Part shown: one piece after another, positions 1 through 64,000 of the stretch
How the letters are laid out: every line of letters starts with the position of its first letter
How positions within the stretch are numbered: position 1 is the first letter of the stretch
Source of the DNA: Xylographa opegraphella
Taxonomy: Eukaryota
Length of the DNA stretch: 64,000 nucleotides
Direction: 5' to 3'
Assembly: GCA_022813865.1 (NCBI GenBank)
Contig: JALDZX010000067.1
Span: 1-64,000 of the forward strand
The notes under the pieces: generated by a model
Told to the model about the DNA's origin: nothing
Database searches by the model: none
What the model saw: only the letters and a program-made list of their open reading frames with translations
Program-made: the position numbers and the translations under genes

Positions 1-2728
1 GACGCGCTTTAGTCCCGTTCCGTCTATCACTTGTTAAGGTGCCATGTAACACGCCGTTACAATTTACCCAATGAATTATAAAGTGATAAACTATTTTATC
101 TATATATATTGCTGTGCCAAGACGCTAAAGCAAGTTAACGTTATATCCCTCTGTGACCGTACTAAAAATTATTATTAAGGTTATAGTGCGAAATACATGA
201 TTTAAAGAACCGCATTGGGCCTAGTTCTGACTCTGACTGTGGACTCCCCCTGGATACAGGGGATGGCAACATCGGCAATGCCAAATATACATTTCGAGCA
301 ATCTTAGTTGCACTGTACACAACAGAGGATTACTATAGAACACAAGAATAACCACCAGAACTTAGACACCGTTGCTCCAACTTCGCCCCGAGGAGTTACA
401 TTTATGACGAAAAACAAAAAGATCTTCCCAGAATGGCAGCTTCGTCATCTCAAACAGGTATACCTTCCGTCTACTTTCCAGACCTGGACTTTCGTTGGTA
501 AGCGGAAGGTATGCGAACCTTAACGAATAGACACGATCGCCGCGCCGCGTACAATAGATGGTGAGATGCAGGACATTGTAGACCAATCAATTGAAGCAAG
601 TCCCGAGAACAGTAGCGGCAACGTTCAAGGGCTTTCAAGGTAGTCTGGCTCCTGCAGTGGGCCGTCCGCATTCTTGCGCAAGGAAGTACCTTACCGATAC
701 AACATCGAGGAGCTTCCGTTCTTGGTCAGTCTCTGTAAGTCAACTGCATGAGCGAAGTGCCGCAATTGAAGGGATCTAGCCCCAAGAAGCCACAGATGAT
801 CAGGAGTGCTGTTTAGTTGGGCATTTCCACGAGTTGAACGCTTGATGGGATTTAGTCGTGAAGTCTGTGCCGGAATCGTTTATGTAGACCTGTGTATATA
901 TGATTGGTAATGCAATTCGTCCCAATCGTTCTTAAACATGCATGTGTTTGTCACACATCTGCGAGAGGCCCAATTATCACAGCCTCGAGGGACTGCTCTC
1001 GTGGTCGACGATGACTTGGTCATATGCTTTTTTGTGGCACACCGACTATACCATAATATTCGTGGCGTCTACGTGGGCCGTAGCCAGCCACGCCGGACGA
1101 TAAGGTACTTACGAGGGAGTCGGCGATCGCTGGATGGCAGAGTCCGGTGCAGAGTAATCGTTGCGGTGCCGGACCACCGAACGCAGCCACCCAGTCCATA
1201 CGCCAGCTTTAAATCCTCGGTATCAGCCTGTCCCGCAATGCACTGAGAACTTTTGGCAGGAGCACGTTCGTCCGGTGTGGATAACGCTACCTTAGACTTG
1301 ACACTATATAGTATCCACAATCGGCGTACGGAGTAAGCACCTCCCACAATCCTTCCGTGTCCCTACTCTGGATCTCCGGCATATTCCCCACCTGGCGAAC
1401 TGGCACTAAGTGGACGCCACCTTGATGGGAATGTCCTCCATGTCGCTTCAAGCATATCCGGTCTCATCACATCGAGGGCCGCGTCTGGTCTGTGTTCCTG
1501 GACGGACAGGCTGCATAGCGGCACTGGGCTCGTTGATGTTTGGTTCAGGAGCCAGAAAGAGCCAGAAAGAGTAAGTCCATCCGAGATGTATAGCATCATA
1601 CCGCTTGTCAAAACTCATTGAGGAGTATGGCCCTTTAGTCATCTTGATTGCAGTTGATTCGCTCATAGTTCATCATATGGATAACAGGGATAACTTCACA
1701 GGTTACAAGGAGACGACAGCACACTCTGCCTCATCGATTGCAACATTAGAGACGTGCATGAAGCTAGATTATCAACGTTATTGAGAGCGATAGCCTCAAG
1801 AGAGCCTCTTAAGGTATGGTCATGCCGAAGCTTCGGATGAAGGACTAAGTGAGTCCGGGGCGCGCACGCGTCGATTATAGAACGCCATTAACGTAACGAA
1901 CCTCCACAAAGAGCTCGTTGAGGCTGACATGCCGTGAGGATATTCGTGGTTTTGGGATCATAAAAGTCCTGTAGGACAAATCATGCATGGTCCCAGGGGG
2001 GTTCATTATCATGAACGCTTGGCATACTTTACAAAACAAGGGAGCCCTGGGGTCGCCTGCATGCAGCAGCTCCGAACGAACGATCCACCTCGCAGATTTC
2101 CCATCTCCATCTGCGGTTCTCAACTCCACCTTTCATCCGGCGCCTGTGCAGGACTAATAGTACCATTAAGTCGTCGTAGGGCGGCTGAGCGGCCCCCCTG
2201 GAACTGGAACACCACCGGTCTGGAAGCTAGCTTAGATGCTGGGAAGTGCTTACTGGGCGTCAAAAAGGGAGAGAGGGGTTAGTGTTGACTCATACGGAGC
2301 CACCAACTTCTGCAGCATGACAAAGACGCGAAGGCGCACGCTTGCGTAGGATGACAGAGTCGCGGTGCCTGCTGACTACCTGCGTTTGCGAGATCCGTGG
2401 GCCAAACTATATACGATAGCCCAACTCCAGTGCAGCTCGAGCGCGAGTCCACGAGGAAAGCCATTGAAGTCCAGCGAAAGGCTATCTGCGTATCGACTGG
2501 CTGCTTACGGCAATCATCGGCCGCCGTGTAGTGCTACTGTCTATATACATGGGTAGAGTGTCAAAAAAAAGGACCGATCACCGGAAACACGCGTGGTTAA
2601 CCTCTCACATTCATCCGCCAGTCTGACATGGTCGGAGAGCGAGTCACCCCGCCATTAACGCCGTCTGACTCCTAGCATAGCAAAGTGAACGCCGGCCAAT
2701 GCAACGATCGTGGCCCCCATTGTTCGAC

Positions 2729-3478
2729 TCACGAGCAATCCCGCAGCCGTGCAGCAGCACTTTCCACACTCTGGTCGAAGTCGTACGGGTCGAATGGCTC
2801 CGACGACATGCTGTGATCCGTGCTGTCGCTGCGTGAAGACTGGAGGATGGTGATCTTGCGGCGCAGGTCATCGAGCTCGGTGGTCAAGTTGGAATTGGTG
2901 CTGTCCAGTTGGCGATACGAAGCGAGCAGTTCTTGGTGTTTGGTTTCGAGGTCGTCGAGTTGTCGTTGTAGGTCCTGGGCATGCTTTTCTTTGCGCTCTC
3001 TGAAAGCTCGCTGGGACGCTCTGTTTTGTGCTCGGCGGCGCTATGTACGGTTATCATCATGCTCGTCGTGCAAAGCAAGCTCCCCCGCTCACCATGTGCA
3101 TCGAGGAAATTGTCTGTTTGTCCTTGGTAGTATGCGGCCGCCGCCTTCGTCGGTCGTCGCTGTACGGTGCGGTCAGGTCGGTGAATTCGACGAGAGGGCT
3201 GGTGGGAGAGAGGTCGTAGTCTTGATAGCTGTCTGAGGAGGTGGGGAACGGCTCGTAGACTCCTATTTGTTGGTCCATCTGCGAGAATAACTATCGAGAG
3301 TCAACGCGCATTCGGTCGCCATTGATCATGCAAGCCAATGGCCTCCCATACAGATCATACGCACTCTGACGGGACTGGGACTCGAATCCGTGGATGTTCC
3401 TTCGTACAGGTAGCCGCCAGCGTCGGTAAAGTCAGGGAAGTGTGAGAGGTCAATCAGATAGTCCGACGAGGTACCCAT
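2729..3478 (-). CDS. bZIP transcription factor (Yap/AP-1-like basic region), 3 exons
   Basis: Spliced translation gives TISSMHM|RRRAQNRASQRAFRERKEKH followed by a Leu heptad zipper; GT-AG introns at 3041-3092 and about 3279-3370; stop at 2729-2731. Confidence 0.88.
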
Positions 3479-6400
3479 GTTGGCGAGGCTGGCAGGTACT
3501 TCGTGAGTGTCGGATCCGATAGAGTACACGCAAAAGAGTGGTGAATACCGAGCGGTGGAGGATGGCAGCAGGTCAGCCGTTTGGTGCCGAGGGGCTCGGG
3601 CAGTGTTATATGCCTACGTCGAGAGAGCTTGAGCCGATCCGATATGCTACAGCAACGGCCCCGGGTAGGGGCCCAGTCAAGGGCAGGCGGAGGCGAAGCA
3701 TAAGTCGGTGAAGGTAGCCTTGGAGGATATGGGAAAGATGTCCTCGATACCGGAACCTATCAGCACCGTCGGCACCGTTTGCGTAAGGCGCAGGGTGTCC
3801 GCTGCATATTCCGGAGCACGATCGGAATAGACTTTGTGCGTGGAGGGGGGTGCCGCAACTGGCACCGCTGTGTCAGCAAGGTGATTCTTAGATAATACCG
3901 TGCAGGAAGCCAGTTCTCCTCCTGGCAGCGCGGATCCTCATGGAGACAGCCTGACCGCTCACCAAGACTTGGCGATCCAGGGAGGCCTTCATAAGGTACC
4001 TAGAGAGAGCACCGCTGCAGTTCTGTCCGTGCGCCTGAAGGTTCGAAGATTGACGAGCGGCCAACGATGGATACAGTAAGCACACCTTGGGATATACAGA
4101 CGGAGCGTTCATATGGCCACACCGCGCGGGGTTCCGCGCCTGGATTCCGCCGTGCATCACAGGCAGCGCCAAGGAGTCAAGGACGCCCCCCACGAGATTG
4201 ATAACAGCGCCTACCCCGCAGTGGTTGCTTGTCAGCATCGACGCCGGGCTTGCACCGAGATGCGGCGAGCATGCGACGAACAACCTAACAACGAGGCCGG
4301 ACCAGCGTTCACATATCAGGAAAGGCGGTGGAAGACACCGGGGTGCCGGGCGACGGTGGTGGTGGTGGTGTGAGGCCATCCATCACCATCGGACCTCGTG
4401 CAAATCCTCTCAACGGCTGCAACGGGTTAGTAGCGTCAGCACTGCCCGCGAACGGCATTATTCTCTGCGCACATGGCAATAATCGAGGAATGCCTGTATC
4501 GGGCTCACGGTAGCTGCAACCATCACGGCTAAATGGATGTCGACCATCCCATCAGCCCATCAGCCTGCGTGGGCGGGTGTGCGGGTGTGTGCTGGCACGC
4601 TTGCCGTCAAAGGTACAGGTATGGAAACAATAATACAGAGTCTGGCACGTGGCAGCGCACAATGAACGGTGCAAGACGTGTCCATCTCGGTCCGCTCGGC
4701 CACTCGTACTGCGCGCCTTGAAACCGGACTTGCTTGGCGGCCGGAGTGTTTGTGTCCGTACCATCGACACCGTTATCGCAGAATTGAAAGACGGCGAGTC
4801 TCACACCATCACGAGTCTCACACCAACATCAGCATCCAATCTTCGACTTTCGACTTTAGATCGCTGAAAGTGTCATGGAGAGAAGTGACCGTGTCTGTGG
4901 AATGGACACCCCTCTCTTCTTCGGTGAAAAGCAGCTACGCTGAGCCAGGAAAGCTGCTTCAGCAAACAAATCTTGACAGAGATCAACTGACCTCTTCGGT
5001 GTGTGGCGGTGAGAGTAGCAATGGAGCGTATTCCGATATTATTGATGTGTGACTTCGACTATTTGACACTATTGGTCAAACAGTGGTTACTCCATATTCC
5101 CTGTCGGAGAAATACAGCCTGCGACACATCGACATGGGAAGCTCTACCAAACCGAGCCCGCTCGCTCACATTCAGCCGGTGCATGCTCTGGTTGGAGGAG
5201 CAGGACCCTCGACGTTTCTTTTGTAGATGCAGCTCACTCTGTGATATGCCACAGATGCGCCTCGGCATTCTGCCGCCCCGAGGCTAGCAGAAGGTGGTAT
5301 GATGAGGTAAGTGGATCATGTTCGGCAATAACAAGCGATGTACTTTGGAGGATCCAGGATTGGCGCCCCTGATGCCTGCCGCCTTTAGCCAGTTCGTATC
5401 CAACTGCCTTCGAACTTTTGGCATGTGCTGAGCCACACCAAAGGGAAAATCGTTGTACCGACGCCGCACGGGTGTGCCCGAGAAGAAGTTCCCGTCGTTG
5501 GTTACCTTATCCTAGCTCGAGCCAGGCGCGAGAGTAAGGTAAGGTACCTTAGGTAAGCTAGTGTGCCCGTCAAAAGGGGCAGCAGCACCCAGGTCCCGCT
5601 GTGCCAAGTGCAATGCCACATGTTTGACAATCGTGACAGGAGCAGGAGAACGGTTTCAACGTTATACGAGCGGACCGGCCATTGCTAGGTCCTCTTTCCA
5701 CCCATTATTCTGCATCATCATTTCCGCCGCGATCTGTTGCGCTGAACTCGAGAGCGGTCAATGTCAACGGCGGTGTTGGCGGTGTTGGAGTCGTGTTTCA
5801 CCAAGCTAGTGCCATTCGCTTGGTCGCCAGCATTCGGAAGGTCTAGCCTATAGCGCGCTAGGCGTTATCTCTGCTGAACATCGGCCTTGGCGCTGACCAG
5901 GAGGCTTTGGATTTTCGCTCCTTCTTCAGCTTCGTCGCAGACTCAGCTGCTTTGCCATCGATCGGTCGCGTGGAGGCAACGATTGGCCATCATTGTTTGC
6001 TTTCTGTGTCGATACCCTTCGCCCCAAGCCTTCGGCGGGCGTAATACTCTATAAGATCTGGTCCAGCTAGCGGTAAGATTTCATCGAGATCTCTGGACTG
6101 ATCGATGGCTGATTGTGCGAAGCAAACCGGCTTATCGATAACCGCCTGCGTATCTCAACCTTTCACTTCGACCATGCACATAGAAGAGTGCTGACCGACG
6201 ATCATACTCTGCCAAACAAACTATACGGTCTTCGAGGGAGCTTCGACATCTCCAGCTGTCGCCTTTCTTCGGATCATAGCCCTACCCTCGCATCCTCTTC
6301 CATTGTTGTGACTATTGCCATCTTTGGCGACACCTTGTCAATCTTACATTCGCCGTCACCCGTCGTAACGCGACTCCATCCTACGCCATCATTGTTTACA

Positions 6401-6712
6401 GCTTCACGTACTCCCCGAGCGACCCGCTCGTACTCTGGACATAGCTTGAAGCTGACAGTTGTTCGAAAATCTTGCGTCTTTTCTGTAACGCTGTTCCATT
6501 CTTCTGGACCACCGTCAGGCTCCAGCTCAGAACCATCGTTGTTTCTGTTTCGATTCGGTCGAAATGTATGTGATTGTATACATAACCCCTACGGAAATGA
6601 AGATTCTGACACATAAAATCAGCCTTATCTGTTGACCTGTACCTCACATCCTCAATAGGCCGTGTGTGGAATGCCGATCTAGAATTCAGTGTCCTAGGCC
6701 GTCTCTGCAGCT

Positions 6713-8022
6713 ATGTGCCTACGCTTGCCAAAGCTGGGAGGCAACCCTCTCACTCGGTCGACGAGTGAAGAAATCAGGAAAAATGCAGAGATTGAGAGAA
6801 TTCTTCGCAAAGACAAAAAGCAACAAGCTAAGAGTGTGAAGATTTTACTTCTTGGTATGTAAATATTTCCACCGCCGAAATTTCTGGCTGGAATTCACAT
6901 TGTATACCTAGGTGCGGGAGAATCTGGGAAATCCACCATCTTGAAGCAAATGCGCTTAATCTATGCCAATGGGTTTCCTGCTCACGAGCGTAAGGAAATA
7001 CGCCAGGTAATTTTTGCCAACATGGTCACATCCTTTCGGGTTGTTGCAGAGGAAATGAGATACTATGGCTACGAATATGAAATCGATGAAACACAAGTGA
7101 GTCGAATCTGACCTCTGAGCAAATGATTTCTGAATGCTGGTGACAGAAGTGCGAGGCCGTTCTGCTGGTCGCCGAAGATATTGGGGTGAATGATTCGTTC
7201 CCGATTGACTGTTTGTCGGCTATGAAGGGACTTTGGGAAGACCCATCCATACAGAAAACCATAAAGCGTGGGAATGAATACGCGCTCCATGACAACATCC
7301 TATAGTGAGTTGGAGGTATATGCATCACGCGAGTACACGATAATAACTTTAATGAAGCTTTTATCATCATATCGATCGCCTATTCAAGAAGGATTATGTT
7401 CCTAACGATCAGGATATTTTACGATCACGCCTTCGCACCACAGGCATTACCGAGACACTTTTTGAGCTTGGCCAGCTCAACTATCACATGTTCGATGTCG
7501 GCGGGCAGCGGTCTGAGCGTAAGAAATGGGTCCATTGCTTCGAAGGGGTTCACTGCCTGTTGTTCGTTGCATCGCTGAGCGGCTACGATCAATGCTTAGT
7601 AGAAGACAAAGCTTCGGTATGGAATCATACCCCGGCAGCTGAACTTCAATGGGTACAATTTGCTGACAAACTTCGAAAAGAATCAAATGCAGGAGGCTCT
7701 TATGCTTTTCGAGTCGATCCTGAACCTCCAGTGGTTTAAGAAGTCGTCAATCATCCTCTTCTTGAACAAGATGGATCTATTCAAAGCAAAGCTCGCCGAA
7801 AAGCCAATCCGCGACTACTTCCCGGATTATAGCGGTGTCGACACTGATGTTACAGCGGCTGGAGAATACTTCGCGAAAAAGTTCTGCGGACTCAACCGCA
7901 CGGCTGATCGGGAAATCTACGTACACTACACCAACGCAACCGACACAAACCTGCTTAAAATCACCATGAAGAGTGTCCAGGATACCATCATCCAAAACAA
8001 CCTGAACAGGTATATATTATAG
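6713..8022 (+). CDS. Heterotrimeric G protein alpha subunit, fungal group II (GanA/GNA-2-like), 5 exons
   Basis: GAGESGKST, Rxx[20 protein letters not shown] and TNAT motifs; starts MCLR with no Gly2 myristoylation site, as in group II; four GT-AG introns. Confidence 0.95.
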
Positions 8023-8542
8023 TCGTCATATTTCGAGGATTACCTTAACGTAAGCACAGAGAGTTGGGCATTTAATGAGCTTATGGCGACCACGTTAGCA
8101 CAGAATGGTACGCAGAATTTGACGAGGCCCTAGCGAACATGTTCATGGATATCTGTCAACGATCCTGTAATCGTTTTTTACGGTAGATCTGGAGAAGCTT
8201 TTCATCTCCTCAGGAATCACCCCCGGGTTGCAATGGAGCATGTATTTACTAGCGAGTCAGGTGTCTCACACATTATACTGAGCAAGACCACTTAATATTA
8301 TATAGCATTTGTGAACAAGATTGTGGCCCATCAACGTAAACATGCATAAGTGTCAATTCAACCCGATCCCTAGCAAGAATCAATAACGAATCAATAACGA
8401 AATCACGATTTCCGATTTTAGCCGCGCACGGACCAGGTAGTGCGAAGTCCGGACTGCTTTTGCCGCTCCACCCAGCGGGTATTTTGCGGTTACACTTCTA
8501 CGACGTCCTTGGGTACGGTCCACGGAGACAAAAGAGCACAGA

Positions 8543-9840
8543 ATGAGGATGCTGGTCTCCTCAGCGGGGCGAGTTGCTCGAAGGAAACCTCTACTTGACA
8601 TCTCGAGCTCTCTTACTTTGCACAACTCAAGCGTGACAGTTCCTCGACCTGTTCCTCAGAGCTCTCGCCAGCGACGTTGCTCCTCCTCGAAACCCTCTAG
8701 TCCTCCAAATGACGACCCTGCGCCAATCACAGCGCCGGCAGATGCTTCTGCGGACGGCGCAACTACTCGGCCTGGCGCAGGTACGAGGAAACGTTCGACT
8801 ACACGCTTGACTTATCAGAGGACACAAGAGGCCTCGCTGAAGCGAAAAGGGCGGATACCGGAAAGCAAACTACCTCGTCTTCCTAGTGTACCTAATACCA
8901 AGCATATCCACCCCCATGGTAAGTCCCCAATCTTCACGGATTCTTGGAGACAATCCAAGGCTGATTCCGTTGCAGACGTCCATACGGCCTCGTTCTTCTC
9001 CCTACATCGACCCATGTCTGTTACCGCTGTTTTCCCACCCTATTCGTCCCCTTCCACGTTCTCCTCAATCTTCATGCCCCGAAAGGAGCAGAAATCATAC
9101 CCTGCGGAAGTGATAGATACACTTTCCGCCGTGGTTGATAACATCGAAAAAGCATCCACGCGGTCTGACATACATTCGCAATCATCGAACACAACACCCG
9201 CTTCGCCTTCTAATCCTCAGCCCAACTCACACGAAGCACTTAGCGCAGCCGTTACGCCACTCTTTACTTCAAGTACTGAAACTACGGGTCCTACCAACAT
9301 TGACAGCCATGTACAACAGATAGTACATATCAATACTGAAGACCTTGCCCGTGCCTTTCGGCCTTTCAACCCACCGCCCGTGCCTGTTCCCATACCAGCT
9401 CAAGCTGATGATGAAGCAACTGCCTCGCATGTTCGCTCGAGTCCATCACTCTCGAAAGCGCTCCCAATTCCTCCTTCATTTTTTAAAGCATCTACTACGA
9501 GCTGGGTTGCCATCCAGGATGCTCTTCGAAAGAAGTTGCTTGATTCCAGCTTGGGAACCTTTCGTGAGCGCATGCGTAGTCGGCATCTGCAGTGGCTAGA
9601 GAAGCGCGCCGAGCAGAGGCGGGAGACGTGGAGGGCGATTAGTGTGAAGAGGCAAAGGAGACTGAAAATAAAGAAACACAAGTAGGTTGACGCTTGTGTC
9701 CAAATGATTTGATTTTTCGTACTTGAGATTGCCCAAAGTGTATTTCCTGCAATTCGGTGACCCAAGCTAACCAAATTTGCAGGTACAAGAAACTTATGCG
9801 AAGAACAAAGAACTTACGTAGACGTCTAGACAGGCTATGA
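8543..9840 (+). CDS. COX24: Mitochondrial COX24 / mS38 (DUF1713) protein
   Basis: Arg/Ser-rich presequence-like N-terminus; spliced C-terminus ISVKRQRRLKIKKHK|YKKLMRRTKNLRRRLDRL; introns about 8918-8976 and 9682-9782. Confidence 0.85.
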
Positions 9841-10460
9841 GTCTAAGAAAGATGGCTGTCCCGTCGAGCACTGACAGTGATTGCTGTAAATAAGGAGTTT
9901 GATGTATCTCCTGCGAGGTGGTGTCTTTTCCGGGAAGCGTTCTATAGGTGTGGGATGGTGTGTGCCCGTGAGTGAATGAGTGCAAGTGGCGTGGTTTGCC
10001 AAACAATTCAGCTGTTACTGGTCCCGCAAGAGTTGTTTGGATGAAGCCGACAGGAAACAGGGTTGTTTATATAGCCTGTTGAGTGGAATCAACAACTTCC
10101 TCTCTCTTCAAACACTTTTATCTGCGTTGTGACTTTATGGACCTCGTTAGCTGTCACTCTCCCAGCTAGACTATAGCGTGACGCATCCGCAGTCATACCT
10201 GAAAATTTCCCATGTATGATTTTTTTTTCTTCACCGGAGCAACATTCTGCGATCATTCATCGCCGCTTCACAACCACGCTTGTCTGTACCATCGTGTGCC
10301 AGTCTCTTTACTCATTCCTTACCCAATCATACCTGTATTGCGACTGCAACTGTATTCGCTTCACACTCAACAAAGCCATACTGCAATTGTAGTCAACCCC
10401 CGTCGTCCGAGTCCCTATATATACAGGCTCTTTTCCTCTTCTCACCGTGCTATTTCTTTC

Positions 10461-10483
10461 CTCTCTCTCTCTCTCTCTCTCTC
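10461..10483 (+). repeat. (CT)11 microsatellite / CT-box
   Basis: Read directly from the sequence. Confidence 0.9.
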
Positions 10484-10708
10484 ATCAGCAACAAACACGG
10501 CCGCAGCAACAGGTACAGTGAGTGGTATCTACATAACAACAGCATCGATCAACAAGCCGTATCCTCCAGACCCAAAACCCCATCCACCAAGCACAGGAAA
10601 CGCAGCCCCCCCTCGTATCACCCGTCCACAAAGAGCTCCTCGACTCAAGCACAGAGCCCCATCCAACCAACCAGGGAAAAACCCAGCACCGACCCAATCA
10701 TCGCCCCG

Positions 10709-10876
10709 ATGTCCGCCCAGCGAGACCCCACTCCCCCTCCCTTCCCAGCGCCGCTCCCCACCCCACCCGGTTCACCGCCTCCGAGTCCTCCTCCCACGCC
10801 CCCCCCGCCAACCGCTGCCGCTCCGCTCCAGCTTCCCCCACCAACCATGAGCATCTCCATCAGCACCGCCACCTGA
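10709..10876 (+). CDS. Candidate 55-aa proline-rich small protein
   Basis: ATG ORF MSAQRDPTPPPFPAPLPTPPGSPPP... downstream of TATATATA (10416) and a CT-box; no recognisable homology. Confidence 0.25.
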   Translation: MSAQRDPTPPPFPAPLPTPPGSPPPSPPPTPPPPTAAAPLQLPPPTMSISISTAT

Positions 10877-11824
10877 TCCAAGCCCCAGCTATCCCAACCC
10901 CGACCCCGACATAACCCGTCGGCCAGAGCCATCATCGGCCGCCAGCCGGGAAAACGTGGCCGCTGAGCTGGGTGGACGGATGGGAAGGGCGGAAGCGCCG
11001 AGGCAAGCAAGCAAGCAACAGCTGCTGGAGGCGCGCGAACGGAGGGAAGATAGACGTGGACATGGAACGAGGCAAGCAGGACGTGGCTGGTGGCGAAGCA
11101 GGATGGGGGCGATTGTCGAACACGGGGGCAATGCTTGCGTGCCCAACCGAGGGACTGACTATACATGAGACTGTGTTGTCTAGAAACGAGACATTATGCT
11201 AGATAGATAATCTTCTCTGTGAGGGAAATGCGGCTGTTTCAAACACAATACATACATACTATGCTGAGGATTTATGTGACGGTATCCCTGCTCTATGGAT
11301 AACAGAAGGTGGTGCTTTACATTGTATGGACGCACCACCGGACCTTTGACGAATCCACGAGATATCGTTGCTTACCAAGTGGTGCTGGACCGCGGCGGCA
11401 GAGCCTTGAAGGCTCTGCATGACTCGCCATCAGTCGATCTGTAGACAGGAGGACCGGGGAGTGGCGGTAACTAAGTATGATCGGGCCTCCGTTCGACGTA
11501 ATGTGTGCACATTCTTCGATGATACAATCAGACCATCACACGTGTATATATATATGCATTACGGAAACAGCCAGATACAAATAAAGTACACTTCAAGAAC
11601 AGGTGCAACATGCCGGGATGTTGCCACTTTCCATGCAGCAACGCCATGATTGACAATCTCAAGAGACGGATGCCTCCTTCACGAGATTTTTCCTCTCCAT
11701 AACTCTCATATCCACAATCGCTCGTACATGTAACACATTGACCCTTGTCACATCATGGTGGCTTATCGTACCTTTCCAACCATTGGCCTTCTGCATTTCC
11801 TTGGTAGAAAGCTCTTGCCGCTGT

Positions 11825-12778
11825 CTAACAATGGGCATCCCCAGTTGCGTTGGCATTCATCAATAGAGCTACGATAAGTCCATAGAGACCTATAGAATCG
11901 TTAATGGTGGCAGCATGCTCAAAGCAGATGAGGTATCTTACCCAGAACTTCGGCAAAAATAAGAATGAGAATCATGCCAACGAACAATCGTGGCTGCTGT
12001 GCGGTACCACGCACACCAGCGTCACCAACTATACCGATAGCGAAGCTGTAAAGCAGTATGTCAATGATGAAGCTTCCAGCGCTGCTATTAGGTAGCGACA
12101 AAGCTTACCCAGCTGCAAGACCCGACAAACCAACACTCAACCCAGCCCCCAATTGGATAAATCCGGTATATAATGGCAGCTCTTGCTTCAGCCCGTCGGA
12201 AATCAAAACTGACACGACCAAGCCATAGATACCAATGATACCAGCCATAATGACGGGTACAATGTCTAATCCGCCGTATCAGCAAAGCAGTCTCGAAGCC
12301 ACCGGTACGAGTATCGCAGTAGATAATGTTACATACTCTTGACAATCAAGTCGGGCCGTAGTACACCCATTGCTGAGATACCGACTCCGGATTTCGCTGT
12401 GCCGTAGGCGGCACCGAAACAGGTGAAGACGATAGCGGACGTACAGCCCATCGCTCCAAAGAAGGGCTATGTACAATGTCAGATAAGCTTATAAGTAGAT
12501 TGGCGTTAGAACAGCAAGCGCTAAAATGCGGATGCAATTCTTGACTCGGTGGCTGCAGCGGAGTGCTTGTGGCACCTTGGTCGGACCGGAAGAGGGAAGG
12601 AACTGACAGCATATACGGGACTGTATAGAAAGGCACCATTAGTGAATACTCTGCAGCCGCTGATCCTTGAGGTAAGAGGTATTTGTTGCGATCCAGGCGA
12701 TCCAGAAGCTCTACCATTATCGGGAAACAGGCCAGATCAAGAACAAACGTTAGTTACGTACCAGAGATCTGTGGCCAT
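11825..12778 (-). CDS. VMA3: V-type ATPase 16 kDa proteolipid subunit c
   Basis: Spliced [24 protein letters not shown]...[31 protein letters not shown]; conserved Glu in AEVLG; 13-nt microexon 12608-12620. Confidence 0.96.
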
Positions 12779-12947
12779 TTTGACTGTCTAGCAACAAGAA
12801 TGATTCGGAGTCGGAGTTATCGTTTTTGATTATGCGAGAGAGAGGTTCTTCTGGCTATGGAAGGGTGACTGATGGCGAAGAGGTTGATACCAGTGGTGGT
12901 GACGGAGAAGACGAGGTGGAAGATCTGGCGGCGGCGTTAGCGAAATA

Positions 12948-12955
12948 GTCACGTG
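12948..12955. promoter_or_regulatory. GTCACGTG E-box (Cbf1/bHLH-type) upstream of VMA3
   Basis: Motif lies about 170 bp upstream of the VMA3 ATG; function is inferred only. Confidence 0.3.
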
Positions 12956-13724
12956 CACATCGCCAAGACCTCGACTCACTTCGAGATTACAGATCTGAGC
13001 TCAGTCCGCAACACAAAATAGATCGTATATTCTGCATGTCACTTTATCTACTCAATGCAACCGAGTGAAGCGATGCTGCTTTAAGTTGCGCCACGGACCA
13101 ACAAACCTTGTCATTTATTGCTCTCGATTGGGTCTTCCAGTATCAAGGCTCTTGGAATCGTGGTTCTCCCGCCATAGGAATTACAATTTGTACGGGCAGC
13201 TGCTACCCTCCATGGCTGCACAACCCCTTGTATCACGAGATGGCGAATTGACCCATCAAGAATAATTGAGTTTATTGCCCCATCAAATAGCAAGGTTCCT
13301 GAATCTCTACTGGCGAAGATTCCACCGAAGCGCTATATTATAATAGTGGTGGAAATGATTAGAAACTTAATAAATAGGTCGAAGGACTATGGTCTGTAAC
13401 GTGCTTGGTAGATGAAAGTGTGTATGAAAAATCCCACGCAAGCGGTGGACCAATAGAGCAGCTACGATCGTGGACTTGTTACTAATACTCCGAAGATTCG
13501 CATCTCCGTCATTGGATTGGCACAATACAGGAGATCATTGAAAATTCCGCCTGGGGTCGGATCGATAATTCAAATCGAAAGCTGGAACTGGCCAAGGCGT
13601 ATCAGCTCGATATGACTATCATCCCGTGAGCATCAATAATATATATCATTAACCACGAGCGATAGTTCGGCTTCATGACTCGAAAGCTCAGGCTCTTTGA
13701 AGAAGCCTAAGCTGCACAGCAAAT

Positions 13725-13751
13725 AGGCAAACAGGCAAACAGGCAAACAGG
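13725..13751 (+). repeat. AGGCAAAC tandem repeat (about 3.4 copies)
   Basis: Read directly from the sequence. Confidence 0.8.
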
Positions 13752-14124
13752 TAATACCAGTCTCTTTCGGCGGTAAGCTTCCGTGATCAGGGCTTATGAG
13801 AGGCCTAGGGACTTGGATTCAGCAACTTGATAATAAAGATCACCTGTGTCCAAGATCTGCAAGATCCTACAAGATACGAAATGAACTCATTTATCTCTTG
13901 TGATAGCACTCCGGTCCCAGCAACCAGAGAATATGGTATTCATGGAATGTATTATTGTACTGTATAACGTGCTGGGTATCCTCCTGTAGTTCGTCTAGTC
14001 ATACATTTCCGGTCCACTATCAATCCTATTCCTCAAATATGCCAAAAAGGATCCTCTCCTAATACAAGCACGTAGGCTTTCTATATATACAAAAATATGA
14101 AAGTCATTATATGCAGGGTGAACT

Positions 14125-16383
14125 CTATGGCCAGACGTGTGGCGAAGATGAATGCGGCTTCGGCGTTTGCTCATTACTCCCCACAGTCCTTATTGTTCTC
14201 GGCGAGGCCACACTTGCCTGGGGTGATGCTGTTCGCTCAAGGCCCTTCAGCCCAGGGCTGCAGAGTATCTGCCACCTAGCAGATTTCAATACCTGCTCAT
14301 CATTTCTGGAGCGCGGTGGGGTGCCAGCGGACAATTCCACTGGTTCCTGTGTCCCTCGGCGTTCCGATAGACGAGAGCCACAACGAGCGGGTATTGGAGG
14401 TTTGGCGGGTAATTCCTTGTTTTTGCCACTGGCACTTTGAGGACTTTGGAACAGAGCGGGAGCTAGTGGACGAACTGTGGCTGGCAAGCCAGGTCCTTTT
14501 GGACGTGATTTGCGTGTGGGACTTTCTGGGGGTGGTTTCTGCCCGATGCCAGCTGACATAGGTACAGGGGGATACCTGACTTGACTCAGTGGTGTGCGGT
14601 TCGGAGATTCTTGCACTGGTGAAAGACCTAGTACTCGTTGAGGCATTTCATCGATCTCGTCTCCATCTTCTTCGAAGTCAGTATCCGAGCCGGAGGTGTA
14701 GTGTGTGAGTGGTCTCCTGCCACCACTTTTTGACCGATATGGAGTAGATTTAAGTAGCTGAGACTGGACGCTGCTGTGTGAATCTCTGTTGCGGTATAAC
14801 GGATGACCAGAATAGTTGCTCGAACTTTTAACTTTGGCAATTGGTCTTAGCTGGGAGGAAGGATGAATCGCCAATGTATGAGGAGTAGCAAATTTCATAA
14901 TATCCCGTTGTGGTGGCCGAAGATACGAGGGTGATGGCTTTGGATTCCAGGCAGAGTTGGGAGTGATGATACGGGGCAATTCTGCTCTTGATGTACGCTT
15001 ATGCTCCATAGCATACATCATTGCTCGCGGGTCGCCGTCACCGTCCAAGAATGGATCGATTGCTCGAGGCTTAGTTGATTTCGGGTATGCTTGCATGGCT
15101 GCTTGACTGGTATCCATTTGTTGCACTCCTTGCTTAGCGGATTTCATTGGAGGTACGGGTGGCATCAACTTTAGATCCTGAGCTTCGCAAATGCTATTGA
15201 CTGGCCTCTGGGGCCGCAATTGCGGCTGAAGAGGACTTGGGAAGAGATGGTAGTTCGGTTTCTCTGGGAGTAGCTGAGACGTTGTTCTGTAACTTGCTGC
15301 ACTTACAGGCGAGATATCTTGACTGAAATTATCAGACGCGATGGCAAGACCAATTATTTCTGGTCCAAAATTTGTCCTCATGTTACTTGGTTTTGATTCG
15401 TTGGACCTCATAGGTACCCTGAGTAGATGGCCAGAAGTGTCCAGTGAAGACCTTTCGCCAGATATGGCTCTTTCTTGATCTACTGGTATTGCAACGACAT
15501 CACTTGGCAATTCAGTGGGATTTCCAATGATATGATCACCTCCAAAAGAAGAACCACTGTATCGCTTATTGCTCTGCTTCTTTCGTATGCAGAACAAAAA
15601 GAACAACACACCAATTATAATTGATAAGGCTGCCGCTCCAGCAATGGCGATACCTGCCACTTTCGCGTTGCTAAGGACAGGAAGAGTCGCAGGGGAAACG
15701 GCGGAACTTGCTGGTGCTGCGCTGAACACTGGAGTCGATGTTTTTATTAATGTTGTCATTGAGGAAGCCGTAATCGAAGGCGGCATAGAACCTGTAAATG
15801 AGATTGGTGAAGTAGGAGCTATAGATGGAACTCCGCTTGCTGTCAGGAGACCAGTTGGTGAAGAAGAAGACATACTGGCTCTGGGGCTTGAAGCCAACGA
15901 AGAAGGAGAATTTGAAGACGAGGAAGCAGAACTGGCAGTTGTAGACGCCGCTACGATGCTACCTCCCGAGGCAGTACTGATCGAATGCCCAAATGTCACG
16001 GCTGTAGGATCGGCAAGTGTCGCAGTAAGTGTTCCATGGGTCATGGGGACTGCATTTGGTACGCCCCCACACACCTCGTACGCCGCAACGAAATCCGACG
16101 TTTGAGGATTCGTGCACGCGGCAGCGATGCACTGTAGAGCTCCTTCGCCAAGTGTGAGTCCCGAGGCACCACTGTTGGTACATAAGCAACCAATATCTTG
16201 CTGGTCAGGGCAGATATAAGGTGGAAACGACGTTGCGATGAAGTTCTCAAGGCAGGATTGAGCGCAGGTCGGAGTGACACTGGAGAGATATGAAGAGAGG
16301 TAGACGGATGATTGTGGGCCAGCCAACGCAGGAACAATGTTGTTAAAAGGTAAAAGTAGGAATAAGGAAAAAGCCAGCGACAT
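14125..16383 (-). CDS. CFEM-domain single-pass membrane protein
   Basis: Signal peptide; 8-Cys CFEM-like pattern (PTCAQSCL...C...CLCT...C...C...C); Ser/Thr stalk; TM helix VAGIAIAGAAALSIIIGVLFFLFCI followed by RKK; long cytoplasmic tail; intronless 752 aa. Confidence 0.85.
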   Translation of the reverse strand: MSLAFSLFLLLPFNNIVPALAGPQSSVYLSSYLSSVTPTCAQSCLENFIATSFPPYICPDQQDIGCLCTNSGASGLTLGEGALQCIAAACTNPQTSDFVAAYEVCGGVPNAVPMTHGTLTATLADPTAVTFGHSISTASGGSIVAASTTASSASSSSNSPSSLASSPRASMSSSSPTGLLTASGVPSIAPTSPISFTGSMPPSITASSMTTLIKTSTPVFSAAPASSAVSPATLPVLSNAKVAGIAIAGAAALSIIIGVLFFLFCIRKKQSNKRYSGSSFGGDHIIGNPTELPSDVVAIPVDQERAISGERSSLDTSGHLLRVPMRSNESKPSNMRTNFGPEIIGLAIASDNFSQDISPVSAASYRTTSQLLPEKPNYHLFPSPLQPQLRPQRPVNSICEAQDLKLMPPVPPMKSAKQGVQQMDTSQAAMQAYPKSTKPRAIDPFLDGDGDPRAMMYAMEHKRTSRAELPRIITPNSAWNPKPSPSYLRPPQRDIMKFATPHTLAIHPSSQLRPIAKVKSSSNYSGHPLYRNRDSHSSVQSQLLKSTPYRSKSGGRRPLTHYTSGSDTDFEEDGDEIDEMPQRVLGLSPVQESPNRTPLSQVRYPPVPMSAGIGQKPPPESPTRKSRPKGPGLPATVRPLAPALFQSPQSASGKNKELPAKPPIPARCGSRLSERRGTQEPVELSAGTPPRSRNDEQVLKSARWQILCSPGLKGLERTASPQASVASPRTIRTVGSNEQTPKPHSSSPHVWP

Positions 16384-18766
16384 CCTGCGGAAGAACTGAA
16401 ATCATCGTTAGCTGATGCCGGCGAAGATAGAGAGTGCCGAGTATGCTTAAGTCGTAGCCATGAAGTCGAGGCTGTGTTAGGAATACAAGACAGGAGAAAC
16501 GGGCGTAGTGGAGGGGGCGGTGAGTCGGTACTCATGGGGTCGCATCATACTGACCTGGAAAGACTGCTATGCCTCATGCTGCACATCAGACCCACATTGC
16601 CGCACGTAATGGTGATACAGACATAGAAGGGAAAGCAGTAGAAAAGGAAATGCTTCGAGTACAGCCGTTTATTGCATTGCGGACAAAGGAAAAGGAGGAG
16701 AAACGCGAAACAACTCGTGCAAAGCGCGACAGAAGTTCTTTTGATGCCATCCATCTCAGGCTCGATGAGGCGCTCCGTGGCCGACTATGACCGCATATCC
16801 ACACTGTGTAGCCATTCATAGCGCACTGTACAGACGCCGACATACGGCCCATGCATCGCAATTGCCTGGTCGGCGACAGCGCGGGGACTTTCATTCGATG
16901 TTGGCGGTGCAGCACAATGTGTAAGCGCCGTCCGTGGAGGGAGGATTTGTTTCTGGATTTAGCCCCACACGCTAGTCTGATAAGGTGCTTTACTAAGTCC
17001 TAACGGCAGGGACCGCGACTAGGTGCGAGTAGTGAGTTAGGCTCTGTGCGAAATACCCGTGTTGGGAAAACAAGCACTCTGAACCTCTCGATTTCCCCGT
17101 TTTTACTCCGTACAGCCTCGCGCACAGGGTCTCAGCACAAATCACCTAGTGAAGCAGAAGCATACTGCAGACGCATCTGCGTGTTCGCATACCAGCACTG
17201 GGGAATGGAAATCGAGCCTATCAAATGTTTGATGCAGTGCTCGGTGATGCTCCCACACACCGGCGAATCCGGTAAAGCGCGCCCTACCCGTCGGGCTGAG
17301 CTGCTACTATTTTGGAGGATCTTTGCTATTTACGTAGATGTGCAAGTCATTTCTGGACGAGAAGAGCTCCGAGCAAGATGAGGCACGGCAAGCAGTCATG
17401 TAGCTTGTCAGATGAGTTGTAAAAACAAGGTGCAGATGCCTTTGAATACGAAAAGCCAGGTAGTAATTTGGTGGACCGGTCGAGCCTCACCAATAGAGAC
17501 GGGTTGATCACATTTGCCTCGAACTCGAACGTTGCGGTCGACTTGACCATCCGTGTGTAACAATAGATTATTTCAATCTTATTTGGATTGATGATGCCTA
17601 AAGTAAAGGAGATAAAAGCACTCGCAACCCGTTATTACAAGATGGCGGCCCGTAGGACGAAAGGCCCCTCAACCAGACCGACCCTATCTTCATCTGCTTG
17701 TCCGTTCGGTGCTTGAGAATCGAACAAATGAGCATACGTCGATAACATCCATGATGCTCGTGCCAAGCTATCGCCAGTCGCGCGTAAATCAGGGTATCGA
17801 AGATGTGGAGTGAGGTCGGACTCCAGCAGCGGGAAACATCGCGGATGAGGAGGGGCGGCATCGCTGGTTAGTACTTCAGGATGATGTACCTACGACGTGT
17901 CAACCACCTTACAATACTTGCGCTGGGGTTCCGGCTTCTCCGCCAACTGATTTGGAAGGATTTCGTCATGAGTAAACTTACAAGGCATGAATGATTCCCG
18001 GAATGTAGCCCAGTATCGTGAGCAATACATTGATGAGGAAGTCCGCATTGCAGCCACGTTCGAGGAACACACCCAGAGGCGGAAGGATGATGGCGATTCT
18101 AACAAACGGTCGAGTTAGGTATGCATTCGCAGAGAAAGGACCGAGAGAGGGTAACAGCGCGCGAAACCTACATGATCTTGCAGATATCCGAAGCGGTGAA
18201 AGGCATGGTGAAAGAATTCTGTGAAAGATACGACTTTGGCCGAGAGATAGAGGGTAAGGGGAGCTTGTAGCTGTCGAGTCGAATAATCACAGTGATGGGT
18301 TTTTCCTACCAAGTGTGTTTGGGGAGCACGACGAATTTAAGAATAAGAAATGACTTTGGGACAAGGATTTACATACATACGTCACACGTCACACTTCACA
18401 CTTTGTTGTTACCGGAGCCAGCCCGCGCCAAGTTGGCATGATCCTGCCACTTCCGCTTAACCAAGTCGCGTTTCATGCCACAGTACGGGGTATTATCGCA
18501 TCACCAGACATTCACACAACCACTACCTTACCCTTGCAAGCTCGATGATACGTACCTAAGGTACCTATGGTAATAATAATGAATGATAATACCTGCATGA
18601 GGTGATTGCCGTTGCTAGCTCAGATCATGATAGCATTGTATTCGTCAATATTTCTCTATTCTTAGACAGAGTTGTGGCGGTGCACTGTGGCTGCACCCAC
18701 AGCGCTTTCAAGGTTTTGCTGTTGACGATCTTCCTCATAAACGCCACATCATACGGAGCACATCCA

Positions 18767-20474
18767 TCATAGCTGGCCATCTACTTTTTCCTTGCCTTTG
18801 TCCGGATCTAGATAGCTCTCGGTCTCTGCCTCCTCGTACTCCTCGATCAAGTCCATTACCACAGCCCGAGCCTCGTCAAATTCGCCTAAGCCGTCTGTGA
18901 ATGCCGGCTCTTTCTTGTAGCCCTCGAGAAATACGTTTCGCTTCCGCATCTTGTCATATTGAACGACGATCCGCTTGAACAACGTTGCTACAGAGGTATG
19001 GTTGGCAAGCATCAAGCCCGAGACGCGGTGAGTATTTGGAAGATAGGGAGATTTCTTGGTCAGTGCCACTTGTATCGAGGCTGGCCCCCAGGGTATGAAT
19101 GTTGCGAGACTACGCTCTCGGATGCGAAGTAAGGATTTATGTACCTTTGATTCATTAGATCGGAAAAAATATTCGGCAACAGAAAGAATGACTCGGCACT
19201 TACTTCTGTTGGGTCAGCCTCACCCTGAATGATGTTGAGGATACTGATATAACAGCTTGTCTTGCTTGGGTTCGTGGAGACCATTCTGTTCTTTGGCTGT
19301 AATAACCTTCGCATCACGTCAAGCACCGTAGTCTTGCGGATTGTTTTGGCTTGCTCCACACTGTCTCCAGTGAAAGGTGTGTAAGAGGTCATGAGAAAAT
19401 GACACCGAGGCGTTGGTATCAAAGATGCCACTATGCCCACGAGGTCGTTGTGCATATAGCCCGGGTATCTAAGGGTCGTTGTACTGGCCGACATGACTGT
19501 TGAGACCTATTACTACTTAGTTGACTAAGTTATGGGAAAATGATGAACGGCCTGCCGATCGACTCACTAGTTGATTTGTTTGCTGAAAGGACGCTTCCTG
19601 TACATGCAATCTGTCTGCTGCTATTCTTGACAAAGCGCCGTTGTCCAGTACCACCACAGAGTCCGCATTTTGCGTCAGGCGTCGCATAGCTAGCAAGCTA
19701 TTGTATGGATTCACAACAACAGCCTCTACCCCTTGCGTGTCTGGGAATACCGAATATGTTTGAATAAGCTTCTTGGGGTAGCGGTCGTTCATCCGTTCGA
19801 GCAAGTAGCTCCCAAGGCCGGATCCAGTCCCACCAGCTATTGAGTGAAGCAGCATGAAGCCTTCCAGCGAATCACTGCCATCAACCTCCCTATCGATCAT
19901 ATCGAACACCTCCTCTTGCACCGTATCCCCTGCAGAATACCCTGCTGCCCAGTTATTTGCTGCACCACTACCTTGCGAACCGACAAAAAAATTCTCTGGG
20001 TTGTAGATGTTCCTGTAAGGTCCATTCTGTATGCCTTGAAGAACCTTTTGAGTTTCTCAGTATCTGTGTGTTTGATCAAGCAAGGGAACAACCATACCCT
20101 TGGTTCCAGGTCAATCAATATAGCCCGTGGGATGTATCGTGTGTCATCGCTCTATCTTAGAGTTTAGTCTACAAGGGCTATACGTTGAGAAGATAGTCCT
20201 TACTTGATAAAAGAAAACATCCTTCCTGTCTCCACCTTCAGTCGCAAAGTCCTCAAGGTTTCCGTCCTGGCCAATGCCATGCTCTTGACATAACTGCTGC
20301 CAGAATTGGCTGCCGACTGATCGATGTCAGCTTTATGGCGATATCGGTGGGGATGAATACAAGGATAACATACTGCTATTGCCGCACTGGCCGGCCTGAA
20401 TTGTTATGATTTCTCTGTTTATCGTGTCAGCTATGAAGGCTATGCAGAAACACACGTATAGGTTACCTAGGCAT
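18767..20474 (-). CDS. TUB4: Gamma-tubulin
   Basis: [41 protein letters not shown] and GLMLANHTS motifs; multiple GT-AG introns. Confidence 0.98.
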
Positions 20475-20780
20475 TCTTGAGTCATGCTGGTTCATAGAGA
20501 GACCGTTTTCATCGACCGAGCTGAACGCATCTTACGCGCCAAAGCTCAATTTACGCGCTTCTTATCGATTAGGGTTGATCTAAAGACCGGCAACAACTAG
20601 CATGGCATAACTTACATACTCTCGGGACACTCTCAACTCTGATAGAGATTTTTTATGGCATTCGCTGAAAGTATCACTATAGTATGTATGTACTAGATCG
20701 CATGCTACCATCAAAGCCAAGTAAACCTCTGTCTCAACCTTACAATCTACAATCCGCATCCAAGGCTACCTGCTCACAAT

Positions 20781-21783
20781 CTATGTCCTTCCTCGAGACA
20801 CTAAGTTCCGCAAAGATAGATCATAGACAACATCTTCCACCTTTTTCACCTGTGTATATGCCGCTCTGTTAGCGCATCCTCGCCTTTAAGTAAGGCCCTA
20901 TTGAATCGCTTACACTGTACTTGATGCTATCGCTCCTCCTCCGTAGTGCATCGTTCTTCAGATTGAGAATTTGAAATCCAGCGTGAACATCCTTGATGAA
21001 TTGACTTATTTGAAGTGGTCTCTCATAGTCTCCCAGCGTGACCGAGTTCACGGCAAGACGAGCCTACATGCAAGATTAGGCACTCAAGCCAAGAAAACCT
21101 GGGTCAACGTACCAATTCATCGATCAGAGTGATGAGCGACTGTAAATACTCCTCGATAGTAAGGTGAAATGCGTCCCGATCCTTAAGATTCACCGGCACA
21201 GAAAGAATTTGCCCGACCTCCTCGATTGTCAAGAGTTTCCCAACTTGGCATTGGTCCACTTCATTTGCCATGCCGCCAAGCCAGCCACAGAGAAGTATAC
21301 AGAAGCACTGGTGACCGGATCAGCGATGAAATCGAGAGTTACAAAGTATGCAGTTACTGTATTCTGTACATCTCTCGTCCATATTCCGTTATACTTGTAG
21401 TATGGATACTTCGATGCCACATGTCCGAGGCGAGCTATTGTCCCAATTTGCTGACGTATCGACTTCTCAGCATCGGAGATAGTACTTCCGACTAGAGAAA
21501 TATTTAAAAAATGTTAATACGGCTTTTCGTAAGCTTGTGTAAAGATATCATACGGTGTGCTGTAGGAGTTGAGTGTGCCCGCGAGAGAGTGAATTGAGTG
21601 GCTCGTCCTGCGAAGTTGTCAGCCAAAAATTGTTTTTACTGAAGGCATATAGTAACCCTGCTTCTCAAGCACTTGTAGGATGTTCTTCAACTCTTCTCTG
21701 ACTTGAGAGTCCTCGTCAATTTTAGTCTGCAGATCTTCAAAGATGGCAGGATTCACCATTCCGAACGAGGTAGAGTCTGCCAT
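20781..21783 (-). CDS. TSN: Translin (C3PO subunit)
   Basis: FEDLQTKIDED, FHLTIEEYLQSL, NSVTLGDYERPL, GFQILNLKNDALRRRSDSIKY and VEDVVYDLSLRNL segments; multi-exon. Confidence 0.93.
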
Positions 21784-22673
21784 GTCTTAACCCGCTATTC
21801 GTAGTTGAAGAGACGAAGTCGAATCGTGCCACGTGCTAATAACTTCTCGATGGTACCGATTTCAGTCTACTCCATTTTGATCATCAAAATGTATTTTAAC
21901 TACTTCGGGAGGCCTCTGTTTCGTCTTACAAGTACTACCGTCGATACCAAATACAAGTCCTTTCTTCAAAGACCTGGACAAGCCAGTTCAATGATGAAAA
22001 GAATTCTCGAAGCAAACAGCGGCAGTGTGGTCTTCCAGAGATTAAATTGAAAAGACACGTTAGCAGGAATTAGCAGTCAACAGAATTCACAGATACTACA
22101 CTTGATCCAAGTCAAAAGATAAGGAGAGCCAAATGGGAAATAAGTAGTGTCCGCGGGGCAAGATTGCGAGTGATAATATGGAAGATGCTCATGGCAGGGT
22201 GAAACATTGTGCCCTCTTGGCCCCTCGACTTTGTGCTCTTTCCTTGACTGAATACTAAGCAATTCGACTCTGTATCGACATCCACAATTGGTCTTGAAAG
22301 TGTTGGCGAGATTTCAAATTTTGGAAGGCACCACATACAATAGTGACCAGTTAATATCAATATATTTTACAGAAAAGGGTGGCTTCCCAGACAGCCGCAA
22401 TGCTTCTGAGCGAATTAGTCTAGATAGAGTACACTACAGTCCTCAACACGACATTCGTTCAGCTTTGCCCGAGCGATATCTTCGTACTCTGATACGTTTA
22501 TATATCTATTGCATGTGTGATGGTATCAATAATGTGTACAAGAGATTACACAACATAAGGAAAAAGACCTTTACTCTAAGTCGTAGCTCATAGGACACAC
22601 TCCGTGGCCGCTCCAAGAACGGACCACAGCAGAAGTCTTTCGTCATTGAACTGACACCACCTTGGGGCGTAGC

Positions 22674-24698
22674 TTACCTCCTGAGAGGACTTGCACAAAT
22701 ACTACCCTCTTCTGATGGCCCAAACCCGCTGTCCACTGAGCTATGTGGCTCAACCGGGTCTGCACTTATGTCCCAGTCCTCGTCTTCATCCTCTTCCTCG
22801 CAGTCTCCGTCGAGCTGGGTGATTTCCGACAAATCGGCCGCAACGCCATCATCCTCAGTATTTAAAGCTGACTCTGACCGTGGTGGCGTGTCTGTCTTCC
22901 CACCAAATCCTTTCTGTACTGCTCCCCTTGTATTCCATCGAAGTGCTCTCCTAACACTCTCAAACCACTCCCCACCGGTTCCTCCTTCACCAACAACGGT
23001 GGGAAAAGGATATTTTCCGGCTTCGACCTGCACGCAGTCGCCCCTTCGAAGCTCCACACGGCTTTTGCCATCAAAGCTTGCATACGCGGTACTGCGGCTA
23101 TTGTTCGGTACACAAACCTTGAGCAAGAGGCTGTCACTTAACACCATCGGCCTGAATGAAAGGGTGTGGGGACAAATAGGCGTCAGAAGGATGGCAGGAA
23201 TGCTGGGGTGGGTGAGAGGTCCACCAGCTGATAAGGAGTACGCTGTTGATCCAGTCGGGGTCGAGAAGATGCAGCCGTCAGCTTGAACGACGGTGAGAAG
23301 TTCATCATCCCCGTAAAGCTCGAGATTGGAAACGAATGGAGATGGCCCTCGGTCGATGACGAGCTCATTAAGGACTTCAAATTGTTCTCCTTCTACCATA
23401 TCTGCTGTATTTGGTGGGTGGCTCCTACCACCTTTGGCTCGGCTCAAATTGCTCCGAAAAACGGTACATGTGAAGCGCATACGTAGGTTGACCCTCATTC
23501 CGGCATCGCCCATGATCCGGTCAAGGGAAGACTTGTATGATGCATACTCAAAATTGGTGAGAAATCCTAGAGACCCAAGAGAGAAGGCGAGCACAGGTGG
23601 GACAATTCGTTGAAACAGGCAGCAGGAAGTATAGAGCACTGTGCCATCTCCACCCAAAGTAAGCACTAGATCGAACATCTCAGGCGACGTCCAGCACAGA
23701 TCAGGTGTCCAGTAGCGGAGCATATGCTCGTAACGCGGATTGGAGGCCACCAAGCCTGCCGCATCAAATCTCTTAGATGTTCGCAGCTTGGCATCCACAT
23801 ACACTGTGACTCCTAGATCCGAGTTATAGCGGGGGGTGCTGAGCAGCCATTTAGCGAGTTCTCGAGTAAGCGGTACGAGGCTATTGTCCCGCGCCTTTGT
23901 CACGATCATGATAGTCCGTACTGCGCGTTTAATCGGACGCCTTTGAAGCTGTTTCGATATTTCTCGCACGCTGGTAGCTGTTTGCATTAAACGTGAATGT
24001 GACATACCATCATCCTCGGCAGCAATCTCTTCTAAAACTCTATCTATGTTTATAGCATCGTCAAAGCGTTGGTGGAAGAAGCACGGGGATTGTTGGGACG
24101 CAAATATTGCTCCAGATGGTGTTCTAGCTAGGCTCAGGTCCTCCAGTGTAGTGGTTAAATACTGCTGTGACATCGACGGGTTCGGAAGGGTTTTCTCCCT
24201 CGCAACGGCCAACAGCTCGGAAAGCGAGGGCACCGGGACGGTAAGATTGCCACCTTGTGACCGTCTCGCAGAAAGAACCCTGGAGAGGCTCTGCTGAGGT
24301 GTGGCGTCATGGGAAGCGTTGATAGCCCTTTGGCTAAGAAAGGATTTTGGTATTTGTAAGGGCCAGGCAGAAGCCGTTGTGTGTGATTGTGGTTGAATCA
24401 GAGGAGAATCATCCACCTCAGTAGATGCCGCAGAGAATGCTACTTGGCAATCTTCATTCTCGGCGACCAGTGGTTCTGTATTTGTGTTCAATGGGTCTAG
24501 GGAGACAACCTTGGGCCGGTGTATTTGTTCGTGCGCCATTCTCGCTACTGTTGTATCAAAGGTTCGCCTGCTGGAGAGACGCTCCGTAAGCCCCATAGAA
24601 CTATCTTTCAAGCTTCGGTATTGTGCTACTTGCTCAGCGACATTATCATTGATGTCCGTCGTAGTTGAATTGCTCGATGAGGGTTGCGTGAACGCCAT
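22674..24698 (-). CDS. ATP-NAD kinase (Utr1/Yef1-like family)
   Basis: LGGDGT, GSLGFL, LNE, DG...TPTGSTAYSLSAGG and TPICPHTLSFRP motifs; first ATG (MAFTQ) at 24698; intronless. Confidence 0.95.
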   Translation of the reverse strand: MAFTQPSSSNSTTTDINDNVAEQVAQYRSLKDSSMGLTERLSSRRTFDTTVARMAHEQIHRPKVVSLDPLNTNTEPLVAENEDCQVAFSAASTEVDDSPLIQPQSHTTASAWPLQIPKSFLSQRAINASHDATPQQSLSRVLSARRSQGGNLTVPVPSLSELLAVAREKTLPNPSMSQQYLTTTLEDLSLARTPSGAIFASQQSPCFFHQRFDDAINIDRVLEEIAAEDDGMSHSRLMQTATSVREISKQLQRRPIKRAVRTIMIVTKARDNSLVPLTRELAKWLLSTPRYNSDLGVTVYVDAKLRTSKRFDAAGLVASNPRYEHMLRYWTPDLCWTSPEMFDLVLTLGGDGTVLYTSCCLFQRIVPPVLAFSLGSLGFLTNFEYASYKSSLDRIMGDAGMRVNLRMRFTCTVFRSNLSRAKGGRSHPPNTADMVEGEQFEVLNELVIDRGPSPFVSNLELYGDDELLTVVQADGCIFSTPTGSTAYSLSAGGPLTHPSIPAILLTPICPHTLSFRPMVLSDSLLLKVCVPNNSRSTAYASFDGKSRVELRRGDCVQVEAGKYPFPTVVGEGGTGGEWFESVRRALRWNTRGAVQKGFGGKTDTPPRSESALNTEDDGVAADLSEITQLDGDCEEEDEDEDWDISADPVEPHSSVDSGFGPSEEGSICASPLRR

Positions 24699-25979
24699 TC
24701 CCGGAGTTTGCTTCGTAATGGAGATGAGTATTGGCTGAGTACTATTAATACAGGCAATGTGAATCTGCTCCAGAGGTAGGGGTAAGCTGTGACGATCGAT
24801 CACTATTCCAATGATGATGATAGTGAGCTGCTCCGTGACCAGCCGGAAACCTGTGGTTAGAATATCTTAGGTATTAAAGGCGCCATGCATAAGGCCATAT
24901 CGTAATTGGTGATAAAGAATTCATAGACATGTCGAGCCAAAGAGCGGCGCCTCGCTGGAGGAGGAGCTCTATATCTAAATGACCCGTGGGTTGGTCCTGG
25001 GAGCCACTGGGTGTTCTGACTAATGGGATTATGCACGGTCGAGCACACCTAGTCCGTCAAATAAGGTCCAAGGATAATGCTAAAGGCGAGACGATGTGGG
25101 ATGCAACGTGATGAAGGAGCACCAATGAATGACTGGCAGTAGCCCGGAGGAAGCGTGGATTCGGAAATCAGATTGAGCTCAGCGAAAGCGAGCTGTTGCG
25201 TGGAGGACCGCCGGATGATTCTTCGGACGGAATTAAGGATTGGAGGTCGAAGGATTGATGACGAGGCTGCAGCGCAATGCATGTATCGGTGCAAGATGCT
25301 CGTGCATTGGAAGAGATTCTAGGACCACCGGTATGAAATTTGATGCTACTGGTTAAAGGCATCCAAGTCTCAGACCTTGAAATTCTTCTCCAGAGAATCA
25401 TGGGCATCTTCGACACAAGGGCAGTGGAGAAAGGCGGGCGCATGGTGGACGCTCTCCGCGCCAAGACGGTTATGCACTAGGGATACCATGCCGCATGAAC
25501 CGTACCGGTCCAACGTGAAACCGACAGAGCACGTTTGGGACCCGACAGCTTCTCTGGCGGCAGCCTCCCGCTATAGGGTCAAGCAGGGAGCTTCACAATC
25601 ATGGTTGCAGGAATGTTTCGGATCGCAGCGTTTTTGTATCATGTCACGATAGGCTCAGACCAGAATCGTCTTGAAGGTGAATGGCTCTGAACCCGACATC
25701 CTCGGACTATGGATTGTAGAATTTCCTTGGTTACAACATCCACCGAACTGCCGCATCGCCTTCACATGAAGTCTACCCTACAGGAGATTCCAGCCATTAT
25801 GGACAGCCCCTCACTCTGGAGTACTGTGAAGGACTAATGGCCGAAAGTCTTCCACAACGCGAGCGCTTTTGGGTCTGGTGAATATTGGTCTCTGAACTTC
25901 TCGTCTTAGGAGTCTCTATCATGAAGGACCTCGGCGAACTTTAAGGCACACGGCCCAAGCGGTAGGATGGGCTGATTCG

Positions 25980-26837
25980 TCACCGGAGTGCTTCATTCCA
26001 CTGCTGACTGACGGCAACTTGCTCTCTAACGAGAGCCCTCACAAAACCCTCCACTGCTACTTCACTACCTGATTTCATACTTACATCATCTTCACCATGA
26101 ATGCTGCCTGGGGAGTCGCGGCATTGGCGACTACCTTCCTCTGTAACCCTTTCCCAAGTGTCCATGTCGAACAAGCCCTCACTCTCGGCAACCAGGAGTC
26201 TTCCCTGCGAGGAGAAAGCCAACGCATGCAGTGATGCAGCTACGGCTATTTCCAAGGGTGACGGATTGTGATTGAGATTCCCATGGGAGTCAACGGCCAC
26301 CAATGTTGAAGTGACAAGCAAAGTTAAGGGAATCGAGGCCGAGATCAGCGCCAGTACTGATGCTTGAAGCAAGGGTGGGAGAATCTGCAGGTTCTGCAAA
26401 CCACTGTTAACAGAAACACCAGTCAACGACCTCAAAAGTCCATACCGAAGATGCCTGAGTTAGCTTTTCGGACTTTGAGTCCCCCTCTGGAGTTCCAGTA
26501 ACTTGCAAGGTTACTTGTATCAGTTTGCGTGGATATGACACGACCAGTATGATATGACGGAGCGTTCTTTGTATAATGCCTTCTAAGTGGCGCTCTCGAA
26601 CACCTTTGAATCCTCAGCGCGGACTGAGAAGGACAGGTGGTAGAATATTGTATAGCTACCTCCAATGCCTGCAGCTGGTCGCACTATCACGTCAACAGCT
26701 GCTTCTTCTGGCAGCTCATCGCGCCGCTGAACGTCTACTGGGCCGTTAACAGCAGCAAGAACAGAGTATCCATTCCAAGAATAACTTGCAGATCCATCAG
26801 CACGTTGCAGAGGTGACAGTGTCCCCTCAGAAACCAT
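25980..26837 (-). CDS. RRP46: Exosome complex RNase PH-like subunit Rrp46
   Basis: LQRADGSASY, AVNGPVDVQRRDE, RERHLEGII, IQVTLQV and LLVAESEG motifs; two introns. Confidence 0.9.
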
Positions 26838-27041
26838 TTGAGACGAGTCTTATCAGTTATCACCTAGTACCTTACTATTATCCCGAGCAATATTGTAGAA
26901 GTTTATCCATACATTCTTGGACCCCTACTAGCGCGCGTTTCGCTAGCGGCAGAAACCTTAATACCATCGGAGACCAATCGAGGGGACGGGTGGGGGGCGG
27001 CATGGGGCGAGAATCATGAACAATTGACAGCACAAGTAGCA

Positions 27042-29721
27042 ATGACGGAGATCGATATCGCTCCAAGCTTTGGAGTAGAACTAAAGGTAGACCGGAGAGC
27101 TTACTATTATATTACTCCACTGACTCTATCTCTCGCAGGATGGGTTCAAACCGGTCAATGCCTGGGTAAGCCCGATGGTTGATGTTATTCTGACAACGTT
27201 CTCATCTCTGCGCAGGTGTCAAATGGCATCTCCTGGATTGATGATATTCAACAATTTTATCGGGAAAGAAGCGTGGTGGAAAAAGAATACAGTTCGAAGC
27301 TTGCCGCGCTGGCGAAAAGGTACTACGAGAAGAAAGCCAAGAAATCAGGGAGCCTAAGTGTGGGTGATACTCCGACTTTGACACCTGGATCATTGGAGAG
27401 GTGTGAGGAATTCATACTGCAAAAATAGAGTCCGTTCATATCTGATGGTCCACAGCGCCTCCCTTACGACATGGACAACCCAGCTTTCGACACTTGAGCG
27501 GCGTGCCGCTGAACATGATCGTTATTCTGCAGAATTGGTCATGCAAGTCTCAGAGCCCCTAAAGAATATTGCGACGCGATATGAGGAGTTGCGGAAGAGC
27601 CATGCCGAATTTGCTTCTAAACTAGAAAAGGAGAGAGACGCTGCATACAGTATGTGCATCCCAAAGTTCGACATCTAATTATGGTTAACCAGTATGAAAG
27701 CCGCGCTCAAGAGAACTAAGGGCCAATACGATGGTTCCTGTCAAGAGGTCGAAAGTCGTCGGAAAAAGATAGAGTCCAGTTTTGACATGAGGTACTTCCA
27801 GACGACTACTTAGTTCTACCAGTAACTAACGATAGCACAGCAAACAAAAAGCTCAGAACGCCTATCAACAACAGATACTGGATATGCATAATGTTAAGGT
27901 CAGCGGCCACATGATGCCAGTAATAATAGACACTAAGCTCGATATGTAGAATACTTATCTTATTAGCATCAACGTTACAGTAAGTCCAGTGCTACGAGCG
28001 GGATCCTCGGCTGATACTGGTCAGAACAAACAGAAACAGAAATATTATCATGAATACCTGCCGGACCTGCTAGATGTGGGTTGTCTCTGATTATCTCTGC
28101 TGTTTCTCCGTACTCAAGTATTTTCAGAGTCTTCAAGATCTTTCCGAAACCCGAACAAGCCAGCTTAATTCTATCTGGTCCCATGCTGCAAAATTAGAAA
28201 GTGAGACGCTATCTCGAAGCGTCGACCACATGAAATATTTAAGTTCTGAGATACCTCGAAATGATCCACGACTGGACTCTATGATGTTTGTAAGACATAA
28301 CGCAGCAGCATGGCAAGAGCCTGCAGATATGGTATTTGAACCCTCGCCTGTCTGGCATGATGACTCTTCCATGGCCGTCGACGAAACGGCTAAGATCTTT
28401 CTTCGAAATATCTTGGGAAAGAGCAAAGGTCAAATAAGTGAATTAAGAAGAGAAGAAGATGCTAAAAGAAAAGAACTCGCAAGGGCTAGAGAAATTCGAA
28501 AGCTTGTTCGAGAAGGACGAGACAAAAGAGATGAGCTGGAAGTGGTCCGAGGTACATTTATAGTACAGGGCGATCTCCAAGACATTGAGCGAAAGCGAAT
28601 AACGGCAGAGGTGGAGACCTCAACCATCACTTCAGTCGTCGGGGACATTTCATTAGGTGCTCAGAACCATAATTTTAAATCGCAAACATTTAAGATACCG
28701 ACGAACTGCGATTTGTGCGGAGAGAGGATATGGGGCCTGTCGGCGAAAGGGTTTGATTGTCGGGACTGTGGCTATACATGTCATAGTAAATGTGAGCTCA
28801 AAGTGCCAGCCAACTGTCCTGGGGAGCAGTCTAAGGATGAGAGAAAAAAGTTGAAAGTAGAGAGACAAGCTTCAGCAAACACGGCGCCGCAACCTCAGAC
28901 CAATGGAGGACCACCGGATGGGGTCACTGAACTGCCCGCTTTGAGTAGGAGCAATACCATGAACTCCTTGAGCTCCGGCTATGCTGCTAGTGCTCATCGA
29001 TCTGTATCTGGAGCTGGAGCTCGAGCTACTGAGGACACAAGGCAAGAGCCCAAGATAGTTTCCAGTAAACCTGCAAATACACGAAAAAATCGCGTTGTGG
29101 CACCACCTCCTACGCAGTATGTCAGCGAACTCCCCGCTAGCGGGATCAATGGTGGCGGCAATTACTCGTCTCTGAAAAGTACCGAATCACGAGCCAAGAT
29201 GTTGTATCCTTATCAAGCAAGCGGCGAAGGTGAGATAAGTGTTGATGAGGGTGACGAGGTCGAGATTATTGAAGCGGATGGTAAGTCCTTGAAACTTGTC
29301 AAGTCTTCCGAAACATGTCCTAAATGATCCTATAGATGGCTCTGGCTGGATAACTATACGCTTTTCAGGCGCTTCTGGCATAGTCCCCGCTGCCTACATC
29401 GAGACACTTCCTCATACACCTACATTCTCGGAGAGACCAAACTCGGCCTACTCGAACTCCTCCGCGTCACTTTCTAGCAGTATACATGCTGCTGGTACCA
29501 CTAAAAAGAAGGGGCCCGCTGTAGCACCAAGGAGAGGTGCGAAGAAGCTGAAATACGTTGAAGCACTATATGCTTACGAAGCACGGACGGACGCCGAGTG
29601 GAGCATGGCTGAAGGGGAAAGGTTTGTGCTCATCAACAAAGATTCTGGAGACGGGTGGGCCGACGTAGAGAAAAGTGGGCAAGTCAAGAGCGTGCCGGCA
29701 AACTACATACAAGAAGTATGA
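27042..29721 (+). CDS. BZZ1: F-BAR + C1 + 2xSH3 actin polymerization protein Bzz1
   Basis: F-BAR (FYRERSVVEKEYSSKL); C1 zinc finger HNFKSQTFKIPTNCDLC...CRDC...CH..C; two SH3 domains (MLYPY/GSGW, ALYAY/GDGW/VPANY); many short introns. Confidence 0.95.
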
Positions 29722-30381
29722 CGGAATGATAACGAGCATGATTTATCATTCCTGTTCGGATCTCCACATGCATTGGAACTTCAGCCGGAAGGGTTTGGCG
29801 GCTTTTTGAAGACTTTCGGACGTGATTGTGTGCGGTTGTGAAATTACAACTGCAGGACTGGATTCGTACAGTTCAAGGAATTTTGAAGATAAGACTCAAG
29901 CCTGGCCAGATGTTTTCGATCAATTTTTGCATCTTCATGTTAAAAACAAGCTTTAGCACAACCCTTTTCACTAAAGCCATCATCCTCAACCATATGTAAG
30001 AAAGTCTAAATGCTTTATAGCCATTTTAGCATTCTGTATCCGATTTCGGCTGAAGATCGGTGCACACGTCTAATTCTCATAAGCTTTTCGCCTTCACCAG
30101 TCACAGCTCTTTGAAATTAACTCAGCCAACTCCTCCAGCCCCTTCCGATCCTCCTCATCAAATCCATTCGTGACCGCACAATCAACATCAACGATTGCCA
30201 CAACCTAAAGCCCATCAGCCCGTATTGCAGCCATCCTAACCCAGCGCTAACTTCGCTTTCTGTTAATCCGCCCTTCTATTCGCTTCTTGATATTTTGATC
30301 TTTTTCAACAGGAGCGCTTACCGTCCCAGCTACCATCACGGGAACGACAATCTCACTCCTTGAGTCGCCGTCACATGCAAT

Positions 30382-30738
30382 ATGCCCCGGAAATGCCTCG
30401 ACATCTGGCACGAGCTGAGTTGTCCTTGTCGCTGCTGCGGCACCGCAGACACCTTTACCGAATGCAATGGTCTGGCAGGCGACTTTGCCATGGAAGGGCC
30501 CAAGGATCAGCTGGTCGGACTTGTGGGGATCAAGGACGTAGAAGCCTACAGGTGCGAACTAGTAAGTCAGGTGCTCGGCCAGAAGAGGCGAATGGAGGGC
30601 CAACAAACAATGGAGATTTACCTGCCCAATTCACGCTCGATGAAGGCCCGTCAAGAGCTTTGTAGGCATGCCACAGAAGAGAGGCTGTATTGGCTAAGTT
30701 GCTGTCGTATTCCTCTTGTGATGAGCAGTGACTCCTAA
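30382..30738 (+). CDS. Hypothetical small Cys-containing protein (uncertain structure)
   Basis: ORF MPRKCLDIWHELSCPCRCCG with an internal GTAAGT donor and upstream splice-like signals; no homology recognised. Confidence 0.2.
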   Translation: MPRKCLDIWHELSCPCRCCGTADTFTECNGLAGDFAMEGPKDQLVGLVGIKDVEAYRCELVSQVLGQKRRMEGQQTMEIYLPNSRSMKARQELCRHATEERLYWLSCCRIPLVMSSDS

Positions 30739-31301
30739 ATTGAAAACGGCAAGAACGCCCAACTTCCTACTCACCATACCTATGTAACCCCTCGTCAGCG
30801 GATCATGATCTGACATTGGAGTCCAGCGTAAGGGACTGAGCTACCCAATTCCCCTGTCCCTCAAAAAGCGCCGCCGCCTGTTCCATGACCTGGGCGTAGG
30901 CATCCCGCTTCGAGACACCAGGCCGGAAGGTCGTGGCATCAGCATGCACCTATACAGCATGATCAGCAGCCAGAACTTCCAGCCTATATTGGTAGCGTAG
31001 TTGAAAATACTTACCATCGTGGCAGAATTGGAGCAATACGTCGGCGCACGCAGTCCGGCATAAATTCCGCCGCCGATAAAGCTTATCTCCGGGGAAGCTT
31101 CAACTTTTAAGCGCAGCGCTAGCTTGCCTCAGGATGAGAACTGCTGCATTGGCCAAAGGCAGGGCGTGCTATGACTCAAACTCCCCAACGCCGTAGAAAT
31201 ATCCTACGGCCCACCTTCTCTAAAATCCGGATGCATACACAAATTCAGATTGTAGGATACTTCCTACAATTGTGTACCGCAGAACCTCAAGTACCGCAGC
31301 C

Positions 31302-32210
31302 ATGTCATGTCCACAATGTGCCGTCGGCGCCCTGCACACAGGAACGCCGGAAGGTTGCATCGAAACCGTTCACGGGCTCCCTACCTACATCGCCGATCCG
31401 CCTGCAGGTCAGGAGCAAAAAGGAATTATTGTTTTCCTACCAGATGCCTTTGGCTTACAATTAGTCAACAATAAGCTTCTAGCCGACAAGTATGCTCGGA
31501 GAACAAACGCACGTGTCTACTTGCCAGACTTCATGAACGGGCACTATCTTGGAGCACACATGTTCGACGTGATGGACGTGGTTTTGAAGAAGAACGGCAC
31601 GTGGGTGGATACCTTCCGGAAAGTGTAAGCCACATGTATAAACTGTTATGGGCATTCCTAGCAAAAGCTGACAGGAATCTCCAGCCCCGCCGTCTTCCAG
31701 GCCATTTACAATGCCGTTCCATTCCGCTTCTTTAACCGCGCGTCCGTCTCCAAGCCTAAAGTCCTCAAATTTTTCCACGACCTCCGCGCCAACGAAGCTG
31801 CCTCGCAGCCCGTCGGCGCCGCCGGATTTTGCTGGGGCGGCAAATGGGTGTTCATGCTCTGTGCAGACCATGAAAAAGCAGCCAATGGAAAGAGTCTCAT
31901 CGACTTCGGATACACAGCGCATCCAAGCGACTTGGTAATGCCGCAAGATGCTGAGGCTGTAAAACTCCCTCTGAGTGTCTGTTGTGGTGACAACGACGCG
32001 GTATTTGGTTTGAAGAAGCTTCAGCAGTGTAAGGAGATTTTGGAGGCAAAGGATAAGGATAAGTTTGAGGTGGTGATTGTACCCGGGGCGACGCACGGCT
32101 TTGCAGTAAGAGGCAGTCCGCTTGAGAAAAATGCAATCGAGAACGGAAGGCAGGCCGAGCAGCAGGCGGTGGATTGGTACAATAAATGGTTCGAGAAAAG
32201 CAAGATATGA
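31302..32210 (+). CDS. Dienelactone hydrolase family protein
   Basis: MSCPQCAVG start, LPDAFG, GFCWG nucleophile motif, TAHPS, HGFAVRG; one intron from about 31624. Confidence 0.93.
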
Positions 32211-32376
32211 CGGTTGTTAACTCGAAAGCGGCTATAAAACTCTCATTAAGCATAGGTCAGCCCTTTAATAGCGAAACAGTGGTGCAAAGCTTTCACGAAT
32301 ATATCACTATGAATGGAACAGATCCCACTGGTGGTCCTTCTATGTGAATGTTCGCGGCAACATTGCCCATGTTCTT

Positions 32377-32856
32377 TCAATTGAGTTCCTCGTCCAATTT
32401 TGATTCCTCGCTTAGACTTTCAAGCGCTGCTCTTAGCTCGCTCGTTGACATAAGCCCTTTCAGTTCCCAATGTATTCCATTCAACAAATCCATCGTCTTC
32501 AGTTCTTGAGCTTTTATTTCTTGCTCGTTGCAGAGTAGTGTCTTCGAACGCAACGAAGCAAAAGCCCTCATGATCGCAGGCGCCACATGGACCGTAAGCG
32601 GCGGATTGACTCCAGATGGTAGTCGGAAGACATATCTCACCATAAGCTCCATAACATGTATCCCATTCGTCGACCTTGCTTGACTCGCGCCGGTGCACTT
32701 GCAACCTAGGAGTAGGATGCGCAACCGCTGAAATAGGCACCGTGTGTCCATCCATTCGAGTACTTCGGCCGGGGCCCCCAAGGGTCTCACAGATGCATTG
32801 ACATTTTTGGCATGTTCGGGATATTCTGGCCTAGGACGTTTGTTCAGTATCTGCAA
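32377..32856 (-). CDS. Hypothetical protein (probable last exon or fragment)
   Basis: 159-codon open frame without an ATG start; no recognisable motif. Confidence 0.2.
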   Translation of the reverse strand: MQILNKRPRPEYPEHAKNVNASVRPLGAPAEVLEWMDTRCLFQRLRILLLGCKCTGASQARSTNGIHVMELMVRYVFRLPSGVNPPLTVHVAPAIMRAFASLRSKTLLCNEQEIKAQELKTMDLLNGIHWELKGLMSTSELRAALESLSEESKLDEELN

Positions 32857-33689
32857 AAGCTCACCAGTCTTCCAAATGGGGCAATCACGGTAGCAGCCCC
32901 ATTTGGATCTATTTCCATTCGATATGCGTCATGACGTCGATGATTTGGCCTACGAAGTTATAATGGCTCGTATGTGCTGTGGTTAAGTCTGCTGAACAGG
33001 TTCTCGGAGCGAACATCCTGCGTGTCATGGACAATTCCACGTTCCCATGGCTTCCTCCAGACCGTCGACACGCACTGTGTGAGAGTGCAGGACTGGTGTT
33101 CGCAGAACAGTTGACTTCGTGCTGTCCAACCAATTCCATTATCATTGATGCCTTTAGATATGGTACGGTGCAGCTTACTCCTCACGTTCGCTGGAGAGGT
33201 ATAGGGTTTGACCCAAAATGGCTAGCGTGGTTTTGTGAGGCTGTTCTATGGGAGCAGGTTCTTCGCACTTTAAGGTACCTTACTACCTCCCTTAGTTGAG
33301 GTAGAATCCATCCTTCTGCACCCTTAAGGTAAGCACTGCCTCATGCAGCTGGCCGTTAGTCCTCTCTTCTCGGAGTAGGTAAGCTGATTAGTCACGGGAT
33401 TGGCCCCTCGAACGCCGGCCGGAGTTGAGCTGCGGAGTCTGATGTAGTAAGCAGGTTTGGTGTTCGAATCAAAGGCGGAAATGCAAAAGGCGTCTGGGGA
33501 GCTACGCCGCATATTGTTCATTGTTATATATAGTCCCCAGTCTCATGGCTTTACATGAGATTGTGTTGTCACTCTATCTTCATGATCCTGACTGAGCTTG
33601 TGATTCGACCTTGTACAAAAAATAGCAGTACTGCAAGACTTTTTCCGCGCCTTTCTCAATTCAACAAGCACTTTTATTCCAAATCGATC

Positions 33690-34688
33690 ATGCCCGGCAG
33701 ATACACCGAAGCGCATAAGCCTGAGAATCTTGGAGGACCCATTGACGCGCGGCCCAGTGCCCTGCAGATCATCAAAGATGAGGGTCTTGAAGGGAAGATG
33801 ACGGACAAAGTCTTCATTGTTACTGGGGCCTCCGCAGGAATTGGAATCGAGACAGGCCGTGCGCTGGCCGCAACAGGCGGAAGGGTGTTCCTCACAGTGC
33901 GGGATCTGAAAAAGGGAGCAGCTGCATGTGAATCGTACCTCGAACCTGGCCGTGTTGAGTTGCTGGAGATGGACAACAGCTCCTTGGCAAGCGTCCGCGC
34001 CGCTGCCAGAACGTTCTTGGGCAAGAGCAACAAGCTCAACGTCTTGGTCAACAATGCGGGTATCATGGCCGCTCCCTACGCGAAAACGTCAGATGGATTT
34101 GAATCACAGTTCGGCACGAATCACCTGGCGCACTTCCTCTTCTTCTGCTTGTTGAAGGATACTCTGATCGCCTCGTCCAGTCCACAGTTCCAGTCGCGCG
34201 TTGTGAATGTCTCATCTTCGGGTCATATGAGTGGAGAAGTCCAGTTCGACAACTATGCATTCGAAAGCGGCAACTACACGCCATGGGCAGGCTATGGACA
34301 ATCGAAGACGGCAAACATCTACATGGCGAACGAGATCGAGACACGGTATGGATCGAAGGGACTGCATGGGCTGTCTTTGCATCCGGGAGGAATCTGGACC
34401 GGGTTGCAGAAGTTTGTTCCGGCGGAAACGATGAAAGAATGGAAGGCTCGGCCAAATGTGGAGAATGTTCTGAAAAGCCCGGAGCAAGGCGCTGCGACGA
34501 CGGTGTTGGCCGCGGTGGGCAAGATGTATGAGGGTAAAGGCAGACTTTACTTGGAGGATTGTGACACGGCAGGTGCGATTAAAACGAGCGATGATGACGG
34601 TTATAGCGATTATGCCTTTGACACGGAGAAGGAGGCAAAATTATGGAAAGACTCGTTGAAAATGGTGGGATTGCCGGAGGAGATCTAA
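33690..34688 (+). CDS. Short-chain dehydrogenase/reductase (retinol-DH/WWOX-like)
   Basis: TGASAGIG, NNAG, FGTNHLAHF, VSS, YGQSK and LHPG motifs. Confidence 0.95.
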   Translation: MPGRYTEAHKPENLGGPIDARPSALQIIKDEGLEGKMTDKVFIVTGASAGIGIETGRALAATGGRVFLTVRDLKKGAAACESYLEPGRVELLEMDNSSLASVRAAARTFLGKSNKLNVLVNNAGIMAAPYAKTSDGFESQFGTNHLAHFLFFCLLKDTLIASSSPQFQSRVVNVSSSGHMSGEVQFDNYAFESGNYTPWAGYGQSKTANIYMANEIETRYGSKGLHGLSLHPGGIWTGLQKFVPAETMKEWKARPNVENVLKSPEQGAATTVLAAVGKMYEGKGRLYLEDCDTAGAIKTSDDDGYSDYAFDTEKEAKLWKDSLKMVGLPEEI

Positions 34689-35705
34689 ATACTAGAGCTT
34701 GCCTTCGAGTGCCTGTCACAACGACCTGAGATCCACCAAGGTGGATTTCCATAGCCAGTTAAATGCAATACGCGTTTGCCAATATCTGCTACAAATTCAT
34801 GTGTTATTTCAGGATTTTGCGACCATAACCTTGCGGGTATGTATAACAGTATATGGCGGTCCCATTCACGGACGCTCTTCAAGATTCAACCATCCCCCTA
34901 TATATGTGCCCTTACAACGCCGTCCGTGACTGTTACATGTTTCGGTAATCGGTGAGCTCTTCGTCGTCCAAATGCAGCAGCGAATGATCCTGTCCGATTG
35001 GCGTAACAACGCAAGCGAGTGGTGGCCTATGGGCCTGCCGTTGCGGCTCAACCTGAAGCATTGGAAACCGGATCATCCAAATTTGCGAGGCTCGTCTCAT
35101 ATTCTGAGAAAATGAGATTGTCCCTAGAGCTGGGTCGCCGAGCAGAATACACCGATACCGGACTGATGCATAAAGGTGGGTAGATACTCCAGAGTACGAA
35201 GTAGTCTACCTATCATAAAACAAAAGCCGAGTGTCAAGACTTTAGCAGCACTCGATCGCCACGACCGGGGGGAGCACACTGATCGGTGACAGCGACACGA
35301 CGCCCCTTTGGCGAGCGAGCGGCGAAGTCTTTTCTTAGATCGTGGGGCCGACGGAAGGGTCCTTTCGACGCCTTCGACATCCTTCCCAAGTTCCCACCCG
35401 TCGATCCTTCCCTAGTCCCACACCCCTAAAACACCCCAGCGCCTCTCCTTTTCACCTCTCCCGTGCTACCCGTGCCATTCTTAGGGGCTTCACGTCGTGT
35501 TCTGGTTTTCAACTCTTTTCTTTCCGTCACTCATCATCCATCGTCAATCGTTGCTTCACTATTTACTCTAGTAATTCTTGATTCCATCACCCGCTCCCTC
35601 ACTCTTTTGGGAACTTCTGCCTTTTACCTTCATTTTCTTCCTGTCGACTTCGTCTTAGTACCTTTCACTCCACCACCGCCTTCTATCGTACCTTACTTGG
35701 TCACG

Positions 35706-37226
35706 ATGAAGGGCTTTAACTCCATACTCGCTGCTTCCGTGGGTCTCAATGCCGTTGCTACCTTTGCAAGCGTTCTTGCTCCACGACAATCAAGTCTGCC
35801 AACTGTCTCCGTCAAGGGAAATGCTTTCTTTGCTGGAAACGATCGATTTTACATTCGCGGCATTGACTACCAGCCAGGTACAGCTGCACCTCCAAGTATC
35901 CATCAGTCCGCGTAATCAGGCTGATCTGTGCTGTGTTAGGTGGCTCCTCTCAACTTGCGGACCCCATCGCCGATGCTGCCGGCTGCGCTCGCGATATCCC
36001 AGAGTTCACCAAGCTAGGAATCAATGCCGTTCGAGTATACTCGGTGGATAATTCTGTCAACCATGATACCTGCATGAACGCTTTAGAGGCAGCAGGTATC
36101 TATCTTATCCTCGACGTCAACAGTCCACTCTATTCCATCAATCGTCAAGATCCCGCGCCATCATACAACGCGATGTATCTGCAGAGCATATTTGCAACTA
36201 TCGATGCGTTTGCAAAATATTCAAACACGCTTGCCTTCTTTTCTGGTAATGAGGTCATCAACGAGACTACTGCGTCAACTGTTACTGCGCCTTATGTCAA
36301 GGCTGTTACGCGTGATATGAAGCAGTACATGGGAGACCGTGGTTACCGAAAGATCCCCGTGGGTTACTCTGCTGCAGATGTGACCACCAACCGCTACGAG
36401 ACCGCCGAGTACATGAACTGCGGTACGGATGACGAGCGAAGTGATTTCTTCGCTTTCAATGATTACTCTTGGTGTGACCATTCCACCTACACACAGTCTG
36501 GTTGGGACCAGAAGGTTGCACTATTCAGCAACTACAGCCTTCCCATCTTGTAAGCAGCATTCAGCCAGTTTTATGACATTATCACTTTCGTGGCTGACAT
36601 CTCCGATCAGTCTCTCCGAGTATGGTTGCAACACAAACACTAGAAATTTCGAGGAGGTAGTTTCGCTTTATGGCTCCGACATGACCCCTGTCTACTCCGG
36701 CGGACTTGTCTACGAATACTCCCAAGAATCGAATGACTACGGTCTCGTCAACATCAACGGAAACTCTGTTAGTGAACTTGCTGATTTTGCTGCCCTCCAG
36801 TCCGCCTACAAGAATACTCCTCTACCGACTGGTGACGGAGGCTACAAATCCTCCGGTAACCCCAGCCAATGCCCAGCCCAGTCGTCCACATGGCTTCCGG
36901 GAAACGACGCTCTCCCAGCCATCCCTGATGGAGCTATCCCATATCTGAGCAATGGCCCTGGAGCAGGGACAGGACTCAAGGGCAATGACGGTGCCGGATC
37001 TCAAAATGCCGGCGGTGCCAGCACTGGGACCGCCACTGCTGGATCTGGTCAGGTCACCGCCACTGGAGCCGCCGCCAGTGGAGGTTCAGCCACTGGCACC
37101 GGCAGCGCATCGAGCTCCCAAGGCGCCGCGCCAAGCCTCCACATACCCAATATATCGCTGGCTCCGTTTGTTTGCGGCGTGGTCGTGGTCTTGTCGTCAA
37201 TGCTCGGTGCTACGCTTGTTCTGTAG
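35706..37226 (+). CDS. GH72 1,3-beta-glucanosyltransferase (Gel1/Gas5-like, no X8 domain), GPI-anchored
   Basis: RFYIRGIDYQP, FFSGNEV, IPVGYSAAD, LSEYGC and SGGLVYEY motifs; signal peptide and C-terminal GPI signal; introns 35877-35939 and about 36551-36610. Confidence 0.96.
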
Positions 37227-37737
37227 GCGAGGCAATGGAATGCGTGGGGTGAGAGTCACGAGTATTTACTGTTTGGTGGCATTGGAACCTTTCGAGTCCG
37301 ATTTGTTGATATACGTTGATGGTCGTGTGGGCTCTTTCGCTGTACAGACACTGGGTCGTTAGAAGGAGGGAGCATTGTGTACGGCAGGCAGTATACCTCT
37401 GGTTAATTGGAATATATCGGCATCGAGGGATTAAAGCAGCTTTCTCTCATGATCCTTGAATGGTGAGGTGTCTATAATGCCGAAACAGTCGAAGCGCACC
37501 CCCATCCGTGCTTGAGTAGATGTCTTGTGCTTGACTAATGTTCCCGTGAGGGTCGATCTCGTCTTGGAACAAATTATATACATGTGTACACAGAAAACGC
37601 TTGCAAACGCTCGTTAAACGCTCGTTGAATGCCATGGAGCAGAGAGGCTCTCCCACAGTAAACACCCTAACCCATTCCCCCTCACCGAAACTCCCCACTC
37701 CCAAAGCCTTCAAACTCCCCCATCTCACATCCGAGCC

Positions 37738-39169
37738 CTACCGCCCTTCCAACCCCCTCATCACTCCCTCAAACGCCACCAGCGCCACCGCATTTGCCGG
37801 AAAGGCGCGCAGGAAGCAGGGCACGAAGCCGCGCCAGAAGCCCCGCGGCCCGTCACGCAGCCAGACCGCGCGGGCGGCATCTCGCCAGCCGCGGAAGCGT
37901 CGCTCGCCGTCGCCGAGGGCGCCGCCGAGGGGATCGGTCATGACGCGCTGCTTGACGACGTCGGAGGGGTAGGAGGCGATCCAGAAGAGCTGGGCGGAGA
38001 GGCCGCCGGCCCAGAAGTTGACGCTGGGGGTGGAGAGCGAGGTGTTGGTTGTGAGGGCGCGCGAGAGGAGGTCGTAGGAGCCCCACCAGATGAAGAAGAA
38101 GGAGCGGAAGATGAGGGTCGAGCCTAGGCCGTGGTAGAGGCCTTGAAGGCCGTGAGCGCGGAGCTATGGGGAGGCGTTAGTTACGGAGGAGCTTATGCTG
38201 TGGTGAGGGTAGCGTGACGCGAGATTGGTGCAATATGAGTTGGGTGGCGAGATGTGGATCGGGGATAGTGAAGAAGGGGTGGTACTGGTGCTGACGCGAT
38301 ACGGGTTTGGGTCATATACGCAGAAACACACAAGAGCAGTCACAGTCATTGGAATGTGGAGGCAATGGATATCGGCCACGTAGGATCGGAGTGAGCTTCA
38401 CGTACTATCTTTTTTGTGCAATCAATCGGACCAGAGTAGAGGCGCTGATGCTTGTCTGCAGCATACTGGATCTGCAAGCGGGCTTTGACATGTTCGACAG
38501 GGGCTGCGATGAAGGAGACGGTGAATCCAGCCATGAGACCGGCGATGGCGTGTCCCATTGTGGGCAACCTATGGGTGGGCTGTACTAAGCTCGAATTTGA
38601 GTTCCATATTATGGGGGGTCGGTATCTGCGAACGTTCTCTTGTGTAAAGACGTTTTCGAGAAGGACCCGGCGGTAGTAAGTTAAGGAGCCAAGCATACTG
38701 CAACAATGATCAGAAGTTGTCATCTGTACGTAGAGTGTATTCTTACATCGAGTCCATAAACATCCATCCCACCAATGGGGGTGTTGCTCCTTTGTATAGG
38801 CCTCTGACGCCTTCATTGCGAACTGTCTGCAGCAGGCAATCTACAGGCCCTTTGAACTGGCTCCGGTCTGTAGTTTGCAGGCGGACCTTGATCGTATCAA
38901 ACCTAGTTGTATCAGCGGCTTGTTGGGAATGTAGACTTGTTCGTATCTTACGGGTGGCCGACTGCTCAAAGACAATTAGCACAAACTCGTTTTGTTGTCC
39001 GAGCGAGAAGCCTACCGCTCAACTTCGCAATGCCAGAGAATACTCCTGCGATAAAGCCATTATAGGTCTTGTGAACAGACTTTCGGGCAGGTTGGCCCTG
39101 TCCCAGCGTCTCAATGCTTGCATTGGTGCTATCCGGGTTGGCAATGGAGCTCTTCAGCGTTACGGACAT
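37738..39169 (-). CDS. Mitochondrial carrier family protein (carnitine/Ymc-like)
   Basis: Three PX[DE]XX[KR] repeats: [31 protein letters not shown]; 10-nt microexon 38952-38961. Confidence 0.93.
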
Positions 39170-39614
39170 AAGCCGCGGGAGATGGAAGAAGAAACGAAGC
39201 CGTAGGAGGAAGGTTGGGGCATGAATTAGGATATGCAATATGGGAATTATCAACAGTGAGAGAAAACGCTCAGATTTCTGGTCCAAGCAACTCCAGCATC
39301 AACAATAAACCAAAGAACGACCTCAGAACGCGGGTAGGAAGGGTATTGCAAGTGACTCCTTAGCCAGCAATTATCTCCGATAATGACGATGTCATTCAAG
39401 CATGACTGCTGCAGGGATCAGGCAAATCAGATCTCGGCGGGAGATCGACGACCACAATCCAAACATTGGTCATCAGAGTCTAGTCCAACTGCAGAATGAT
39501 ATAGCCGCAAGAGGAAATGGCGAGTGAATGCATCGTCCCTGTTAAGCATTCTCACGAAGAGCGAACTGTGGCGGGACTCTTCGTTTTCGAGAGTGTTGCA
39601 AGCAAATCCTCAGA

Positions 39615-40668
39615 ATGGCGCAAGAAGCAAACCCGGATGCAACTCGCGTCGTTGACTCTCCCAAAGGTATGCGCTGAGCCAACCATACGGGCGCCGGGCT
39701 GATGTTGCCAGTATGGACGACCCTGATCACAAACACAAAATATCTCTCCGGTCTCCTTACGCTTGACTATTCTCTCAAGAAAGTTGGATCGAAGTATCCA
39801 CTGGTAGCGCTATATACCGACACCTTTCCCGAAGAGGGTCACAAGGCTCTGAATATTCGCAAGATACCAAAGAAACGTGTGAAGTACTTGCTACCTTCCG
39901 TTCATAAGGACTACAGCAATGATACGCGGTTCTATGATTGCTGGAGCAAGCTTACACCCTTCTCTCTAACCGAATACGAGAGAGTTGTGCAGCTTGACAG
40001 CGACATGATGGCCTTGAAGGATATGGATGAGCTCATGGAGCTTGAGCTGGATCCACCGAGTATGGAGGGAAATGGTAACAAGGTTTTTGCTGCCGGACAT
40101 GCTTGCGCTTGTAATCCATTGAAAAAACCTCACTATCCAAAGGACTGGTCAGTCTTCCGCTTCCGGCATAACCTTACAATTTGAACCAAATGTTAATAGA
40201 ACTGGCAGGATCCCAGAAAATTGTGCATTCACAACCCAGCATGATGAGCCCGACAGGGCACAGAAAGAAGGACCACCAGCAACAGCTGGCTTCGGCATGC
40301 CTAATGGTGGACTGCAGGTTGTCAATCCTTCTGCCGCTGTGTACAACATGATTCTCGATTCCATGTCCAACTCATCGTCAATCGAGAATTATGAATTTGC
40401 TGATCAGTCTTTGCTCTCTGACGTCTTCAAAGGTCGCTGGCTACCATTGCCATATACGTACAACGCACTTAAAACCCTTCGGTGGAAGGATGTTCATGCG
40501 CCAATCTGGCGAGATCATGAGGTAAAGAATGTACATCTGCTACTGAGCCCAAAGCCTTGGGACGAAGAGCCTGGAAACGAGAGTGACGAGACCCACAAGT
40601 GGTGGTGGGAGGTTAATAAGGAGCGGCTGACCCGGGAAAAGGAAACCGGCGTAGAGGACGGCTTCTAA
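39615..40668 (+). CDS. Glycosyltransferase family 8 protein
   Basis: MAQEANPDATRVVDSPK|VWTTLITN, WSKL, VQLDSD (DxD), NGGL, ADQSLL, YNALK and H....KPW motifs; two introns. Confidence 0.93.
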
Positions 40669-41110
40669 TTTGCTGATAGGGTTGAGGTCTTCAAGCAACT
40701 GTTTTTGAGAGTCATTACATTTGTCCGTCAACGAAGTCTGCTAAAAACCAGCTGAATTGGGCATCACCATCCAAAATGTTATTCATCGTGTCTGGTGCTT
40801 CTGTGCATGACTTCCTTCACATGCGGAACCAAAACGGAAGTTGCTAATTAGAGTAGACTTTATAACAAGCTTTTGGGGACTTTGACTTTGAGTATATATG
40901 AGCCACTCCCATCCACTCCACATTACGTCTAGATCTTCTCCAAGTTCTGGATTCGTCACCTCTCAGGCACTGCGGGTCGTTCCGATGTGATATTGGTATC
41001 ATTAGCCACCCATCCTTCACCCTCTGTGACTTATCAACGTACATCGAACTCGGTTCTAGTTTTGCGTATTCTGATCTCATTAGAAGGATCTGGACAAGGC
41101 TCATTACAAC

Positions 41111-42329
41111 ATGTCATTCAGATCAGTTGAGAACAATTTCAGTCCACCACCAACCACAATGATCGCAGAAAACTCGCCATCTACATCATGTAGATCTTCA
41201 AAAAATTCTCTATTAGACTTTGGTCAATCCGACCAGACAAGCACTTCAGATGAGAAGATTGTGACAGCTGTCACAACTGCTCCAAAGCCATCCACTGTGT
41301 CAAGACGTATCCATCGCTTGTTAGTAAATTTATCCAGAGTATGAATGCCTTCTAATGTGGACCAGAAAAGACTTTTGTCGCAAGGTTGTGGCTTCTAAAA
41401 AGAGTCAGCAGAAACGGACTGGTGTCAAAAAATCCGTATGCGAGTCTTTCAAGAAAGTGGTGGGACGACAGCTGGACAAAACCTTTGGTCGAGAGGAAGA
41501 ACAAGTCGATGGTGTTGCAAGCCATTCAGTTAGTCCACAAGACTCTCCTACAGAGACCGAGACATTTAAGATCCACTGTATCAACAGGACCCGCAAGAGG
41601 CGTCAAACAGACAGCTGTAAAGTGGATCCGAACCGGAGGAGGAGTTCAGATACCTGGGGGGGATATCTTCACCCTTTCGATCAAGCGTTTCAAAATTGCC
41701 AGAAGACATTTGTTGTCGCACAGAAGCTCCAGCAGCTTCTCACTAATCTACTTGAGCTGGAATGCAAACCGTTAGCTTCCGGGTGCCATACGAATGATAC
41801 AAACTCACGGTCCACCATTGCATCTGATATCCCTGAATGCGAATTGATGCGGAACTTTGGTAGGGACAAAGGACTGCAACATATTCGCCAGATGAAAAGA
41901 ATGGCCATGTGGAAATGCAATGAGATTAAAGACGAGCTAAGAGGTTTGCAGATCAGCTTCGTCTGCGACAAGGGAGTCGATGGCGCAAGACTGTTCATAG
42001 AGCGATGCGGTCGTGATCCGATTCCAGGATTTGAAAACGTCGACATGAGACATCCGAAACCAGTCAAGATGGATATCGAGCAATTCCTCGAGGGTGCTAT
42101 CACCAAAGACTCTGTGGGTTGCGCGATGGATTATTGGCCGACATTGGAGCGCGAATTCCGACAAATGCAGACAGCGTATGAAAGCGAAAGCGGCACCGTG
42201 GCAGATTATGGCCTCGACAAAGGAGTTGTAGTCGACATGATCGACAGCCACCACAGATCGTCTGTTATCAGCGCGAAGACAGCGCGGCTATGTACAAACA
42301 ATATTGAGACTGAGAGCAGCGCTCAATGA
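41111..42329 (+). CDS. Hypothetical protein (324-aa ORF plus a possible upstream exon)
   Basis: Long open frame 41355-42329 and adjacent 41111-41344; no family recognised; splice junction unresolved. Confidence 0.4.
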
Positions 42330-43242
42330 GTTACTCGAGGAAGCTAGCGACGAATATTCACGTCGCAAGAGGCGTCCGAGACAGCCATTTGTACCTGGTC
42401 ACAACAGGTTCCATAGTACACATCTCTTGGCGGTGTTCGCGACACTGCAGTGAATTCTGTGTCATCTTTCAGTAGCGAAGAACGAAGCTAAGCGGCTAGC
42501 CATACCAAACTGCAGCAGAACTGAAAGATCTGATCGAAAGCCATGCAGCCGCCGTAAAAGACGGTTTATACAGAACTGGGCTTCATTAAGGGACAATGCT
42601 TTCGGTGGACTGCTAATTCTCTCGCTTGAAAAGGTTGTCGTGAGGCTAGTACGAAACCCCCTTTTAGAGGATGAAGTCACACTTCAAGACCCCATATTGA
42701 AGAACATCCCATACTATTTGCGGCCAAGACGGAATTGCGTATAGTAATTTAAAATGCTAACATAAATGCTTTTCAGACATGACAACGTATGATTTGTTCA
42801 GAAATTTTTGTCTTGCTTGTAAATCAAAACCTGCAGACTCGATATGTCAAACGGACCTGAACTCCGATACAGGAGCTTATTATATAGCCTGAACAAACAT
42901 CACGGCAATAATTCCTAAATTTTGTCCCCTTAGAACTACCCCACACAAGTATTGAAGAACTAGTTCCTGGAAAATTAATTTAGCCTCAATTGGACGGAAA
43001 ATGATTAGTTATGGACACTGATTCAATTGTATTCCTGGCCACCATAAGGTAGGGTTGAATCCTGTAGACCTATATACTATCGTGGGTCTTGTTGCTCGTA
43101 TCATATTGCCACCTTCGCACAATTCTTGATATTCCAAGTTTCGAGCATTGTGATTATCTTTTCTTCTCTGTTTCAGCTTAAGTTTTAGAAGACTAGAGTA
43201 TTCGAAACTATTCGAAATCAAGAGCAGTCAGTGCCACCAAAA

Positions 43243-45060
43243 ATGGGAGAAGCGCGACAGACGCAAGACGTTGACTTTGTCACGTTCAAGCACCCGGCAA
43301 TCGGAGATATCACCGGCCGCGTTAGTAAGAAGGTTGCAGACGACAGTCCAAAGGCACCTGCTGTGGCACATTTTCGCAGTATACCATACGCATCTGTTCC
43401 GGGTAGATTCAAGCAGAGCATCCTGCTTGACGGTGGCCTGCATGATCGCTATGATGAGAGGCCCAAAGGAGACTTCAGAGAGTATGGATATGCTTGCCCG
43501 CAGATCCCCCAGCCGTATGATGCCGTTGGAGGGAAGCTTCCGGGGGAAGGTGACAGAAGGTACGATGAGTTCAAATGCTTGAATCTTACCGTGTCTGCGC
43601 CCTATTCCAGTCTTCGCAAAAAACCCGTTACAGGGGTTGAGCCATCAACTGAAAAGAAACTACTGCCAGTCATGGTCTATATCCACGGAGGGGCTTTCTC
43701 CGAGGGGGCTGGTCACGTCAGTGCCATGCACGAAACCATCAAGATGGTAGAACTCGCCACCAAAGAGAACATGGGGGTGGTAATGGTGAGTGTCGGCTAC
43801 CGGCTGAACTGGCATGGTTTCCTTACCTGTCGAGATCTTGTCGAGGAAAATCAGAATTCTAGCGAACCGGCTCTAAACTACGGCCTTCACGATCAGCGCA
43901 ACGCTTTCAAGTGGATCAAAAAGTATATCAGTGGTTTCGGAGGCGATCCGAACAATGTTACAGCGTTCGGCGAGTCTGCTGGTTCTATCTCGCTAGCGTA
44001 CCATATGTGCTCGAACATTCCCTTATTCGAACGTGTCATTTTACAAAGTGGAAACAATGGGACCGTGGAACAGTGGACAATGGACCAGCATGAGGATGTC
44101 TACCAAAACTTGCTCAGCTATCTAGGTATCCATGCGGAAACCGGCGCTGAGAGGCTACGATCACTTCGAGATGTGCCAGCAGCCAGACTTGTTGATGCCA
44201 TCAGAGAGCTCAAGGCATCTCCTTTCCATCCATACATGGGTAAAGAAGGCGCTTTCTGTCCTACGCAGCCGAACTACGGGAACCAGCATGAAATCATGCC
44301 TCAGTGTGACTGGGTTGGAGATGTCATGCTGGGTGACTGTACCTTTGAGGGTTTCATTTTTTCCGGAGGCATGCAACTAGTAGATCCTCCACTGTTTGCT
44401 GCGGCTGTAAAAGGGGCCCTCGGATCTGAGGGTGGTAGTAAAGTGCTGAAGGCGTACGGTATTGACATCGAAGGAAAGATGGATGGAAATCTGTTTTTCA
44501 CCAGAAGCATGGAGTTCATGGGAGACTTGCTATTCTCCGAACCGACGCACTCGCTCGCGAATGCGCTTTCTGGTGATGTTGACGGTAAGAAGCGGAAGGT
44601 CTACCGGTACACCTTCGGTCTTCCCAATCCGTTCCCTGGCTCTATGTACTCATATGTTGTGGGCCACCATTTTATTGACGTGCTCTATCTGTTCATGACC
44701 CTCGACTTGCGCTATCCAACACACCGCGATAATTTCTACTCAAAGCAAGCAACAGACATGGCGAGGAAATGGATCCGATTCGGGAATGGACTCCCACCGT
44801 GGTCAGAAGAATACGATGCCAGGGAAGGACACATTGCTGTATGCGATGACCTTAGGGGTTGGCAGGTGCGGTCTAGGAAGGAAGACGAGGAAATCACTAA
44901 ATCCGATCCATGGGGACCAAGGAGATATAAAGGTTGGGAGGTGATGAGAGAAGCGTTCAGTCGAGTAAGCAAACACAACGGGCAGGGCGCGGAGGTGGAG
45001 AAGATCGAAGCTGCACGGAGAAAGCTGAGAGATGTGAGCTCGTACCGCAGAAGAAATTAG
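43243..45060 (+). CDS. Type B carboxylesterase / lipase (intracellular)
   Basis: SIPYA, CLNLTV, VYIHGGAF, YRLN, NYGLHDQ, FGGDPNNVTAFGESAG, FEG and HHFID motifs; no signal peptide. Confidence 0.94.
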   Translation: MGEARQTQDVDFVTFKHPAIGDITGRVSKKVADDSPKAPAVAHFRSIPYASVPGRFKQSILLDGGLHDRYDERPKGDFREYGYACPQIPQPYDAVGGKLPGEGDRRYDEFKCLNLTVSAPYSSLRKKPVTGVEPSTEKKLLPVMVYIHGGAFSEGAGHVSAMHETIKMVELATKENMGVVMVSVGYRLNWHGFLTCRDLVEENQNSSEPALNYGLHDQRNAFKWIKKYISGFGGDPNNVTAFGESAGSISLAYHMCSNIPLFERVILQSGNNGTVEQWTMDQHEDVYQNLLSYLGIHAETGAERLRSLRDVPAARLVDAIRELKASPFHPYMGKEGAFCPTQPNYGNQHEIMPQCDWVGDVMLGDCTFEGFIFSGGMQLVDPPLFAAAVKGALGSEGGSKVLKAYGIDIEGKMDGNLFFTRSMEFMGDLLFSEPTHSLANALSGDVDGKKRKVYRYTFGLPNPFPGSMYSYVVGHHFIDVLYLFMTLDLRYPTHRDNFYSKQATDMARKWIRFGNGLPPWSEEYDAREGHIAVCDDLRGWQVRSRKEDEEITKSDPWGPRRYKGWEVMREAFSRVSKHNGQGAEVEKIEAARRKLRDVSSYRRRN

Positions 45061-45614
45061 GACAAAGGGACAAGAGTATTTGAAGGATTTTTTCATGTAC
45101 GAATAAATCCGTCAGTCATCTGAGCGGTCTTCGCATTGCTTTGATCGTATAGTGCATTGGATCTCCCGGAGCTCAAGTCAGTCAAGTCGAACGACACAGT
45201 ACTCTAAGCGGAGACTTGACACTATGCAATAACAATACTCTCATGATGCTGTGAAATGTCGAAAGCGATCTCTACGAAGGTTGACAAATATTGTCGATTG
45301 GAAAGGATGTTTCACATGCCCGAGAGTGGCTAGTGGCCCCCTAAAGCATAGATCATCTGGGGACGTAGTTCTCGTCTACAGCTCCCTGAGTCCTGGCGGA
45401 GTTTTGGATACGAACACCGAAGACGTCGGCTCCAAACTAATGGCTTTCTCAAGGCGATTCTGGACGCTATGATGCGCGCTTTCTATTACTCTTTCTCGGT
45501 GTCAATCCTGCCAAGGCGATAGGAAAAGCCAGTGCGTCCGGGGCAGCCGTGATTTCACGTCTCTTCTCGTGTAGGACCAAAGTGGCCTATTCACGTCAAC
45601 TCCAACCTTTCCTC

Positions 45615-46794
45615 ATGGCCATCTCACGATCCCTACGGCGCACGAATCCTATCACGCTGGTTCTTGCTACCTTATTAGTGATTGGTTTCTTCTTTTTCGT
45701 GTTCTCTCCTTCGTCGAACGCAGCCCCCACCACTCTTCCGAAGGCGAAACATAACTCGCCAGCTTCCAACCCGCTGTCGCCTCCCACAGCACCGTTCAGG
45801 AAAGAGATACTTCAGTCGAATGGTAGACGAGTTCCACCTCCGGTGGTTCATTACAAGCTAAATAACCTGACCACCTCGACGGACCCTGTTGCCAACCAAG
45901 AAACTGTCCTGATCCTCACACCTCTTGCTCGTTTTTACCAAGAATACTGGGACAATCTACTCGCTCTTTCATATCCACATCATCTTATCGCCCTTGGATT
46001 TATAACGCCCAAGAATAAGGAGGGCAATGCCGCGACAGCCGCACTTCAAGAAGCCATCACGAAGACTCAATCAGGACCCGAAGCAAAACGATTCGCCAGC
46101 ATAACAGTTCTTCGGCAAGACTTCGATCCCCCTCTACAATCACAAGAAGAAACCGAGCGTCACAAGATGGAAAATCAGAAAGCTCGTCGGGCTTCTATGT
46201 CACGGGCTCGGAATTCCCTGCTATTCACAACCCTAGGCCCATCGACAGCGTGGGTATTATGGCTGGACTCGGACATAACCGAGACTCCGCATACGCTTAT
46301 ACAAGATCTGGCAGCACATGACAAGCCGATCATAGTCCCGAATTGCTTCCAACGTTACAACGTAGTCGATGGGGGGAGTGCTATCCGGCCTTACGACTAC
46401 AACTCCTGGCAAGATAGCCAAGTGGCACTGGATATAGCGAACAGTATGGGCCCTGATGATATACTTCTGGAAGGATATGAGAACATGGCAACATATCGGA
46501 CGTTGATGGCGATGCTTGCCGACAACTCTCCTTTACGAGACCAGAGTAGGATTATACCATTGGATGGAGTTGGTGGAACTGCTCTGATGGTCAAGGCCGA
46601 GGTTCACCGGGATGGGGCTATGTTCCCCCCGTTTGCATTCTATCATTTGATTGAGACGGAAGGTTTTGCTAAAATGGCAAGGAGGTTGGGGTGGGGTTGT
46701 TGGGGTTTGCCCAACTATTTCGTGAGTATATTGTCTCATGACATGATACAATGAAGCTGACGCAGGATGCCAGGTGTACCATTATAACGAATAG
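45615..46794 (+). CDS. MNN9: Mannan polymerase subunit Mnn9 (Anp1/GT62 family)
   Basis: Type II TM anchor; VLILTPL, ARNSLLFTTLGP, WVLWLDSD, YDYNSW, LDGVGG and IETEGFAKMA motifs; last exon VYHYNE after intron 46722-46773. Confidence 0.93.
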
Positions 46795-47916
46795 AAATGT
46801 ACTTCTATGGCGGAACAGTTCTCTAAAATCGGTGATCTGACAGATTTTGGCAACCGATCTATGGTGGTGGACTTTAGCGCATATGCATTTGGGCGGCGTT
46901 GAGAAAATATGGTATACATGGTTAAGGTTACAATTGTCCATGTGCAGTCGAGGATTATTGACCAACCTTTAAAAGGCCGCAGATTGGCCAGTCGTGGCTA
47001 CTCCCGCACGCCTGGATGTCGCAGTAAAATTTGGGAAGGGGATCAATGTTCTGGAGTCAGACGTGTCCCTGAAAATACCATCTATATTGCTATAGTATAC
47101 ATCTCCCAGAACCTCAACATATTGGCTCTGAGCTTGATCATTCCCCTTGCGGTTCAGGTTGGTCTAACTTCCATAATTGGAAACATACTCATTGTATCGG
47201 TGGTTTGCTGCTCATGTTGAAAGGTGCGAAGTACGTCTCTTATTATCTCTCTGATAGATACCGCTACGCGGAACACACTCTACTTCCCTATCCATCGAAG
47301 CGGTCACGAATCTACCGCCGACACCACCTACCTCATTCTTGACCTCAACTTGAACAACTGTCACTTCGGTTTTGCGGGCCCCCCTCGAAGTGACTACTAT
47401 CAAAGAAGGGCAAGCTGCTTGAGCAGCACCAAGTCCTCTCGCTACATTGACTCAGATACTCATGTACATACGTCCTGGAAAACCACAGCTCGAGCTTTTA
47501 GATGCTATTCTTAGCTCAGTGGAGCTTCCCTAAGCTGTCGAAGGCACATGTCAAATGAGCTGTCAGTATAATTTAGTCATTTTACATGATGGGATATGGA
47601 GTGGTGTTGCAGTATTTCGCAAAAGCTCCGGGCAAGGCACAATCTGTTGGTTTCTCCTAGACGTCCGGTTCCAAGTAGATGAATAATGCTGGCGTTACGT
47701 ATGGACCGCTACGCCTGCTGGTGAGGTCGTGATGAGAGGTATAGATGTCTGACGAATAATGCACAAAGATATAGAATTACAGTCAATGCTTGCCACGATC
47801 TGGCCCTCGATCCCATATGTGGAGCTCAGCGGCCCAAGGCCCCTAGCCGACAGTCAGCCCTGGCGGCTACTTCACTGTTAGCGCATGCTCAAATTCTCCA
47901 TCGACGAATTCTAGTT

Positions 47917-48273
47917 TGTTGAAGATATTATATATCATGATACGCTGTGCCCAAATAATCCTTTTAACAGGTTATGGACCCGGCTTAGCGCACTCGTTCA
48001 CACTTTCGATTTTAAACCCGAATTTGCTAAATATAAGCGAGTATCGTAGGAACGGTCGCAACAAATCGAGTTCGCTCGTTGATAATCACTATTGCGGGGG
48101 TATTTTTCTCCCTGCCTCGGGGTCTCGGCTATTTCCGCAGACCCCCCGACTAGGGCCCTCGCAATAGCAACAGACAGCCATGCATAGAAAATACATGATC
48201 TATAATCTGGGCGAGTGTTGAAGATGTTATATAATATATCATGATACGCTGTGCCCAAATAATCCTTTTAACA
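47917..48273 (+). mobile_element. Miniature non-autonomous Ty1/copia-type LTR retrotransposon (TRIM/SMART-like), 357 bp
   Basis: Direct repeats 47917-47969 and 48216-48273, both TGTTGAAG...CTTTTAACA; 5-bp TSD TAGTT (47912-47916, 48274-48278); PBS-like GGTTATGGACCC right after the 5' LTR; purine tract GGGCGAG right before the 3' LTR. Confidence 0.88.
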
Positions 48274-48281
48274 TAGTTACT

Positions 48282-49651
48282 ATGACCCACCTACAACTTG
48301 TACATGTACAAGTTTATGTAGCCACTCGTGGCACCTTGATCACCAATTTGAAGTTTTTTATCAACGTCGAGGTGAATTTTTTCTTAAGAATCCAGTTCTC
48401 TTTTGTAGCCAAATCTTTTGCCTGGGTTGTGAATATTGATTTTACCGTTACACTTCAAGAAGCTGAACTTGCACGATATATTTATTTTAATACATTCATT
48501 TATATTCCTTGAAATGCGACAAAACAGCACTTGGATCTCGAACAAAGCTCGATAAATGGCATTATTCAGTATCATTTCGCATTGCGCGACGATTCGCCCG
48601 CAAATGATTTCAGTGAGATGCAAAACAGAAAAGGCTGCCGATTTTTGTTTATTTCTACTTCTTTTGATCTATCAACGAAAGCAATGATTGTTAATAACAT
48701 TGTCGTAACTAATGCGCCGGTTTTTCTACATTATTACCTCGAATATTTTTCAATTGACGTCGCAGGCTTTTTCCACCGGCTGCGCTTCATGGTCTCAATA
48801 GGGAAATTGTCACACCCCTTTTAAATGACGATCTGCGAGATCGAAACAAAAACAACTGAATATTACATTGAAATCCCCCGCCGGTCAATGCGCTACCTGG
48901 TCCCGTTGTTTATGTCAAATTGACGAAATGTCAGAACGTAATATTCACAGGCTTCACCGATATCGAGTACTTCATGTTTTACCCTTCGATACAAAATATG
49001 CATGGGACGATTCTGTCATCAGTACATGACTGGACCAAAGTCTCGCTTCGGTTTAATAACGATACTGCAAAGCTTGACTCTGTTCTATTCAACGGCAATA
49101 AAAGAATTGGCAACATTGACACCTCGTTCTCGAACCTTTTCGATTCATAGAACAATTCGTTGATGTTTAAGTTAACTGTTGAAGCAAGGCGATCCTAGGT
49201 GGCTGAGCCCCAGCCCCCCCCCCCCCCCTCCAGGGAGGGGGGCCACCTATATTATAGTGGACCACCCCCATAGACTTCATAGATCAATGAACTCACGTTA
49301 TACACTTCAACACTAACACCATCTGGCAGTAATCGATTGCACGTTTTTGTTTCACTGGACCCATTTAATCCGCTCTGCTCAGCCTGCCCGGTAGCCGAAG
49401 CACCCGATTTACCAAAATTCACCGACTGGACAACGGCGAATGGTAAAGTAGAAGCTCTGGATGCAAGTATTTACTGTCAGATACTAATAGCAAGCATGAT
49501 TAACGCCGATAATATGCGAGGCTCTTCGGTACCACCAGCGTCGACCAAATTTTCTGGTAAATGAGCGTTTTTAGCAACGAACTTTTATGGTCCAGTGTTC
49601 GCCTCACCGTTGAAATAAACTCCTCAAATGCACGACGCAGCTCTTGATGCC
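48282..49651 (+). pseudogene. Degraded (RIP-like) 5' exons of an unknown multi-exon gene, probably contiguous with the 49757-51124 ORF
   Basis: ORFs 48282-48512 and 48531-48824 are in frame across a TGA; further stops at 48857, 48869 and 49148; AT-rich; intron-like signals such as CTAAC...CAG ending at 49329. Confidence 0.55.
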
Positions 49652-51124
49652 GTACGTAATAGTGTAACGATGGTCGTGGCTGCCGTGGAAACCCAAATAC
49701 AGATGCAAAGCCGCGCAAGTAAAGCCGCCGAAAAGGTTGTAAAGGCTTAAGCACAGGTGCAATCTGCATTAACAACGAATTCGCTTGAACAACCAGCGGC
49801 TTTAGCCGGAGCACTTGCGAAGTTTCAAATAACAGAGACACAATTGAAGTCGATCAAGCAACAAGAGGCCATACTCGTAAAGGCAGTAAAATCAGCAAAA
49901 GCAAGAGCAACAACAGCAATAACCTTAAACCGGGCACGCTGGACGATTTCAGCCGACAGTTTCCAGTCTGGATATGAACCAGTCAACATCCTTGATGGCG
50001 ATCCTCAAAAAATGTGGCATACACAATGGGATCCATCGAATACACCACTGGCACACATTGTTACCATTGATATGCAAAAGCCATACCTGGTAAAAGGCTT
50101 GATTTATCTGCCACGCCAAGATGGGCATTCCAACGGCTATTTCGGACAGTTCTCGGTTGAAGCAAATACTGATGGCAAAATCTGGCCTGCGCCTGTGGCC
50201 AGCGGTACATGGCCAAGCGATGCCACCCTCGAAGCAGCCTCTCAAGCACGTGCTTCAGCCCAGGCTGCCGCTCAGGCTCAAGCCGCGAAAAAAGCCCTCG
50301 AAAAACAAGCTGCAGCGCGAGGTGTTGCAGCACAAGAAGCATCATCGAGAGCCCGCGCTAGCCAAGCCGAAGCAATCGCCCAGGCCATGGTGCGAGCCCA
50401 TGCCGTACAAGAAGCAGCAGCGAGTCCATTTATCGGCTTCATTGACGCAGCAACGTACGGCCCTAGAGACGTCACGCCACGTGTGAAAGAGCTTCACATG
50501 CAATGGATCAGCGAAACGGCGAACCTTGGCAAGCCCGTCTCCTTTACCATCGGCAACGACACGCTAAAAGGCGATCCTACCCCGGGCATGGCCAAATCCT
50601 GTGCTGTGCTCTACCGCCGTTGCCACAAGAACGACCCCGTCAACACATGCAAAGCACTCACCCTCTTTGCAGCAGAGAATCAGCCTATCACCTACGATCC
50701 AAACGCATTCGACGACAGCGCAGCTGATCATGAAGCTGACTTCCGCACCGCTGCCCTTCTCCGTGGCGGGCACGTCGTCGGCGCCGTCGAGATGGCCACG
50801 TACGACCCCAAAGACGTCACGGCAATCGTGCAAGATCTGTTCGCGTACGGTGTGGCGTCGCCCGAGCTAGCAGCCGCGGCGTCTCGGCAAGCCGATGCCG
50901 CCGCACACATGCGGAGCATGCTTGCGCGGGGCCTGGCCGTCAGGGAGACGGGAGCGCCGTTTGCGTTCACGGTCGCGAATGATGTATTTATGGGGGATCC
51001 GGCGCCTGGGAGCCCCAAGTCGTGCGAGGTGCTGTTCCGGAAATACGAGGCTGGGAGTCCCGTGGCGACGAGTGCGTACGTGGTGCTGAAAGCGCCGGAG
51101 GGAGCGAGGATTGTGTTTGCGTAG
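49628..51124 (+). CDS. F5/8-type C (CBM32, C-terminally truncated) + Ala/Gln-rich helix + 2 SUEL/DUF3395-like lectin repeats
   Basis: RARWTISADS..NILDGD...WHT..TIDM...YLPRQDG resembles the galactose-oxidase CBM32; repeats ATYGPRDVT...NDTLKGDPTPGMAKSCAVLY and ATYDPKDVT...NDVFMGDPAPGSPKSCEVLF; possible ATG at 49628 with intron 49652-49756. Confidence 0.65.
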
Positions 51125-51572
51125 GGAGGTTTCTGGGGCGAGGCGGATGGAGGGAGCAGGGAGGACAGTGGCGAAGGGATAACTGGGTGGATAGCTTGCA
51201 GGCGTTGGTATCTACTGTCTCTCAGATCACGGCGAGAGCAATCGGATTCGATCTTTCGTTCTTCGTCGAATTCTTCATGGGATGGTACAGCGATGATTTC
51301 TCCTTTTCAGCTCTGCTACTGTCAAATAAGCGTCCTTCGAGATAATGAACGCAGCTTAAACCGTTTACACGTGGACGTCAATATATATATAGGAATTTCG
51401 TGACTAAATCTCATTTTATCAAAAATAACGAACGCCGCACCTTGTATTCCTCTTACCAAAGTGGCGTGGGTATCTTGTCCAGCGCAATATGACCAACGGA
51501 TTGCATTTCATAGCAACTCGAACAGATCGTACGAGTAGCTTCCGTCTCCAGTTTTCCACACAGACCCAAGCT

Positions 51573-52292
51573 TCATCCAATGTCAAAGGTCGCCTCACCC
51601 TTCTCCAGCACCAGTGCCAGGTCCTTCGGATCCTCGCCTATGGTGTATTCTCCCTTCGCCATCTCCACATCCTCGTCCCTTCCTTCCCCGTCCTCCTCTT
51701 CCGGTTCTTCCGCTTCCCTCCATCTCCTATATTTCATCTCCGGGTCATCCTCCCATGTGCCAAAAGCCCACCACCTCGTTCCCAACCCCTTGTCCGTTAT
51801 CGTCACCCGATATTTCTCTCCCACCACTGGATTCGCCGCCGCGATCTTTTCCGGTTTGATCTCGAATTTGACCTCGTATGGCTCGTTCGGCCGCAGAGTT
51901 ATAAAAGGTAGATTCCTACGCAGATTCAATGGGTTCCAAATATAATGTGGCCAACCGTGCGGCCAGACCTCGATGTACTTGGACGTCTCGGCGCTAGGAG
52001 ACACGCAGAGGATGTTCCCGAAGCAGCGATTATCGAGGTCACTGAGAGGGGTGAGGTGCGTGCACAGAGTGATTGGGAAGGCAGGGTGCGGGCTTGTAAG
52101 AATGCGAGCGCGGACGGTGACAAAGAATGGGGAAGGCGAGGCGGGGCGGAGGACGGGCGACGAGGTGCTGACCGTGAGGCCGATTGTCACGGTGGGATTC
52201 GAATATCTATAGGACTGTTAGTGTCTACGTCGCGAAGATGACACCATTTACGAGGCGTACGGGTGATGAAACTTGAGGTTTCCGCGTCCCAT
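51573..52292 (-). CDS. Uncharacterised fungal protein
   Basis: ATG at 52292, one GT-AG intron (52207-52260) with CTAAC branch, then a 205-codon frame with strong codon bias. Confidence 0.7.
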
Positions 52293-52390
52293 TATCTCGG
52301 AAATAATCGTTTATGTTAGTGAGGTGGAAGGTAAGATCAGTTTTTATAAGCCAAATTCTTGGATCGATTTTGAAGATAGAATCCGTTATC

Positions 52391-52454
52391 CTTAAGGAGC
52401 ATCGTGTTAGATGTCTTGATTATGCTTAAGGAGTATCGTGTTAAATATCTTGAT
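52391..52454 (+). repeat. 30-bp tandem duplication differing by three transitions
   Basis: cttaaggagCatcgtgttaGatGtcttgat versus cttaaggagTatcgtgttaAatAtcttgat. Confidence 0.85.
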
Positions 52455-53031
52455 ACGCCAACCTAGGCATACGGCACTGCTGTTATAAGTGTTAACGGTT
52501 AAAGGTATGTATGCACAGCCTTTTGTGGAATAAACGCTGCGAACCTTCCCATTGGTCAGCGGCACATCATCAAGCCGCCGGGATGATCATCTCGTACTCC
52601 ATTATCATACTATCCCTCGATCCTTGTTGGCTTATGTGCACCAGCAGGATTGCCGAATTTATGCCTGGCAAGAGTCGAGAGGACGTGATGATTTTGGAAA
52701 TGGCTATAATTGCCATACGAAATGCATATAGGAGGCAGTTCGTGGGTAACGGCGAAGGAAGCACTTTCTAACGTTTCAAGCTTTAGGATTTTTCCATTCT
52801 ATCTGGGCAAATTCTTACGCCTAGCAAGGCTCATGATTCCTGCTGTTGTGATAATGAGTATCAGAGGCACCAAAGTGTGTTTTATAACATACGTTCCTAG
52901 AGAAATGTGTCCTTGCTCGCTCTCTCTGGCTTGCTGCTACGACTACTCTCTTTATCCTCCCTCGAGGACTATATATTCGATGGCCACCGTTCTATTTCAC
53001 AACTCGTATCTCATCCGGGCATATTGCAATC

Positions 53032-54875
53032 ATGCTATATTCATTTCTGATCTTGAGCCTTAGCTGCTGCGTTTTGATTACTCGTGCTGATAGAGGCACC
53101 ATTTCTCATAATATTCCAACAGTATGTAACACTGAGCCTACAGCGGCAGTGACTGCACTCGTTGATAGCGCCATCCTGGCTGGTGGTGTATCAACGATGA
53201 ATAGGACTGGATCCATCAAGCGCCCAACCCTGGCTGGTGGTGCATCAAGGATGAATAGAACGGGATCCATGAAGCGCCCAACCTTGGCTGGTGGTGTATC
53301 AAGGATGAATAGAACGGGATCCATGAAGCGCCCAACCTTGGCTGGTGGTGTATCAACGATGAATGGGACTGCTGCAGCCCCCCCTGCCGTTTCTGCTGTC
53401 AAAGCAACGAAGAAACAACTCAAAGAACATCGTAAACACACAGCAGGCAGAGCCTTACATCCAAGACTTTGGGAAAGAGGTTTATCAAAGAGGTCTGGCA
53501 GTGTCTCATACGATACAAATTGCAACAGTGCTCCTCCTGCGAACAGCGGCTATAAGCTAGCTAACGGATTCCCCACAATGAAAAGTGTTCTGGAGCAAGC
53601 ATACGCAGACGCTGTTAAAATGGCAAACCTTGCGTCTAATGTCGACAAGAATAGTTTTGGGTACGTCAAAGCCAAGCCAGTTTTGTTTCGCCTAGAATCT
53701 AACAGCAAGACAGTTTTACACATTACTTTGGTGGGAATCGAGCAGATACCCAGTATACCCATTTTACAAATATGATGAAAGCAATCGGAGGCAGCACGCA
53801 GTTCTTCAGCGTTCAATTTGAATGTTCTGGTACTGCGCCAGAGTGTGTGGCAAAACGAAATTCGTGAGCTTAAACCTTGATTGATTTCCGCAAAGTTAGA
53901 AAGAGTACTAACAAAGCAATTACAGAAGCAACGGTCGGTAAACCCACCGACCAAAAAATCGTCAATATTTGCGCTCCATTTTGAACTGCCGACAGCACCA
54001 AATATCTCCTCTACGATGAGTCGAAGACGGCAAATCCACCATATCGAGATAACTCGGCACGAGGAACGGGATGGTGCCAACAAACCCCGCAACTTTCTGG
54101 CCTTAGCAGACGAATCTGTCAATTTTATGCCACGGCTGGTAGATCCCCAAACAATGAATCCTTTACCAGATTTTCTGACTGCGGCAGGTCATACCATCAT
54201 CCACGAGCTGACCCATCTCGACTCGCTAGCTTCTCAAGCCGGGCTGTCGGGCGCGCCGGATGACCTGCTGGCACCCGGGTCGCACGGTACCAATGATGAA
54301 CAGGAAGGATGCGAACTCCAAGGGGCGCGAAACTTCTTGCGGAAGTACAACAACAACCCCGATGCAAGCCCCGATTATAACGCGGAGAGCTATGCAGCAG
54401 CTGCCACAGGTGAGTACCGCTTCTTTTCAGTCTTACTCTACACAACCCTCAGAGACTTACAAATTTTCCTCTAGAAATTTACTTCATGGACCTCTGCACG
54501 TTCAAGGAGATCCGTCCCCTCGTGGGTACCACTCCCACCATTGCTCCTCCTTCATCACCGTCGTGCGCGCCCGGTGGCGGTGGCAGCCATACCAGCGACG
54601 TGCGAGCGATCAATGTGCAGCTGGACAACAAGGCCGGCACCCAATGCTGCAGCGGTGTCGCTGTCGGTTGCACAATAGCAGCCAGCAGCGGTACTGCGCT
54701 TGTCTCTTTGTGCAATACGAGCAAGACAGCGCTCTGCATAGACTGCGGCCGGTTGGCAAATTGTGTTATTGGTATGATTGGTTCGTGTCAGGTGAGTGGG
54801 ACGGTGGCCGGGACGCAGACTATTCCTGAGGAGCCGGGACTATCGATGCAGATCTCGATAAACGATACCACCTGA
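53032..54875 (+). pseudogene. Secreted M35/aspzincin-like metallopeptidase with a C-terminal Cys-rich KP4/Ecp2-like domain; in-frame TGA at 53982
   Basis: Signal peptide; LSKR Kex2 site; HELTH, GTND and NAESY motifs; introns 53661-53713, 54139-54187 and 54410-54474; exon 3 reads ICAPF*TA. Confidence 0.7.
53176..53370 (+). repeat. 54-bp coding tandem repeat (about 3.6 copies; LAGGVSRMNRTGSMKRPT)
   Basis: Units start at 53176, 53230, 53284 and 53338. Confidence 0.95.
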
Positions 54876-55638
54876 ACGGGCGTGTGTAGAGCGGACTTTG
54901 TAGGTACGCAGACGGCTTCGGTTGGCATATATAAGGTCACGGGGAAGGGCTGCGCTTAGTGTTCTGGGGTGTTAACTCGTTGGCGCGTTGCGTAGGGTCA
55001 TGATTTCTGTTTATTTCTACCAGCTCCAAAAATTACTATGTTTCGGGATAAATGGCTGAGTATAAATGGATTGTCTGGGCATTTGATTGCAATATTATTA
55101 GAATACGTCGACTCGTGGAGGTTGTTGCAGGCAAGGGCATACCTCGGCGAGTCTTGACATCGCTGCATATTTAGCGAGAGGTCCCCTCACGCTGGATCAC
55201 CTGGTTGCCTCAATATTGTGCAATTTCGTTTTCTAAAACGCCCTGGCTTGCTTCCGTCGCTCAAGCATGGCGAATTAAGCCCCTGTAGGTTAGGTACTAG
55301 AATTCGTTGTTAGCAAGCAATGTTAGCGTATCGATACGATTCAATGCATGATGCCACATCCGCGACCAAGATCCGAGCTCCGATTGGAGTGTCTACAGCT
55401 ACAATCTCAACATCTGACGTTGCTGGCCGATAAGCTCTGCAGATCGGTGAAACCGAATGGCACGAAGAAAGCGAGGCGTGGTGTTCAGTTCTGCTTGCTC
55501 CTCCCATTGTAGAAGGCATTACAGGTTGCTCTGACTAGAAACCATCTTGAATGCACGCTTTGTTTCTAGCTCTCGTCAATCTACTGTTTTTCTAGGGTTA
55601 CTAGGCGGGGTAGAATCAACCTTTCGTCTGCCGCAATC

Positions 55639-58065
55639 ATGTCGTCTCCTGCTACAGCCGCAGGTGTAGCTGCACCGCTTGCTCAAGGTGAGCAGAATTT
55701 GCCATTGCAGGCATGGCGTATTGCCCGCTGATATGAATCCGAAGGCGCTGGCTATGGCGTTATCATTGGGATCGGTGCCCTCTTCGCTTTTGGCATGTGG
55801 GCTATCGCTGTGCTACTTGCCAAATTCCAGAATGAGGTTCAGGGCAGTGAGATGTTCATGACGGCGAAGAGGTCTATTGGTACCGGACTTGTGGCCTCTG
55901 CTGTTGTTTCTGGCTGGACAATCGCAGCGACGTTGCTGACTTCCAGCTCTTGGACATACTCCTACGGCGTCAGTGGAGCATATTATTATGGAGCTGGCGC
56001 CAGTGTTCAAATCTTCGTCTTTGCAGTCGGCGCTATTGAACTGAAAAGGCGTGCACCCAGTGCACACACTTTCCTCGAGATCTCCAGGATTAGATATGGC
56101 CGAGCAGGACATTGGGTCCAGATTGGATATTCGACGCTCCTTCAAATCATCAATTGAATGTCTCGTCGTCACTTGCTGGATGATAAGCTAATGCTGGCTT
56201 TGCAGGCGTGAACATACTGGTCGGCGGTTCCGCGGTATTCACAGCCCTTACCGGCATGAACGATCTTGCGGCTGTATGGCTTCTACCGGTGGGAGTAGTC
56301 ATATACACGTTGACTGGAGGGATCAAAGCCACTATCCTTACGGATTACGTCCATACAATAATCATATATGTCATGATCCTGACCGGTCTTTTTGTTGTGT
56401 ACTGCAGGAGCAATCTCATCGGTAGTCCCGGTGTAATGTACGACTTGTTGAGAGCTGCAGCTCAGCGGGCTCCTGTACCTGGCAACTCCGGAGGAGAGTA
56501 TCTCACCATGAGCAGCCAAAGCGGCATTCTGCTGGGCGTGGTCTTCTGGTGCGCTGTCTTTGGAAGCACGGTCGACGTCCAGCTCTTTCAGAAGGCAATT
56601 GCTGCCAATCCTGCTAGCACTCTTCCTGGTAAGCCTTCGATTCCTTCGCCTCTTAAGATTCTGCTAAGTTGGCGTAGGCTATATGATCGGTGGCCTAGCC
56701 TGGTTCGCCATTCCGTTTTGCCTCGCAACAACGTTCGGCCTTGCAGCTCGCGCTCTAGAGACGAATCCATCGTTTCCCACATATCCCAGGCTAATGACAA
56801 CTGTCGAGGTCAGTCAGGGTCTCCCTTTCCCGTACGCCGCTCAGGCTCTTATGGGTAAGGGGGGCTCCTTCTTCGTACTCCTCATGACTTTTATGGCTTG
56901 CACTTCGGGCTTTTCTGCGGATATTGTGGCCGTAGCAAGTGTGTTCACCTATGATATTTACGGTGCATATATCAATCCTAATGCTTCGGGCGGGAGACTG
57001 TTGAAGATGTCCCATATCGCAGTTGTTGTGTGGAGTGTCTGCATGGCAGTCATTGCCACCGGTATCACGAGGACAACTATAGGGTTTGTATCTCCCAGCG
57101 TCTCCTACATTTCCGAAAAGCAAGACTCACGATTTTAGTGTCAATTACTTGGTTACTTGTATGGGTAAGAATCTCCATCGGCATTTGCCACCGCTATCCA
57201 AACGCTTAATCGTTCTTTTCTCCAGGTGTATTCACCTGCTCCATGGTTTTCCCAATGGTACGTACCTAGCCAATCAACCCTGCTTTCCATCCAACCAAAC
57301 CCCCTTGTTATAGTACAGCACCATCCTCTGGCGCCGCCAGAACCGCGTAGCCATCATCGTAGCACCCATAGCTGGCAGCCTCACCGCCATCGCGTGCTGG
57401 CTCCTATCCGCCAAAGCGCTCGAAGGCAGCATCACGATCGACACGACCTCGGCGATCCTGCCTCTAGCCATCGGCAACGGAACCAGCCTGGCATGCGGCA
57501 TACTATACTCCATCATCTGTTCATACGCGTTCGGGCCCGAAGATTTCGACTGGGAACGCTTCAAGACGGTCCGGGTCGTGGACGACAGCGACGTGCAAGG
57601 TGTGTCCAAGGAGCAATTGGAGCAGCAGCTCAAGAGGGAGCTGTTGTCGCCGGAGGAGGAGCGGCGCTTGCGACGCGGCAAGAAGCAGGGCATCGTGCTG
57701 GCGGCGGTGGGTTGAGCTCTCTCCAAACTGTCTTAGGCCGACTGCTGATCCGCTCCCGCGTCCAGGTGCTATGCGCTATTTTCGTGGTCCTGTGGCCGCT
57801 GCCGATGTATGGCACGCGGTACATCTTTTCGCCGGGCTTCTTCGTCGGCTGGGTGGTTGTCACCTTCATGATTGCGTGGGCGGCCAGCCTGGTGATTGTG
57901 CTTATGCCGATCTGGCAGGGGAGACATACTCTGATGGTTATCTGGAAGTACATTATAGGCTCGGGAGTGAAGGGGCGGAGAGGCGGAGAGAAGCGCTCGG
58001 TGGAGATGTGGAGTGAAGGTTCGAAGACAGAGCCGGCAGGGGAAGAGACTGGGAAGAAGGCGTAG
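55639..58065 (+). CDS. Sodium:solute symporter family urea/polyamine transporter (DUR3-like)
   Basis: PLAQGAGYGVIIGIG, EMFMTAKRSIGTGLVASAVVS, ELKRRAPSAHTFLE, GGIKATILTDYVHT, GGLAWFAIPF and WPLPMYG motifs; about 7 introns, one apparently GA-AG. Confidence 0.92.
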
Positions 58066-58919
58066 GGTTTTCTCACATAGCCGGATATTTGGTTGCAAAG
58101 TTTTTGATTGTCAATGCGGCCATGACAGGACTACCCGCCCTCCGACAGCATTGTGCGTTTCTGAATGCCTCTGAATGCTGGCTCTTGTCTACGCTCAACA
58201 GTAAGTACAACGTCGGGTTGGTGAAAAGCAATTACTCGAGTTGCCGGTGATTGCTTACCAGGCAGCCCTCTGGCCCAGCGAATGTCTTCCCCTCCGCGCG
58301 GCGAATGAAATCCGATGAATGAACATTGGGCAGTGCTACTCAGGCTGCAAGGGCGCGGTTAGACACCAGTGTGGGTGCTTTAAAGAGTCAGGTTAAGTAA
58401 CGGTGATTTGGCGTCAGTGCTTGAGCCGGGGGAGTAGAGCGATGGCATTATCCATTTGAAGGAGGTGGGTGTCCTGACGTGGTAGGACGGATGCAAAGTT
58501 CAAGGGAGGGATGGGCAAAAAGAGTCAGGAGACAACCGGGGAGGCGTCGTCAGGTGGGAGATGTAGGTCCCTCTGGTCAGATACAAGAAGGTACGAGGGA
58601 GGGTTTCTGGAGTAGCGAACAGGCGGTACGCACGGCCGCTGGGTAGTCGTGGACGGTTATTCATACATGATGACAAGCAGGCTGTGGGATGGTTGCCAAT
58701 TTAGCTAATAGCTTGCTGATTTGCCTGCGCATGGAGGCCGAAGTAAGGGATAGGCTATGAAGGGCACGGCTCAGCAGCTGCTACACTGCTACGGATGAAG
58801 GTCTTACGAAATGCGCTTCTCTGGACTGAATGGGTCTGCCGTGTTCTCATGCCATTGCCAAAGCTGGTCTACTCTCTGGGTAGAGTTTAGAGGAGTTCGA
58901 TCAAGATATCTGGCTGCTT

Positions 58920-59993
58920 TCAAACGAGCCATAAACCGAGCCCTGCCGCGGCACCAGCAAGGTAGCCTATTTCCCTTTGCACACCAGGATTCCAGCTTCC
59001 GGCCGTTGACACGATGGAAGACGACGAGGGCGTAGAACCACCCGCAGGAGCCCCGGTAGCCGACGTAACACCGGTAGGGGGCAGAACGCTGGAGCCAACA
59101 GTCGTTGTGCTAGGTTGGATGGTGGTATATTCCGTCAAAGTGAGCTGCGAGTTTGCTGTACTCGAGGCGGTCAACATGCCAGATGTCGAGGTCGAGATAG
59201 TGGTTGGCGTGGATGAAGGAGTCATCATCCTCGTTTTCGTGGTCACCGTCGAAGGTGCATTCGGAGTTGACGATGGTGCCGCTCCAGAGCGGAGTGTCGG
59301 AATACTACCTGGACCGGGTGTGGCAGAGGGATCGCTGGAGAAGAAAAGGGGCGACGTCTCGCCAGAGAGCTGGAACGCGGAGCCGCTGGCGGGTGAGCAA
59401 TTGCACGTGCCAGCGTCGTGGTCTGCCTGTTCCGTTGTCAGATCGACGGGAAATTTCTGGAGGGAAGATGATGGGTGGTACATTGCAGCAATACCAGGGG
59501 CCTCCTTTGCCGCAGTCAGTGATCCCCGCCATGCTACTTGTGTTTGTGCCTGTGAGACTCTGCTCAGCGCGTGTCTTATTAATAAGGTGTGTGTCTTATA
59601 TACTCATGCAGTAGCCCGGACATGAGTTATCACCAAAGGTGGGATCAGTGCATCCGCCGCGGGCTAGGAAGTCTGAATTGCCAGCGTGGCAGAGGCCGTC
59701 GATTTGGCAGTTTGGGTAGTCGAAAGGCTTGAACGGGTCAGGCAAGACGATTTAGTTGAAGATAGGGCTTTCTCCTACATAGAGATCGTTTGCATTTGCC
59801 GACGGGCAGCATGAAGAGAATGTGGCATCGGAGTTGCAGGACACGAGCTCACTGGCAACGCTGCCGTCCTTCAAGCAGTAAGCAATGCTGAGCTTGAAAG
59901 CGTTTTTGGGACCATACTGACAGGATAGTAGCAAGTCTGAGCAGTTACAGCAATTGCGAACGAAAACAGCACCGACAGCACCGAGAGCAACAT
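58920..59993 (-). CDS. Secreted Cys-rich / Ser-Thr-rich probable GPI-anchored cell-surface protein
   Basis: Signal peptide MLLSVLSVLFSFAIAVTA; CYYP-DG...SSCC...DGLC...RGGCTDP...CPGYC...WYCC ectodomain; Thr/Ser stalk; hydrophobic C-terminus; about 4 introns. Confidence 0.8.
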
Positions 59994-60735
59994 AGCCGCG
60001 ATAGTTGACGTCAAATTAAGAAGGCCGTAGGTATGAAGGATCGGCAAACTGTGACGAAGGACACGCCGAATCTAATATTCGTTTGCCAACTTCTTCTTCA
60101 GCCACGGCGTAGTTAGAGATGGCGGCAAGGCTCGAAGTTCAAGCATAATATAAGCCTCTTTTGCCCAGATTTTGAATTGTGTCCGGCACCGGATGATAGA
60201 TCAATTGAGCGTTTAGGCAGCACTATAAAACACGTAGCCGCTTTGGTGTTGTGTAGTGCAAGTCTTGGAAGATTCAGATCCACGGCGACGGATGGGTAGG
60301 CACAGCATACTTCTAGACAGTAGACCGTGAGAAGAGAGAAGCTGCAGAAATTGCAAAGACGCTAGTTTTCATTGTATTGCATCGTGAAACAGCTGAAAAG
60401 CACGGCTGCGGCACAGCTCACCATCGCGAGAGTATTTCATTGGGCCGAAGGCTGTGAATAGTAGTCTAGAGAAGACTGCGAAAGGAGATTGAAGCAAAGC
60501 CGATTTTAGCCCAGCTCGCTCACTAGCGGCTGCGAGCCTCATGCAATGCCAGTAGCTAGAATCCTAGCCTCTTTTCTTGGGCGATGATTGCGCAGAGCCG
60601 CAATCTCAGACAAATGCAGTTCAATCTTCAATTGACTTGTCTCTCTGCTTCTCGTACCAGTTGATGGTCATGACTCGTGTCCAAGATCTATTATCGCATA
60701 CTGGAGGTCATGCTGTGACTACCCGCAGTCGCAAA

Positions 60736-62553
60736 TCAGTCTACGTCTACCCCATTGAGAGTCTCTCCGCCCTTTCCGATCTTGATCGTTGCTCTGTTGT
60801 CGTCCTCTTTCCCAACTTTGTCGTCTTCTCCGCCCATGCCGTATGCCTCCGCTATCCTTCTTGCCACAGCCTCTCCGCTCCAATAAGCTCCAGTCACCGT
60901 TCCCAGTGCCACGAACGGAGCAGTATGCTCACCAGCAAGCCAGATCGCTCGCTCAGGCACCCCTTCCCGGAGCGATTCGATGTCTTTGTCCAGCTCAACT
61001 TCCTGCTCGTCTCCTTTGGTAGAATGGCTGATCTGAAAATTGGTGTACGAACCGTAGCCAGCCAGTTGGTCGTGTGACCAGTCTGTCGCCAGTAGGCCCG
61101 TAGGCGTGCAGGTCTCGGATTCTGCGTTGAAGTTCGGAAGGCGGGAGTAGTATGGCTTGAAGAACTCGTTCAGTCGGGAATAGTACTCCGATGATGTCGG
61201 CTTCATCGAGTGTATAAGATTTGTGATGTGCGCTGCGCACGGCCCATGAATGTAGAAGAGAAGAGTCGGCTGCCTTGCTTCTCTAGGAAGTCCTGACGCC
61301 AGTGAGACAAGTTCCAAGTTCCAGGAGTGAGGATTCCCTGGGTCATATAATGGATGCAGGAAGTGCGAGGAGAACGGAAAAGCACTAGTCTCAGCATCTG
61401 GAGCAGAGTCAGAGTCATCCTGGGAGAGAGGATCCCAAAAGGCGGTTGGGAACTTGATGTACACCTTCTCCAGCCGGCCGTAGGAGATATTCTTGATTGC
61501 GCGGGAAAGCCGAGCTGGCAGTTGAGGATAAAAGACAGGCTCATTCCGCTTGAGACAGCCGAGAGAGGCGGTTATGACAACCTCGTCAAACTCCAGAGTA
61601 TCATCATTTGTGACTACTTTGACGGGGCCTGGTTTGCCGGTCAACATGCTATCTCTTGTATGCACCCTGTTCACATAGGTGGATAGATGGAGTGTGGCGC
61701 CTGCAAGAGCACGTTTCCCAACCCGATCTAGGATGGCTTTGTAGGTGCTTGTCACAAATAAATTCTCTGCATATATTAGCTGACAGAACCAAAATTTTAT
61801 CAAGTCGTGAGGAATCTGGCCTGGATCGCTCGCTATACGATAACACGACATACTCATGAAGGACATACCTCCATCGATACACTCTTCCAACCAAAAATAC
61901 TTAAGACTTTGTCGCTCGAAGGGATCTCCTATAAAAGCGCCCCACATCTGAGCTATCTGGAGAACAGTCTTCGTGTCCCCTTGACTTAATTTCTTTTCTT
62001 CAAGCTTCTCCACAAAGAAGTCCCGCAAACTTCTATCCGGAGGTACTGACGAGGTGTCGTTGCTGTATTTGAAAGCGTCTGCTATGATACCCCAGACCAG
62101 ACCTGATAGTCGTTCTGCTTTCTTCTCATTCATAAAATCGCCGAGCTCATCATAAATTCCAGACCTTTCTCCTATCGACGAAGCCACCGTGTTCGTCTCC
62201 TTTGCAAGATCCAGGATTGGATTACGATCGGTACCATGTATCCAGTTTGCACCCCTAGCGACGTCAGACAATGCTCCACGATAAAGGGTAAAGTGAAGGC
62301 GAACATGTCCACAAGGTGGCCGAGATGGTTATCTTGATGGACCTATTCTTCTTAGTCCGTGTTCTGCTTTCACTACCACACCACCTACACGGCCTCCTAT
62401 TCGGTCCCGTCCTTCTAGTATCGTGACCTTGATGCCTTTTTCCGATAAGACTTCTGCACATCTCAATCCAGAGAACCCTGCTCCCACGACGCAAACATGG
62501 GGAGTCCTTGCAGCGGTGCCAACTTTATTGCGCATAGTCGCCCGTCCTAGCAT
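60736..62553 (-). CDS. Flavin-containing amine oxidase (polyamine oxidase-like)
   Basis: [34 protein letters not shown] and AGEHT...TVTGAYWSG motifs; introns near 61.8 and 62.3 kb. Confidence 0.93.
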
Positions 62554-63325
62554 AGTGGTGGTTTCCAATGTGATTGACGGTTCGGAGCCCAGTGAGCAAC
62601 TGGAGAGATCGCGCTCAGTTCTAGAAAATCGGCCAGCCGGACTGTAATCCCGCCTGCAGTGAGCCTTGCCTTCCATCAGGGTTATATGAAGTTATCGATT
62701 CCGAGTCGTAGTCAAAGAATAAACAAATAAGTGTACAATACAAAAGTGAGGAATGACTCTTCAAGGACTGACAGAACAGTTCTAGGAGTATTTATGCTAT
62801 CGGTATTGAGCCATATATGCGATCAAAGTGTACAATCGCCACAAGACCATGAACCAACGTGTAAGAGGAAGCTACGTTCGACTCGTCCTTGCCACTATTG
62901 TCGTAAATATTCATGAACAGCATCATAATACAACATCAGGAAGACTTTCGTGATTGACCAAGAGAATCCTACTTACAAATAGTGTGGTCTAGATGGTGGA
63001 ATCAAACTGCCGAGTCGTCACACCCCAACCATTCGAAAGCAGTGGCAAATATGAGGTGGAATATGTACGCAAGGTAGCGCCCGGTCTTGCAACGATGTTT
63101 GGCACGCACTCGGACCTATTGCAATTGGGTCATCCAACATGCCTACATAAGTACAACTAGGACCGCGGCACCTTCACAATACTGTACAGAGAACATGGTT
63201 ATATCATTCTATCTACATTCCTCGCATTCTCCATTTTCCACTGTCCAATAAACAGAACATAACAAGAACTCAAAACGGGCTAACCAATTCGTCAATAGCA
63301 ACCATACGGTTACAGCCGGAGCAGT

Positions 63326-64000: not shown

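Follow-up and report, generated by a model that had tools for sequence, protein, structure and literature searches.

Introduction

Classical plant TRIMs carry terminal repeats of roughly 100–250 bp and occur as multi-copy families. Copia of Drosophila and Ty5 of yeast are autonomous and have LTRs of a few hundred bases. In both of the latter, the anticodon stem-loop region of the initiator tRNA-Met primes reverse transcription, and not the 3′ end of the tRNA (cited in PMC10886601). According to the definition given in the same paper, a TRIM is shorter than 1000 bp, encodes no protein, is bounded by two LTRs, and has a primer site and a polypurine tract at the ends of its interior (PMC10886601).

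In fungi, 113 TRIM families termed Helenus have been described from rust fungi, plus some in Agaricomycetes (Kojima, 2024; PMC10886601). An earlier reading of the present locus, made from its letters alone (hereafter the sequence-only reading), had placed most of the described TRIM and SMART elements in plants and animals, a view that these 113 fungal families render out of date. As reported there, fungal TRIMs produce 5-bp duplications; the primer that most of them use, the anticodon loop of the initiator tRNA-Met, is shared with Copia; and they are attributed to Copia helpers, with some families surviving only as solo LTRs (PMC10886601). In its Data S1, the interiors begin with ggttatgagccc (48 occurrences) or, at the same position, with ggttatgggccc (two occurrences, both from Hemileia) and likewise end in short G-rich runs, and the octamer tgttgaag occurs nine times, mostly at LTR starts (PMC10886601).

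The smallest described forms are the SMARTs of grasses, whose authors call them the smallest LTR element and whose solo LTRs average about 77–85 bp (Gao et al., 2012, PMC3281118; also PMC10886601). For filamentous ascomycetes, a Copia survey gives usual LTR lengths of 100–500 bp and a search minimum of 100 bp (PMC5445492), and the annotation pipelines of several ascomycete genome papers list TRIMs. A narrow literature search, which included parts of PMC3601003, returned no statement on LTRs under 60 bp, and no record is claimed here.

Genomic Setting and Structure of the Element

The window, that is, the whole 64-kb stretch of DNA that was analyzed, is an ordinary gene-rich ascomycete stretch. 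Pfam families identified in it (16 ORFs scanned) comprise Anp1, carboxylesterase, NAD kinase, CFEM, GH72, short-chain dehydrogenase, amine oxidase, and F5/8 type C. Judged by its sequence, the host is a lichen-forming Lecanoromycete. The element is located in an intergenic gap of about 3 kb, with the Anp1 gene (ending at 46751) on one side and the gene encoding an F5/8 type C protein (from about 49751) on the other, and eight small ORFs of the flanking intergenic DNA have no significant Pfam match.

Two side observations concern the neighboring genes. The Anp1/Mnn9-type mannosyltransferase (45615–46751, + strand) is 84% identical to a protein of Lambiella insularis and 77–78% identical to proteins of Ptychographa, Varicellaria, Icmadophila, and Trapelia, which are lichen fungi of the Ostropomycetidae; these are its closest named relatives, and they are the basis for assigning the host to the Lecanoromycetes. 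In the ORF at 49751–51121 (+ strand), the F5/8 type C region is followed, by eye, by an Ala/Gln-rich stretch and then by two similar C-terminal segments with no family assignment.

The features of the element are as follows; X1 denotes the run whose contigs are treated below.

47912–47916, no strand: left copy of the target-site duplication TAGTT, identical to 48274–48278
47917–47969, + strand: 5′ LTR, 53 bp, TGTTGAAG...TTTTAACA; supported by sequence, repeat finder, and shuffles; X1 contigs match 47916/7/8–47953/4 and 47924–47969 with different flanks
47970–47984, + strand: putative primer-binding site of the initiator-tRNA anticodon-loop type; GGTTATGGACCC (47970–47981) is certain, and the next GGC is a possible extension
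47970–48215, + strand: internal region, 246 bp, non-coding; overlapping ORFs without a Pfam family, no Rfam family near threshold
48089–48167, + strand: stable imperfect hairpin of 79 nt within the interior, from folding compared with shuffles
48209–48215, + strand: polypurine-tract-like, G-rich GGGCGAG abutting the 3′ LTR; from sequence, weak by itself
48216–48273, + strand: 3′ LTR, 58 bp, with one A/G change and a 5-nt indel relative to the 5′ LTR
48274–48278, no strand: right copy of the target-site duplication TAGTT, from sequence

The limits of the two LTRs were obtained by reading the sequence and with a repeat finder. Both direct repeats have TGTTGAAG at the start and TTTTAACA at the end, which gives them TGTT...AACA termini, and they share an exact core of 40 bp (47930–47969, identical to 48234–48273). 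The repeat finder aligned the pair over 45 nt at 98% and, in the head, over 18 nt at 94%; by eye, the A/G change is found at 47927 (A) versus 48226 (G), and the indel is of an ATATA type within an AT-rich stretch. In the 64-kb window, a 36-nt segment of the LTR core is found two times, and none of 100 dinucleotide shuffles gave two or more matches. Direct reading of the 5′ LTR also reveals an AT-rich run that is TATA-like and another run that is AATAA-like. The exact 5-bp duplication TAGTT lies directly 5′ of the first LTR and directly 3′ of the second, and the element measures 357 bp without it. The sequence-only reading had claimed LTRs of 53 and 58 bp, a 40-bp core, the TAGTT duplication, the motifs flanking the interior, and a length of 357 bp, all of which matched to the base.

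As far as sequence can tell, the element is a genuine Ty1/copia-style non-autonomous LTR element. It is also a TRIM in the structural sense of the definition cited above: it measures 357 bp, encodes no protein, has two LTRs, and carries a putative primer site at one end of its interior and a polypurine-tract-like sequence at the other. Two of its features, the duplication of 5 bp and the putative primer site of the anticodon-loop initiator-tRNA type, are associated with Ty1/copia, where they are usual without being confined to that superfamily.

A comparable arrangement might arise without retrotransposition, either through a local duplication or where two short dispersed repeats bracket 246 bp of host DNA; the 53-bp unit is found alone elsewhere (see below), so that two such units could in principle be neighbors. 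However, TAGTT is located outside both units, as one integration predicts, and not around each of them. This is the arrangement made by a single integration event and not by repeat extension. In addition, the 12-nt primer motif lies exactly at the edge of one repeat and the G-rich tract exactly at the edge of the other. We consider it very improbable that the locus is something other than a retroelement insertion.

Primer Site, Coding Capacity, and RNA Structure

The 12-mer GGTTATGGACCC that abuts the 5′ LTR was compared with the motif variants of the sequence-only reading and agrees with GGTTATGGGCCC at 11 of 12 positions and with GGTTATGAGCCC at 10 of 12. Set against the interior starts of fungal TRIMs, it matches ggttatgagccc at 10 and ggttatgggccc at 11 of 12 positions. 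By our own arithmetic, the chance that a random 12-mer falls within one mismatch of the motif is about 2 in a million per site. A copia/Ty5-type primer site had been claimed from the sequence; the type of motif and its position against the 5′ LTR are borne out, whereas the fit to the very motif then proposed is imperfect (11/12 and 10/12). At the opposite end of the interior, GGGCGAG is only 7 nt long, and one C interrupts its purine run.

Neither of the two overlapping ORFs (106 and 89 aa) matched a Pfam family, and Pfam found no retroelement domain among the 16 window ORFs scanned, which upholds the earlier statement that no gag/pol remnant is present. Being non-coding, the element depends on proteins supplied in trans.

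RNA families were searched for as well. ARAGORN identified no tRNA genes in the window, and Rfam returned nothing at gathering score across the same stretch. A permissive Rfam search (E up to 10) of 47700–48500 yielded three chance-level rows, with no tRNA and no 5S; a hammerhead match, which would mark a retrozyme, was likewise absent from 47700–48500 at E up to 10. By ARAGORN and Rfam, the tRNA-like or 5S-like Pol III module of Helenus and TRIMp3 is absent from the LTR.

Folded as RNA, the whole interior is somewhat more stable than its shuffles (z −2.52). Most of this excess comes from the hairpin at 48089–48167 (−41.8 kcal/mol, z −5.43), which none of 200 shuffles equaled in stability and whose stem reappears in the fold of the whole interior. 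The hairpin fits no Rfam family; it may be a packaging signal, a dimerization signal, a small-RNA precursor, or an accident of the sequence.

Comparison With Described Elements

Among the described systems, the fungal Helenus families, as presented in PMC10886601, share with this element the lack of coding sequence, TG..CA LTRs, the primer type following the 5′ LTR, a G-rich end of the interior, and a 5-bp duplication. They also resemble it in a size of a few hundred bases (311–1263 bp in Helenus), in that many families consist of solo LTRs, and in that some of their LTRs open with tgttgaag, as those of this element do (PMC10886601). What defines Helenus, however, is a tRNA-like Pol III module within the LTR (PMC10886601), and none was found in this element, which is therefore not a Helenus. 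Further differences are that the one small LTR length given for Helenus is 120 bp, compared with 53/58 bp here; that the Helenus hosts are Basidiomycota (Pucciniales and a few Agaricomycetes), whereas the present host is a Lecanoromycete ascomycete; and that the primer site departs from theirs by 1–2 bases, with the motifs compared by eye (PMC10886601).

Similar to this element, the grass SMARTs, including FRetro129, are very small (292 bp) and non-autonomous, and Gao et al. (2012, PMC3281118) attribute them to a Copia helper. That study also reports a TATA box in the LTR with no clear polyadenylation signal, locations near genes, and solo LTRs, all of which have a counterpart here (PMC3281118). 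In contrast, SMARTs form a plant element family with hundreds of copies; in a comparison of sizes only, their LTRs of about 82–85 bp are longer than those described here, and their total length is 292 bp versus 357 bp (PMC3281118).

The element differs from classical TRIMs, which are multi-copy, in that its complete form is single-copy. With copia and Ty5 it would share the anticodon-region type of priming and the Copia superfamily, but those elements are autonomous and this one is without genes.

Copies of the LTR and of the Interior

Among public sequencing runs, X1 was the one listed as containing the locus, and no RNA run was listed for it. Other copies were sought in the contigs of run X1, which comprise 30.6 million letters and hold 95% of the sampled words of 47700–48500; X1 is probably the window's own source and hence not an independent sample. 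At a threshold of at least 80% likeness, 15 records aligned to the stretch, and the contig details given here are from the eight listed. Four of these eight represent the locus itself, namely, its left flank to 47945, a contig of the 40-bp core, a 324-bp contig (47940–48263), and the right flank. The core contig has a depth of 303, about twice the single-copy depth at the locus (139–167); bearing in mind that contig depth is not a copy number, this corresponds to about two copies, which are accounted for by the element's own two LTRs. Every bin of the interior (47970–48215) is at depth 138.9, contributed by the single 324-bp contig only.

The remaining listed contigs carry the LTR in other surroundings. 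An 83-kb contig at single-copy depth (163) has an internal match to 47916–47953 with two differences, and an 11.5-kb contig (depth 167) matches 47924–47969 with one difference and a 1-base gap and diverges exactly past the last base of the LTR. A 762-bp contig (depth 3777) matches 47917–47954 with four differences, and a 149-bp contig (depth 2849) matches 47918–47954 with two. The latter two are at 17–23 times the single-copy depth and join the LTR-like unit to further sequence; they may represent a larger element with the same short LTR, another repeat into which a solo LTR has inserted, or an rDNA spacer. In the bin 47916–47942, about 6,880 of a summed depth of 8,478 comes from the listed records, so that about 1,600, or about ten single-copy equivalents as a rough guide, would fall to the other seven records.

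The sequence-only reading had raised the question of whether any other copy exists, and as regards the LTR the answer is positive, since its first approximately 38 nt or its 3′ end are present in at least four X1 contigs that do not derive from the locus and have unrelated flanks. The loose ends upstream of 47916/7/8 are unlike one another (agreement of a three-record consensus only 0.62, plus two further distinct sequences), and those past 47953/4 consist of a diverged LTR tail with an AACA or ATCA end, followed by unrelated sequence. The contigs, in part, thus reveal a unit of about 52–58 bp that has the same two ends in several contexts and is a dispersed repeat. Because the unit is bounded alike in these contexts, being short characterizes the family and is not peculiar to this copy. 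Among the X1 matches listed, the primer-site motif followed none of the three readable 3′ boundaries of other LTRs, so those copies look like solo or 3′ LTRs.

These dispersed units might be solo LTRs and siblings of the element itself, that is, traces of a true multi-copy TRIM family in which the miniature was repeatedly mobilized in trans. Several LTR units at single-copy depth with different flanks, and six further X1 records that are at least 99% alike to part of the stretch, are compatible with such a family, and fungal TRIM families are reported often to persist mainly as solo LTRs (PMC10886601). Against it, the depth of the core contig is already explained by the two LTRs of this element, and the 30.6 million contig letters yielded, at at least 80% likeness, neither a second miniature copy nor a full-length element with the same leader. 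Several complete copies at different sites, by which a mobile TRIM family is recognized, were thus not found within the X1 contigs at at least 80%, and the earlier claim of a mobilized TRIM family is not supported by an interior that is covered at this threshold by one single-copy contig only. We judge a multi-copy family of the miniature unlikely. An autonomous copia or other helper sharing the termini and primer site was not found in the X1 contigs aligned.

Searches of other collections gave no further copies. Two other runs of the same study (X2 and X3) yielded no records, although this does not prove that the element is missing from them. In a metagenome scan, 20 nt of the LTR core had one match, with flanks unrelated to the LTR, which was dismissed as a chance hit. 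Three matches in a scan of viral contigs with the LTR head, the LTR tail, and the primer site were also attributed to chance, given their phage-like coding and unrelated interiors; a 19-mer of the LTR core had no match in the viral contigs. Contigs of prokaryote genomes returned 0 and 0 matches, as expected for a fungal element. No further copy of the element is present in the 64-kb window, where the best non-self match is of 19 nt (56992–57010, E about 0.2). This stretch is similar to the sequence where the G-rich tract meets the head of the 3′ LTR (12 nt exact), lies among long ORFs, and is probably a chance resemblance.

Origin and Age of the Insertion

The explanation that we favor, with somewhat better than even confidence, is a single insertion of a non-coding miniature Ty1/copia-type element that was already miniature when it integrated and that belongs to a family with truly short LTRs. 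In such a cycle, transcription would start inside the 5′ LTR, and the RNA would be packaged by the Gag of a copia-type helper. A fragment of the initiator tRNA-Met, its anticodon stem-loop paired to 47970–47981/84, would prime reverse transcription, as the motif suggests; plus-strand synthesis would proceed from the G-rich tract at 48209–48215; and the helper integrase would insert the cDNA, yielding the 5-bp TAGTT duplication that is observed. In an LTR of 53 bp, R and U5 together would be limited to a few to perhaps 25 nt. That such an LTR would leave very little room for U3, R, and U5 counts against this explanation.

Alternatively, a full-length copia element with short LTRs, inserted at TAGTT, may have shrunk by deletion in place to an interior of 246 bp, in which case the miniature itself never moved. 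The interior is single-copy in run X1, the LTRs and the primer site show some decay, and the occurrence of the LTR family elsewhere makes a full-size parent plausible, all of which would suit such a relic. If the parent family survived, however, a match to its leader would be expected from 47970 on, and at a likeness of at least 80% no sequence other than the locus itself aligned to that part in run X1; for 246 bp this is not decisive. Only cis elements have been kept (primer site, G-rich tract, and hairpin) and no coding scrap, an outcome that is commoner in elements selected for mobilization and is again not decisive. Deletion in place is possible but appears somewhat unlikely, and integration as a miniature is more likely.

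The substitution and the indel between the LTRs, together with the imperfect primer site, suggest that the insertion took place some time ago, but a date cannot be derived from a single substitution in 53 bp.

Beyond the single insertion, the short unit could belong to a whole lineage of lichen fungi elements in which a functional LTR of about 52–58 bp, shorter than any met with in the literature consulted, has its promoter, R, and U5 compressed, and in which larger, perhaps autonomous members exist at some 20–40 copies. That number derives from the two contigs at 17–23 times single-copy depth in which the LTR unit is joined to further repeated sequence. We put forward this lineage only tentatively and regard it as unlikely on present evidence.

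Implications

As a single old intergenic insertion, the element has no evident consequence for the host. It adds to the known fungal TRIM-like, Copia-dependent elements and is remarkable mainly for its 53/58-bp LTRs and its host group. It shows that terminal repeats of only 53–58 bp can enclose a complete LTR element; these are below the 100-bp floor used in the fungal Copia survey (PMC5445492) and below the SMART LTRs of about 85 bp (PMC3281118). If larger members use the same LTR, it would define how little sequence an LTR requires for promoter function, strand transfer, and recognition by integrase, and the element class would be under-counted in fungal repeat annotation. If the short-LTR lineage is true, LTR finders with a 100-bp minimum, such as that stated in PMC5445492, would miss the whole lineage. 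With this element, the pattern of a 5-bp duplication and anticodon-loop initiator-tRNA priming, so far published for TRIMs of rust fungi and a few mushrooms, would reach a lichenized ascomycete.
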